Shown piece by piece: positions 1-64,000 of a stretch of DNA of 64,000 nt. How positions within the stretch are numbered: the first letter of the stretch is position 1; every line of letters begins with the position of its first letter. Source of the stretch: Camelus ferus (Eukaryota); NCBI RefSeq assembly GCF_009834535.1, contig NC_045696.1, forward strand, positions 34,970,001 through 35,034,000, given 5' to 3'. The translations under genes were made by a program, and so were the position numbers. The notes under the pieces are model-generated. The model made no database searches, was not told where the DNA came from, and was given only the letters and a program-made list of their open reading frames with translations.

Positions 1-1124
1 AGCACTTTTACACACGTTACCACACTTGAATTCTCATGAAAATCAGTTTGAATTCCCCCCAAACTTATACCCTTGGTAAAACTAGTAAATATAGCAATTT
101 GTGGTGTGAGTATTATTCCTGGCTTCCTTTTATGAATTAGTTTATATATTCTTTATTCTTTCCTCCCTGTAAATTGTGTTATCTTCTTTTAATGATGTAT
201 TCTTAAAAATGTCCTTAATATTTTCCTGAATAAGTTGAGCTCCAATTAAACTAAAAAAAAAAAAAAAATGAAAGCAACAATGCTATTTTAGAATTTAAAG
301 AAACCCACTGAAGTTTAAGTTGAGTCAGTCTACTTGTCTGTACAATAATATAACTAAGGCCTAATGTTGAATAGTTTTCCACCATAGTTTCTCCACAGTT
401 CTTTGTTTTCTGTGTTTATCTTTGTCATCTTGTGCACAAATTAATGCAATCTTTACAGGTAGTTTAGAGGGTAAAAGTGGCTACAGGAAAACTTTCAATA
501 ATAATGTTACCCAGTATTGAGAGGCCAGTGCCTCACGGGATTTTGCCATTACAGAACATGTTTGTGGCTATTTGGGGAAAACCGATCAAGACTTAAAAGC
601 AACCACAACAAAATTAGTCTCCAGCCCCGTCCTGGTTCACTTTTTCTGCTTGTTGGTTCCAAGTCTCCACACTCCCACTGGATCACACTTTTCTTCCAAG
701 AAGGCTCGCCCTTTTCTCCTGTTTATTCTCTTCCTAATGCCAGTTTCAAAAAAGGCTATGCCATCATTCACACATCTTTGGTTAAGCCTTAGTTAAAAAC
801 TGTGGAATGAAGACTTTATAAAATATATTTAATTAATGATTCTAGGTAACAGTAAGCTCTCATGTTTTTAGGCTGAAGCCCTCTTCTGCTATCTCTGAAA
901 TCATTTCACCTTTGCCTCTTTGTCTGGCAGCCTCAAAATTCAGCATCCTCTACATTTGTAGACACTCAGCTCCCTACACCAAAGGGGTAGCCCCCCACAC
1001 CCAGTCTCAGACTAACAACAACCTCAAAACATTGAGCCAGTTTCTAGAATACAGGCATCAGTAAGACACAGCTAGTTTTCAGTAGCTTCTTAAAATGCCA
1101 GTTTAGGAACTCATAGTCATAAGC

Positions 1125-1255
1125 AGTAGTAGGAGTGGTAGTTAACATTCTTTAGTGTTGTGTCAGGTATTATTTTAGAAGCCTTTTCTCATTTAATTAC
1201 TACAAAACTATGACTTAGTATTATACTGTCCCCAGTTTACAGAGAAGATAGTTGA
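1125..1255 (-). mobile_element. MIR SINE remnant
   Basis: Reverse MIR pattern: gttaacattc...gtgtcaggtatt...ctcatttaatt...ccccagtttacagagaaga. Confidence 0.65.
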
Positions 1256-1544
1256 TTTTAAATCATTTTCTTTGGAGAAATTTCGTTCTTTGTATTATAT
1301 CTGTATTTATATTTATTTCTTTATATAAGTACATGAATATAAATATATATGTAAGTAGACAGACTTCTACATATAAAAGTTTAACTGAAGAGTTTGTGTA
1401 TATCCTTCAAATTTGGTTCCATCAACTTTAGCAGAGCATCTTTGAGGAAAAAAAACTATATGCTTTCTTGCTGTTTCTATAGCTTACTTTACTCAAAAAT
1501 CGAGCTCCTTTTGAAACTTCTGAAAGAAGCTGACAAACCAAATG

Positions 1545-1730
1545 TCGCGAATCTTTAAATGGCTGTATTGTGTTCAAATATTTATGGGATGGCAGAAGAA
1601 GTTCCAAGAAAGCAAGAAGCAGGAACTCAAGCAACAATTGGAGATTTTAGTTTCTGAGGGATGTGAAGGTTCTGAAAGTCAGTAACTGGGTTCCCTGTCA
1701 TTTACGAATGCCCAGGAGACCATAGAGAAG
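1545..1730 (+). mobile_element. CR1/L3 LINE 3' remnant (very decayed)
   Basis: gtgttcaaatatttatgggatggcagaagaag and gggttccctgtcattt resemble the L3 3' region. Confidence 0.4.
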
Positions 1731-2190
1731 ATGTGAAGTTAAAAGAGACAGCAATCAAAGGGAAGCAGGCAAGCGGATGTTGGAAAGGCTTACGGAAGTT
1801 TAAGGTGCATTACAGGAACCAGCACATGACCAGGCTGTAGGCTACTGAGAAGGACAGAACAGGATTACTGATAAATTCTATCCAATTAGGAACTGACAGC
1901 ACATTTTGTAATTTTAATTCTTCCCTGATAGTCTCCGAAAATGTGTCGTTTAGCTTCATAAAGAAAGAAGTGTTTATGGAAGGAAGAGCAGAAATAGGGA
2001 AATTAAAATCTATTCTGGATCTCTGAAGCATTTTACCTGGTTTAGACACCAGTTCAAACTTTAACGTGGGTACCAAAATAAATGGGGTGGCAGGGCAGAA
2101 AGAGAAGAAACTCTTTTATACCTCAAAGTTCTAGTAGCCAAGAAAAATAATAATTTATACTTGCCTTTAGTGTACTGTATTAGTTAAAGA

Positions 2191-2360
2191 AGCAAATTCT
2201 TAAAGTGGGAGACCGAGAGCCACAACATCGGGGAATTGGCTAAAAATGCAAATATTTAGGTCCCACTCTAGACTCTCTAAATCAGAAACCTTGAGGTCTG
2301 GTCATTGGATGTGTTTTAACAAGCTCTCCAGGTGACTGTGATGTATGCTGAAGTTACTCT
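2191..2360 (+). mobile_element. MER5A (hAT-Charlie non-autonomous DNA transposon)
   Basis: ttcttaaagtggg...aaaaatgcaaat...aatcagaaacct...tgtgttttaacaagctctccaggtgactgtgatgtatgctgaagtt follows the MER5A consensus order. Confidence 0.85.
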
Positions 2361-2379
2361 AAACTTGTTTCTACACTTG

Positions 2380-2700
2380 GTTGAGGTAACACTTGGTGCT
2401 ATTGTGGACAAACCCCCAATCTCAATGGATTAAGACAATGAGAGTAAATTTCTGCTTAGGAAAGAGCTCAAGGCTGGTGTGGCTCCTTGAGGAGCCTTCC
2501 TCCTAGGATACACCATCTACTTTGTGCCTCTGCCATTTATCACAAGGCTCTGCATATCTCGGGAGTCATTTCTATTGCGGTCATCAGGAATGAGAATAGC
2601 GTTACTTTAGCTAACGTTCCTTTGGCCACATTCGTCTACCTGCAAGGCAGGCTGGGGAAATATAGCCTTAGTTTGTGTCTAAAAGCACAAGGAAGCCAAT
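2380..2700 (-). mobile_element. MLT1-family MaLR solo LTR
   Basis: acaaacccccaatctcaatggattaagacaa and ctacctgcaaggcaggctggggaaatatag motifs typical of old MLT1 LTRs. Confidence 0.65.
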
Positions 2701-3397
2701 TCCAATAGCTAGCTGACTTTGCCATACACATCAATTTTTTTACTTGTTTCTCTATTGAACTATACAATTTTTCTATTCTCATAGGTCCGTTTATTTGCAA
2801 CATTCGTTCATAGCCTATTTAAAATTCTAACACTCTGAATGATCTTGGATACTATGGTATCTCCTTAAAAATTTCATAGATAATAATTAAGAGCAGCCTG
2901 TTTTTTGAACCTTGTCATTTTCAGCTTTAATGTTAAGTTCTCAGTTTCAGGTTAAACTGGCTTAATCAGTAGAATTTATTTTTTCTCTAGAAATTAAAAA
3001 AAATATTTTTCATTTATTTTATATGCCAATAACATAAAACTGTGCTCTGTACACCCCCATATGAGCTGGAAGAGCCAGAAACACATTTTAATAAACTCTA
3101 CTGTCATTACGAAGATTAGAAACACTGTCTTTAGACAACACACCAACTGCATGGGTAAGTCTCCTATCCTGTTTCTTCAAAGAGCACTCTTTGCTTTTTC
3201 CTTCATTTTTGGATTTCTGCCAGAAGAGAAAGATCATGTTATTTAACTTGGTCTTTGGAGAGATATGACAGAGCTGGTAGATAATTTAATAATATTGCTT
3301 GACCTCTTTGTCATATTGATTTATTTATTTACTTATTGAAGGGGAATGTATACACTGGCATGCCCTCTTAAGTGAGGTTATAGAATCATCCTCGGAA

Positions 3398-3440
3398 TGC
3401 GTGTGCGTGTGTATGTGCGTCTGAGTCTCTGTGTGTGCGT
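3398..3440. repeat. Imperfect (TG)n microsatellite
   Basis: tgcgtgtgcgtgtgtatgtgcgt...gtgtgtgcgt. Confidence 0.7.
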
Positions 3441-4463
3441 CTCGCTGAAGTAGACATTTGACTAGTCTAGATACCACAGCAAACATTTTTAAATCACTAT
3501 GATTTTAAGATTTTATTCTAAAACCATTTACTTTGCTCAGCTGAATGCCTATGAAAATATTATGTCTGCATTTAAAAATAAGAAAATATCACCGATTATG
3601 AATCTAAAATATCTCAGGTCCCAGGAATTCTTTTCGTGACCCAGTCCTGCATTTCTAACTGATATCTGTCTCTCTTGAAATTGTGTGCATTTAAAAATTT
3701 TTGCCTAGACTGGTCATTTAGATTCTTAATTACATATATTCAGTTAAAATTGATATAAATACCTATATAAAATTTATATACTCTGGTTTTGTGAACTTAA
3801 AAAAATCACCCCCTAAATATTATAGTTTTTGGAATAGTATCATTTCCTTTAATTCAAATGTTAATTCATCACAAAATACTGTTTTATTGAGAGTTCAAGA
3901 ACTGATACATTACACAGAACAAAAAGCGTTTCTTTAAGTGTTGCAATACTGACAGCATCAGTAAATATTTATTGAATAACTGTAAAAGATTATTGCCCCA
4001 ACATTGATTGGCCTTAAGTGGTTTATGTTACACTTGGTTTTGCTGCTCAAAGGCAAATATAAATTACGTAAATAAATATGTAGAATAAATAAATAATATA
4101 TGTTTACTATATTCAGGGTAGATTTGACAGTTTGAGGAATTAATCTGTGGCCACATACCATGATATGTGTATATCTACCATCATTTTATAGGTTTCTCAC
4201 TTTAGGACTAGCTTTCCAGACATGGTTTATTACTTCCTGAGTATTTTCCTTCCTATTTAAGTAAGCTCCCACTAATTGTGCAGTGGGAATAAGCTTATAA
4301 TTGTGAGCTATAATTTTGTATATTTGGTCAATTATAATAAAGAATTCAAACCAAATCTGTATTGGTAGGCAACTTTTTGATTACCTTTATGCTTTCCTCT
4401 TGATTTTTCTTACTGTAGTTATATAATTGTGCAAAGCAAATCATAGCTTTCCTTTATATTCTT

Positions 4464-4996
4464 TTTTCTGTTTGCTTAGCTTTTGAAAAGTTTTTTTTAA
4501 TTTTTTTTATTGAAATGCAGTTGATTTACAATATTAGTTTCAGTTATACAGCAAAGTGATTCGGATATATATATATATATATACACATACATACATACAT
4601 ATATTTTCAGTTTCTTTTCCATTATGGCTCATTATAAGAAATTGAATATAGTTTCTTGTGCTATACAGTAGGTCCTTGTTTTTTATCTATGTTATATATA
4701 GTAATGTGTATCTGTTAATTCCAAACTCTTAATCTATGCCTCACTCTCCATTCCCCCACTGGTAACCACAGTTTGTTTCCTATATCCGTAAGCCTATTTC
4801 TGGAATGGATAAAGAAGATATTCCATTATGTGTATATACACACACATAAAAAAGAATGAAATAATACCAATTGCAGGAACATTGATGGACCTAGAGATTA
4901 TCATACTTAGTGAAGTCAGACAGAGAAAGGGCAAATATCATATGATATCACTTATATGTGGAATTCTAAAAAACAGATACAAATTTTATTTACAAA
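4464..4996 (-). mobile_element. Artiodactyl-type L1, 5'-truncated with 5' inversion
   Basis: 4464-4803 is the T-rich tail plus L1 3'UTR on the minus strand; 4804-4996 is the ORF2 C-terminus on the plus strand (KKNEIIPIAGTLMDLEIIILSEVRQ); TSD tcctttatattctt (4450-4463) / tcctttgtattctt (4997-5010). Confidence 0.9.
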
Positions 4997-5249
4997 TCCT
5001 TTGTATTCTTGACTTCTTTTAAGTAAGGAATTTTTTATCTGAATTTTCCCCAGAAATTAGTGACTTCATTAAGCCACCAAAGCATGACCTAATTAGTTTC
5101 ATTCTCCAAATAAAGTTTGAAGCCATCAATTTGTACAATTTGTAAATGCCACTTTTTATTTTTCCACTACCACTCTGTCTGACTTATGCTAGATATAACT
5201 TCTGCAGTCTTTTGTTTTCCTGCATATCTATACACTATTTAAGATAGCA

Positions 5250-5460
5250 GACAAAAATCCTTATGTTTCACATACTTTGTATTATTTTTACAATATTCCA
5301 GTGAAAAATAGTAACTCTCCATCTTTTGGCCATTTCACAGATGAGGACTATTGAGGAACAGAGATATCAAGTAACATATCTACTAAGGGGCACATGTGAT
5401 CAGTGGCAGGGTACCCAAACCCCAAATTCTCAAGACAGGGTCTATTTTAGTTAGATCATG
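5250..5460 (-). mobile_element. MIR SINE remnant
   Basis: ccatttcacagatgaggactattgaggaacagagatatcaagtaac...cagtggcaggg = reverse MIR core. Confidence 0.75.
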
Positions 5461-8229
5461 TGACTACTTCAGTAAAGTTATATCTCACTTTTTCTGTCTA
5501 TTATTTTTAAACTATTGAAAATTGTTGTGAATTTTATATCTCAAAAAACACTCCAAATTTTTATGAATTTCTGAACAAAAGAATTTCAAGTAAAGGGAAA
5601 ATGAGAACAATAATCTCCACTTCGACAAATGGATGATTCTCAGAAAAGAAAGTTAGTTCCGTTTGTAAAGTTTGATGCCCAAAAAAGAAGAATTAAACAC
5701 AGATTTTTAAGCTGTATACATTAGTGTAAACTATTGACACTAATTATGCAACATTTCTGCAATATTGTTTAGACTAGTTTAGAACTATTGGACCCTTGCA
5801 ACAAAAGCTTTAAATGCTCCTCAAAATTTATGGTATTGAAATACTCAAATTTCAGCTACAACCATTTTTCCTAACTTGTTTTTAACTTGTTAAAAATTCA
5901 GGCATGGGCAACAGATGTGTTTTTGGAAACTTGAAGATTCATTCTAATTTTATATATGAGTTTTAAGTCCTGAGAAGAACATATTTGAAACTTCTATATT
6001 GCTTTACACTTTGAGTGAGCAGCCCCAATTAACTTTAAAATAGAGAAATGAAAGCACCCTTACTTTCCCATTAGATTCTATAAAATATCAAGTCTGGACT
6101 AGATATAAGATTTTAGTACTTTAAAATACCCAAGGGTACAAAATAGACGATAAATGTGCTCATTAAATATACGTTTAGAGTGCTGTTTGACTGAATATAT
6201 TTATAATAAACTAAATGTTTTATATTCAATGCAAATTTGGAATACCCAATATCATGACAGAAGAGTAAGTGGAGATGTTGGCTATGGAACAGACTTGAAA
6301 GATAATTATTTTGTGATTACCTGATTATCTTATCATAATGTTTGCATGAAACTGAAAAGCATATAGCACTTACTGAGGCCAATATAGATGTCTTTGTATC
6401 TTCATTGTTTTATGATACATTACAAATATATAAAAAAAGTCTAAGTAGTGACAATTTGGTTGATATTTTGGTCTCTTGAAGAAAATGAACCAGAAAAAAA
6501 ATCTATTAATTTAAAAGTAGATAAGTATACTCAACACTCTTCTCCTTGATAGTCACTTTAGAGGCATACATCGCAACACATTAGCCTCTCTGGTTTCTGA
6601 GGGCACTGATTTGTATTATCTGCCGATTCTTACTTCAAAAGTCCTTTCTGGAGATAACCGAATCTACTTAATTTAGTCTTTCATTAGTATTAATTTCATT
6701 GATTTTGTTTTAGTTTCTGAATGCCAAACCTAGAACCAGGAGCATTTAAAGCTCTAACACTCAAAAGCTTCTCAATGGAAAGTTTTTTTATGAGAAAAAC
6801 TGAAAAAAAAAATTAAGAAAGTGAACTCTTTTCCACTTTGAAAACTAATGCTTTCTAGTTCCCAGATTGAAGTGGATAGCAGGTATTTTTGATCGTATTT
6901 ATAAAATTACACATATTTCTAGCACCTAGACATATACGCTAGAAATTGTATGATGTTGTACAAACTTGCATCACTATTTGTTAGAAATGTTTTTACTTCC
7001 TAAGAATCAGTTATATCCATATTCAAATATAAATACAAAAATAGTTTCAAAGTTGTATATAAATAGAAATGTCCCATTTACGTCTCTCCATCTACAAGGT
7101 GTCAATAATTACAGCCACGGGCTGTGCTTACGTTAAGACACAGATGCCTATAATTGTGTCTTAAGAAATAGGATTCTATAACTTTTTTCTTGAATTGTTT
7201 TACACTCTTGCTTGCATCATTCAACTTGTCTCTCTGCAAAATGGGGCAAATGAGATGCTTCACAGCTATTTCACCCCAAGATGTTACGAGGTGGACGTTT
7301 GGATGATCTACTAAAAAAGGTCAATTATTGTTGGAGTAATCCATATAAACTAATGTACTCCACTAGGGTTATGTTAGTAATGGAGCCCAACTATATGAAA
7401 AGATGATTTAGTGATTTGAAGAAACAGATTTTTTTCCTCTGGAGAGCGGTTTTCTCCCTCTCAAGGTAAAACTCTCTTTAGCATTTCAGATTTTATAAAT
7501 TTTTTCTTAAGCTCCACTTTAAGGAGCATGAGGCAGGGGGCAAGCCATGATGGTTGGTTGGACACCACAAAACTATCAATGATTCACAATTTAAAGGCGT
7601 GTTTAGTCACTTTCATATGTGTTTCTTAGTATACTTATACTGTTCTGTCACTAACCATAAATTTATTAGGTAGTATTTGCCTCTTTTAATAATGGGACAG
7701 AAAGAATGCATCAATTTGAAATAAGTATACAAAGCTAGAATGCTCATAGTCATGTATTAAGTAGTAAGTGCTGAAGGAAGATAGTGCCAAATCATTGGCT
7801 TTTTGGTGGTCTCTAATTTTTATATTACTTGATTCAAAGCTACTTGTGGCAGAATATGAGATTCAGGAGGAGAGACAGGATAATTTACCAAGTGCTTCTT
7901 TTTCTTTTAAATATTTTACAAAGTCAAGTAACTTTTCCATCCTTTTAATATTATGATTTTATAGACATTAGATTATATTGACAGTTTAAATAAACTAGCC
8001 TCTAAAATAAAACAATTTTATGACATTTGAATGGGTTTTCTTGTTGCTAAAGCAATAAGCTTCACTGATACAAATCTGAGAGTAACATATGGTCTCAGCC
8101 TTAGGCCAGGGTGTTCCTTTTGAATTATTCCAGGCTTTTCCTTATAGCACTGTGCTTCAAACATGAATCCAATTACCGACTGCAGTCAGGCAATTGAAAG
8201 GCTGCAGAAGAAATACTCTAATAGATGGG

Positions 8230-8600
8230 GCGGGGGGTAAAGGACTATGATTTGTGTGGTAATCAGCAAGAGAAGGTCAATTGTAATAGAATAGACTGGT
8301 TTCCAAGACAGAGCTAATGTAGGATGCCTTCCACTCTATTGAGGGATGCTATCAATAGATTTGTTGGTTTCATTACCAAGAATGTCACTTACTGACAAGA
8401 TGAATAAAGGAAGTGTGAGGAGGCCTGTTGATGGATCAGGTGATTAAAACCTAGGTTGTGGTGAGCAATTAGCAAACCGATGACCTTTTCTTGAGGGCTG
8501 GGAATAGGAGGTTAAAAGAAAGGTGCTATGTAAATGTCTACCTGAAAAGGATAGTTTTATGTTCTGTAAGATTTATGTTCAAACTGTAGGATTCATAATA
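8230..8600 (+). mobile_element. CR1/L3 LINE ORF2 C-terminal remnant
   Basis: Decayed matches, in the expected order, to CR1 ORF2 C-terminal motifs (..NRS.VSR, LPLY = cttccactctat, MIRGL = gatcaggtgatta, YLK = tacctgaaa). Confidence 0.5.
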
Positions 8601-11600
8601 GGCAGGCTGAATAAATATGCATCTTGCCAAGATGCAGTTTTTTTTCTTTTGCTCTAAGTTGTTGAATTTCTTCTCAACAGAGAAAACATAAATGCAAAAG
8701 AATGCCTACTGGTCATACCACATATTTTTAACAATGTAATTCCTTAAATTGTAGTAAAGATAGTAGCTTGTAAGAGAGAATTCATTCAGTTCATGGGGTC
8801 TCTATTTTCCTTTGAGTTCTGAGTCGAGTTAGTCTCAATAGTCAGATGATTCTTCTTACGAATCATAGTAAAAGCAAAACAAATGGCACTGTGAATCTAA
8901 TAGTCCAAAAGGCTTTTACGAGAAATAGCAGATGTGTTTTTATAAAGATAAATCCTAGGCCCAAGGAATGACTTACCAGAGGCTAATCTCATCCACGTTC
9001 CTGCCTCCACTCCTTGGTGCTAGCCCATCAGACTACGAAGCAGTACTTCCTTTTTTTTTAAAGCTTGCTCAAAGGCTCTGTTTCTGCCCTTCAATCAAAA
9101 AATGAGTGCACTTTGCTGCAGCTATTGGGCTACTAGCAGATCACCCTCAACTACTGCACATAAATTGCTATGGAAAGAAGCAGAGAAAAATTAAAGCCTA
9201 ACAATTTAAATAAATAATACTGCAATTGAAAAGCTTACTTGATTACACATAAAATAAGGGGGAAATGCCCCCCTTCTTCAGTAGCAAACCTTTGTGAGTC
9301 TTGACTTTAAAGGAGTGTTCAAATCCTAAAGGCATACAATACTTTCAAAACAGTAATAACTTCATTGAGTGAGGCTCTCCCTGATTGCAAGCACTCATTT
9401 ATACCTAATCATCAGCCCGAACTCAAAGTTTTACAGTGAATTACTGAGAATGCAAAAAGAATCTGAGATGCAGTCAGTATTAAGGATCTTTTATTGAGAA
9501 GACTGATTGCTGTTAGGACAAAATACACCTGTGCAAGCTCTCTAAAATTTCAGTTAAATCTATCAAAAGCCGTTTAGCTAATAAAAAAAAGCCACTGTGT
9601 TAATAGAGCCATCCGTGGCTTTCTGGCACATCCTAAATGAAGGATGTCTTTGGTTGTGGTCCTTACAATGTGGAGCTGCCATCTGTTCACCATATCTGAT
9701 CGCTGTTCATTCCGTAAGAGCTCTGTGGCTGCCAGCACTTAGGAGAGATTAGCTGACGCCCAAGGATCTTGATGCTGCACTTTCCCTGGGCAGTTAGAAG
9801 AGGAGACAGTCCACACGAACTTCAAGAGGCAAAGATATGTCTTGTTAGCAGCTGCGTTTGAATCAAGCTTTAGAGCACAACAAAAGCCTACATATCTGTC
9901 TCCAGGACAAAGAGAAAGGTTTTTCAGGCTGATGTCTGAGGAAGAAAACAAAGTTATTTTCTAACATGATCTTTTCTACTGCATTTTCTACTGGAAATCA
10001 GGTTCAACATTTTTCTGGAGCAGGACATTTCATGGTTAGAAAAAGACAAGTTTTTAATTGCCTTGTCACGTGCTTTCCTCAGCAATTTCTTTTCCCAGCA
10101 GTTACAACTGCCTTTTATTGGTTATTTGGTGAGCACAGCCCCTGGCCCCAGCGCAGATTTTAATTTTTAAACATCAGGCTGCTGGCGATGCTTCTTCTGT
10201 TGGTGTGAAGGGACACTCTTCGGGATTCTTTGACTTCCTCAAGCAATTTTATTTCCTATTACAAATTTGAGATGATGTTCCTATTAATCATTTTTGAATA
10301 GATCATTCAATAGACTTGTATCCTCAAAGAGTGATTTTCTTAACAGATGAGTTAAAGAGACAAGGATTATATATAACTAATCTTCCCTTCTCTTTCTGAC
10401 CTATATATTTTTTAAGTTGCACACAGGTTTTTATCAAGTAAAGCAGAGTTAATGATAATGTTTGTTCTGCGATATAATACCTCATATTTTCAATGAAATT
10501 CTGTTTTTTTTATTATCTTTTCTTACATCAAACTTTTTACATAGGTGTACTCAGAGCAAGCTTTCTTTATATAAATTTCAACTCAAGTAAATACTAAACT
10601 GTATATGATGTTTTCATAATTTCCTGTTAATCTACTATTGGTCAAGAGACAAATACAGGATGTTAATTAAACACATCAATTGCATGTTTAAATAATAGGA
10701 ATTTAATAAATTTTAAAAAGTTTCCCTAGTAGAAGACATAAAATTTCCCATGGGCCTTTAATATACAATCAATACTGTTGATTAACTTTTTTTCCCTTCA
10801 GTGATCAAACTAGAGAAAGTATGTGGTATTTAGAGGGCATTTTAACTGGCACACAAACATGACCAAGAAAATCTCATCACTCAGAAATGAGGACTCCACA
10901 AAGGACGGCTGGTCATGCTGCTGAATGCTGACATCAGTAGTGTCTGCATGGCAGCAAAGGAAAACCCCATTTTGTAGGACACATCTCAGAGAGCTGAGTC
11001 ACCAATCAATAATGCCATGCATTTGAAGCCAAGTGAGTCAACTTCACACAAGAATCTTCAAGTATCAAACAAGGTTTTCACAGTGATAGGATAGAGTTAA
11101 AAGTTCTTAAAAAGACTGATTAATTGTGTAGGAAATGTCTTGCATGTGAGAGTAATACATGACAAAACTATAAGTTGTGTAATAAATTTTATTTTAAACA
11201 CTTCTCCAAACACTATGATTATATCTCTCCCCTTAATAGTATATTTACACAATTCAATTCCTCCTCCTAAAAATTAAAATTTAGACTCTTTTATCTAATT
11301 TCTAACTCTGACACAATTTGTATTATCTAAAGCCAAATGGCTTATTATTAATCATCAAATGAAATAAATCAAAGCACAGAAGTGAATGCCAATTAATTGG
11401 TCATAACCAAAGAAGTTTTTCTCATCTAGTTTCCTGGAAGTAGAGCTTGTGAGGGGAGACTACAAAGCTACCAACTTATATAATGAAAACTCTTCGAAAA
11501 AGACAGAATAAGCCCTGAGCATTGATTACACACTGCAGGGAAAAGACTAACTGGATTAAAATTCTGAAAGAGAAGGCTTAAGTTTGAAAATGGAAGTTGC

Positions 11601-13904
11601 CATTATGATGTTTATTCAGGGAAATAAGAAGTCAGAGGCCAAACCTTCCAGGATATGAGTTCAGATCTTCAAATAACAGCATTTGAGAAAGGAGGTGAAA
11701 ATAGTTCTAAAGGCCAGCATATAATATCAGATATATCAACACTTCCTCAGAAGATTGCAGAATTAAAAAAGAAAAGAAAAGGAAAGAAAAGAAAACCCCA
11801 ATGCTAAATCAGTTAGTTCACCAGAATTAAAGAGTTCACTCCATCTCATAGATGCTGAAACAATTTACATGACTTTAACTTAGTTCCTTCATTTTATGTC
11901 ATAAACTTAAGTGTCCCCTAGACACTTGAAAATTTGTTCAGCGCAGGCAAAACAAGACTATACAAAGCATGGTTCTGAACACTAGGGTTTTCAGTCTAGT
12001 AAAGGGGTACAAAGAAAACAACATAAAAGGTGACCTGTGATAACTTCAAAGGAAAATTCTAAAAAGTAGTACAAAGTCAGATTATAGCAATCACTTTAGA
12101 AAATACAATTTGTGAATTAATTTTTTTTTCTTTGAAAGACAGAACTTCCAAATACTTGGCTTCCTTTCATGTCCTACTTATTTTCTTTATCTATTTACTT
12201 ATTTTTGTAAAAAAGTAGAGTATTTTCCTCCAAGGTTAAGATTATGATGCTTATATATTCTACAGTCATTATGTAAATCACCCAACAACCAGGTAGAAAA
12301 TAGCTTTCTACTTTTGATTCTGTAAATGGTAGTGGTCCATTTCCATCTTTGACTCTGGACATGGTTGATGCTTTGCTCCATCAGAGGTCATCTGTGCTGC
12401 TGAAACAGTGTGGAGATATTTATTCAGTTGTTGCATATTAGTTCCTCAGGAGTTAAAAGATCTGAACAAATACAAAGTCTTACACTACATTATATTACCC
12501 TTTATTAGTGGGAAATTCAAGTCTAGAGATCAGAATTAAGCCAGTCTCTAAAATCTACTTGTTCAATGAGAGGGACCCCAAACTGACCTCTGAACACGTT
12601 GTATTAGAAGGATTTTACCCTTGTTACTAATTAAATAACTTGTATTGTCATTATTTTCCTTTAGAGTCAAGTTATGACATCAGCTGTCTCAAGGAACCTG
12701 AGACAAAGAGGAACTCAAAGACAAATAGAGTCAAGTTCCCACTTAAGTAGGAAGAATATATTTTGCATACGAAGGTCCTGACATTTGGCATCCAGTGGGC
12801 AGTAGCTTATTGTGATTCATATGCCAGTATATCACATGTCAAAGGGCTTTTTGTTGAAGTTTAAAGAGGGCAAAATGAAGGATTTATTAAAACTCAAACT
12901 TTTCAGATGTTGGTTACCTGCTCTTCCTAAGGCAACTTACCGAAGAACCCCAGAGAGCAAGAGAATCAGCTCGAAATGTCGTATTTTCTTGGTGGAGTGT
13001 CTAAGTATACACTGACCAGTATACAGAAGGATTTGACATGTTCAACAACCTTGGGATCAGTGTTGGGTAATCGTTTTTTGGTCATCACATATCATACATC
13101 TGCTGCTTCTGCCCTGCCTTTCTTGTATATCTATTATTAAATGCCTTCCTGTGCAAATATATTCACCCATTGCATGGAGAAGGATGATTACCATAATGAT
13201 TCTGAAAGTGTTCTCATTTCAGAGAGAAAATTCTATTCCTCAAGGGCACATAGTTTTGCCCCTTCATATATGTTTTTGGATTCCCAATATAAATATATTC
13301 ATCTCCCCGCCCCCTGAAATTATTAATGACACTTTTGCAAGGCTAAGCTATATCTGCTTTATAAAAAGTCTTAATTTTCTTTGTTACATCACAGCTGCAG
13401 AGTAACCATAGCAACCAACTTAAGAAATAGAAATAGTTATTACTATGTGCCTTCCAGGTCTAGAATGGGCAAATGGGGGAAATGCTATTAAAATACATTA
13501 AAGAAAAGAAGTTCTCTCAGTTTGACAAATATCTTCACTTTTTGACATTGCCCTTGTGATCATTTTGTTAAGTAAATCATTACTAAAATCAAAAGTAAAC
13601 ATGTCTAATTATATATTCTACACTACAATATAGTGAATCATTCAAAAGCAATGAAAATAATGTCAGGCTCACAGATAAGGCCAAAGGCGACCTGGTTTTG
13701 TGGGTACAGTCCTCACTTTTGAAGACTCGGGCGCTTTGGGTAGTTCGCTACAGAAGAGCAGGGGTATTTTGGTCTCTGCTCTCTAAGCAGTGTTAGGATA
13801 TCATACTCTAATCACTTTATTTAAAAAAAAATTTAATCACTTTAAACCAAAATCTTTCGGGATCTTCTTCCCTAGTTTTCCTATGGTTTCAGGTCATGAT
13901 CTGC

Positions 13905-14690
13905 TTTTTTTTTTTCAATTAAAACAATTGAGGAAAAACTTCAAATCTACAGAAAAGTTTCAAAGTTAAAACATAGTTTTCAGATACCTCTCATACATTT
14001 CAATTTCCTGTAAATTTTCCTTTCGTATTACTATGTGGATTTATCAAAACTGAGAAAACATCATTGATATATTACTATTTATTTGGATTTCACCAGTGAT
14101 TCTACTACTGTCCTTTTTTATGTTCCAAGATCTAACCCAGGCTATTTTTCATGTCTCTTGGATGTCTTCAACTCCATGACAATTTATTTTCAGTCTTTCC
14201 TTGATTTTCAGTCTTAAGGAGGATTGCAGAGAATGCCCCTCAGTCTGGGACTGTTTGAAGCTTTCTCACGGTTAGGCTGGTGTGATGGGAGCTGGGAAGA
14301 ATACCATGAGGTTAAGTCCCCTTTCACTGCATCATGTCAGTCAGCACGTGGTATCGATGTGACTTAGCACTGTTGGAGTCAACCTGATTACTGCATTCGG
14401 TGGTGTTTGCCAGTTTTCTTCTCTGTAAAGTTACTATTTTGCCTTTTCCATAAGCTGTTCTTTGGAAGCAAGTCAAAAAGCCCAGGCCATAACCCAAAGG
14501 AGTGGAGTTTAAGTTCCATTTCTAGAAGGGGGGGAGTATCTACTTACAGTATTTGAAATTACTATCTCTCCCATTTATTTATCTATTCTACTATCTATTT
14601 ATAGCAGTATGGATGTAGACATATTGCAATCTAATGCCAGGTTGTTTATTTTGTCATTCAAATTGTTCCCATTTTGGCCACTTCAGGGTG
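13905..14690 (-). mobile_element. L1MD-type LINE-1 3' UTR
   Basis: T-run at left, then gggaagaataccatgaggttaagtcccct...ctgtaaagttact...ctttggaagcaagtca...ggagtggag, characteristic of L1MD2/3 3' ends. Confidence 0.8.
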
Positions 14691-15034
14691 TTGTTCTAGA
14701 GACCTTCTTGGGAAATCTATTATCTTTAAAAAATACATTAAAATATACATTAAGAGTCAAAGACAGGAAGAGCTCTGTCAGCACAATTCATATTCGTCTG
14801 ATTAGTGAGAAATAATTGGTCATTTAAGTCAAATGCTGAAGGAAAAGATACTCATGATTCCATATACATGATTATAATTGTCAACTTAGTTAATATCTTA
14901 GGAATGAGATATAAAACTGAAGTGTTACACCTGCAGTGACAGAAGGAAATAACATCTGAGTTATACCTATAGAATTTGCCTTTGTGGTGAAAATCTGTCT
15001 TCTTCTTTTATTTTTAAAATACGTCCCAGAATAA

Positions 15035-15282
15035 GTTCATTTTAAGAGTAGAAAATGTGGAGTCAAATGGCCTGGGTTCATAAACCTGAATCTACCTCTA
15101 ACTAGCTGAGTGGCCTTGCCCACGTTAACTGCTCTTGGCTTGGTTTCCTCATCAGAAAAGTGTTGAAAAGAACAACAAAAACATATTCCTGGTTTGTGAG
15201 CCTCACAACAGGATTCATGTGCTAGAATCTCTTCCAGGTTCAGCATACGCATTACAGCGGCGGTTGTTATTACCATTATAAT
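15035..15282 (+). mobile_element. MIR SINE (near full length)
   Basis: ggagtcaaatggcctgggttca...actagctgagtggccttg...ggtttcctcatc...gttattaccattataat. Confidence 0.85.
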
Positions 15283-16064
15283 GACCTATTTGAGAATTAA
15301 AGAAAAAAATCTTTAAAAAAAATTCTCATTGCAACAAAATACACAGGAAATGCTAAATTATAAGTAAAGACAAGAGTTCATTTGTGTCAAAGTGAGGTGA
15401 AAGATTTTTCTCTGGTAGTAAATTATTTCCTTGTTAACATCCAGGGAAGAAACTACTTTTTAACTCTGGGTTGAGAGAAAGAGGAAGTTCTCTGCCACAG
15501 ATGCCTGAAAGTCCCGAGGGACATTGTGGAGGAACCAGTGATAGTGGCAGTGGAGGGATGGTGACAATGGCACCGGGAGGGTAGCAGGTCCAGCCTGAAT
15601 CTTGAAAAGTACGGCTGGAGTGAGTAGGTGGTCAAGCTATTTGGCCACAGCTGGCCAGGGGCCTGGATTTTTCTTTCTCAAATTACCCAAAACTCAAGAG
15701 CAATACTTGCAAACATTGGTTGTTCGTGAGGCATAGTGGTAGTAATGTTTGGCTTTTGAGTTTCTAGTGTTTTCAGCTCTCCTGTCATTAATACAATTTT
15801 AAAATAATAAAAATAAAACATTTGAGGATTTTCCTTTAAAAAGTAGTGACTTTAATAAAAAGAAATAAAACCTGAAATAAAATCTTTATTTGGAGGAAAT
15901 ACTAGAGAAAGAACTGTCTCCTACCCTTAGAAGATTATTCATTGATATCCCTAAAAGAAAAAAATAATCTATAATTTTTATGAGATGAAAGTGTAAGGTA
16001 CTTAACTATAAAGATTTTCCCCAGTGAAAAATCTGGTGTTTCACTCATTAAACATAATTAAATA

Positions 16065-16545
16065 AACATGGACATGTACGGACAAAACCTTCCTAGTAGC
16101 TGTCTTCATAATAGTCATAAAGACAATACAAATATTCAATGGGTGAATGAACAAGTAAATTTAGTATATTCATACAATTAAATACCTTTTAAAAGAACCA
16201 AATATTGTTGCACACACTAGCATGCCAGAATTTCATAAATACTTTGTTGCATGAAAGAAACAGACACAAGAGTCCAAAGTAGCTGATTTCATCTATATGT
16301 AGTTTTTGAAAAGAAGGGAAAACTAACTTTTGGGGTTAGAAGAATAGAGGTTACCTCAGTGGGGAAAGACGGAGACTTGGAAGGAACACTAGGGAACTTC
16401 ACAGGATAATGATGGAGCTGTTCTAGATCTTAATCTGTGTGGTGGTCACAGAGGTGCATACATATGTAAAAATTTATCAAGCTTATAGATAAACTTAATG
16501 CCACTTATGCAATTTACTGCAGGGTGGATGTATGTTTATAATTTT
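16065..16545 (+). mobile_element. L1ME-type LINE-1 3' end
   Basis: tagtatattcatacaat...tgaaagaaacagacacaagag...gaggttacctc...tgttctagatcttaatctgtgtggtggtcaca...gtaaaaatttatcaagct. Confidence 0.8.
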
Positions 16546-16611
16546 GAAGAATTTTTGTGAATAGTTTTTTAGTACCATGAACCATTAAACAGATCTTAAG
16601 AGTCAGCTTAG

Positions 16612-16780
16612 AATACAGTTGTAGATAAAATACAGATTCTTAATTAATTTTGAAGCTCCGGTTAGGAAAAAATTTAGTATAAGTATTTTTCCCACACCCT
16701 CCCCCAAATTTGTTTTTTATCTGAAACTCAAATTTAACCTGGCACTCTGTATTTTTATTTGCTAAGTCTGGTTATCATGG
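16612..16780. mobile_element. MER53-like palindromic hAT MITE
   Basis: agataaaatacag...tagtataagtat...ttatctgaaactcaaatttaacctgg...ctgtatttttatttgctaagtctgg; the arms are degenerate inverted repeats. Confidence 0.75.
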
Positions 16781-18787
16781 TGAGTGATGAAGCTTGGGGT
16801 CAAAAAATACTGCACTGGGTATGCATCACATTGACTTCCACTGCCATTGCCAGGTAAATCCCAATGGATTCATTTCTCATGAGCTAAATCATGTTTTTCT
16901 TGCTAATATTAAGCAGGAAGAAGATTTTATTTTTATGGAGTTTAATTCATTAATTCTAGACTTTCATCTTCTGGAACTGGGGAGGAGCAAAACCTCAGGA
17001 CAGAGAAGACTTTTCTTCACAATTAAGAACTGAAATACAATGCTATCCATTCAAGCAGGCACCACGGGTGTTAGAGCCATCTCTGAGCCCAGCGGGGAGA
17101 ACGGGCAGTGCCAACAGATGGCCACACATTTTTCAAGATTGATCTTGCCTTTCAGGCACCAGGCTCCTACTTCAGCTCTGCCAAGAATGGTCAGCATGTC
17201 GTGTGTTAATTGCTGGCAGGGGCTGCCCAATGGCTTTATAGCCCAGCTCACAGTGGGCTCGTGATTAAGGAGAGCGTGCAGCTCCCAGCTCCAGCAGGAT
17301 TGCCTTCCACAAAGTCACGAGACAGTACACCTTTAATATTACTTGCACAGTAAGTGGGAAACAAGAGTTATTTTTGGCTCTGTGCCCATGAGTATAAAGC
17401 TTGCATTGAGTGGCTCTTAAGCAGCCACTTCTCCATCTAGAGAGCGGATTAAAAGGGGTAGTGGATGACTGATGGCATGAGCAAAGTCCAGTCATCGTTG
17501 TCAGTTTTGGGGTTAGCAAGGGGAAGAAGGTATGTACACCACTGAATACCAGTATGACGCATCCATTTCTCAGCAGGAGTAATTTGAAATCAGGTGTTGA
17601 TGGGTGACAATGTCCCAGAATAGCATTAGGCATTTTTCATAAGTTGAGATTAACACGTTGTTTTAAGGTATTCAAGTCTCTAGCATTTTATGAATGAGAA
17701 ATTCTGGAAAAAAATCAAAGAGAAGTATTCAAGATGTCTTCATAAAGAGATAGGTGAAAGGCAAGCCAATGGTTGACCCAGAGAATGTCTATTCTGTAGT
17801 TATTTCTTTAAAACAACAGTTGCTGAAAATAACGACAGAAAGTTCATAATAAAAAGACCTTGTCAAGACATACAGAGGCAAATAAAAGAATTGTGCTTTA
17901 AATTTAACCTACAGAAAAGTAACTGTATGCTTAAAGAAAAGTCAGACATGTGTTACACAGTTAAAACTATTTCCAACTCAAAGAAAAAGACTTGGAATAG
18001 TTTAAGAGGGACCAGGCCCCTCCAGACATTCAGACTTTTAAAGAAATTCATTAATAAAATGTGTGCACATTTACAATAGACTATTTGGAAAAGATGAGTA
18101 AAATGTAATTAAATTAAATATCACTCAACTAGAACTATTTACAAGTGACTGCCCTTTGTGAATTCTCTTCAGATTCAATTTTTTTACTTCAGTTTATATT
18201 GGATTTATGTGATTCCATGACACTTTACACAAAAATAATTCAAAATATTCTCAGCATTATATGGTAATTCAATATTGCGTCTAAAGCTGTAATGAAAGTC
18301 CCTTTTCTCTTTTCCGATCTTCGGTTAAAAAAAAGAGCCATCCAGCTCCCTCAGGGCAATATCATTTCATGCAAACGAGCAACATTGTTTATGGATATTT
18401 TAACTTTGTATTCTCCGAGGTGAATAATATCAACTCCTAGGGACCGCTACATGACAGGCACTCAGGAATTATTTACTGACCTGGATTTATCAGGTCTTAG
18501 CTTTTACTCACTCTACAAGGCCTGGTGTTTGCCACTCAGCAGCTATCAACGATCAACCAGTGGCTCAAAACTGAACCAGGGTGATCCTTCTTTAAATATT
18601 TTTTCTTCTACACTCATCACATTCAGTTTTCACAAAGTACAGATGCATCTCTCTTCCAAATTGTCCTTGTACCTGACATTACCTTAGGACTGGTGCGATG
18701 GCTTTTAATGTGGACTTGCTGTATAGTTAAAACACATGCTTTTCCTGCCTCTGGGTTCCAATCCCTCCTGCACTTGCCACCCTCCCT

Positions 18788-18862
18788 CACACACATGCAC
18801 ACACACACCACACACACCACACACACCACACACACACCACACATGCACACACACATGCACAC
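18788..18862. repeat. CA-rich compound microsatellite
   Basis: cacacacatgcacacacacaccacacacaccacacacaccacacacaccacacatgcacacacatgcacac. Confidence 0.9.
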
Positions 18863-18874
18863 TACTAACAGTGC

Positions 18875-18983
18875 TTTTTAAAATTTATTTATTTTGTTGA
18901 AGTTAGTGGGATTTACAACATTATATTTAGTTTCAGGTGTAAATAGTCTATTTTTTATAATATTCAACTCCTTTAAAAATTAC
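18875..18983 (-). mobile_element. Short L1 3'-terminal fragment
   Basis: ttgttgaagttagtgggatttacaacattatatttagtttcaggtgta = reverse L1 3' terminus. Confidence 0.65.
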
Positions 18984-20668
18984 CTTGGTATACTTATCCT
19001 AGATATTAAAAGAGGAAACAGAGATCAAAACAAATAAAATCTAGAATTCCCTTGAATTCAGGTATCTGATATTACAGAATAAAGCAACAGTTAGAGATTT
19101 TTTATACAGAATTAAGGAGCAGTTTTATATATTTGCTTTGATTGGTTGTGTAAAATCGACATATGTATTCAACAAAGCACTGAAGTTTCCGGCCTAAGCC
19201 CTATGTATTTTCTTTGCAGCCACTCTAGCACATATGGTTAAGATTTCCCAATGGCTGTGTCCAATGTTTCTCAACAATTGGGTTGGTTCACAGTGAGGTT
19301 TAAAGATCTGGAACCAAAAAACCAAGGAAAGCTTTCAAAACCAGCAGCAAGTAATTAACAATTTCTAGAGGATGAGCTCTCTTTTCTAACGAAACAATGA
19401 TACAAATTTGTGATCCAAGGTAGAAGAGAGCTGAGGGAAAAAACATTCAACACAAAGAGTTTTCTTTTTAATACACAAATTTTAATATGTTGAGTCTCCT
19501 CCTAAAACTGGTCTAGTTCTCTGCGTTGACAATATCATAGAGTCCAGGTGTCTCAACCAGGCAAACGCGATCCTTCAGGATGTGGTCCAGCGACTCTCTG
19601 CCTCGTCCTCCCTTCACGGAGGGCTCCCTGCGGCGCTGCCGCCAAGAGCCCCCTGCTGTCCTGTCTGCCAAGGTCGTCCTCCACCCTGAGTCGGCTCATT
19701 TCCATTCGTGTTCCGTAAACCCAGTCAGATGTCACCTTAGTGCAAAACTCCTTTAAGTTTACAAACTCTAATTAGCCAGCTCTCTCATCCATGACTATAA
19801 CCCTCACGTAAGTTTGAACTTCACAGAAAATTACAAAATAGTGAAGGAAAATTACAAAATGTTGGTAGCTGTTTTTAAGAAATTATGATGACACTAGAAA
19901 AAGATAGATTGCATAGAATAGATATTGAAATGTACAGAGTGCTATGGTTTTAGGATTTACTAACTAATTTTTATCTAGCTATCGTTTCTGGCTGTAAAGT
20001 GTACTGTACACCTGGAATAATTGATAGCAACTAAATATGAAAGATGAAATATTTGGGAAAAATCATCTTTTAGGCATCTGTGAGCAATATGGAGATCTAG
20101 CTGGAAAAAAAGTGAAATTAAATTTCTAGTTCATACTACATACCTAAATCTGAGTGGAATATAGAGCTAAAAGTGACAAACAAAACTTTAAAACTTTTAC
20201 AAGAACATACTGAAGGATATTTTTGTACTGAGACTAGGAGAAAATTTCTTAAACAAATCCAAAAAGCATGGATGAGAAGGAAAATTATGATAAATTTGAG
20301 TACATTAAAATTACAACCTTCTATTTCTCAAAAGATATGTTTAAATGGAGGAAATGACAAGCAAAGCCTGGGAGAAGATAAGGCAGTCATGCAGCTCAAA
20401 TTCAGTATCTAGACAGGTAAAGAACCGAATGAACTGGTAAGAAAAAGATAATCCAAAAGCACAATTGACAGAAAATATAAGAACTGAGAATTTAAATAAG
20501 AGGAAACATACCAATGGCTAAGAAACACCACCACACACATGCACACCACATACACACGCACACACATGCATGCACAGAGGCTTAACCTCAATCACAATGC
20601 AAATCAAAAAAGCCTTGCAAATATTGAGAAGTTGAATAATATCACACGCTAGCAATGATGTGTTAACT

Positions 20669-20875
20669 TTTTGCAGATACTAACTCCTATATATAAAACA
20701 GATAAACAGCAAGTTTCTTCTGTAGAGCACAGGGAACCATATTCAATGTCTTGTAGTCACCTACAATGAAAAAGACTATGAAAAGAAATATGTATGTGTA
20801 TGTATGACTGAACTATTATGCTGTACATCAGAAACTCACACAACATTGTAAACTGTACTTCAGTTAAAAAAAAAA
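20669..20875 (+). mobile_element. Young camelid/artiodactyl-type L1 3' end nested in L1ME
   Basis: ttgcagatactaact...agcacagggaaccatattcaat...gctgtacatcagaaactcacacaacattgtaaact + A10 tail; same family as 39508-40110. Confidence 0.9.
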
Positions 20876-21234
20876 GTGGTGGGGAAAATTAAATTAACTA
20901 GAACTCCATCGGAGACAATTTAACAGGAAATATCAGATGAAATTTATGTAATCATAAACTCCGAAATTTAAATCACTATAATGTACCCCCGAGAAACTCT
21001 TGCACATGTACATAGGGAGATATGTACCAGGATGGTAATAGAAACAATTTTTTATTTACACCATTATATACAGTATTTCACAGTAAAAGTTAATGAACTG
21101 AAACTGTGTTAATATCTCCAAAATACAATAATGAATGAAGATATAGATGCAGAAGGAAATATCCAATATGATACCATTCACGTAAAATTTAAAGTAAGTT
21201 AAACATCATATACTATATTACCATCAGCCTGTTA

Positions 21235-21259
21235 TGTGTGTGTGTGTGTGTGTGTGTGT
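21235..21259. repeat. (TG)n microsatellite
   Basis: Perfect TG run. Confidence 0.95.
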
Positions 21260-22371
21260 ATAATAATTTGGAACATAGGCTATTTTAATATGATGACATG
21301 CTTGGGAATGAACCAAAAACAAATTTTCTGGATTGCAGTTTTATATAAGAGGAGTGAGGATAATCATTAATGGAGTTCTACATATTTTTTTGTAATGCTT
21401 TTTGTAAAGCTAGTTTATAGGTATGAAAGTGTTCTTGTATCACTTTTTGCATATCTGACGTATTTTACCATAAAGCTCAAAGGGTGTGTGTTTTGCCAAA
21501 GCAACAATCAGTGAACTGTGGTCCATTGACTACTAGCAATAGAATATAGTTTGGGAGAAATTTCACTTCCTTTTTTTTTTATTAACGTTGTCCCTAATTT
21601 TATGAATCAGTGTAAATACGTTCAAAATATTTTCCTTTTTATCCACTTTTCTAAAGGACACTTTACTGATGTGCTCTTGGCAAAGCAATTTGCTGAAAGA
21701 ATCAATTTAATTTATTTCCATTTGTGTTTCTTCAGTGATGACTTAGCTCTATGTGAAGGACTTGAACAGATCCAAGGAGAATGTCAGTCATGGACTGATT
21801 AGCATGGACTTCTTCGAGTGATGCATAATCTTTGACAACCATGATAGGAACTCATTCTTCCAAGAATATCCAGAGGACAGGCACCTATAGATGTCATCTG
21901 CCACCTTTAATTTATTAACTGACTTATAACCTGCTTTCATAGGCATCTGTTATATTCCTTAACCTTGACCTTCTCTTTTACAGCTTGATACTGTTATTAC
22001 AGTAAAGCGCCCTTCCCGCCTCCTCACTCCAAGTAAGGAAATCAATAATAGCACTTTTTAAGTGTTGAACAGAAAACTTCAGAACTACTGAGAACACTGG
22101 CACTTCAGAGAACATAGGTCACCAAGGACCCATTAGTATAAATATTTTCAGTGCTATTCCTCATGTCCATTAATTATGCCCTAAAAATATTTGAAAATTG
22201 CATAATCATTCAGTAAAATAAAAGGCATTTTTAAAAGGCATGTTTGGAGTGCTTAGGGTCTTCTTGGGTAGCCTTGAAAATGTGATCACAACACAGTAGC
22301 TTGAAATACCCGTTTTAATCGGATATTGAGTAAAATTCTTTGAAATGTGTTAGGGCATCTATGCTTCGCTC

Positions 22372-22575
22372 CGGTGGTTGGCAAACTTTTTCACAAAAGG
22401 CCAAAAAAGTAAATACTGGGGGGAGCTGAGAGGTAAAATAGAGAATAGAATATTGGTACTTATCTTTAATGAAGTAACTATTTAAAATACTGAAAAAATA
22501 TTCTTAGCTTGTGGGCCATAAAAATATAGACGACAGATCAAATTTGGTATATTCAGAGGACATATGGTGTCTGGT
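22372..22575. mobile_element. MER58-family hAT-Charlie element
   Basis: ggttggcaaactttttcacaaaaggccaaaaaagtaaata and attcttagcttgtgggccataaaaata. Confidence 0.7.
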
Positions 22576-23604
22576 GACGCTTCAAGTACATTTTTTAGTT
22601 TTTAGGAAAACTTGCCGCCTACAGGATAGTCTCAGGAAGACCAACTGTGAGGCCATGTGCAGTAGGGACATGTGTCTCTTGGCTTCTTCCCCAGCCCATC
22701 CTGGGGTCCTCAGCTCACCCCAATGCAGCCTCCACGCCTCCACCCACCCCTGGCGCTGCCAGCTCAGCCTCCTTATGTTCATCGTGGCTTTTGTCTCAGT
22801 TTGAGGCAAAAGCCATGAAAACAGTATGAAAGTGATTCATATTTTGGAAACACTGAATTAAATAAAACGTGACTAAATATAACATAGAAATGTTAAGAAT
22901 GTAAAATGGTGAAATCAAATGCCAATTAGTGATGTTCAGCTGGATGACAAACTGGTTAATTCTGGAGAATGCTTATCTGAGTTGCACTAATGCTACTGAA
23001 GCATTATGATACAATATAATATAAATAATATTATATAATATAATAAAGTAGCTGCTGAAAACTATATAATGAGGCTCTTTCAGACTGATCTGTTTCATAG
23101 AAAATAATTATAACTAACCAAAATGATTCTGCTTATTGACTTCAAGTTAGAAGTTAAAGCAGATTGCATGAAAATAGGTTTCCAGGTGACTTTTTGGGAA
23201 AATAATATACTGTTTTAGCTAAATATACTGTTTTTCTACTCCTATAAAACATGCTTTTTGGTCATTTGTTAGTCTTCAGTCCTTTGGAACAGTACTTAAG
23301 GGCCCCAGACTATTAAAATGTGCAAAGAAATTGCATAGTTTTCTCATTTGTATGTTAATAAGACATAGGGTATCAGACAAAGCCCAGTCAGATATTGTAC
23401 AGTGAACATTTTACAAATTATTATACTGGAGAAAGAAGCAGGAAGATGAGATCAGAGATCAGTAAGCCTCAGAGAGTTAATATGGGGATATTCCTGAGAG
23501 CAGTTCTTGGAAAATGTTTCTAGGTGGTTTGCTGGATAGATTTAGCTACATTTAAAGTCCAGAGTGTAACCCTGGGTGATTTAGAAACAGTAGGAAGGAG
23601 AGAT

Positions 23605-24640
23605 AAAAATGCATCAACAGGCAATTCAAATATGAAATCCTAATGATCGGTGTATAGGAAGAAATACTCAGTTTCATCACCAAAAAAGAAAATACAAATT
23701 AAAATAACAGTAAGATACCATTTTCTGTCCAGAATATTGACAAAAGTTAAAATGATTAATAGCTTTTGAGCTAGCAAATATGTGAGGAAATGAATACTCC
23801 CATTAGTTTATGCATTTATAAATTACTGAAATGTTGGGGAAATCTGTCACTACTTATTTTTTAAAATAGTTGTACTCTTTTTACCACATAGGATTCCTGT
23901 GGTAGCAAGTGAGAAAAATTATTTCAAACTGAGTGAACTCCTAAATACAATTTATTGGCTGATGAAATGAAAATCCAAGGATTTCAGGTTAAGCTTGATT
24001 CAGGACCAAAACAGTATCAATGATGATCAATTTACCTCTCTCTCTCTCTCTCTCATCTTTAGCTCCATCTTCTGTTTTGATTTAATTTCCAGAATGGTGT
24101 AGCATCTCTGGAACTTACATTCTGAAAGTGTCATAATGTATACAAAAGAGTACCAGCATTTGGTCCAAGTGAAAATCTCATAGGATCTCATTATTCTGAT
24201 GGGTTCCCATGTCCATATTTTAACTACCCTCTGTGACCAGGATAATAATAATATCTGATCAGAAATTTCTGAATATATGGCACTTATGAGTCTGAGTAGA
24301 ATCAGCTCTGCCAAAGCCACATGAACTCTGCAGTAAATAGTTCCTCAGAAAGAAATTGAGACGTGGCTGTCAAAAGTTGAATGTAGTTTTCTGAAAACAA
24401 CCTCTTGTGTACACAGCTACACTTTCAGGCTCCATTTGACAATGTTTAAATGCCAGTGTTTAAAAATAGATGAACAAGAATGTTTATTGCAATTTTATTT
24501 CATATACAAAAAGAGCTCTCCCCATCACCCCCCGCCCCCAAAAAAAATCCCCAGACCATTGAGAAGAGTACGGTTGACTCTATTTTGGTACCTAAATATT
24601 AGAGAATGTGATACAGTCATCTAATAAAATATGAAATTCT
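23605..24640 (+). mobile_element. L1ME fragment split by an MLT1 LTR
   Basis: aacaggcaattca...aaattaaaataacagtaagataccatttt (left) continues as atgaacaagaatgtttattgcaat (right). Confidence 0.65.
23888..24415 (-). mobile_element. MLT1J/K-like MaLR LTR
   Basis: taggattcctgtggtagcaagtgagaaaa...ttcaaact, tttattggct, ttcctcagaaagaaattgag. Confidence 0.7.
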
Positions 24641-24834
24641 TTCCAAGAAAAGAAGTAAATAACAGGTCATGTGACGAGTTTGATCCATTTCTTCCACAAC
24701 AAAAATGAAAATATAGAAAGCCTTTCATATATGTGTTAATCTTCATATGTTTTCATAAACAAAAGAAAAACTCTTGATTAATGAATGTCATGGGGAGCAG
24801 ATGAGCAAAAATATACTATAGATCTACCTATTCA

Positions 24835-24980
24835 TGTGTTTAGGATTTACCTGACAGCAAGTGACAGACAACCTATTTCAAACTGGCTAAAATCCCCAAA
24901 GGAAACTTCTGAATCTGAAACATGGAAGGCTTGCTTGCTCCAGATATAAATGTCAGCAGGGCATAATTTACCCCTCTTTC
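24835..24980 (-). mobile_element. MLT1-like LTR fragment
   Basis: ttaggatttacctgacagcaagtgacagacaacctatttcaaactggct. Confidence 0.55.
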
Positions 24981-25418
24981 TGTATTCGTCAGGTCACCAG
25001 AGAAACTGAACCACCAACAGTTTACATACGTCTATGATACAGGAATTGACTCACACAGTTGTGGAAGCTGAGAAGTTCCACTGCCTGCCGTCTACAAGCC
25101 AGAGAGGCAGGAAAGCTGGTGGTGTAATTCAGTCTAAGTCCAAAGGCTCAAGCACCAGGCGTGCTGATGCTGGAGGGAAGGCGGACATCTCAGCTCAAGT
25201 GGAGAGCAGATTTGCCCCTCCTCTGCCTTTTTGTTCTCTCCAGGCCCTCAACCATTGATGCCCACTGACATTGAAGGCAGTCTTCTTTACTCAGCCTACC
25301 AACTCAAACGCTAATCTCTTCTGTATACATGCACACCAGCACACCTAGAAGTACCATTTCATCAGGCATCTGAGCATCCCTTAGACCAGCCAGGTTGATA
25401 CACAAAATGAACTCTAAT
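24981..25418 (-). mobile_element. MLT2 (ERVL) solo LTR, MLT2B/C-like
   Basis: tgtattcgtcagg...ccagagaaac...aggaattgactcacac...ggaaagctggtggtgtaattcagtc...cttctttactcag...gttgatacacaaaat. Confidence 0.9.
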
Positions 25419-26099
25419 CTATACCGACTGTGTTTTTTGCCAGACGTAGCAACTTCAGTGTTTACATCATAGACATTTTTACATCTTGTGAGTAAAAGTG
25501 GAAGGAGTTTGTTATTTTTAATTTCGATATCCATGTACATTTAAAATTACTACACTAAGCAAAGACCATTTTAAACAACGTGAATAATTTTTAAACATCA
25601 CAAAATTACAATATATCAAGATAAACTAACGAGCCAGACAAGAATAGATATAAATCCAGAGGGTCTATCCAAACAGTTGTGAGGTATAGACTTAATAAAA
25701 GTCCAGTAGACTTACATGGAGGAAGTCCACTGAGTAATTTACATTATGAAGAACATTACTTCCTAATGTAGTAGAATTTCATCCATGGGCCACTTGTGTC
25801 TGGTGGCAGAAAATATAGACCATGAGGCCAAAGAGGAAGCATCTTCAAACGGTCCTAAGGTAGCTGGCGTATTTCCATAGAATGAAGTTTCCTTTATTGT
25901 CTGTGGTTACTTCTGCCTTCAATGTGGTGGCATATTTGCATCCCTTCTGCAAACTGCTTTGTGATTGAAATCAAGTCAAAGTTAAAAAATACAGTTACAA
26001 TTAGAACAGAAGACAAGTCACCTCAAATTTATAGAAACTGGAAATATTCATGGTGGTACGTGGAATAGGAATCCTGTGGCCGGGCGGCTTGTTACTGAT

Positions 26100-26965
26100 A
26101 CAACACAGTGATTAGGGATTAAGAGTGTTCTATTTAAACGAGTTGGACTCTTGCTTTTGCATGTCCTAGTCACAGGGGCTCAAAAAGCTTCGGCTTTCTC
26201 TTCCACAGAGAGGACGTGCCAGTCGTCAGCTGATTGCCTCTCAGCTCTAAATCTGCTCTTCTGGGCTCAGCTTCCCGATTCTGGAGCTGGCTTCTGTCAG
26301 CTTCTATTTTCCAGTTGGAGCAACTTTAGGCTTTGCCAGGAGAAGGCGCTGGAGGGACACCGCCAGACACAACACAGAAGGGGCTTCCCTTCCTCGTTCT
26401 AGTGTGCTTTCCATCTTGCTCCTACATCACATCCACCCAGACTGTGTGGGAGACCCAGTGGTACTCACTCTCCCATGGGTTTGCCAGCACTCCAGTGAGT
26501 AGCTTTCTATTCACCAGCTCCTGCCCCCCAGAAACCTGGTGGTCAACTTTCTGGTCACCAATTTTGGCCTGCCTTTGCAGACCAGCTCTGGTGCTGGGCA
26601 CTAGGGGGACTTCTCTACTGTCCGAGAGGCCGTTGCCATGTCCTCTTCATTGAGGTGTGTGTTTCTCTCCACTTTGGGGACGTACTTTCCCCTTCCACTC
26701 TTTTAAAAGGAGTAGCTGCTCCCTACCTTGACTACTCCTGCAATCTTTAAAGTTTTCTCTTAGTATTTGTTGAAATTAACTATGCTTTTCCAGTGAATAA
26801 TTTGTATAGTGAATTTTTCCTCTTTATATTACTAATAAGTTTTTGAACTTCTTTCTGGCCCCTGATCAATACAGTGGGATAAAAATATCCCCCTTTGAGG
26901 GGTTGTTGAAAGGTTTAAGTTAAAAAAAAATGAAGTGCTCAATAAATGCTAGCTATTAATGAATG
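26100..26965 (+). mobile_element. MIR split into two halves (26100-26214 and 26874-26965) by an LTR
   Basis: 5' half gattaagagtg...gcttcggctttctcttccacagagagga; 3' half gggataaaaata...ggggttgttgaaagg...gtgctcaataaatgctagctatt. Confidence 0.6.
26215..26873 (+). mobile_element. MER74/LTR53-like ERVL solo LTR
   Basis: gtgccagtc...tgcctctcagctctaaatc...taggctttgccaggagaaggcgctggagggacac...gctgctccctac...ccctgatcaataca (CA end). Confidence 0.75.
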
Positions 26966-27177
26966 GCCATTATAGTGATCTTTAGTAAATCCTAAGGAAT
27001 GCAAGTTTCTTTCAAATATTAGACTGTTTTTATTTAAAATTATTTTTTCTTCCTATCCCAGTTGTCTCAGTTTCATAGTGTGGCAAGATGATGTGTTTGA
27101 AATGTGTAGCCTTTTAACCACCTACCCTGCTGACAGAGCTGGGCAAGGCATACAACTTTGATGGCAAAATGACATAG

Positions 27178-28052
27178 AAAAACAACGAGATACCACTACT
27201 TGCTTATTAGAATGACCAAAATCTAGAACACAGACAAAACCAAATGCTGGCGAAGATGTGGAGCAACAGAAACTCTAATGTATTGTTGGTGGGAGTGCAC
27301 AATCATGCAGCCACTTTCAAAGACAGTTTGGTGGTTTCTCATTAAACTAGACATTCTCTCACCAAAAAATCCAGCAGTCATGCTCCTTGGTATTTAACTG
27401 AAAACTTATGTCTACACAAAAACCTTCACACTCACTTTTATAGCAGCTCTATTCATAATTGTCCAACTTGGAAGCAACCGAGATATCTGTCAGTGTCACT
27501 GGTGAATGAATAAAGTGGTACATCTCAACAATGGAATATAATTCAGCACTAAAAAGAAATGAGCCATGAAAAGACACAGGGGAATAAATGCATATTACTA
27601 AGTGAAAGAAGTCAATATGAAAAATGTACAAACCATATGATTCCAAGTATATGACATTCTGGAAAGGAAAAACTATGGAGTCTGTAAAAGGATCAGTGAT
27701 TTCCAGAGGTTAGGAGAGAGGCAGTGCTGAATTGGTGAAGCACAGAGGATTTTTTAGGACAGTGAAACTACCCTGTATGACACTATTATGATGGCTACAT
27801 GTCATTATATGTCTGTCCAATCCCACAGAATGTACAATACTAAGAGTGAAACCCAGTGTAAACTGGGTTTGGGGTGATTATGATGTGTCAGTGTAGGTTC
27901 ACCAATTACAGCAGATGTGCCCCTCTGGTGGACATGTTGATAATTCTGGAAGCTATGCATGTGTTGGGACAAGGATTGCATGAGAAGTCTCTGTACCTTC
28001 TTAATATTGCTGGGAATCTAAAACTGCTCTAAAAATAGATTCTATTAAAAAT
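27178..28052 (+). mobile_element. L1MC1-like LINE-1 3' end
   Basis: gagataccactac...caaatgctggcgaagatgtggagcaaca...gccatgaaaagacac...gcacagaggattttttaggacagtgaaac...aaaactgctctaaaaat. Confidence 0.9.
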
Positions 28053-28861
28053 TGCATACAGATTATCTACATTTTCTTCATTTACCCCTGACTAGATAAT
28101 TACCTAACATATTCCTTGCCAAGAAAGGTTTTTTGATTTGTTTTGTTTCAGAAACACTTTTTCCACTCTCAAAGTGCCTGAAGTTTTCACCATAGGAAAA
28201 TGTTCCTTTAAAATAGCCTTTATTTTTTAGCCAATATAAAGAAAAGTAAGAGAGGTGGATAATGTTAAGAAATTTAGAAATTTTACTCTAGTTTTTTATA
28301 AGTAATTTTCCACTTACTGTTTTATATACACCCAATTGGAACTCATTTGTTCTAAATACAAAATGCTAACTGTGATTTCACTTATTTGGAGCAGAATGTC
28401 ATATTCAGAATGCTATTTCAGGAATACATTGTTATTTCCCAAAGAAGTAATATGTTTCATTTAATTTTCATGTTGTGTGCTTGTACATATAATTAGAAGA
28501 AATTTAATCAGCTACAAATACCACCACAAAGAGGTCTGGGAACTTGGCTACTGGTAATTGGAATTGCTTTTCAACTGCAAATTGCTCACTTAGTGAAGGT
28601 TTCATTCACAGACCTTTTCTTAATACATTTCAAAACAACACTTGAAGTTCAATTTATTTTACTGATGCATACAATTTTTTTTGGATAGAAAAATAGGAAA
28701 TCGGTGGAAAATGATAAAAGTTATGCCTATTGGGAGTCACCGAAGCATGTCTGAAAACAAAAAGGCAACACACATGAAAAATCTAAATTTATTAGGAAGA
28801 ACTGGGGCCAGGAGTCGGGGTGGAGAATCTGTAATCAGAAGAGCCAAGATAAAAACTTATT

Positions 28862-29363
28862 TGTCTAAGTCAGTCTCCCAGATGAAAACAGATGGCAGAT
28901 GCTATTTTTAAGAAAAGCTTATAAAAATTATTTACAAAGATGTGGGCAGGATGCAGGGAAGTCACAAAGGGTAATGCCAAACGAGTGGGTGTATCAGCAG
29001 ATCTGTTACCACTTCTAAGCAGGGGAGGATGGGTGCAGAGAGGTACCAGTTACCGGAACCTAGTAGGAGACAATAGTATAGAAAGGGCTTCCTCGAGAGA
29101 AGCATTGACCTTTAGTTGAGGGATAGCCCCAGCACAGGGAAACCCTGCAGAGATGCAACTAGAGGAATAAACTCCATGTCCTCATCCTTCTCTCACGCTC
29201 CGATCACCTGTAGGATTTCCCATTGGCAGAATCAATAGGAAACCAGCAGAGTTGAAGGGAGTCTATTGATGTTGATTGTACAGTCAGCCTCCCAGGAGGA
29301 AAGAGCAGGGTGGAGGACGACTGGGAATGGATTTCAAGGAACAAGCAGAAGATACCTAGCAAA
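28862..29363 (-). mobile_element. LTR41/LTR33-like ERVL solo LTR
   Basis: gaaaacagatggca...tatttacaaagatgtgggcagg...cccattggc...cagcctcccagg...agagcagggtggag...gaagatacctagca. Confidence 0.75.
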
Positions 29364-29804
29364 TGTTTAACATAAAATAAACCCTCAACCACCTGTGTGG
29401 CCTCATAAGAATCAGGAAATCAGAACAGTAGAGACTAAAAGGTAGATGAAAATAAGCCAAGGCTAAATTTTTTTAACACTTCTTACCACTTGAAACTTGA
29501 TAACCCATTGAAAAGCCAGATAATACATATTGCATATCGTACATAAGATAAATACAAAGGTAAAGCGAAGATAAGATAGAGAACAAAATTGTTGAGTACA
29601 GAAAAGAAAATTGATTGCAAACATTTTTCTATACGGAAAATTAAGAGCTGCTATAGGCTTATATCACACATATGTTTGTCTGATAGTTAATTAATAGATA
29701 TTCTTGTAAGGTTTAATATTAATTTTTTTAATCTCCAAAAACATTTCATACATAAAAAGGCATGTGGTACAGATCAAAAGCCCTTGACACTAGGAGAAAG
29801 CTTT

Positions 29805-30190
29805 GCTTTTAATTGAGGTATTATTGATGTACAATGTTACATGTTTCAGGTATACAACATAGTGATTCACAATTTTTTAAATTATATTCCACTTATAGTT
29901 ATTATAAAATATTGGCTATATTTCCTGTGCTGTGCAAAATATCCTCATAGTTTATTTTATACATAGCTGTTTGTAGCTCTTAGACCCCCACACCCCTACC
30001 TTGTCCCTCCCCACCTTTCTCTCCCCACTGATAACTGCTAGTTTGTTCTCTGAATCTGTGGGTCTGTTTCTTTTTTTGTTATAGTCACTAGATGTTTGTA
30101 TTTTTTATATTCCACATATAAGTGATATCATACAATATTTGTCTTTCTCTGTCTAACTTATTTCACTTGGCATAATACCCTCCAAGTCAA
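29805..30190 (-). mobile_element. 5'-truncated L1 (L1MA9/artiodactyl type) with TSD
   Basis: ttttaattgaggta...tttcaggtatacaacatagtgattc...tccacatataagtgatatcataca; flanking direct repeat gagaaagcttt at 29794-29804 and 30195-30205. Confidence 0.9.
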
Positions 30191-31784
30191 GGGAGAGAAA
30201 GCTTTCTTTAAAAAGATGTTTAAGATATATTAATTCACGTGTTTAGTAATGTGTATTTTTTAAAGGATTTTGTGGTGGGGGGTGCACTTTCATTTCATTC
30301 TCAATGTGCACTTGAAATTGAAAAAATTAGTCATGTTGTGTAAAAAGCATCAAAGTTAATCATTCCCCTTGTTAAAAAAGAAAACTTCAACCATTTTCCT
30401 TTGGTTAAATAAATTCTACTGTTATCAACCACACATTCATTCTCTGAAAGGACACACAATCTAAAACTGATGCTGTTTTATTTTGGAATATATTGTGTTT
30501 TGTATTGCTTATCATGATTTGTAACGCAGCTGGTTTTCCCTTCAAAAAAAATGTTTAGATCGTACAAATGTTAACATATCTAACCATGAGGCAATAGCCC
30601 AGGGGCAGACACAAGGTCACTAGGGATTAAAAAGCCTTTCTGCAAAAAATCATAAAGTGTAAAATGGGTTTCCAGATAACTGAGAGTTAATGGTCTTTCT
30701 GTTTACTCAATGTAGGCAGGGCAGAGAAAAATCAAAGAAAAACCTCAAGAGGCACTGTTGGGTTCCATAAAGCTATTGGAAGTTGCAGATTTACACAAGG
30801 GATTCTGCAGGGTGAATGTTTAGAAAGTAGATTTCTCAGCATGTTCTGGCATGATAAGGGTTTTAAGGCAGATGGATATAATGTGAATATAATTAAACCC
30901 TTTTCAGATAATGGTATAACAATACTGTGTTCTCTAAGGGTAGGCAGAGCTGCGGCTCCCAGTACATTCATCCATTTATACCTACGTGTTCTATTCTATT
31001 CCAGGGTTTCATTAGGAACAATTTTCATGCATAACGTTCCCAAAACCTCACTTTATTGTTCTAATGTCACCAGAGCTTTAAATAAAGATCGACAGTGTTG
31101 AGGAGAAAAGGATGGGAGAGCCAAGGGAATGGAAAGGACTGGAGCAAGCGAAATGAAGGAGGAATTTTCAGGCAATATTTTTACATACACATTTTTATTA
31201 CAATTTTTTTTAAGAAAATGTTCAAAGTATCAGTGCATTTGAAGTCTCATAGGAGAGTTGAAATATTTATGGGGCCAAAAGAAAAAAAAACCCTAATTTT
31301 GCTTTGGTTTAGAAAGATTTTTATCCTCCTGCCATTCTTTCTGTGTATTAATCTTACTTGCTCTTCACTGGTTTGCCTTTTATTTGCCAGAAAAAGACAT
31401 TTATCCAAGTTCCTTTTTTACATTTCAAATTATGTAGACATTGAACAGTTGTCTTTATTTTTTAAATTACATAATGTCTATAAAACTAATTCTTATATAT
31501 TCTTATCTTCCTTAATTGCAAACATAAGCAATAAGCAAAAAGCATTTCAAACATTTAAAACTGAGAGAATTTTGCTCTTATCTCCTTGAAACCTTGTTAG
31601 TTCCTTTATTGACACTGAACTGAGATGAAGAATAAAAAGAGGTGCCTCTTCAAGGGGAGAGAAAGACTATTATTCACATTATAAAATAATAACTATATTT
31701 ACATTATAACATGGTATTATATATATTTATAGTTCCTATGTGGGAAATGTCAGTCTAGATAAAAATAAAAATGTGAGTGCACCT

Positions 31785-31905
31785 GAGGAATGACTAGGTC
31801 ATATTCATCTTCATATCCCTCTCTACATATTTCATTCCTAAATTCCCATCAAGACACTAGTCAATACATATTTGGTAAATAAATAAGTAAGTAAATAAAT
31901 GCAAA
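31785..31905 (+). mobile_element. L2 3' end
   Basis: gtcatattcatcttcatatccc...tcaatacatatttggtaaataaataagtaagtaaataaatg. Confidence 0.5.
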
Positions 31906-31937
31906 ATAGGATAGGCAACTGACTTAATAATTCTGTA

Positions 31938-31987
31938 GAAAAAGGAAGAAAGAAGGAAGGAAGGAAGAAAGAAAAGAGGAGGAAAGA
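31938..31987. repeat. Purine-rich (GGAA/GAAA)n repeat
   Basis: gaaaaaggaagaaagaaggaaggaaggaagaaagaaaagaggaggaaag. Confidence 0.85.
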
Positions 31988-33354
31988 GCTTAATCTGGGA
32001 CTTTTAGTTTGAGAAATAAGCAGAAACACTTACACATCCATGGATTATGTCATCAATCAGCTACAAGTCTTCAGTTCCTTTATTTATGACAAGAAAAAGT
32101 GCAGACCACTTGGGACTGGCCGGTGTGATAGAAAAAGGAACCACCTGAAGGATAAGACGCCTTGGCTTTGCCTTGTCCATTTGAACACAAATAAACCACA
32201 TATCATATTTGAAAGTCATTTTCCTTGTTAGGAAATTAAAGGTTAGACTATATAATTACCAAAATTTCCTTCTAGGTGTACCATTCAATAATTCTCAATG
32301 TAAACCAAAATACATGTATTTCTCTACAAAGGTAGTCTCAGAATGAGCAGTAGAATGTTCAGCGTTGCTTGCCATGACAGATTTATAAACCCAAAGTGTA
32401 ATTAAACAGGCCTTCTAGTCCACACACTAGAAGAGTGAGAGCCAGGCACAGCCAGCTCTTGTCGGGACACATCAGACACACAGAAAATCTCTTTGGTTTC
32501 TTGCCTCTGCAATCTTTTGGCTTTCTAAGTAGAAGCACTGGGCTACCACATGTAAGTAATCTATTCTTACACAAGTCAGCGTCTAAGATTGGATCAAACA
32601 AAAAACAATAGACAGGTGCCGGCCTCTTCTTCTGAAAGTATTCTCTTGTTTGTTTTATAATAGAAACAGATTTGTAAATGTTTAAAGATATTGGGAAATT
32701 ATAAAGAGATGAATCAAAGAACCGGAGATTTTGCGAAATGTTTAAAAAACCCCTGAAAACTGATGTGATAAAATTAAAGTAGGAAAAGACAGTCTTGAAT
32801 GCATAATAAAGAAAATTTGGGGGAAAGGTGGGAGTGACTTTGTGAGTGCTTACTGGGAAGAAGCAATGGTGCAGGGGATTGTTTCAGAAATTAAATTTAG
32901 AATAGTCACCCTGAGAGTTCTTTTTCCCTGACTTTCTTCTCTTAAACCCTTTTGTACCCAGCACTAGGCATTGTTTTCAGACTGAAGCTTTGAGTAAGAA
33001 GACAGGATGGAGGAGGCAGAGCCCTTCAGTCCTGTACGGTGGTGATCTGTAGGAGGAATGAACTCCTCCAATATCTAGAACATAATGCAGTAACAAACTG
33101 CTCTCAGGCCCACTTTCCCCAACCCCCAAAATTATGAGAGGAAGTTATAGTAAACACGAACATCACCGCAAACATTTGAAGAAAACTAACACAATGAATG
33201 ACAGGTATAAAATAGAAGAATCAGAATATTAAACATCCAAGCATTCAGCTACTACAACACAAAGAAAGAGAAATCTTTTGAAAGAAATATAATACACGTA
33301 TGCAAAGAGATAAAAGAAGATAATGCATTCTTGAAGCAAAGAGGTAGAAACAAA

Positions 33355-33958
33355 TGCAAACATAAAATTTTCAATTCACATTAATGGTATAAATTTCCCT
33401 ATTTAAAAACACATTTTTTGATTAGAAAAAAAATCTTACTATATATTGATAGCCCTGCCTAAAACAAAATGATAAGGTAAGGCTGAAAATAAACAGTTAA
33501 AATGATATGGGAAGGTGGGAGATTCTAATAGACTATGTAGGTATAGCAATTTTGTTAGATATTTCAGCCCCGAAGGCCTTAATAGGATAAGAATAAAAAT
33601 CCATAAAAGCATCTATCATTCATTAATCTGTATGGGTTTACCGTAATAAATTTAGATATATGCAGAAAGACCCAATAATAATGAGACATCTCATAATTAC
33701 AGGTTGAGAGTTAAGCACCTTTTTGAAAAATGAAATCTATAATCAACCAGACAAAACACAGCAGATTTAAATATCACACGTGAGATGTGTGAGCTTTATA
33801 GCCAATCAGCTAGTAAATACACTTCATTTTTAAAAACATTTGAAATCTTGTACAGCAACTTTAGTCAAAAGGGAAAATCAATAAATTAGAAAATGCCCAT
33901 AATTTCATAGGATATATTCCCTGATAACAATGTAATACATTTAGGAAAATTAACAACA
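33355..33958 (+). mobile_element. Old L1 ORF2 endonuclease-domain fragment
   Basis: attaatggtataaatttccctattta (NG.N.PI), cctaaaacaaaatgat...aggctgaaaataaa (LKQND..RLKIK), tattccctgataacaatg (FSDHN-like). Confidence 0.7.
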
Positions 33959-33959
33959 G

Positions 33960-34420
33960 AAGCAGAGCCATAGGACTTCTCAATGCTGAAACTTCATGCA
34001 GGAAGATAATGGAGTAATATTTTTAAAACTGTGAGAGGGACAAAACCCCCAACACCTCAATATTTATATTCTTCACATAAATGTGAAGGTAACATAAGTA
34101 AAATTCTCAGTCTTGCAAGGTCTCAGAAGTTTCACCATGTAAATATCATCTTGGACATCATTATTACAGGAAGCATATAAGAAAAAAAATCAGAAAAATG
34201 CTAAGACAAAGGAAAGTAAGAATGAGTAAGTTACTTTAAAAATTGTATCTATATCTATATACCCGCATGCTCCTCCAGAAATATATACCTTTAAATCTTT
34301 TTCTTTTTTATAACAATTAAATTTCAAACAGAATAGCACCAAGAAGGTGGAATAAGCAGAGCAAGGAATGCGATGAGAGGTAGTTGAGAAGTTAAGAAAT
34401 TTGAAGAGAAGTAAGTACAG
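33960..34420 (+). mobile_element. HAL1/L1M ORF1-like fragment
   Basis: gacttctcaa...aagataatggagtaatatttttaaaactgtgagag (DFS..R.WSNIFK..R), aaatgtgaaggtaacataa (KCEG.I), tgcaaggtctcagaagttt (QGLR.F). Confidence 0.65.
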
Positions 34421-34449
34421 TTTGGCCTTTTAATAAATCAAGTCATAAA

Positions 34450-34960
34450 TTTAATAACTGTTACTGTGTGTACCTACTGTCAGGCACTAGTTGAAGAGCT
34501 GGATATAAAACAGTGAACAAAATAATCTCTGACCCATAGAGCTAAGAGACAGGTAGAAAATAAGCAAATGAATGAATATATGATAAGAGGTCAAGTGGCA
34601 ATAAGTGTTCTGGAGAAAAATTAAAGATAGGAGAGGTCCTTTGGTAGAATGACATCGGCCCAGAAAACTGAAGAAAATAAATGAGTGAGGTGGTCACATG
34701 CAGGGTGAGAAAAGAGGATTTCAGCTAGAGGCAACTAGAGGCTCTGACCTGTGATCATGTTTGAAGTGTTTAAAGAAGAGCAGGGAGGTGATGTGGCAGG
34801 AGTGTAGTGAATCAGATGGAGATGGAAAAGATGAATTGAAGGAGAAACCAGATAATAATAATAATATACAACCTTTTCTCTGAAGGATATGAAAAAAACA
34901 CTGGAAAGTTTTGAGCAGATGAGTAACATAACCAATATCAGGATTGAAAAGAATCACCTG
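34450..34960 (-). mobile_element. L2 LINE 3' region
   Basis: tacctactgtcaggcact...aacagtgaacaaaa...aagtgttctggagaaaa...cactggaaagttttgagcag...aaaagaatcac. Confidence 0.85.
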
Positions 34961-34961
34961 A

Positions 34962-37900
34962 TTCAGAATTTCTGATCCTGACAAGATTGTGTAGACTTTT
35001 TTCCTGCTTCTCCCTCAGACACAACTATAAAACTAGCAAATGGGGCAAAAGACAACAAAATAAAAACTCTGACAACAGTTTGTAAGAAGAAAGTGAGCTG
35101 GTTTGGGACACCAAGACTGGAGGCACAACACAGCAGCCTAATGTCTTGCTTCCTCCCGCCTAATGAAATAAGGTGAGCCTGACTCTGCATTTCCTGATCC
35201 CTGACCTTGCAAAAGAAGGCTGGCCAAGTAGACTGACTCCTGTCTAGTAATGTCAGGTGAGTCTGACTTTGTTGGCAAGGAGAACCCATTAGGAAAACAC
35301 TTTCCTTTTCTGCCAAGCCAGAGAACACTTCCCTTTTTCATGAAAAGATACTACGGTGACAGGCTAACCCCATAAGAGGGACCCAGCTGCAGCATGCATT
35401 CTGGTCTGCGAAGCCTCTTTGTTCCCATGGGTCTGATACTCTCCTCCTTTGCTCAGAGATGGCAGAGCAGGTATGTAGGACAGGAAAAGGAGCAAAATCA
35501 CATTTTGTGGCCTGATGCAGAAAGCCTGGCTGTCTCCTCAGGGCTGAGATGCTTCTTTACCGCCTGGAGATAGTGAAGTGCGCAGGCAAAGCAACTGAAA
35601 CTGACCCAGTCCCTGAAACTGACCCAGTTCAAGAAACCTCTTTGTTCAGTAAAAGACATCTGGTCTATGCCTGATGGAACCAGTGAAAAGAAGTCAGTCA
35701 CAGTAAACTGACCAGTCCAGAGAGCTTCACTGTCTCTGCTGATTTGGAAATCTCAAGAGACACTGAGGCAGCCTGGACAGCACTGGTAGGGGGGTTTCAC
35801 CACATCCCTTCATCACCGAGGGACGCCTGGCATCCCACCTTGGGGAACCCTTCTGCCACTCAAGCAGCAGCAGCAGGGACCATGGGAGCCCCTGGTGGCA
35901 CTAGATAAACTAAGCAAACTGAAATAACACTGCAAAAGTGCTGAAAGCTAAGCTGCTTTGGGTACTAAGACCCACAAAAGTAGGCCAAGATCAAAACACT
36001 AACCCTAAACAAGGTGTCTGCCTCCTACAATAAAACATTTAAATAGGAACCAGAGTCTCCTAACATAACAAACTAAATGTCCAGGATACAATAGACAAAT
36101 CACCGATCAGACCATGTGTCAAGAAAATCACAACTTGAAAGGAAAAAAAAAATCAACTGAAGTCAAAATTGAGAGGGATCTGATATAGAAAATATCCTAC
36201 AAAGATTTTAAAGCAGGCTTTATAAAAATGCTTCAATAATCAATTGCAAATTCTCTTCAAACAAATGGAAAAATAGAAATATCTCAGTAAATAAACAGAA
36301 GTTAAAATAAAGAACCAAATGGAAATTATAAAACTGAAATATACAATAACAGAAATAAAAAATTCACTGGATAAGCTCAATAGTCAAGTGAAACGACAGA
36401 GGATAGACTCTGAACTTGAGGACAGATCAACAGAATTCCTCTGTTATTTACAACAAAGAAAACATTAAAAAAAAAAAAAGTAAGCAGGGTCTCAGGGCCC
36501 TTTGAGACAATAATAAAAGATACAGCATTTGTATCATGAGAGTCTCAGATGAAGAAAAGAAAGAAAGTTGTGTTGAAACAGTATTTAAAGGAATAATGGC
36601 TGAAAAAATCACATAAAACAAAGCTCAACAACTTTAAAAGATTAAAATGATATACACTGTGTTTCTAACAGAAATGAAGTCAAATTAGAAATCAATATCA
36701 GAAAAACAACAGAAAAATCTTTGAATGCATGAAAAATACCACACTTCTAAATAATCCATTGGAGGTCTCAAAGGATTAAAATAATTAGGCACAGCAAATT
36801 GAAATGAAATGAAAATGAAAACATAACCTATCAAAATACATGGAATGCAGCCAAAACAGTGCTGAGAGGGTAATTTATAGCGTTAAATATTTATGTTAAA
36901 AACAGGAAAAGTTCTTAAATAAGTGACCTAAATCCCATCACAAAGAAGTAGAAAAAGAAGAGAAAAATCCAAAGAAAGTAGGAGGGAGGAAATAATAGAT
37001 ATGAGTAGAAATTGAAGATATTAGAAAGAGGAAACAATAGAAAATATCAAAGAAACAAAAAGTAGTTTCTTCAAAAATAAATAATAAAATTGATAAAACT
37101 TTAATGAGGCTGATAAAAATGGAAAGATGGAAGACAAAGTCACCAATACCTGGAATGCAATAAGGATAACACTACAGATGTTAGGTCCATTAAAAATAAA
37201 ATAAGAAATATTACAAACAACTTTATACTCATACATTTGGCAAATTTCTAAAAGACCAAAAACTATCAAACTCAACCAAGATGAAACTAATAATCTGAAT
37301 AGCCCTATAACCAATTAAATAACTTGAATTTGTAATTTAAAAAGTATTTTGAGAAAAGTCTTTAGGCCAAGATGGTTTTACTGGAAAATTCTACGAAATA
37401 TTTAAAGAATTATCGCCAATTTTACACAAATCTTTTCCATAAAGTAGAATAAGAGGGAATGCTTCTAAGTTCACTTTAAAAGTCCATTATTATCCTGATA
37501 TCAAAACCAGAAAAGACATAGTACAAAAAGAGAAAAGTATAGAACTATATCTGACAAACTTAGACACAAAAATTCTGAACAGAATACTAGCAAACTGAAT
37601 ACAGTGATGTGTAAAAATAATTATATGCCAAACTAAGTGGGATTTCTTCCAAGGATGCAACGCTGAATCAACATTCAAAAAAATCAATCAATGTACACCG
37701 TCATATCCACAATCTTAGGAAAAAAATAGCATATGACAATATAAATCAATACAGAAATATGAGACAAAATCCAACACTCATTTATGAATACAAAAACCCA
37801 ACAACAACTCTCAGCTAGGTATAGAGAAGAATTACCTCAACTTGATAAAGGACATCTACAAAAAATCTACTGTGAACATTATACTTAACAACTAAAGACT

Positions 37901-38600
37901 GGAAGTTTTTCCCTATTACCAGGAACAAGGCAATCTTATCATGCTTTTTCTAAAACTTATATAGAAAAGCACATATCCTGGAAGAGATAAAACAATATTT
38001 AGTAAGAATATGGTAGGAGAAAATATTCTACTTTTTAATATTAAGGCTTACTCTATAGCTACCTAGTCAAGGTAGTGTGATATTGGTGGAGGGACGGTCA
38101 CAGAGATCAATGAAACAGAGAAAACAGTTCAGAAATAGATGCACAAAAATATCTTCACCTGATTTTTTATAAAGGTGCAAAAACAATTCCATGAGGGAAG
38201 TATAACCTTTTCAATAAATGATATTGAATTAATTGTACACCCGGAGGCAAAAACAAAACGAAACAAAACACCACCACAACAAAAAACAACCTTTGACCTA
38301 AACCTCACACTTTATACAAAAATTAACTAAAAATAGATCATAGTCTTAAATGTAAAATTAAAACTATAGAAGGTTTAAAAAAAAGTGGGAGAAAATCTTT
38401 AGAATCCAGGGCTAGGCAAAAAGTCCTTAGATATGACACCACAAGCATGATTCATCAGCAGGGAGAACTGACAAATTGGACCTTTTCAAAACTGAAAGTT
38501 TTTGCTCTGTGAAATCTCACGTGAAAAGGATCAGAAGACAAGCTACCAACTGGGAGAAAATATTTGCAAACCACATATCCAACAAAGGGCTAGAACCTAG
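34962..38600 (+). mobile_element. L1MD/L1MC-type LINE-1: 5'UTR, partial ORF1, ORF2 with two internal deletions, no 3' end
   Basis: 5'UTR start (caagattgtgtagac...cacaactataaaact); ORF1 (ttaaagcaggctttataaaaatgcttcaa, gaacttgaggacagatcaacagaa); ORF2 (gatggttttactggaaaattctac, ccaaggatgcaa...caacattc, tgggagaaaatatttgcaaaccacatatc). Confidence 0.9.
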
Positions 38601-38604
38601 TTTA

Positions 38605-38705
38605 GAAAAGTATTCCAGAGACTGAACCCCAGGATTCTTCAATGTTAGGCAGTTGGAGAGAGAATATAGGAACAAAACAGACCGAAGCAGAGTACCCAGT
38701 TAGGG
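38605..38705 (-). mobile_element. L2 fragment (probable continuation of 34450-34960)
   Basis: gagactgaaccccagg...caatgttagg...aaaacagaccgaagcagagtacccagttagg. Confidence 0.55.
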
Positions 38706-38769
38706 AGGGGGCTCCCTCTTGTGCTTATGATACAAAGGAAATCATATGTACCATGTCTTCCATTCTTGA

Positions 38770-38960
38770 GATTATGCCTTCTGTTTCTACTTAAACTAGT
38801 CATCTAGTGGATTACAGTAGTATGTTTTATGTGAAATCAACCTTGCATTTCTAACATAAACACAGCTTGGTCGTGAAGTGTTCTGTTGTTTTATATCGTG
38901 ATGAATTTTTAACATTGTTAAATCAATTTTTGTTAGTGAAACTGGCCATATGCTAAGCAG
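38770..38960 (-). mobile_element. Old L1 ORF2 fragment (pre-RT region)
   Basis: aatcaaccttgcatttctaacataaacacagcttggtcgtga = reverse of the HDQVGFIPGMQGWF region. Confidence 0.65.
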
Positions 38961-39029
38961 ACTTTTTCCCTGAGTTTTAGTATCCAATAAAACATCTGTG
39001 TAATGTTTATCCAATATTTATCCACTGAC

Positions 39030-41040
39030 TTACACTGATAGCAAGAACACAGAAAATGCAGAATAATCTGAAGTATTGGCGAAGGAACAACAAAAAAAAT
39101 TAACTGTGGAAGAGAAGAGTGAGCTCAGAAATGGATTCATGTGAGTATGTGAAGTTCGTAGATAAACACCATAAAGCTATGGATAAAAATGAATTACTCA
39201 GTGCATGAAATGGGGAAACCAGCTTACTCAATGAAAAAAAAAAAAAAAAGAACCTGGCTCCTTATATCTTATCTAAATAAAGATAATTAAAAATGTAAAT
39301 GTGAAATAGTCTCTACTGAATAATACAAAAAAAAAAAAAAAGACACGCAGTAGAGTATTTTTGTCACTTACTCAAGGGAGTAGAGGAAAGGTGCGTAAAC
39401 AAACACCCAAATATAGAATATAGAACTTTAAAAAGTCATGCATTTGACAAAGTTAAAATTAACATTCAAGGTTCATTGAGGAATACAAAAAAAAAACCTA
39501 ACAAATGACAGATACACACACCCGAGTGTTCATAGCAGCACTATTTACAATAGCCAAGACATGGAAACAACCTACAAGTCCATCGACAGATGACTGGATA
39601 AAGAAGCTGTGGTATATTTATACAATGGAATACTACTCAGCCATAAAAAAGAATAAAATAATGCCACTTGCAGCAACATTGATGGACCTGGAGATCGTCA
39701 CTCTAAGCCAGAAAGAGAAAAAAAAATACCATATAATATCACTTATATGTGGAATCTTAGAAGAAAAGAGAGGGACAAATGAACTTATTTACAGAACAGA
39801 AACAGACTCACAGACATAGAAAGCAAACTTCTGGTTACCAGTGGGGAAGGGGATGGGAAGGGATAAATTGGGAGTTCTAGATTTGCAGGTACTAACTAAT
39901 ATACATAAAATAGATAAACAACAAGTTTATACTCTATAACACAGGGAACTATATTCAATATCTTATAGTAACCTATGGTGAAAAAGAATATGAAAACGAA
40001 TATATGTATGTTCCTATATGACTAAAGCATTGTGCTGTACACCAGAAATTGATACAACATTGTAAACTGACTCTACTTCAATAAAAAAAAAAAGAAAAGA
40101 AAAAAAAGAAAATACATTAAAAATATTTAAGACTGACAAAGGAATATTCTACAGGCTACATAAGAAATTGCTGCCTAGCAATCAGGGAGCATTTTGTAAA
40201 CCCTAATTTAAAAAATTATGAAGGGTTTAGATAGTTCCTTCTACAGGAGAAATCCGAATGGCTAACTAAAGAATAAAGAAATGCTCACATTCCCTGATAA
40301 TCACAGAAAGTCAAAGTGAAACAATGAGCTATATCTTCCACCTACCCAGATAAGAAAAAAAATTAAAATGTCAGATAAAGTAGTATTAACAAGGATGTGG
40401 GAAAATGAGAATCTTTGAGAGTAAAGTACTATGGCTTTCTGGAGAGCAATTTGGCAGCACTTAACAAGATTAATTATGTGTGTATACTGTGACATGGCAA
40501 TTCTGTGCCTGTGGATCTGTCCCTGAAAGCATGTTTACAGGTCCACGAGGGGACACGCACAAGGCTGTTCACCACGGTGTCTTTGTGAACGTAGAGCACT
40601 GGAGGCAGCCTGGGTGGCTAATGGGTAAGGAAAACGTGGTGGCCGCTTAGCTGTGCACACTGTGCAGCGGTTAGAAGTCTCTAGGTCGACTAGGTCTCCA
40701 TGCAGCAGCAATGCTCTTACAGCTTCATGCATCACAAAAACTTAGGAAACAGATGTGTTCTGTAGTATACTATTTTAACATAAATTAAAGCACTTACATG
40801 TAAAAGCAACAACATGTGTTTTTCATTGGTACTTACAAATATAAAGGTACCTACTAAAATACATTTTAGGGGGGCAGTAGGGCTGTAGCTAAAGCAAAGT
40901 GACAATGATGGTGGAGGAAATGGAAAGATAATAGCGAAATAAAGTGAAAGAAGAAAAGGACCTTACATGGTTCTATCATGTACCATGGACCGAGGAGCTG
41001 GATTATCTCAACTCTTTGAATCTGGGATTTCTCTGAAACA
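39030..41040 (+). mobile_element. L1ME3-like LINE-1 ORF2 3' part and 3' UTR (interrupted at 39508-40110)
   Basis: cagaaatggattcatgtg, actgacaaagg, aaggatgtgggaaaatgagaa, tttctggagagcaatttggca, gcagcggttagaag. Confidence 0.75.
39508..40110 (+). mobile_element. Young camelid-type L1 3' end (copy A)
   Basis: ORF2 C-terminus FIAALFTIAKTWKQPTSPSTDDWIKKLWYIYTMEYYSAIKKN, full 3'UTR and A-rich tail. Confidence 0.95.
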
Positions 41041-41049
41041 AATTAATAA

Positions 41050-41700
41050 TAAACATTAACTCAAAGATATATAATTATTTCTCTATACGAATGGAAGAAG
41101 TTAAGGAAAATGGTGGATAATATATAGGACTCAAGGGAATGTGAAGAAATTACTTATTTCACGCATTGATAATTGGAATGGCTATTAATGCAGATTTTGG
41201 AAGAGTGGACTTTCATTGCAATAAAATATTTAAAATATATGTTTTAAATAATTTTTTTCTTTAACCACAGCAAAAGCTAAGTAATGAACCATTCAACTCT
41301 TGTAGGTATCTCTCCTTAACAGGGGCATCAGACAACTATATTTATTATAGTTTCTTTGCAAAGGAGAAAAATGAAATATAATCACAAATATTCACAAATT
41401 CATAGGTTGCTAAATTAATTGAGATACATGTACCCTGTATAATAACAGACAACTATACAAAATAAAATTGATTCACAAGTAGTGACATAAATATATTGCT
41501 TAACATACTATTAATTGTGAAAGAAATCAATCATTAAATCATCCACACAGTATGACACCCATTATGATAAAATAACTGATATAAGACAAGACCATTTGAA
41601 TATACATATGGAAATGCAGAGCAGCAATATGAATGAATATTCATTAACCTGATATTAGTTGCTGTGTATAAAAGGTCAATAGGGCTTAACTAGACATTTC
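41050..41700 (+). mobile_element. Very old L1ME 3' fragment
   Basis: ggaatgtgaagaaat, gattttggaagag, attcaactcttgtaggtatct, cacagtatgacacccatt. Confidence 0.5.
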
Positions 41701-41759
41701 TAGTGTGTCTTCTTGTATCTCACATGCATGTATTCATGTGTATTCATTTGTATTCTTGA

Positions 41760-41996
41760 AAAGAGGTTTTTCAATTAAATAAGTTTGAAAATTAATCCAA
41801 AGTAATTCTTTCTCTTAGAAATTTAAAATATACATGAGCTCATTAGAATTGGGAGATACTCTGCAGCCCAATAGTATTTTGAAATTTGTTTAGTCAGCGT
41901 GTCCTAAATTAACATTCTTTTCTCCCCTTCAGAACAGCTAGTGACCATTTTTCCTGTAGACAACAATATGTTCTAAAAACCAGTTTAAGAACACTG
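41760..41996. mobile_element. hAT-Charlie (Charlie4-like) DNA transposon remnant
   Basis: aaataagtttgaaaa...tttctcttagaaatt...ctctgcag...tttgtttagtcagcgtgtcctaaatt...tgttctaaaaaccagtttaagaacactg. Confidence 0.5.
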
Positions 41997-42481
41997 ACAG
42001 AGGAATAGAAAGAAAATAAGGGCTAGACGGAAGCAAAACAAGATTCTAATTTTTAAATTATTACTATGATTCAGTATAAAACTTTTGTCTGAGCTTCCTG
42101 CCAGCTGAGAGAATATCAGCTGTGTTATATTAGATTACTTCTGATTTCTTTTATCAAGAGAAGGAATGAGTTCTGGGTAAACAAAGTTTATCTTAACACT
42201 AAATTCTGAAAGAAACGTCAAATTTGGTGGATTATGCAAATGCCACTGAATCTTCAGTTGGGAACATCTTTTCAGCATCATGACATTTGTTCAGGTTTGA
42301 ATGTAGCTGTAGATTACAACTTAATAGAACTGTTTTATCTGCATTAAAAATACCGAACATCATTGTTAGCTCTCATTAGTCAAATTATGAATGAATGAAA
42401 CTCAAAATGCCCAGAGGAGTGGACAAACATCATGCTTCTCATAATCTAGACTACTATACACGAGAATGATGTTTTTGAGTC

Positions 42482-42570
42482 ACCATCCATCCATCCATTG
42501 ATTGCGAAGGAGCATTTTTTCGTCAAGAACTCTGTACCAGGCACCGTGTGGAGAATACTTGAACTCAGTA
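42482..42570 (-). mobile_element. L2 3' terminus
   Basis: (CCAT)n followed by ctctgtaccaggcaccgtg. Confidence 0.55.
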
Positions 42571-42894
42571 TCTGCTGTTGCATTGCTCTCAGCCTGTGCA
42601 TCTTTCTGAATGTAAGTACTAGTCACCAGAAGTAAGCCTGAAACATCAGGAGGCCCCAAAGCGACTAAAAAGAGCCTCACTCTCAAAATCAGTAAATTTG
42701 GAAAGCTGCTTTTCTACAGCTGCTGTTAAGTACACCATGTAATAACTTAAAAGGTCAAATTCTTTTATCTATGGAGACCAAAAAGAAAGGAGAGGAATTA
42801 TATTTAAGGCCAAAGTAATGATTTCTATTGCTAAAAATATTTCTTCCTGAAATCCTTATCCTGTATCATATAGATACCGTTTGGTTTATTGATC

Positions 42895-43125
42895 ATAATA
42901 GTATCAGTATTCATAAGCATTGATATACATTCATCCGATGGGCCAGACACTGGACCAGTCCCTTTACATGCACCCTCACTTCACCCTGGGCGAGGTGCTA
43001 ACTTCCCTCTACTTTACAGTGAAGTTAAGTGATCAGGGAGAGATGAAGTGGTTACCAAGTCGCAGAAATAGTGAATGAGTATTGGCAACCTGACCCCAGA
43101 GCCCACACATTTCCCTCAACATTTG
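42895..43125 (-). mobile_element. MIR SINE
   Basis: gccagacactg...ctttacatgc...actttacagtgaag...gagagatgaagtgg...ctgaccccagagcccac. Confidence 0.75.
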
Positions 43126-43319
43126 CACTTATATCAGTCTTTTCAAATAGTAACAATTCCACTCCACTCTGAGGTCACTACTAGAAACAGCTTCCACGAA
43201 GTCGACATTCTATGAAACCATACCAGCTCATTTCTGTTTGTAATCAGTGAGGTCCTAGGTGACAAGACACTCTGAGTTGGGGAAAATTGGAGGAGTGGAA
43301 GGTGACTTTGCTAGCGGGC

Positions 43320-43363
43320 ATTCCTGACTTTATGTGAACGATTCCTGACTTTATGTGAACGAT
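43320..43363. repeat. Perfect 21-bp tandem duplication
   Basis: attcctgactttatgtgaacg x2 (43320-43340, 43341-43361) + at. Confidence 0.95.
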
Positions 43364-45844
43364 GCTCGGCGCTTTGGGGTCCTGTAGCTCAACTTTCGTC
43401 TGGCTTTGAGGGCATGAAGCCTTGCTCTTGCTCTCTCCACCTGCTTTACTTTTTCTCCTCATTGTTCCAAAGATAGGGGTACATTCTGTATGGCCGTGCC
43501 CAATGTAAGCGCTTATTTTAGACCTCAGAGGTCACAGTGTCTCAAATGTGGTATTTGCTATTTTTCTGTAACTGGTAATTTTCCCATAGACTCCTGGGGG
43601 TTGGCTCTACCCTGTCATCTGTCATTGCCCTAGGAAATGATCAACCATTTTCCCCCTTAACCACTAAGACAATGGGAAAATGTTTGTTGGCTCTTTCCTT
43701 TGAAAGTAACTAAAGACATGCAAATGAGAGTTACAAACACCACCACCACCAACAAAACCACCTTAGGCTATAAGAATTGCAAAGGTTTATTTATATTGTG
43801 TTTTTTTCCTTTCTGGTGAACAGTTGTTAACCACAAAAACTACATATATCTTAAGTGTTTTATTTTCAAATATCCATCTGGTTCAGTTGTTTTATGTACT
43901 TACTTTTCCCCTTGGGGCACTTACTCTATAACAATGCATGGATAATTACTTCCGCGAAGCCTCCTGCAGTGATGTAACAGCTACACAAGCTAAAAGATGG
44001 TTTTCAATGGAATAAAGCAATCCTAAGGATCACAGACGCGCTCTATAATCAATATCGTACAACTTCTGAATGGGGCACAGAAGTGAGAGAAAAGCCCTTG
44101 TCAAAAACCAAACACACGAAAGGCCCTTTTACTTCTCCCTGTGGTAGAAAGACTTTCAATGATTAGATAAAAGCAGAAAACTTGTTCAGATTCTCTAGGG
44201 TGTGTTATGATCACTTGGTATTTTATGTGCAGAACAATGCTTGGAAATAGCAGAAAGCTTAATCGATGTTGTTACAGTGAATTGCATCTTTACACAGTCA
44301 ATGTGTAGCTCTATGAAGAGAAGTTAAACCAAACAAAATGTATACATTTAAAAAAAGTATTAATTATTATTTTCCCAAATATGTCTTAGGTTTTCTTCCA
44401 TAAGCATATTTTTCTTCAAGAAATAAAAATAATTTAAAAAACAAAATGAATAAAATAAGACATCTTCCCATTCCTTTCTGTTTTCTGGACTTTTATTTCT
44501 TTCCCAAGATTTAGTTCTAGTGTTGTTATCTCTGAGAAGTATTTATTCCCTTACTCTTTACCCTCTTTTTTGACTAGATCGAATGTTTTTTCCTCTGTAA
44601 TCTGATAGATTCTTACCAAATTAATATGATAAATAAACTTATACTTTATCCTGGGTTTTGGTTTATAAACCTACCCCTTTGCCCTGTAAATCCAGTTAAT
44701 TCTTGGAATGTGTTTTATTCATGATTATTTTCTCTACCTTTCCTTGTCAGGCACTTTGCATGTAGTAACTGTTAAAAACAAGGCTATTGTCAAAATAAAG
44801 CAATTCATCAGCTGAGTAATGATACAGCATTACTCATATAATAACACTTTGTTGATGTTCAAACCCATGTTCCCTAAACTTGAAATAGTTTGGATTACTT
44901 TTCATTATGTGAAAAACCATCAGGGGCAGTGCAAATAATTAGGATTATATTTTATATGATCGTGTAAATTCCACATAGAGATTTTCCAGTGTTGTAAGCC
45001 AATCTTTCAGACAAATTTTGAAAGAAAGTTTAGGTTACTTAAAATGAGAGAAGCATCACCAAATACTTTGAAGAAACTAAATTCTGAATGTCATTTCTTT
45101 GAATATTTCTCATAATCAGCTTTTCTCTAATCTCAACCAATGCAATCTTTAATAATAGATTTCTCTGATAAAAAAATTGCAGTGACCACACCACCGCTCA
45201 TTTTATAAGGCAGATTTGAAAGTATTCCATCTTTATTAGACCACTAAATGACTATTCAGAGCAAGGCCATATAAAACCTATATCTGTTAATCCAACATAC
45301 TGTGCAATCGAATTCAATTACATTTCCCCAAGAGGCCAATTAGGATTTTCCCATTAAAACTTTTATTTAAGTTGTTGCATGGGTAATATATCATGGTACC
45401 TGGAAAGAGAATTTTGGATTACTAAGTGCAATCAGCTCTAACTGTGTTGCAAAGTAGTTGTAAGTTAATGTGTATGGTGACAATAAATATTGTTTGACTA
45501 CTCATAAGCAGAAACATAAAAAAGTAAAACTTTCTGCAGCTTAATGAAATTTCGCAATGATGTTGACCCATGTCACAATGTACTTCCTTTTTCTTTTAGA
45601 CTCGAATGTGGGATACATAGTTTACAATGCGAAAATTTAAGTTAATGAGGAACCCTTCCATTAACAAAGCACATTTGAGTGTGAGTCTTAAGTAAAAATT
45701 AAGTTTGTAAATCCTTGATGTCCAAAAGGTTGATCATATATTCATGGATGGAGCAACTTAACATCATAAAGATGCCAACGCTATTAATATTTAGATATAA
45801 ACGAACAGCAAATTTAGTACAAAATGCCAGAAGAATTTTAAGAC

Positions 45845-46966
45845 TTTTTTTTAACTGAAGTATAGTCAGTTTACACTGTTGTGTCAATTTCTGGTGTACA
45901 GCATGATAGTTCAGTCATAATATACATACATATATTCATTTTCATATTCTTTTTCATTATAGGTTACTACAAGATATTGAATATAGTTTCTGTGCTATAC
46001 AGTAGAAACTTGTTTATCTATTTTATATATAGTAGCTAGTATCTGCAAATCTCGAACTCTTAATTTATCCCTTCCCCATTTCCCTCCCCCGCTGGTAACC
46101 ATAAGTTTATTTTCTATGCCTATGAGTCTGTTTCTATTTTTTAAATAAGTTAATTTGTGCCTTTTTTTTTTAGATTACACATATATGTGGTATCATATGG
46201 TATTTTTCTTTCTTTTTCTGGTTTACTTAGAATGACAATCTCCAGGTCCATCTATGTTGCTGCAAAGGGCATTATTTTATTCTTTTTATGGCTGAGTAGT
46301 ATTCCATTGTATAAATATACCACAGCTTCTTTATCCAGTCATCTGTCGATGGACTTGTAGGTTGTTTCCATGTCTTGGCTATTGTAAATAGTGCTGCTAC
46401 AAACATTGGGGTACATGCATCTTTTCGAATTAGAGTTCCCTCTAGACATATGCTCAGGAGTGGGATTGCTGGATCATATGGTAAGTCTAATTTTAGTTTT
46501 TTTTGAGGCATTTCCATACTGTTTTCCACAATGGCTGCATCAAACTACATTCTCACCAACAGTGTAGAAGGGTTCCCTTTTCTCCACAGCCTCTCCAGCA
46601 TTTGTCACTTATGGACTTTTTATTGATGGCCATTCTGACTGGTTGTGGTGATACCTCATTGTAGTTTTGATTTCCATTTCTCTGATAATTAGCGATATTG
46701 AACATTCTTTCATGTGCCTATTGGCCATATGTATATCTTCATTGGAGAAATGCTTATTTAGGCCTTCTGCCCACTTTTGGATTGAGTTTTTTTTATTATT
46801 ATTAAATTGTATGAACTCTTTACATATTCTAGAAATCAAGCCCTTGTCATTCTCATTATTTGTAAATATTTTCTCCTATTCTGTAGGTTGTCTTTTTGTT
46901 TTGCTTATGGTTTCCTTTGCTATGCAAAAGCTTATAAGTTTACGTAGATCCCATTTGTTTATTTTT
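45845..46966 (-). mobile_element. Young camelid-type L1 3' 1.1 kb (copy B)
   Basis: ORF2 fragments [10 protein letters not shown]...[35 protein letters not shown] and MENSME...LPYDPAIPLL...CTPMFVAALFTIAKTWKQP; 3'UTR and T-run at left. Confidence 0.95.
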
Positions 46967-47277
46967 GGACCTTCTTGATACACTCAGTCTATAAAGGAAA
47001 AGACTCACCCATAGCTAAAGTAATTTTTGTAAAATTAGAGAAAAATGGTAAGATTTACTCCCATCCTCAATATAAGGTTACAATAATTATGATAGTCTTA
47101 ATGATGTTAGTATGAAGATAAATAGACCAATGTAACAGGATATTTCAGAAATAGTACTTACTATAAATGTGAAGTTAGCATGTGATAATGGTGGTAAGAT
47201 AAATCTGTTGACAAAGGATTCATTTTTAGTCAGCTTTGTGGGGAAAATACACTTGTGCATCTAACACATGCCATATA

Positions 47278-47415
47278 TGGTGGGTCCTCCAAATCCACAG
47301 GTTCCACGATTATATTCAACCCATAGCAGATTTGGTAAGGGATCCGAGCATCATGCAGATTTGGGTTTCTGCAGGGGTCCAAAACCAATCCCCTGCAGAT
47401 ACTGAGGGATGACTG
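47278..47415 (-). mobile_element. MER2-like TcMar-Tigger element, internally deleted
   Basis: Ends aaccaatcccctgcagatactgagggatgactg; flanked by TA on both sides (47276-47277, 47416-47417). Confidence 0.8.
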
Positions 47416-47719
47416 TACTAGAGTAAGTGAATTAAATGCTTAAATGTCAAAGATTAAATTATAAGGTAAATAGACAAATATCTTTCTGAACTTGGGGTAG
47501 TGAAAATTTCTTAAACTGGACCGCAGAACCATAAGGAAAAGATGAAGACATTTGATTGGATAATATATAAGGCTTTTTTAAAAAAGAATAACAAAAGGCA
47601 TTAACAAATTGGAGACAGATCAGAAGATATGTGTACATCTGTAATCTATAAAAATTAATATCTGGTATGTAGAATACATTTCTTTGAATTAGCAAGAAAT
47701 AGACAAGAAAGCTCAATTC

Positions 47720-47960
47720 ATTCACTTACTACATAAATGTGCTTTACATTTTTCCAGAGTGTTTGAAAGTGCTTAAACTATTAATTTATTTAATCACAAT
47801 AAACCTCTGAAGGTAAAACATTATTCAGTCCCTTGCAAATTAAGGAAAATTGATACACAAAGAATTTAAGTGACTTGCCTAAAGTCCCACAGTTTGTTAA
47901 CTGGTGGAGCTGGAATTTGAATCCAGACAGTCAGTTCTAGAATTGGAACTTTACTTGTCA
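47720..47960 (-). mobile_element. MIR SINE nested in L1ME
   Basis: ttaagtgacttgcctaaagtcccacag...ggtggagctggaatttgaatccagacagtc. Confidence 0.9.
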
Positions 47961-50900
47961 GTAGAGAAATCAAGAAGAAAATGAGCAAAGGCTATAAATC
48001 AGAGAAGCAGGCACCTTCAAAACTGATGGGAGACAGACCTGTGTAGTAACAGGATCTCTGTGGCTATCCTGAGTAGCCTAGCAATGAGCTAGATCCACAA
48101 AAGAATCTCCAAGTTCTCCCAGTGATAAAGCCCCTGGTACCCAAACTCCACAGGTTGCCTGACATCTAAGGTCAGGATATTTCTCTCATTGACAAAGCCA
48201 TCCCTCCAATTGGAAAGCAAGCCTCCCAGCATGGCATCTGGTGGTTGATGTCACTATCATACGTGGATGGCAACCACCACTGAGCAATGGGGTGACCCTC
48301 TCAAAGATGCTCTATGACAGCCTCTCCGGCAATGACTTCCAAAAGGATGAGTGTTTCAGCTATCCTTGGAGATTGACCTCAAACAATTGAACACTTTCAC
48401 ACTTCACAAGAGTTTTTTTCTTCCTGAGTGAAGTTCCTCAGCCCCTAGGTGTCAGTCATGGGGAAGGAAGAAGTAAAGTCCATGTGGTCAATCAGGGTAC
48501 TCATATTTCTGTACCACAACATGGTAGTGTTGTATATTCAACAAAAATAGAACACACTGTACCTGCTGTTCTGCATCTTGCTCTTCTCACTTACCACATC
48601 TTGGGGATTGTTCCATTTCTATCTGATATGTGGGATCTCTCACGATTCTGTATCTCAGTGCTCACTCTTCCTTCCCCTTTACTCATAAGTACCTTGACCA
48701 CCAGTGAATGGATGGGAATTTGTGTTGCACGGATTGAGGATGGCTGGGTAGACATGATCTCAATAATTTTAGATCCTCTTGTGCCCAGGATAGCATCATA
48801 TCACTCCCTGCACTTTTATGATTCCAACTCTCTGGAAGTGAAACATTGCTATAGTTTTCATGGTTTTGTTACTGATTCCCTTTCTATTGCAGCTGTCCTT
48901 ATTTTTCTTCAGAAGTCGTCATTAAAGGCAGAATGGTGACTATTGGACTTTTGTTTATACCTGCAGAGGTAGGACAAGCATTCTAGCAGTTTCCCAAAGC
49001 AACAACATATGCATGAACATGTCTGACCTTGGGATGTTGGGGAGGGGTGGTCAGAGGGTGGGTAAATTCTCTTTCTTCTTTCCTATCCCAAAACAACCAG
49101 CCTCAACCGTCTGTGGCTCAGAGTGATGTTGCGAATGGCTCGTGCAGTGTGACCAAGGTGTGGGGGACCTTGTCAGAGGCCATTCCCTTTCCTAGACAAT
49201 CACTCACTCCTGATGACTGTCACAGCCTCTTTAGTCTGTTTGTCTTATTCCTCTACATAGATATTTCCATCAGCCACACAAATTACATCAGCCTTTCTTT
49301 GTTCCCTCTGGCATAGAATGCTATGCTTCTCCTGACAGCTTGGCTCTTGGGAAACTCTGCAACTACTTCACAGAGTAGGTCTTACTGCAAAAGCCTCGGG
49401 CACAGTCTTCTTCACCTTCTTAATGCAACCAAACCTTGCTATCTGCCCACAGCAGGAGATAATTAATACCAGTTAAATGTATGACTTGACCTCAGAATGA
49501 ACTATTATTACAATACTTTGTGTCCCCGAGGACTTGTTCTTCTCTGAAGTAGGCAGACTTTCTCTTGCTTTCCACTTAGATAAAGTATTATTTGCGCTCA
49601 GGAAGGGGGTCATATAATTCATGATGACCCAAGAACCAGGGGTGGGGAGGGACAGATCACATGATCCACGCAGGTTTCTTGCACTGTCAGTGGAATTCTT
49701 GGGCTAAGAAAGGATATACAGCCTTTCACCTAATGACATTTAAAAATATTACTCTGAGCCATCCTTCAATTTGATCCCAGGAGTTCTTCTTGTTTTCTCA
49801 GCTTGAGCTTCTTAGACAAGTGGTTTAAATGATCTCCACAAATTCTTCTAATAAAAATTTTGCTAATTTTACTGGCTCTGTACTTACATAATATCTTCTC
49901 CACCATTTTCAAGAGAAGCTAGAAGCTTCACTGAAGTTTCAGTTAATTTCCACCCCTGACAGAGAGGCTTATGTTTAATAATTCTCCTTCTAGGGATCAA
50001 TAGGTGACCAAGAAAATGCTGAGCCCTCGATGGATGAATGGATGGATGGATGGATGTCCTACACAGCTCCCTATTCAGGTAGCTTAGAAGTGAACTGGCT
50101 CAGTATGAAGATCTGGAAGGTCTCTACTTGATATTGGTCTCGAGAAGCAAGTTCCAGTACATAACTCAGGAAGTCTAGATGCTCCTCTCATCAGCAAAGA
50201 TAATTCTAAGAGTGGGAAGGTTGAGATCATCTCATTCCCAGATTATGCAATTCATCAGATGTTCCCTGTCATTTTCCAATTTCCTGGTAAACATGTAGAG
50301 AAGAAGGTTTCAGTGGAGTACCTTTCCAGGAGTACAAACTACAATATATCGGGCTGCATGAGGCCCAGCTGTACTAGGCCAGTGAGAGAGTGCGGACTCG
50401 GGGACTGCATACAGACAACGTCTGCCTAAGAGTTTCCCCAATAAATCTGCTTCATATTTGTATTCTATATATGTCACCTCTGCCATGAGGCTAACCTGCT
50501 AATAACCTACTAATAAACAGAGATGCTCAGGTTTATTAGTAATCAGAGAAAAAGCAATGGAAGCCACAATGAGAACACTGGAAAATAGCAAGTCCTGGCC
50601 AAGATGTACCACTCAGGTCCTTCATGGGGAAAAAAAATATTCTTAATCTTTCAAGAAGTTTTGAACTTTAGTTAGTATATAGCCCACAATACAGATGTTC
50701 CTATTCTTTGTATATAACCCCAAGGAACCCTCTCACTGATCAAAAAAAAAAAAAAAAATAACATGAATGAAGATGGTTTTCACAGCATTTTCATGGAAGA
50801 AAAAAAATGGAAGCTAAATTGGGGCCCATATCTGGGGAATGGAAAAATACTATGTGGTATAAGCATAATATTGAAGAGATAAAGTGAATGAATTAAGTCT

Positions 50901-51061
50901 GCAAATAAAACATTGATAGATTTCAAAATCATCAAAAATGTGAATAAAAAAAGAAACAATATCAACTTTATAGTATGATTTTGTTTAATTAAATGAAAAA
51001 GGTATATATCAGAATAGGCACTTTATAATATAGGATATTCAATTTTCAAATTAAAAGATAA

Positions 51062-51440
51062 ACAATTTCATTAACAATCAGGGAATTACTACCATTCTAA
51101 TTTCATTAGAATAATACATGTGCAGCAAGACATTCATAGAACGGCTAAAATGAGAAAAGATAGAAAATATTAATTATTTCCAGCAAGCTGGCACAAACGC
51201 AGTTGTCAGAAACTGTTCTGAGAGTGGGAATTGGTGTGATGCTTTCAGAGAAATGTTTGAGTATCTAATATGCTGAACATATGGGAACTCCGGGACCCAG
51301 TAATTCCTGTTCTAGGTATATACTAACTATAAACACGGGCAAGTGTTCAACAGAAGGCATGTACAAGAATGTTCCAGCAGCACTAATCATAAAAGACAAA
51401 CCCTAGAAGCTACCCAGATGTTCCCTGACAGTAGAATGAT
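51062..51440 (+). mobile_element. L1ME1/2-like ORF2 C-terminal fragment
   Basis: gacccagtaattcctgttctaggtatatac...catgtacaagaatgttccagcagcacta...cagtagaatg. Confidence 0.8.
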
Positions 51441-51838
51441 ATGCTAGACGAGATGTGTGTCAGTGCCCTGACCATACACCTTGGGCCTTTCAAGTGTCGG
51501 GCACACCGGACGGACTTCCAGCTGCTGGCATCTGTAACTCATTGCCTGAGGCCCTTCTCTAGTGGCTGGATTCCACTCTACCACAGGCACAGCAGGAAGT
51601 AAGTGCCAGAGAATTAACGCTCTCTGGGAGCAGTATGAAGCCCGTGACTGGTTGGAGTGCATGTATAAATACCTCAGCCTGTGGTTCTTCTGCTGGGCTC
51701 ACTGTAAGAGCTGAGTCCCGCATTAGCTTCCAGACTCCCCAGGTTGATGAAGCTCTGGTTACCTGTAGTGATAACTTGCTTGGTAACAACTCTCTGCTTC
51801 CCTTCTTGGCTTTCCTAGCAGAGTCTCCTGCTATCACG
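51441..51838 (+). mobile_element. LTR16 (ERVL) LTR, 3' end missing
   Basis: gacttccagctgctggcatctg...ttgcctgaggg...aagtgccagagaattaacgc...gggagcag...tgtataaatacctcagc...gtgataacttgcttg. Confidence 0.85.
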
Positions 51839-51879
51839 CCAGTCCTTATAATTATTACCATTGCCTCTAATATGCTACT

Positions 51880-52410
51880 TTCGCAAGAGAAGTGGTAATT
51901 ACAGGGACTCTGGAGGGGATTCGCTGTTTTTAAGTGGCTTTGATGCACTGAAGGAAGAAATTAATTGGACCAAATCAGTCAACTATCAAGTCAGGACCCA
52001 AGGCGAAAGCCAGAAGGCTTTGTTGGTAGTATGTAAAGGAGCCTCCTCGCCTACAGCCTGGGAGCAATTGAGAGTAACAGAGTTTTGAAATAGGCTGAAA
52101 TTCAATCTTGGTAAGTCTCCTGTGCTAACTCAGGCCCCTGAGAGAGAAAGAGCATGGCATGGGGACTGGCTTGGGAAAATCGAACTGATGTGCTTAAGAA
52201 CGGGCACCTCCAGATTTCCCTGAACTCTCTGAACAGCAAAACTGACCCACTCCTCTTAGCAAGATAATAACCAACTCTTCTTGCTTGTAGACTGTGTAGA
52301 GGCTGCATCTGAGGTGATGCTGGATGCATCCTGCCTTCCTTAAAATCTGCCTCCACCTTTTCTCACTGCTTTGGGGCCAATAATGGAATCAAATGTCAAC
52401 ATGACCCAAG
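51880..52410 (+). mobile_element. ERVL internal (ERV3-16A3_I-like) gag-region remnant
   Basis: ttgatgcactgaaggaagaaa, gaaagccagaaggctttgttggtagtatgtaaag, tcaggcccctg, ccagatttccctgaactctctg, atctgcctccacct...ggccaataa. Confidence 0.75.
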
Positions 52411-52414
52411 CGGT

Positions 52415-53150
52415 TGTCCTCACTCCACCAGCATCATATTCTCTGACCCAAGACATTAGTATCTCTCAGCAGGGTTACTGCAAAAGCTTTTAGACTGACT
52501 TTTTGCTATCATCCTTCCCTTTCTCCCATCTCTGCTTCACATGCCAGCCGGAGCTGTCAGCTCACTGCTCTGTTCTTAAAACACTCCAGCAATGTTCTGC
52601 TTCACTCAGAATAAAACTCAAAATGCTTACGATGGACTCTGGAAAGTGCCCTTCCTTTGATGATCCCAGCCTCCACCCAGACTTCTCTGATCTCAATATC
52701 TCCCCTCCTTCCTCGTTCAACTCCATCCACTGTGGTTTTCTTGCTGCTCCTCAAATAAACCACCACCACCCCATCCCAGGCCTCTGTTCCTTCTGCTCAA
52801 AATGCTGTTCCTCTGGACATTCACCTGGTCTCCCTCTCTTTTCTCTTGTAGGTGTTCTTTGAATTGTCACTTTTTTAATGTGGTCTTTTCTTACTGAAAT
52901 TATCAACCTTCCCCCTCCTCTGGGATACCCTACATGACTTGTCTGCTTTATTTTTTCCCACAGCATTATCATCTACTAGTACACAGTTTCCTTTACATAC
53001 TTAATCTGTGTGTTACCTTTTTCTTTTTACTTAAAGATAAACGTTAAGCGCATAGTTCCATTTGTCTGTTTTATTCCCTTACGATCTGCAGCACTCAGAG
53101 CAAGGCCAGCTGCGTAGCAGGTGCTCCATCCACATGTGCTGAAAGGATTA
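52415..53150 (+). mobile_element. L2 LINE 3' region
   Basis: ttactgcaaaagc...ttaaaacactccagc...cactcagaataaaa...tgttccttctgctcaaaatgctgttcc...tagcaggtgctcca. Confidence 0.85.
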
Positions 53151-53209
53151 TTATATAAAGAATAAAATAAGGGAAGAAAGAAAGAAAAAGGGAAAAATTA
53201 GTAATGGCA

Positions 53210-53425
53210 ATTATAATGATAATAATAATTTCTATATATTTACTGAAGTCCTACTTGGTGTCACATAATACAATACTTAGATCAATCCTATAGGTGAAAA
53301 TATATCCATCTCACAGATGAGGAGACTAAGTCTGTGGCCCATTCAGGGAGAAGATTACATGAACGACAGTGGCAGAATGAGGATTTACTAAGTGTGTCTG
53401 ACCCCCATCTCTCCACACTGCCTTC
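53210..53425 (-). mobile_element. MIR SINE
   Basis: ccatctcacagatgaggagactaag...agtggcagaatgaggattt...gtctgac. Confidence 0.75.
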
Positions 53426-53537
53426 ACCAACTACTTTCCAACGGTGACACTCTCTCATTGAGTCATTTAATATTTCAATTGTGTAATGAAGAAACACATT
53501 GATAAACAATACATAAATCAACTTGATTGCAATCATA

Positions 53538-53755
53538 GGTACTGGTTCAGAGCACAGGTTCTCGTATTGGACCCATCCTGGCTCATACAAGTACCGGTAA
53601 AGTTTCCTTGGGCATTTTTGTTTACCTGTCTGTGGCTCAGTTTTCACATCTGTAAAAAGGGGATAACAATAATCTCTCTCTTGTCAGTTTTATAAGAATG
53701 AAGTAACCTGGCACAAATAACATTTAGAATACTGATATTATAAGCAATTATTATG
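53538..53755 (+). mobile_element. MIR SINE
   Basis: tggttcagagcacaggttct...ccttgggca...ctcagttttcacatctgtaaaaaggggataacaata. Confidence 0.8.
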
Positions 53756-53977
53756 CTCGTTTACATTACACATAGCATTGTAAAGATTTACAGTGTTTTC
53801 ACAATGTTTCCATTATTTAATATTTATAGCAATTTTGTGAGGAAGATAAGGAACAGAGTGTGTTGTTGAGCACAGAGGAAGTTTGCTGCAAATGAAGACT
53901 CAGAAAAAAAATGACCCAAAAGGACAAATAATACATGCCTACATTCCCACCATTCAGAAGTGGTAACTCCTCTCCCT

Positions 53978-53979
<2 letters not shown>

Positions 53980-54008
<29 letters not shown>
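53980..54008. repeat. Poly-T tract (29 nt)
   Basis: Uninterrupted T run. Confidence 0.95.
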
Positions 54009-54012
<4 letters not shown>

Positions 54013-54029
54013 AATAACACATTGAGATG

Positions 54030-54320
54030 TACGTAAAGTCTCTTTAAGCAGCTGTGAGGTCCTATTTCCTCCTGTTGTCTGCAGAGGCAACCACTCTTGC
54101 TGGTCTGTACACTCATCCATCCTTTGACAACATGGCACCTTGTATCATAATGGAACAGTACTGTTCTGGTGTTTTAAAACTGTACATGAATATTGTATAT
54201 CAAGCTGTCTGTATTCTGTATTTTCACCTATTATATCTTGAGGCACTATAGTGATATGTATAGATCTAGTTACTTATAACCACTCTATTCTACTGAAAAA
54301 TACAGCACATTTTGTTACTT
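54030..54320 (-). mobile_element. L1ME 3' UTR remnant
   Basis: cagaggcaaccactctt...ttttaaaactgtacatgaatattgtat...tgtatagatctagtt. Confidence 0.55.
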
Positions 54321-54364
54321 TTTAAAAAAAAAAATCCACCCTGTTATTCTTTGATTTGACAGTT

Positions 54365-54515
54365 ACTTATCATTAAATGTTTGATAGGTGCTAGTCTCGG
54401 CTTTAGGTTTACACAGATCGAAATAAAACTCAATCCCTGTCCTCAAGAACAGTCAGATAAGAAAGAAAGTAGAGTGGGATAAATGCTTTGATAAAGGTAG
54501 CCAGAGGATGCTGAG
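54365..54515 (-). mobile_element. L2 3' remnant
   Basis: caatccctgtcctcaagaa...gataaatgctttgataaaggta...aggatgctg. Confidence 0.55.
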
Positions 54516-56449
54516 AAAACTGGAACTTACAAAGGTTAAAAACCTGTCTAAAGTTGTGCAAGTAATAAGCTTTCTCACCCTCACTCTCCACTCAGAGTTT
54601 TCCCCTTAAACTGTGGGTGGAATGATGGATACAGGAGTCATGAGGTGAGAGATGGTGTGAGGCATTCTCTTGCTTTCAGGAAAATTCCCAGATTCTCCTT
54701 GCATTGCAGCCAAAGCTGACCTCATTCCTCCTTCTCTCACCTGGTCTCTGGGTTGGTGAGCACGATCCCATGCTCCTGAAATTATAAATAATAATTCTTA
54801 TTAAAGGACCAAGGGGCTGTAAATGAGTGCCGTGACCATGAACTCTTATGACTGGTTCACAGAAGAGCAGAATAAAGTCAATGTTTCACTTCACCGGGAA
54901 CCAGGAAACCCGGACATGACCTTGTGCAAATGATTTCATCCGTCTGCACCTTGGTAAATATTAGCTTGATTCTCACCTTTATGGTTTCTAGAATGACTTG
55001 GATGGGAGTCACACTCAGAAAAAGAAAACCAAAACAAGGCACCGCATGACCTCAGAGAGTAAGTTCATTTTCTATGTTGATTCTTGGCCATCTTTTCCAT
55101 CAGGTCAAATTTTGTTTGCTTTTTGAAGCTAAAGGAAGTGACTAGCACACCGCTTTGTACGGAGCACACGTTCAAAAATATTTGCTCAACCAATGAACTG
55201 TCATCCACACAAAAAAAGCGTATTAGGAACTCAGCATTCAGAAAGACACAGCTATACATTTTTTGCTCTTTCTAATCAGAAAGTCTCATCTTTTAGACTC
55301 AATTCGCAACACCTGCAGGTCCTTTAGCGCCTTCTGTGTCTCTGCAAGGCGGCTTTCCCCGCAGAAAGTCTGTGTTCTGCCCCAGCTGCACCAATTAGTC
55401 TCCCTGCCTGAGAAGACTGACAATTGTGATCTTTCTCTGGGTGAATGACAGACCTACTGGAGAGTCCACAAATCAAAATGCCAATTTTCTTTTCTCGTTC
55501 AGTTTCTTTTGTGTGGGGTGTTTGTCTGTAATTTCTTCTACAAAAATGCCTTTGGATAGAGATAAAATATCTTCTTTATTTTTTCAAGTTGAACTAAATA
55601 ATGAAGCAGATCTGTGACAGATTTTGACATATTTTGGAATTACAGTCCTTGCCTACAAAGTGTGGCAATCCCGTGAGTTCTTTGAAAGGAATGATTTAAA
55701 AGCGCCAGTGGTACCTAGGAAAAAAGCAGGCTAGTAAAAGGGTAAAGCAATGCAACCTCCTGACAATTATATAAAACAAAATGTGGATTTGCCACTCAAG
55801 TATAAAATCCTAATAGTTCTCAGTTCAAAATATGTTTGTTCTAATTATAATATCATCATTTCTTTACAATTCTCACATAGTCTAAATATTTTATGGTATT
55901 TCAAATTTCTGTACTACTTTAAAAGAAATACATGCGACACTCATAGTATGTTGAAAAACCAATATGAAGGCCAAGAAAATTACACTTATGTCCTATTTTC
56001 TATTAAAAAGATCTCTAATGAAATTATGTTTTCAGAAATCAATTTTTGTTTGTTTTTGGTTTTGTTCATTTGCTTGTCGTTAATTCAGCCATTCAAAGAG
56101 AGCTTTAGGTTAACTTGCAGAATTGAAGGTGAAATAATGTTGAAAAGTACCTTTCCCCAAAGAAATCTAAGAAAGTATATGACAAACGGTGAGAGGATGA
56201 CTAAGGAGGAAAACTAAAACACGAGTTGGCAGCTATACATCGTGAGATCCCGACAAATTCCAGACAAAATGAGTGAACTATGCTTGAGGGTAGACTGACT
56301 TGATTTTACAATGTGGCAGTTCTTCGAGGGGCTTTTTAGGATTCACCCAACATTGTCTTCTTTCCATGTAATGGCTTAAGGGTCAGAACTCCTAGGCTGA
56401 ACTCTGATATAAGCCATTTAAATTGTCCACACGTTCTCTTCTAAGGTGT

Positions 56450-56950
56450 ATTTATTCTTCCCATGCAAACTGCTATATGGAATTCCTACAACGTGTATGG
56501 TGCTATGTTAGATGCTACTAGGGGAGGAAACAGAACCAAAAACAAAAACAAAAACAAAAATAAAAATGGAAAACAGTAACAGAGGGCTGCAGTCAATAAG
56601 CCTACCGGGGGAGGGTGAGATAATACATATGTTTAATTAATTGTAAGTAAGAGAGGAGGGAGAACATCGTAAGAAATAATAATGGGCCCTAGGAATCCTG
56701 AAGAGGAGACTATACCGTGATCAGATGGAGGAAACGGGCAAATTCTTACAGAGGTGGAGATATTTGAACTTGGTCTTAAGTGACAGGAGATGCTGGGTTA
56801 CGTGAAAATTAAAAATGGCATGTGCAAAGGCAAATTTGTAGCCTTATAAAAAGAATATTCTGTAGGCCAATTTAACTGGAGTAAGAATAGAGGGAGACTA
56901 GTTTGTGAACATAAATGAGGACTCAATTGTGGAAACTTGAAAATTGCATC
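56450..56950 (-). mobile_element. L2 (L2c-like) remnant containing a (CAAAAA)n tract
   Basis: cctacaacgtgtatggtgctatgttagatgct...cagaggtggagatatttgaacttggtcttaa...ggcatgtgcaaaggc. Confidence 0.7.
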
Positions 56951-57747
56951 TGACATTATGTTCCCCTTTGAAGAGGGGAAAAATGAATATGAAGGAACAA
57001 AAATCTAAATATTTCAGATAATTAATTTTTTGTCCTGTGAAAGAAGCAGCCATTATTTTAACATGGCATTTGTGATAAACAATATTTTTTATTCATTTGC
57101 ACAGCATGTGTAAGTTTTCACAAAGTATGATAAGCAACAAAGAATAACTTTGTATAATAAGCAATCACTTTTATTTTGTATAGGATGAAAGAAAGAAACT
57201 AATAAAACACTCTAGGGAATATATATCAGAGCAATGTATTATTGGTTTTATGTTTTAAACAGTAAGTGTTGAGAAATGCATTCCTCTGAGTATAAAAATG
57301 ATATTAGCAAGTTTGCATAATGTACTGCTGATAATCCTGTTGCAAATAGTTGGAGATTGACTGTATGAAAATGGAACATTTCCTAAAAATTCACTATATG
57401 TTTCAGCAATTTTCACTGGGTCAGTTATAATTTCCAATGAGAGCAAAACTGTGCATGTATAGTGTCGTCTCGAAGGAAGATATCTCACTCAAGCATCCTG
57501 AACAAAACTATTTAATCAGCATGTGTTCTATGTGGGAACCAGAGTATCTTGACTGCAACTGACTTTATGAATCCAACTCTAGATAAATCCCTGCTGCATA
57601 AACTGAAGGATTATTTTGCTGTATATACATATATTTGCTGTGTATTTAAAGCAAATAGAAAGACTGTACCCACACTATGGGTTTAATTATGTAGCATTTA
57701 TTGAGCAAAATAAATAAATAAAATTTTTGATATTTAGAGGTAAGTGC

Positions 57748-57995
57748 ATGCAGTATAATATAGTGATTAAAAAACAGATTAAACGACCAAATAGCCTTGG
57801 TTTGGAGCCTATTCCTTCCACCTGGAAATTATGTGATCCTAGATGTATGTATTTTAAATCTTCCTACACTTCAGTTTCATCACTTGAAACTCTAGAATTA
57901 GAGCTATTAAAAGAATTAAATGAAATACTACAAGTCAGTTGTTCAGGACGTGCCAGCAGGAAGACTGCTCCATGCCTGTCAGAAGGTGTTACTGT
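57748..57995 (+). mobile_element. MIR SINE
   Basis: gcagtataatatagtgattaa...tgtgatcct...cttcagtttcatcacttg...gaattaaatgaaata. Confidence 0.75.
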
Positions 57996-59273
57996 GGAAA
58001 ATAGTCATTGCCTTTGCCGTTGTGTTCCAGGTGCGTTATACCAACTCTCTCTTCCCTGGAGTGCTGGTGAAATCTTGCACCAAGTTTAATTAGGAATACC
58101 GTCTCTTAATTCCTTCGGAATCCTCTTCCTTTGCCACATTCTGCAGTTACTGGAGCTCTGGGAACTCTGACATGGATCCGTGTACTTTTCCCAGGGAGCA
58201 CTCAGCACGTACATATACTTGGGTCCTTCAGTTCACTTTAGTATGAAAACAACTTGTGTGTAATAAGAGTTATAAGTGAATGGAATTTAAATAGCTAAAA
58301 CCATGGGTACCTTAGTCATTTTTTTTTTTTATATATTTTATGTTTGAAACCCTAAAGGGCGATTCTCTGCACAAGAAGGGAAACTGGAGAGTGTAAAGTC
58401 TAAGAATTCTTATTTCACCAGCCATGTTATTAGAAAGAACAAGCAAACCTTATCTTCAGTACATTAAAGGAAAGGTCACTGCTTGAGCAGCTTTTCATTT
58501 CCTTCACTGCATTTTCCTTTTGGAACAGTGTCATTTCCGGGCAAGAGCCTATCACTTGTTCTTTCATTTTTTTTTCTCTTTCAAAATACTTAGGAATCTA
58601 AAAATATCATTTTTTCACTTGGTTATTTCACAAAAAAGCCATCCTTCTCCCCTCTTACCCTTCTACTTTTCTTTATATCCTGCGGCCATATTTTTGCTGT
58701 GTGATTTTTCAGTTGTAGCTGTTTGTTTGGAAAAGGGTTAATATCAATTCCTGACCCTGTGAAATAGAGGTGAGATAAAAAGCTGGGTGTCTTGATAGGA
58801 AGCACCATAAAGTCAACTGAGGGAAGCCAAGGAAATCCAATTTGGGGTCCTTGCAAACTTATCAGCTTTCAAACCACTCATCACATTATAAATTATTTAC
58901 ATGTTTAGATTTCCATAGTGATTGATTAATGTGAAAAATGCTATAAACTGAGTAGAATCTTTTTCAATCTTCAGTAAAATTTCAGAACATACAGATGAAA
59001 CAGTATAAGAATCATATTTCTTTAAAAAAAAACCAAAATGTTTTTGAAGTAATTTTTTTTAAAAAACAAAGATCTTTATGAGGAAGATGACATTGTTAGT
59101 ATCTACTAATTTCTCAGTATTAGTTAAGTACATAATAAAACTGAAAAAGTGAGATGAAAAGTATACAAAAATGAAAAAAAATTAGCAACATCTTTCTCAA
59201 GCATTTGTGAGTTTAAGGTAAAATAATGTTGCCAAAATGGCACAGCCATAGCCCTAGAATTACAATTTAAGGC

Positions 59274-60030
59274 TTTTTTTTTTTTTTTACTAAATTTTAT
59301 CTATTCATTCTTTTTAAAAATGAAGTATAGGTGATTTACAATATTGTGTTAATTTCAGGTGTACAACAGAGTGATTAAGTTAATTATTTTCAGATTATAT
59401 TTTATTGTAGGTTGTTATAAGACATTGAATGTAATTCCCTGTACAGTACAGTAAATTCCTGTTGCTTGTCCATTTTATGTATAGTAGTTTGTACCTATTA
59501 ATCTCATACTCCTAATTTGTCCCTCCCTAACCCCCTTCCCCTTCGGTAAATATAAATTTGTTTTCTATGTCTGTGTGTGTTTCTGTTTAGTATATAGATT
59601 CATTCATATTATTTCTTAGATACCATACATAAATAATATCATATAGTATGTCTTTCTCTCCCTCACTTACTTCATTAAGCATAATATTCTCTAAGTCCAT
59701 CCACGTTTCTGTAAATGACATTTCATTCTTTTATGACTAATGCTCCATTGTGTGTGTGTGTGTATATATATATATATGTGTGTGTATATATATCACAGCT
59801 TCTTAAGCTAATCATCTGTTGATGGGTCCTTGAGTTGTTTATATGTCTTGGCTTATCATAAACAGGGCTGCAGTGAACACTGGGGTGCATGTATCTTTTG
59901 AATTAGAGTTTTTGTCTTTTCTGGATGTATGTCCAGGAATGAGATTGCTAGATATGGTAACTGTTTTTAGTTTTTTAAGGAACTTCCATACTATTTTCCA
60001 TAGTGATTACACCAACTTACATTCCTACCA
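59274..60030 (-). mobile_element. Artiodactyl-type L1 3' end with an internal (TG)(TA) microsatellite
   Basis: T-tail; gaagtataggtgatttacaatattgtgttaatttcaggtgtacaac; gctgcagtgaacactggggtgcatgtatcttttgaattag; ttttttaaggaacttccatact. Confidence 0.9.
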
Positions 60031-60459
60031 AAAATGCTCTGATATATTATCCATGCTTATACATTTAATTCTGATACTAATAAAATTTTGATAGACATAA
60101 AAGCAAATAAAACATGTGACCATTTCTAAAATGCAGCAACCTTGAAGCAAAAATTATTATAAATATGCAAATAATTTGTAATCAGTATTTTGGAAGAGTG
60201 TTTAAATGGAAATTGTAACAGGGCTTCACTTTCCTTAGGGAGGATGCTTTTTGGAATAGAAGGAATTAAGAAGGTGTTTGGCAGAAGGAAATAAAGTAAC
60301 ATTTTAGACAATGTAACAAGTTTATTACAAATGCCAGGATACAGTACAAAAACTTGAGTCCTGAGTGATGAAACCAGAAGAGATTTTTTTTTTTAAAAAG
60401 GTAAATATACTGGTTGCAGGCAGTGCAAAAGTAGTGCATAAAAATTATTCAGCCTCTGG

Positions 60460-61047
60460 TCTGTTATTTTAGTTCTATAGGGGAAAAAATGAGTGAATGG
60501 GGAAAGGAAGGGGCAGCTCCTCCTTCCACCAGGTGGAGGTGGAAGATTAGCTTCTTGTTTGGTGCTGTTAATACCACCGCCCTCAGGGCGGTTGCAGTGC
60601 TGCCACCTGTTTTAATAGAAAAGGGATGAGATGGGAGATCAGCCCATTGCTCAGCCTCACTGAAACCAGGCATGAGGGGGGTTCTGTTGGTATTTTTGGG
60701 TATAGTAGGCTGAGTATTTCCCAAACTGTTTTCCTATTCTGTTCGGTCCCTTTAGGGAACAGACTTCATCTGGAAGTTTTCTTTGTTTTGCTTTTGCCTG
60801 TTGGAGGTTCTGGACTATAACCTTTCACAGCACTCTGCCCAGGATACACAGGAGGCAATAAGGAAATCCAGGGGTACCCACCACTCTGTTAATCCTCAAG
60901 GCCCAAGGTCCCCAGACAGTCCACATTCTTGTTTCTACCTTCCAGAATCTTGCACTTGTTTGTTGTGTTATGTCCCGGAGATTTTTAGTTGTAGGAGGGC
61001 TAACCTTGGTGAAACGGGGCAACTCTATTCGAGCTGAGAGTGGAAGT
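60460..61047 (-). mobile_element. Isolated old L1M 5' UTR
   Basis: Ends ...ttctaccttccaga...gatttttagttgtagga...gagagtggaagt (reverse of an acttcc...tacaactaaaa L1M 5' start). Confidence 0.7.
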
Positions 61048-61795
61048 GTACATTGTTCGTTTTTATTCTATTGATCACATTTGCAGGTGTTTTCCATTTC
61101 TCTCACACTCTCCTTTAGACATGCAGATTTCTAAACTATTTTTTCTTTCATGTGGCAATATATTTTGAATGTGCTCCTAAAAATTATAGATAATGGACAA
61201 AGCACTACTTACAGCTAAGGAGACTTACTGTCTCTTCTCTCCCGGAAACTATTTTAAAGCTTATACTATAATAATTCAGAGAATAAGGAACTTGACAAAT
61301 GTCATATACTTCGATAATGACTGAGCTTTGATTTTTAACCAGGTCTGTGAGGTTCCAAACCAGTTTTTTTTCCTTTACTGCATGATCTTCCTTGAACAGA
61401 ATCAATGCTTTACTTTACATCATTCATGATATCAATATATCATGAATTCTTTAAATAAAGATCACTTTCAATTGTATTTTTAAGCTTAGTGCCTAGGATA
61501 TACTAAGCATTTAACAAAGTGTGTTTCTTAAATAGGTGCTAATTGGAAACTACTTTAATTTTTTTTTTTAAAGAAAGTAAAAGATCTTAAAGAGATTAAA
61601 GGGTACCCTGACAAAAATAAAAGGGAAATAATTCTTTGTAAAAGCTCCTTTTTCCTGGTGAAAAGGAAGGAAAACTTAGAGGCACTTATCAAGAAAAGAA
61701 AAGGGTTTAAAATGAATATAAAATAAAGGCAACTTATCCTGAGACTAGAACATGAAAGGAATTATTAAATCATCTTCTTTCAACTTTATCTGCAG

Positions 61796-61869
61796 AGTCA
61801 TCAGTTAAATATGCCAGATGAAGAGTTTGTGATGGAGAACACTTGCTGGATCAAAACCAAGAGCGAAAG
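61796..61869 (+). other. Candidate 74-nt internal exon (host gene unknown)
   Basis: Acceptor catcttctttcaactttatctgcag| and donor AAG|gtaagc; one frame open (SHQLNMPDEEFVMENTCWIKTKSE); no recognised homology. Confidence 0.3.
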
Positions 61870-64000
61870 GTAAGCTTACAATTTATGACAAATGTTTATC
61901 ATGTGCTTTTCAACTTAAAGGAAAAGGAAAAAAAAAAGAAAAGAAAACCTAAATATGTCCAGATTGCCAAATGCTTTTTCTTTACACAAACAAATGTATC
62001 CAGAGACAAAGAAATACTTGATATTCATGAAAGCTTTTTTTTTTCTAACTTCTGTTCAATGAGTAGAATATAAGTACACTGGAAATTCTCAAAACTTCTA
62101 TTAGTGGCAAAGGAAGAAACAGTGTGAACTTAAGTTTCTTTGACTTTCCCTCAAAAAACGTATGAAACAAGATCCTAAAACATTCTTCAAGTAGAGGTTC
62201 ATTTAAAAATTCTTTCGCGAAAGAGATGGGGGGAAAGGATAACATGAACGTTAGCTCTTAAAAAAACAGTGAATATTTGATATAGCTAGTTATTTTCTTC
62301 TAGAAAATTTAGTCATGAGCAGCAGGGAAAGAATAGGACATAAATAACCAAAGCCTAAGAGCTAACGTTCCCTGATCTTCAGAATATTTAATTCAGTGAA
62401 GGTGAAACTGCCATGAAATTACCTTATAAAGTTTACATATATTTATACAAATCAATATTTTCATATTTACTTTCATATTTGTAGTGTGTATATTCCATTC
62501 ATTTACAAATGCATGTATTTTAATATTAAACATAACTACAACTGCAGCAGGGTAGTTAGGCAAGAAGTCATATCTGTTTAGGCTAACGTGGAAATTGGTA
62601 ACATGTCTTTTCCCAAATAATTAGTAAAAAGCATTGATTTCTGCAAACACTCATTCACTTGGGAGGATGACTTACACCACAGCCATAATACCAGTTTTCA
62701 CTACAGGGGTGTATTGAGGGAGGAACTTGTGATCACAGCATGGTGAAAGTAAGGGATACATTTTTCACCATAAAGGGAGGGGGAAAAAAATGACCAGAGC
62801 TGGGAGCCAGACTTGGTAGAGTCTGAAAGTAAAAATGGAATGGGGTGTTTGCTGCAGCCTGATAATAAGTACTTGAACTTAAGAGACTTCAAATCCCTGG
62901 TGGTAGGCTTGTCACATAAAAGCAGCAGCTCACTTGACACAGTTTATTTCATTTTTTACTGTAATTTTTTGCCTTTTCTTCTGTTCTTTTAAGGGAAGAG
63001 GATGCAGTGGTAGAGGTGGTCTGGGAACAGTACTCCCAGTACAGGCTTATAAGACATTTATTTATCTTGCCAGAAGAAAGAGAACCCTAGTTATTTCACA
63101 TCTGGATACTCTCACTTTAAAAAGAATCATTTGATACTAAATCATGAAATTTTTTAGAGTTGGAAGTAAATATAGAAGCTTATTGTCTTGCTTTAATTTC
63201 AATTTCTCAAATTTGACTTCTGTTAAATAAATGAGCTATAGAATCAACATTTTCTGGCAGTGTAGTTACGGTTGGTATTATGCACACTATGCCATGATAA
63301 GAATGACAACAATACATCAAATATTCTGCTCCAGTCCTTAAATGTTATGTAATACAAAGCAGTACTTCCTAAAATGACAAAAATTTCAATTATCAAATTT
63401 ATAATTATACAACTAATTTGTGAATTTTAAAACTAAAACACACCTTGATAAAAAAGATTATAGTGACTCTTAGATTTGTACTAATTTCTATTTTCTTGGA
63501 AGTATAGCATCAAAGTAGTATATGGGCTTCTTTTTTTCAGATTTTGGAAACACTTTGAATTTAAATTTCCACTGGCCATTCAGGGGGAAAGCGTCGGTCT
63601 CCATGAAAAGAGTGTGTTCATCCTCCGCCTGCCAAGGCGGTAGTTGTGAAGCTGCACTCCTTTTGAAACAAAGCTGTGCCTCTGACACCTTGCAGGGAAG
63701 GGAGCTAGACTTACAGCAGCTAATTCAATTAGGCAGAATGTTTTGGCAAAGCAAAGGCTGTGTGATTTGATGAAGGTTGCTTATGAAGTTGATGAAGAAC
63801 ACCTCACTAAATAATTTTCATGAAAATGATGTAGAACTGGGCAATATTTAAATTGTTAATTTGTGCTCATTAATTACACTCAAAACGTCTCTCCACCACC
63901 TATCCAGTGTTCCTTCCAGTGTGCATGCTCATTGATAAAATGGAAGAAAGCAAATAGAACAAAATGTGGAAGGCTTAATGGAGTAGAAATTCACTGAATT

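What the first reader, a model, noticed from the sequence alone, without database searches (positions are those of the whole stretch)
39533..46399. 117-bp perfect-identity tract between two diverged inverted L1 copies: apparent local gene conversion
Seen in sequence: 39533-39649 (+) is exactly the reverse complement of 46283-46399 (117 bp). After a 1-nt A-run indel another 15 bp are identical. Immediately outside the tract the copies differ strongly (gatacacacacccgagtgttca vs gatgcatgtaccccaatgtttg upstream; roughly one difference per 8-10 nt downstream, by eye). At ~10% divergence the chance of a given 117-bp run with no mismatch is about 0.9^117, ~4e-6. The tract keeps a CpG (catcgac). Both copies read cctacaagtcc (KQPTSP), where L1 ORF2 normally reads KQPKCP. 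The host L1ME flanks of each copy remain collinear, so the intervening ~5.7 kb was not inverted. Inference: non-crossover, non-allelic gene conversion between neighbouring inverted repeats, which would also make this a candidate inversion-polymorphism site.
Basis: partly seen in the sequence, partly recalled or inferred. Interest (0 to 1): 0.7.

Follow-up and report, generated by a model that had tools for sequence, protein, structure and literature searches.

The report
Copied patch between two inverted L1s
Two long-dead copies of the L1 jumping gene that face each other about 6 kb apart share one letter-perfect 117-base patch, most likely because one was recently used to repair the other (gene conversion), a known and ordinary process, though an assembly error has not been ruled out.

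Summary
39533-39649 is the exact reverse complement of 46283-46399. The two 5'-truncated L1 copies differ at 62 of 423 columns downstream and 8 of 23 upstream, but at 1 of 133 across the tract; permutation P is about 2-5e-6. The tract region is only slightly more conserved among unrelated L1s (0.74-0.84 of flank variability), too little to explain it. Best reading (0.65): a recent non-allelic, non-crossover gene conversion between the neighbours; direction unknown. Three things stay open. No read or second assembly confirms the tract, and published 'Alu conversions' have proved to be assembly errors (PMC8230782), so artefact keeps 0.20. The shared KQPTSP change is rare in other mammals' L1s (1 of 107 peptides), but no L1 of the host's own lineage was available. 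The tract is slightly closer to the family norm than either copy. 'Not inverted' is only partly shown, and nothing supports an inversion polymorphism. The scan noted the same kind of event on other DNA (e1-7855527). A new instance of a known process; low interest.

The parts
39510..40112 (+). Copy A: 5'-truncated L1 (end of ORF2, 3' UTR, A-rich tail); homology to copy B spans 39510-40091
   Evidence: blastn and pairwise alignment; tblastn with L1 ORF2 peptides; A-rich tail 40083-40112. No target-site duplication recognised by eye (print-out).
45845..46973 (-). Copy B: 5'-truncated L1 of about 1.13 kb, tail-to-tail with copy A; ORF2 remnant with frameshifts and a stop
   Evidence: frameshift at the A-run and a stop just downstream seen in translation
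39533..39649 (+). Identical tract in copy A (widest bounds 39533-39665); matches about residues 1198-1236 of L1 ORF2p, C-terminal domain
   Evidence: residue numbers counted from the alignment of P0135 to PDB 8sxt_A and tblastn of P0135
46283..46399 (-). Identical tract in copy B (widest bounds 46268-46399)
39575..39577 (+). Two shared bases (39575, 39577; 46357, 46355 in copy B) that give T-S where other mammalian L1s read K-C
   Evidence: shared by 1 of 52 fetched loci, and that one is an alignment-edge artefact; T-S in 1 of 107 peptides with the motif; state in the host's own L1 family not tested
39510..39532 (+). Unconverted 5' tip of copy A: 8 differences in 23 bases, among them two CA-versus-TG pairs (39517-39518, 39531-39532) that look like independent decay of an ancestral CpG on opposite strands
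   Evidence: the CpG reading is inference
40092..45844 (.). Spacer of 5753 bases between the two 3' ends; would be the flipped segment in an inversion
   Evidence: 40150-45800 is held at 0.92-0.99 of sampled words by 18 of 24 listed runs; no Rfam match; longest stop-to-stop frame in 40700-45650 is 95 aa
45842..45850 (+). Target-site-like 9-mer at the 3' end of copy B, 7 of 9 identical to 46968-46976
   Evidence: weak, T-rich
46968..46976 (+). Target-site-like 9-mer at the 5' end of copy B
40230..40613 (+). Old, decayed L1 ORF2 C-terminal remnant that hosts copy A (3' side)
Evidence: nhmmer E 1.3e-4; weak tblastn hits on + strand, E 1e-4 to 0.05.
46990..47232 (+). Old, decayed L1 remnant that hosts copy B (right side)
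   Evidence: local alignment to the old L1 at 37958-38217, z 4.6 on + against 0.8 on -

Best explanation
Copies A and B are independent, dead L1 insertions that had drifted about 13% apart. Recently a break in one copy was repaired on the other, about 6.6 kb away on the same or sister chromatid (a fold-back brings inverted copies into register). About 45-133 bases were copied one way and the intermediate was resolved without crossover, so the spacer kept its orientation. Shown: the identity, its sharp edges, the excess over chance, the old divergence on both sides. Inferred: that the donor was the neighbour, non-reciprocity, non-crossover outcome, synthesis-dependent repair as the route, and recency (0 substitutions in 132 bases bounds pairwise divergence at 2.2%, under a fifth of the background). 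Direction is not determined. The tract has no function; it is a repair scar.
For: 1 event in 133 columns against 62 in 423 downstream and 8 in 23 upstream; P 2-5e-6. The ORF2-coding part outside the tract is also diverged (10 of 91), so coding conservation is not the cause. A third in-window copy is 16.4% from A and 8.9% from B over about 195 bases where A and B are 12.1% apart, so A and B are not a recent duplicate pair. Among unrelated L1 loci the tract region varies 0.74-0.79 as much as its flanks (575 and 32 pairs); at 0.75 the chance of 0 in 117 is 1.2e-6, at 0.5 still 1.3e-4. Longest identical run among 14 unrelated pairs at 80-97% identity is 59 (four same-locus pairs set aside, one of them in this identity band). 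Both copies share two adjacent changes that are rare elsewhere. The distance lies inside the <10 kb range of raised Alu conversion (PMC6598467 part 2, PMC8230782 part 1; both cite Aleshin and Zhi 2010, which I did not see).
Against: No read, contig or second assembly confirms the tract in either copy. No L1 of the host's own lineage was found, so the shared changes may be family states; one unrelated peptide (P0114) has the same KQPTSP. The tract carries fewer rare bases than either copy elsewhere: 3 of 132 against 35 of 596 in B (Fisher p 0.063) and 6 of 115 in A (p 0.18); at a looser threshold 5 of 132 against 65 of 596 (p 0.006); the region effect of 0.84 removes part of this. A converted tract should carry the donor's full load of private changes. 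Experimental conversion drops sharply near 80% identity and needs about 200 bases of identity to be efficient (PMC3924818, passages); these copies offer runs of 20 or less outside the tract. No orthologue shows the unconverted state.
Confidence: 0.65

Rival explanations
1. Assembly, gap-filling or polishing artefact: the sequence of one copy (or of the family majority) was written into the other over roughly one read length.
For: The tract (117-133 bases) is about a short-read length. Its layout, 42 family-like bases, a block with the rare bases, then 37 or more family-like bases, is what a chimeric path through a k-mer graph would leave; two clean 30-base ends are not very unlikely for such a pair (rough figure 0.02-0.35). 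The tract has a mild deficit of rare bases. Of 12 apparent Alu conversions in one gorilla assembly only 5 were seen in another, and a later assembly held none of those unique to the first (PMC8230782 part 3).
Against: The window has no N and the neighbouring spacer agrees with 18 runs at 0.92-0.99 of sampled words, though that says nothing on the tract itself. Copies 13% apart normally attract their own reads when both are assembled (inference). A majority overwrite would give the family's common state, and T-S is rare in all L1s seen.
Confidence: 0.2
2. Chance plus family states: both copies simply kept the family sequence over this stretch, and the 'shared variants' are subfamily diagnostics.
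For: The region is somewhat more conserved than its flanks. Only 3 rare bases are shared in the tract against 2 in the 92 ORF2 bases downstream, and two of the less common tract bases (39607, 39615) are also in the older copy at 59305-60031, so they are lineage states. Camelid genomes hold about 350,000-400,000 L1 fragments (PMC8605555, passage), so many neighbour pairs are on trial.
Against: Needs a local pairwise rate of 8% or less to reach even 2e-3 per pair; the measured rate is 11-15% on both sides. Unrelated pairs reach 59 at most.
Confidence: 0.05
3. A third, younger L1 (genomic copy or cDNA) converted this stretch, and the change reached both copies, directly or through a second local conversion.
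For: The tract looks a little younger than either copy. cDNA-mediated conversion is described for yeast Ty and Tf2 (PMC6598467 part 2).
Against: Needs two events; the deficit is borderline after the region correction; no donor was found.
Confidence: 0.05
4. The tract is the conversion scar of a crossover: the spacer was inverted (once, or back and forth) with the exchange point in the tract.
For: The copies are inverted and the spacer (5753 bases) is close to the median size of human L1-mediated inversions, 5,487 bases (PMC9675761, passage). Two of four flanks could not be oriented by tools. An even number of flips leaves flanks collinear.
Against: Copy B keeps a 7-of-9 target-site-like pair; the A 3' flank and B right flank are both + strand old L1, and by eye the flank translations follow ORF2 order (compared with recalled ORF2). 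Such inversions involve copies of median 97.1% similarity (PMC9675761).
Confidence: 0.05

Closest known systems
Non-allelic gene conversion between neighbouring Alu copies (Aleshin and Zhi 2010, not seen; as reported in PMC6598467 and PMC8230782)
   Same: Dead retrotransposon copies under 10 kb apart; part of the element made identical; sharing of non-diagnostic changes.
   Different: L1 rather than Alu; a non-primate genome; copies 87% alike, a little under the 89-100% optimum quoted in PMC8230782; single locus with no orthologue check.
Partial Alu-Alu conversion found by orthologue comparison (Doronina et al. 2021, PMC8230782)
   Same: Only part of the element is replaced, giving a mosaic copy.
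   Different: They proved donor and direction with orthologues and rejected single-assembly cases as possible errors; this case has not passed that filter.
L1-mediated inversions by non-allelic homologous recombination (Balachandran et al. 2022, PMC9675761)
   Same: Oppositely oriented L1 pair around a spacer of about 5.5 kb.
   Different: No exchanged flanks shown here; similarity 87% against a median of 97.1%.
Conversion among LTRs (Trombetta et al. 2016, as reported in PMC6598467; conversion between the two LTRs of one element in camelids, PMC8605555)
   Same: Short tracts copied between retroelement repeats; in camelids detected with the same run-length logic (GENECONV).
   Different: LTR pairs belong to one element or family of LTRs; here two independent L1 insertions.

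Membership tests
Non-allelic gene conversion between transposable-element copies | Two paralogous copies at different places, diverged since independent insertion | tested here: met
   13-15% apart outside the tract; a third copy is as close to B as A is
Non-allelic gene conversion between transposable-element copies | A bounded segment far more alike than the rest, beyond chance and regional conservation | tested here: met
Non-allelic gene conversion between transposable-element copies | Shared derived changes that are not family states | tested here: inconclusive
   rare in other mammals' L1s (the DNA loci were picked by motifs that include K-C, so they are biased); no host-lineage copy covering the site except one much older copy, which reads K
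Non-allelic gene conversion between transposable-element copies | One-way transfer: acceptor changed, donor unchanged, against an orthologue or other alleles | not testable with these tools
   no genome held for the window; no look-alike stretch among other scanned windows
Non-allelic gene conversion between transposable-element copies | No exchange of flanks (non-crossover) | tested here: inconclusive
   7-of-9 target-site-like pair and two flanks on + strand; two flanks unresolved
Non-allelic gene conversion between transposable-element copies | The tract exists in the animal's DNA, not only in one assembly | not tested
   only the spacer was matched to public runs; the tract itself has no read-level confirmation
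L1-mediated inversion (NAHR) | Homologous L1 copies in opposite orientation | tested here: met
L1-mediated inversion (NAHR) | Chimeric copies with exchanged flanks, or two orientations among individuals or species | tested here: inconclusive
   what signal there is points to unexchanged flanks; no population data
5'-truncated LINE-1 insertion | Homology to the ORF2p C-terminus, then 3' UTR and A-rich tail | tested here: met
   Pfam gave no family for either peptide
5'-truncated LINE-1 insertion | Target-site duplication | tested here: inconclusive
   7 of 9 around copy B; none recognised around copy A (print-out, by eye)

The most novel reading that the evidence does not exclude
The pair is a live recombination substrate although it is 13% diverged and offers no long identity: the tract is the seed left by a first conversion, it now gives 117-133 bases of perfect homology, and the 5.75-kb spacer flips or re-converts recurrently in present-day camelid populations, so a segregating inversion could be caught at its birth.
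Probability: 0.05. Interest if true: 0.45.

Novelty: new member of a known kind. Interest (0 to 1): 0.2.

Why it matters
If real, it is a clean single example of dead L1 copies exchanging sequence at 87% identity, at the low edge of the range where conversion is reported, in a lineage where my searches listed no L1-L1 case. It warns that divergence-based dating of neighbouring repeats can mislead, and it lengthens the perfect homology between two inverted copies from 20 to 117 bases, which could favour a later inversion. No gene or RNA was shown to be affected. If it is an artefact, it marks a type of local assembly error worth screening for. Neither outcome changes current understanding.

Tried and rejected
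No genome is held for this window, so a genome-wide count of the variant was not possible. A host-type DNA motif found 0 stretches in metagenome and viral contigs; an alignment of database peptides found 43 metagenome loci, 0 viral and 12 genome-contig loci, none of the host's lineage (tract identity at most 0.90, 3' UTR at most 0.80 where 80 or more bases aligned). A peptide from copy B upstream of the tract found 14 proteins, none with the host-type motif. Two apparent counter-examples fell: locus L040 seemed to read T-S but translates K-C, and the older copy at 59305-60031 seemed to share 39575 and 39577 only at the lowest gap penalty. Four locus pairs with long identical runs (L027/L028, L010/L012, L013/L018, L005/L008) were set aside as one locus seen in two samples: they align at 93-99.7% over 785-1717 columns; for L005/L008 this is my judgement. 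Six loci (L012, L028, L008, L018, L055, L040) were dropped, leaving 49 of 55. Orienting the flanks by DNA alignment to other old L1 pieces worked for two of four; a profile of six in-window pieces gave at best E 0.28; flank peptides against PDB gave no L1 hit and the fetched peptides did not cover those ORF2 parts. Direction of transfer could not be read: in ORF2 the copies carry similar numbers of derived bases (A 9, B 8), in the 3' UTR A has more (26 against 9). Rejected: recent duplication of one copy (old divergence on both sides, different 5' ends); conversion at the time of insertion (the tract would have decayed since); a functional RNA (no Rfam match); the retained CpG as evidence (one site). 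The six organism-C runs held next to none of the words and were not used. Supplements of PMC8605555, which might hold camelid L1 consensus sequences, could not be read.
Full report
What is there. The window is mammalian DNA without N. Earlier scan notes on the same genome call it a camel genome (AI notes, not checked by me), and no whole genome is held. Two 5'-truncated L1 copies face each other tail to tail: copy A at 39510-40112 (+) and copy B at 45845-46973 (-), with 5753 bases between their 3' ends. Both lie inside much older L1 remnants. The tract falls in the last part of ORF2, about residues 1198-1236 of the solved L1 ORF2p (counted).

The observation. 39533-39649 equals the reverse complement of 46283-46399 at 117 of 117 bases. 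A one-base A-run difference and 15 more identical bases follow, giving 1 event in 133 columns. Upstream there are 8 differences in 23 columns, downstream 16 in 103, 24 in 159 and 22 in 161. The whole alignment has 71 events in 579 columns and its next-longest identical run is 20. The bound on a run this long by chance is 2.4e-6, or 5.4e-6 with the gap placed left; 1 of 500,000 permutations reached 117.

Is the region simply conserved? Only a little. The ORF2-coding part just downstream differs at 10 of 91 bases plus a gap. I fetched 55 L1 loci from public contigs (43, 12, 0); none is of the host's lineage, and they were picked by peptide motifs inside the tract, which favours conservation there. 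Even so the tract region varied 0.74 as much as its flanks over 575 pairs and 0.79 over the 32 pairs with 8-20% flank divergence, and 0.84 by a rare-base count over 22 loci. At 0.75 the chance of no difference in a given 117 bases is 1.2e-6. In direct alignments of 471 pairs among the 39 loci spanning the tract, four pairs were set aside as the same locus in two samples; the 14 remaining pairs at 80-97% identity had a longest run of 59. A third in-window copy (20670-20876) is 16.4% from A and 8.9% from B where A and B are 12.1% apart, so A and B are not a young duplicate pair.

The shared variant. Both copies read T-S where 112 and 109 of 120 related peptides read K and C. By a motif-anchored count T-S occurs in 1 of 107 peptides (motif found in 107 of 120; the one is P0114), 0 of 3 (3 of 14) and 0 of 54 (54 of 150). 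In DNA the two bases were shared by 1 of 52 loci, and that one (L040) is an edge artefact that translates K-C; this DNA set is biased towards K-C. The older in-window copy at 59305-60031 reads K there once gaps are penalised but shares 39607 and 39615, so those two are lineage states, not private changes. My recollection is that the camelid L1 family also reads K-C; that comes from no call.

A result against the simple reading. A converted tract should carry the donor's private changes. Counting bases found in at most 10% of 49 loci (six dropped, see Tried and rejected), the tract has 3 of 132, copy B elsewhere in ORF2 35 of 596 (Fisher p 0.063) and copy A 6 of 115 (p 0.18). At 25% the figures are 5 of 132 against 65 of 596 (p 0.006) and 6 of 133 against 12 of 115 (p 0.06). 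The region effect (0.84, measured at 10% only) removes part of this. The deficit can arise if conversion starts where the copies were already alike and the true tract is shorter than the identical run; run-based methods do not give true tract ends (PMC3924818, passages). It is also what an overwrite by family-like sequence would give, in the cell or in the assembler.

Artefact. This rival is open. Eighteen of 24 listed runs from 6 studies hold the spacer 40150-45800 at 0.92-0.99 of 593 sampled words, six of them marked as possible sources; that supports the spacer, not the tract, for which I have no read-level evidence. The tract is about one short read long, and its layout (42 family-like bases, the rare block, 37 or more family-like bases) fits a chimeric path through a k-mer graph; a rough estimate that such a pair offers two clean 30-base ends is 0.02-0.35. 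Doronina et al. found 12 apparent Alu conversions in one gorilla assembly, 5 in another, and none of the unique ones in a later assembly (PMC8230782, part 3 read). Against it: copies 13% apart usually keep their own reads, and a majority overwrite should not produce a state that is rare in every L1 set seen (inference). I put it at 0.20.

Inverted or not. Copy B has a 7-of-9 target-site-like pair at 45842-45850 and 46968-46976. The 3' flank of A maps to + strand ORF2 (E 1.3e-4) and the right flank of B to + strand old L1 (z 4.6). The 5' flank of A gave z 2.1 at best and the left flank of B nothing clear. By eye their + strand translations follow ORF2 order, judged against recalled sequence. 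So the evidence leans to unexchanged flanks without proving it, and cannot exclude an even number of flips. Human L1-mediated inversions have a median size of 5,487 bases, like this spacer, but a median similarity of 97.1% (PMC9675761, passages). Nothing here shows a polymorphism.

How it most likely works. A break in one copy was repaired by copying from the other, which a fold-back of 6.6 kb brings into register; the new strand returned and no crossover formed (inferred from established repair pathways). The 5' edge is sharp: two CA-versus-TG pairs just upstream point to separate decay of each copy (inference). Zero substitutions in 132 bases bound the pairwise divergence at 2.2%, that is at most about 2.2 million years at the rate quoted in PMC8605555, against 11-14 million for the copies; a slower rate stretches both alike. 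Direction is unknown: A and B have 9 and 8 derived bases in ORF2 outside the tract. Experimental work finds conversion much reduced near 80% identity and efficient only with about 200 identical bases (PMC3924818, passages), so this would be a rare event, but shorter cases are allowed there.

Comparison with what is known. It works like conversion between neighbouring Alu copies, which is raised within 10 kb (PMC6598467 parts 1-2 of 4 read; PMC8230782 parts 1 and 3 of 4 read; the primary paper, Aleshin and Zhi 2010, was not held). For membership, two defining features are met, two inconclusive, and one-way transfer and presence in real DNA are untested. The listings of eight searches showed no paper on this locus or on L1-L1 conversion in camelids; I saw listings and abstract starts only, and the library lacks most subscription journals. 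PMC8605555 (passages; supplements not readable, and they may hold camelid L1 consensus sequences that bear on the variant) reports conversion between LTRs in camelids.

Verdict. Observation confirmed; interpretation partly supported. Local gene conversion 0.65, artefact 0.20, chance 0.05, third donor 0.05, crossover scar 0.05. New member of a known kind; interest 0.2.

Noticed in passing
window 4491-4992: An L1 3' end on the - strand (4491-4802) abuts an ORF2-end piece on the + strand (4816-4992), the layout of a 5'-inverted (twin-primed) insertion.
   Followed up: no
window 43320-43363: A perfect 21-base tandem duplication (2.1 copies, 100% match) inside the spacer; recent duplication or assembly slip.
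   Followed up: no
window 39758-40082 against 45853-46171: In the 3' UTR copy A carries many more derived bases than copy B (26 against 9 by fetched loci; 17 against 4 by the copy at 20670), while in ORF2 they are level. A may be of an older subfamily, or B's 3' end may have been homogenised earlier.
   Followed up: partly
window 39704-39712 and 46219-46230: Both copies are shorter than the two older in-window copies at the same spot just downstream of the tract, A by more than B; possibly a shared older deletion or repeated slippage.
   Followed up: no
window 38750-39000: By eye an old L1 ORF2 fragment in antisense orientation inside the + strand old L1; not recovered by nhmmer.
   Followed up: partly
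window 61796-61869: Exon-like 74-base stretch between a pyrimidine tract with AG and a GT donor (by eye); gene not identified.
   Followed up: no
L044-L053: Ten short contigs filed under named bacterial genomes carry mammalian L1 ORF2 fragments, which looks like host or laboratory contamination of those assemblies.
   Followed up: no
window 53980-54009: A run of about 30 T, the longest homopolymer seen in the window.
   Followed up: no
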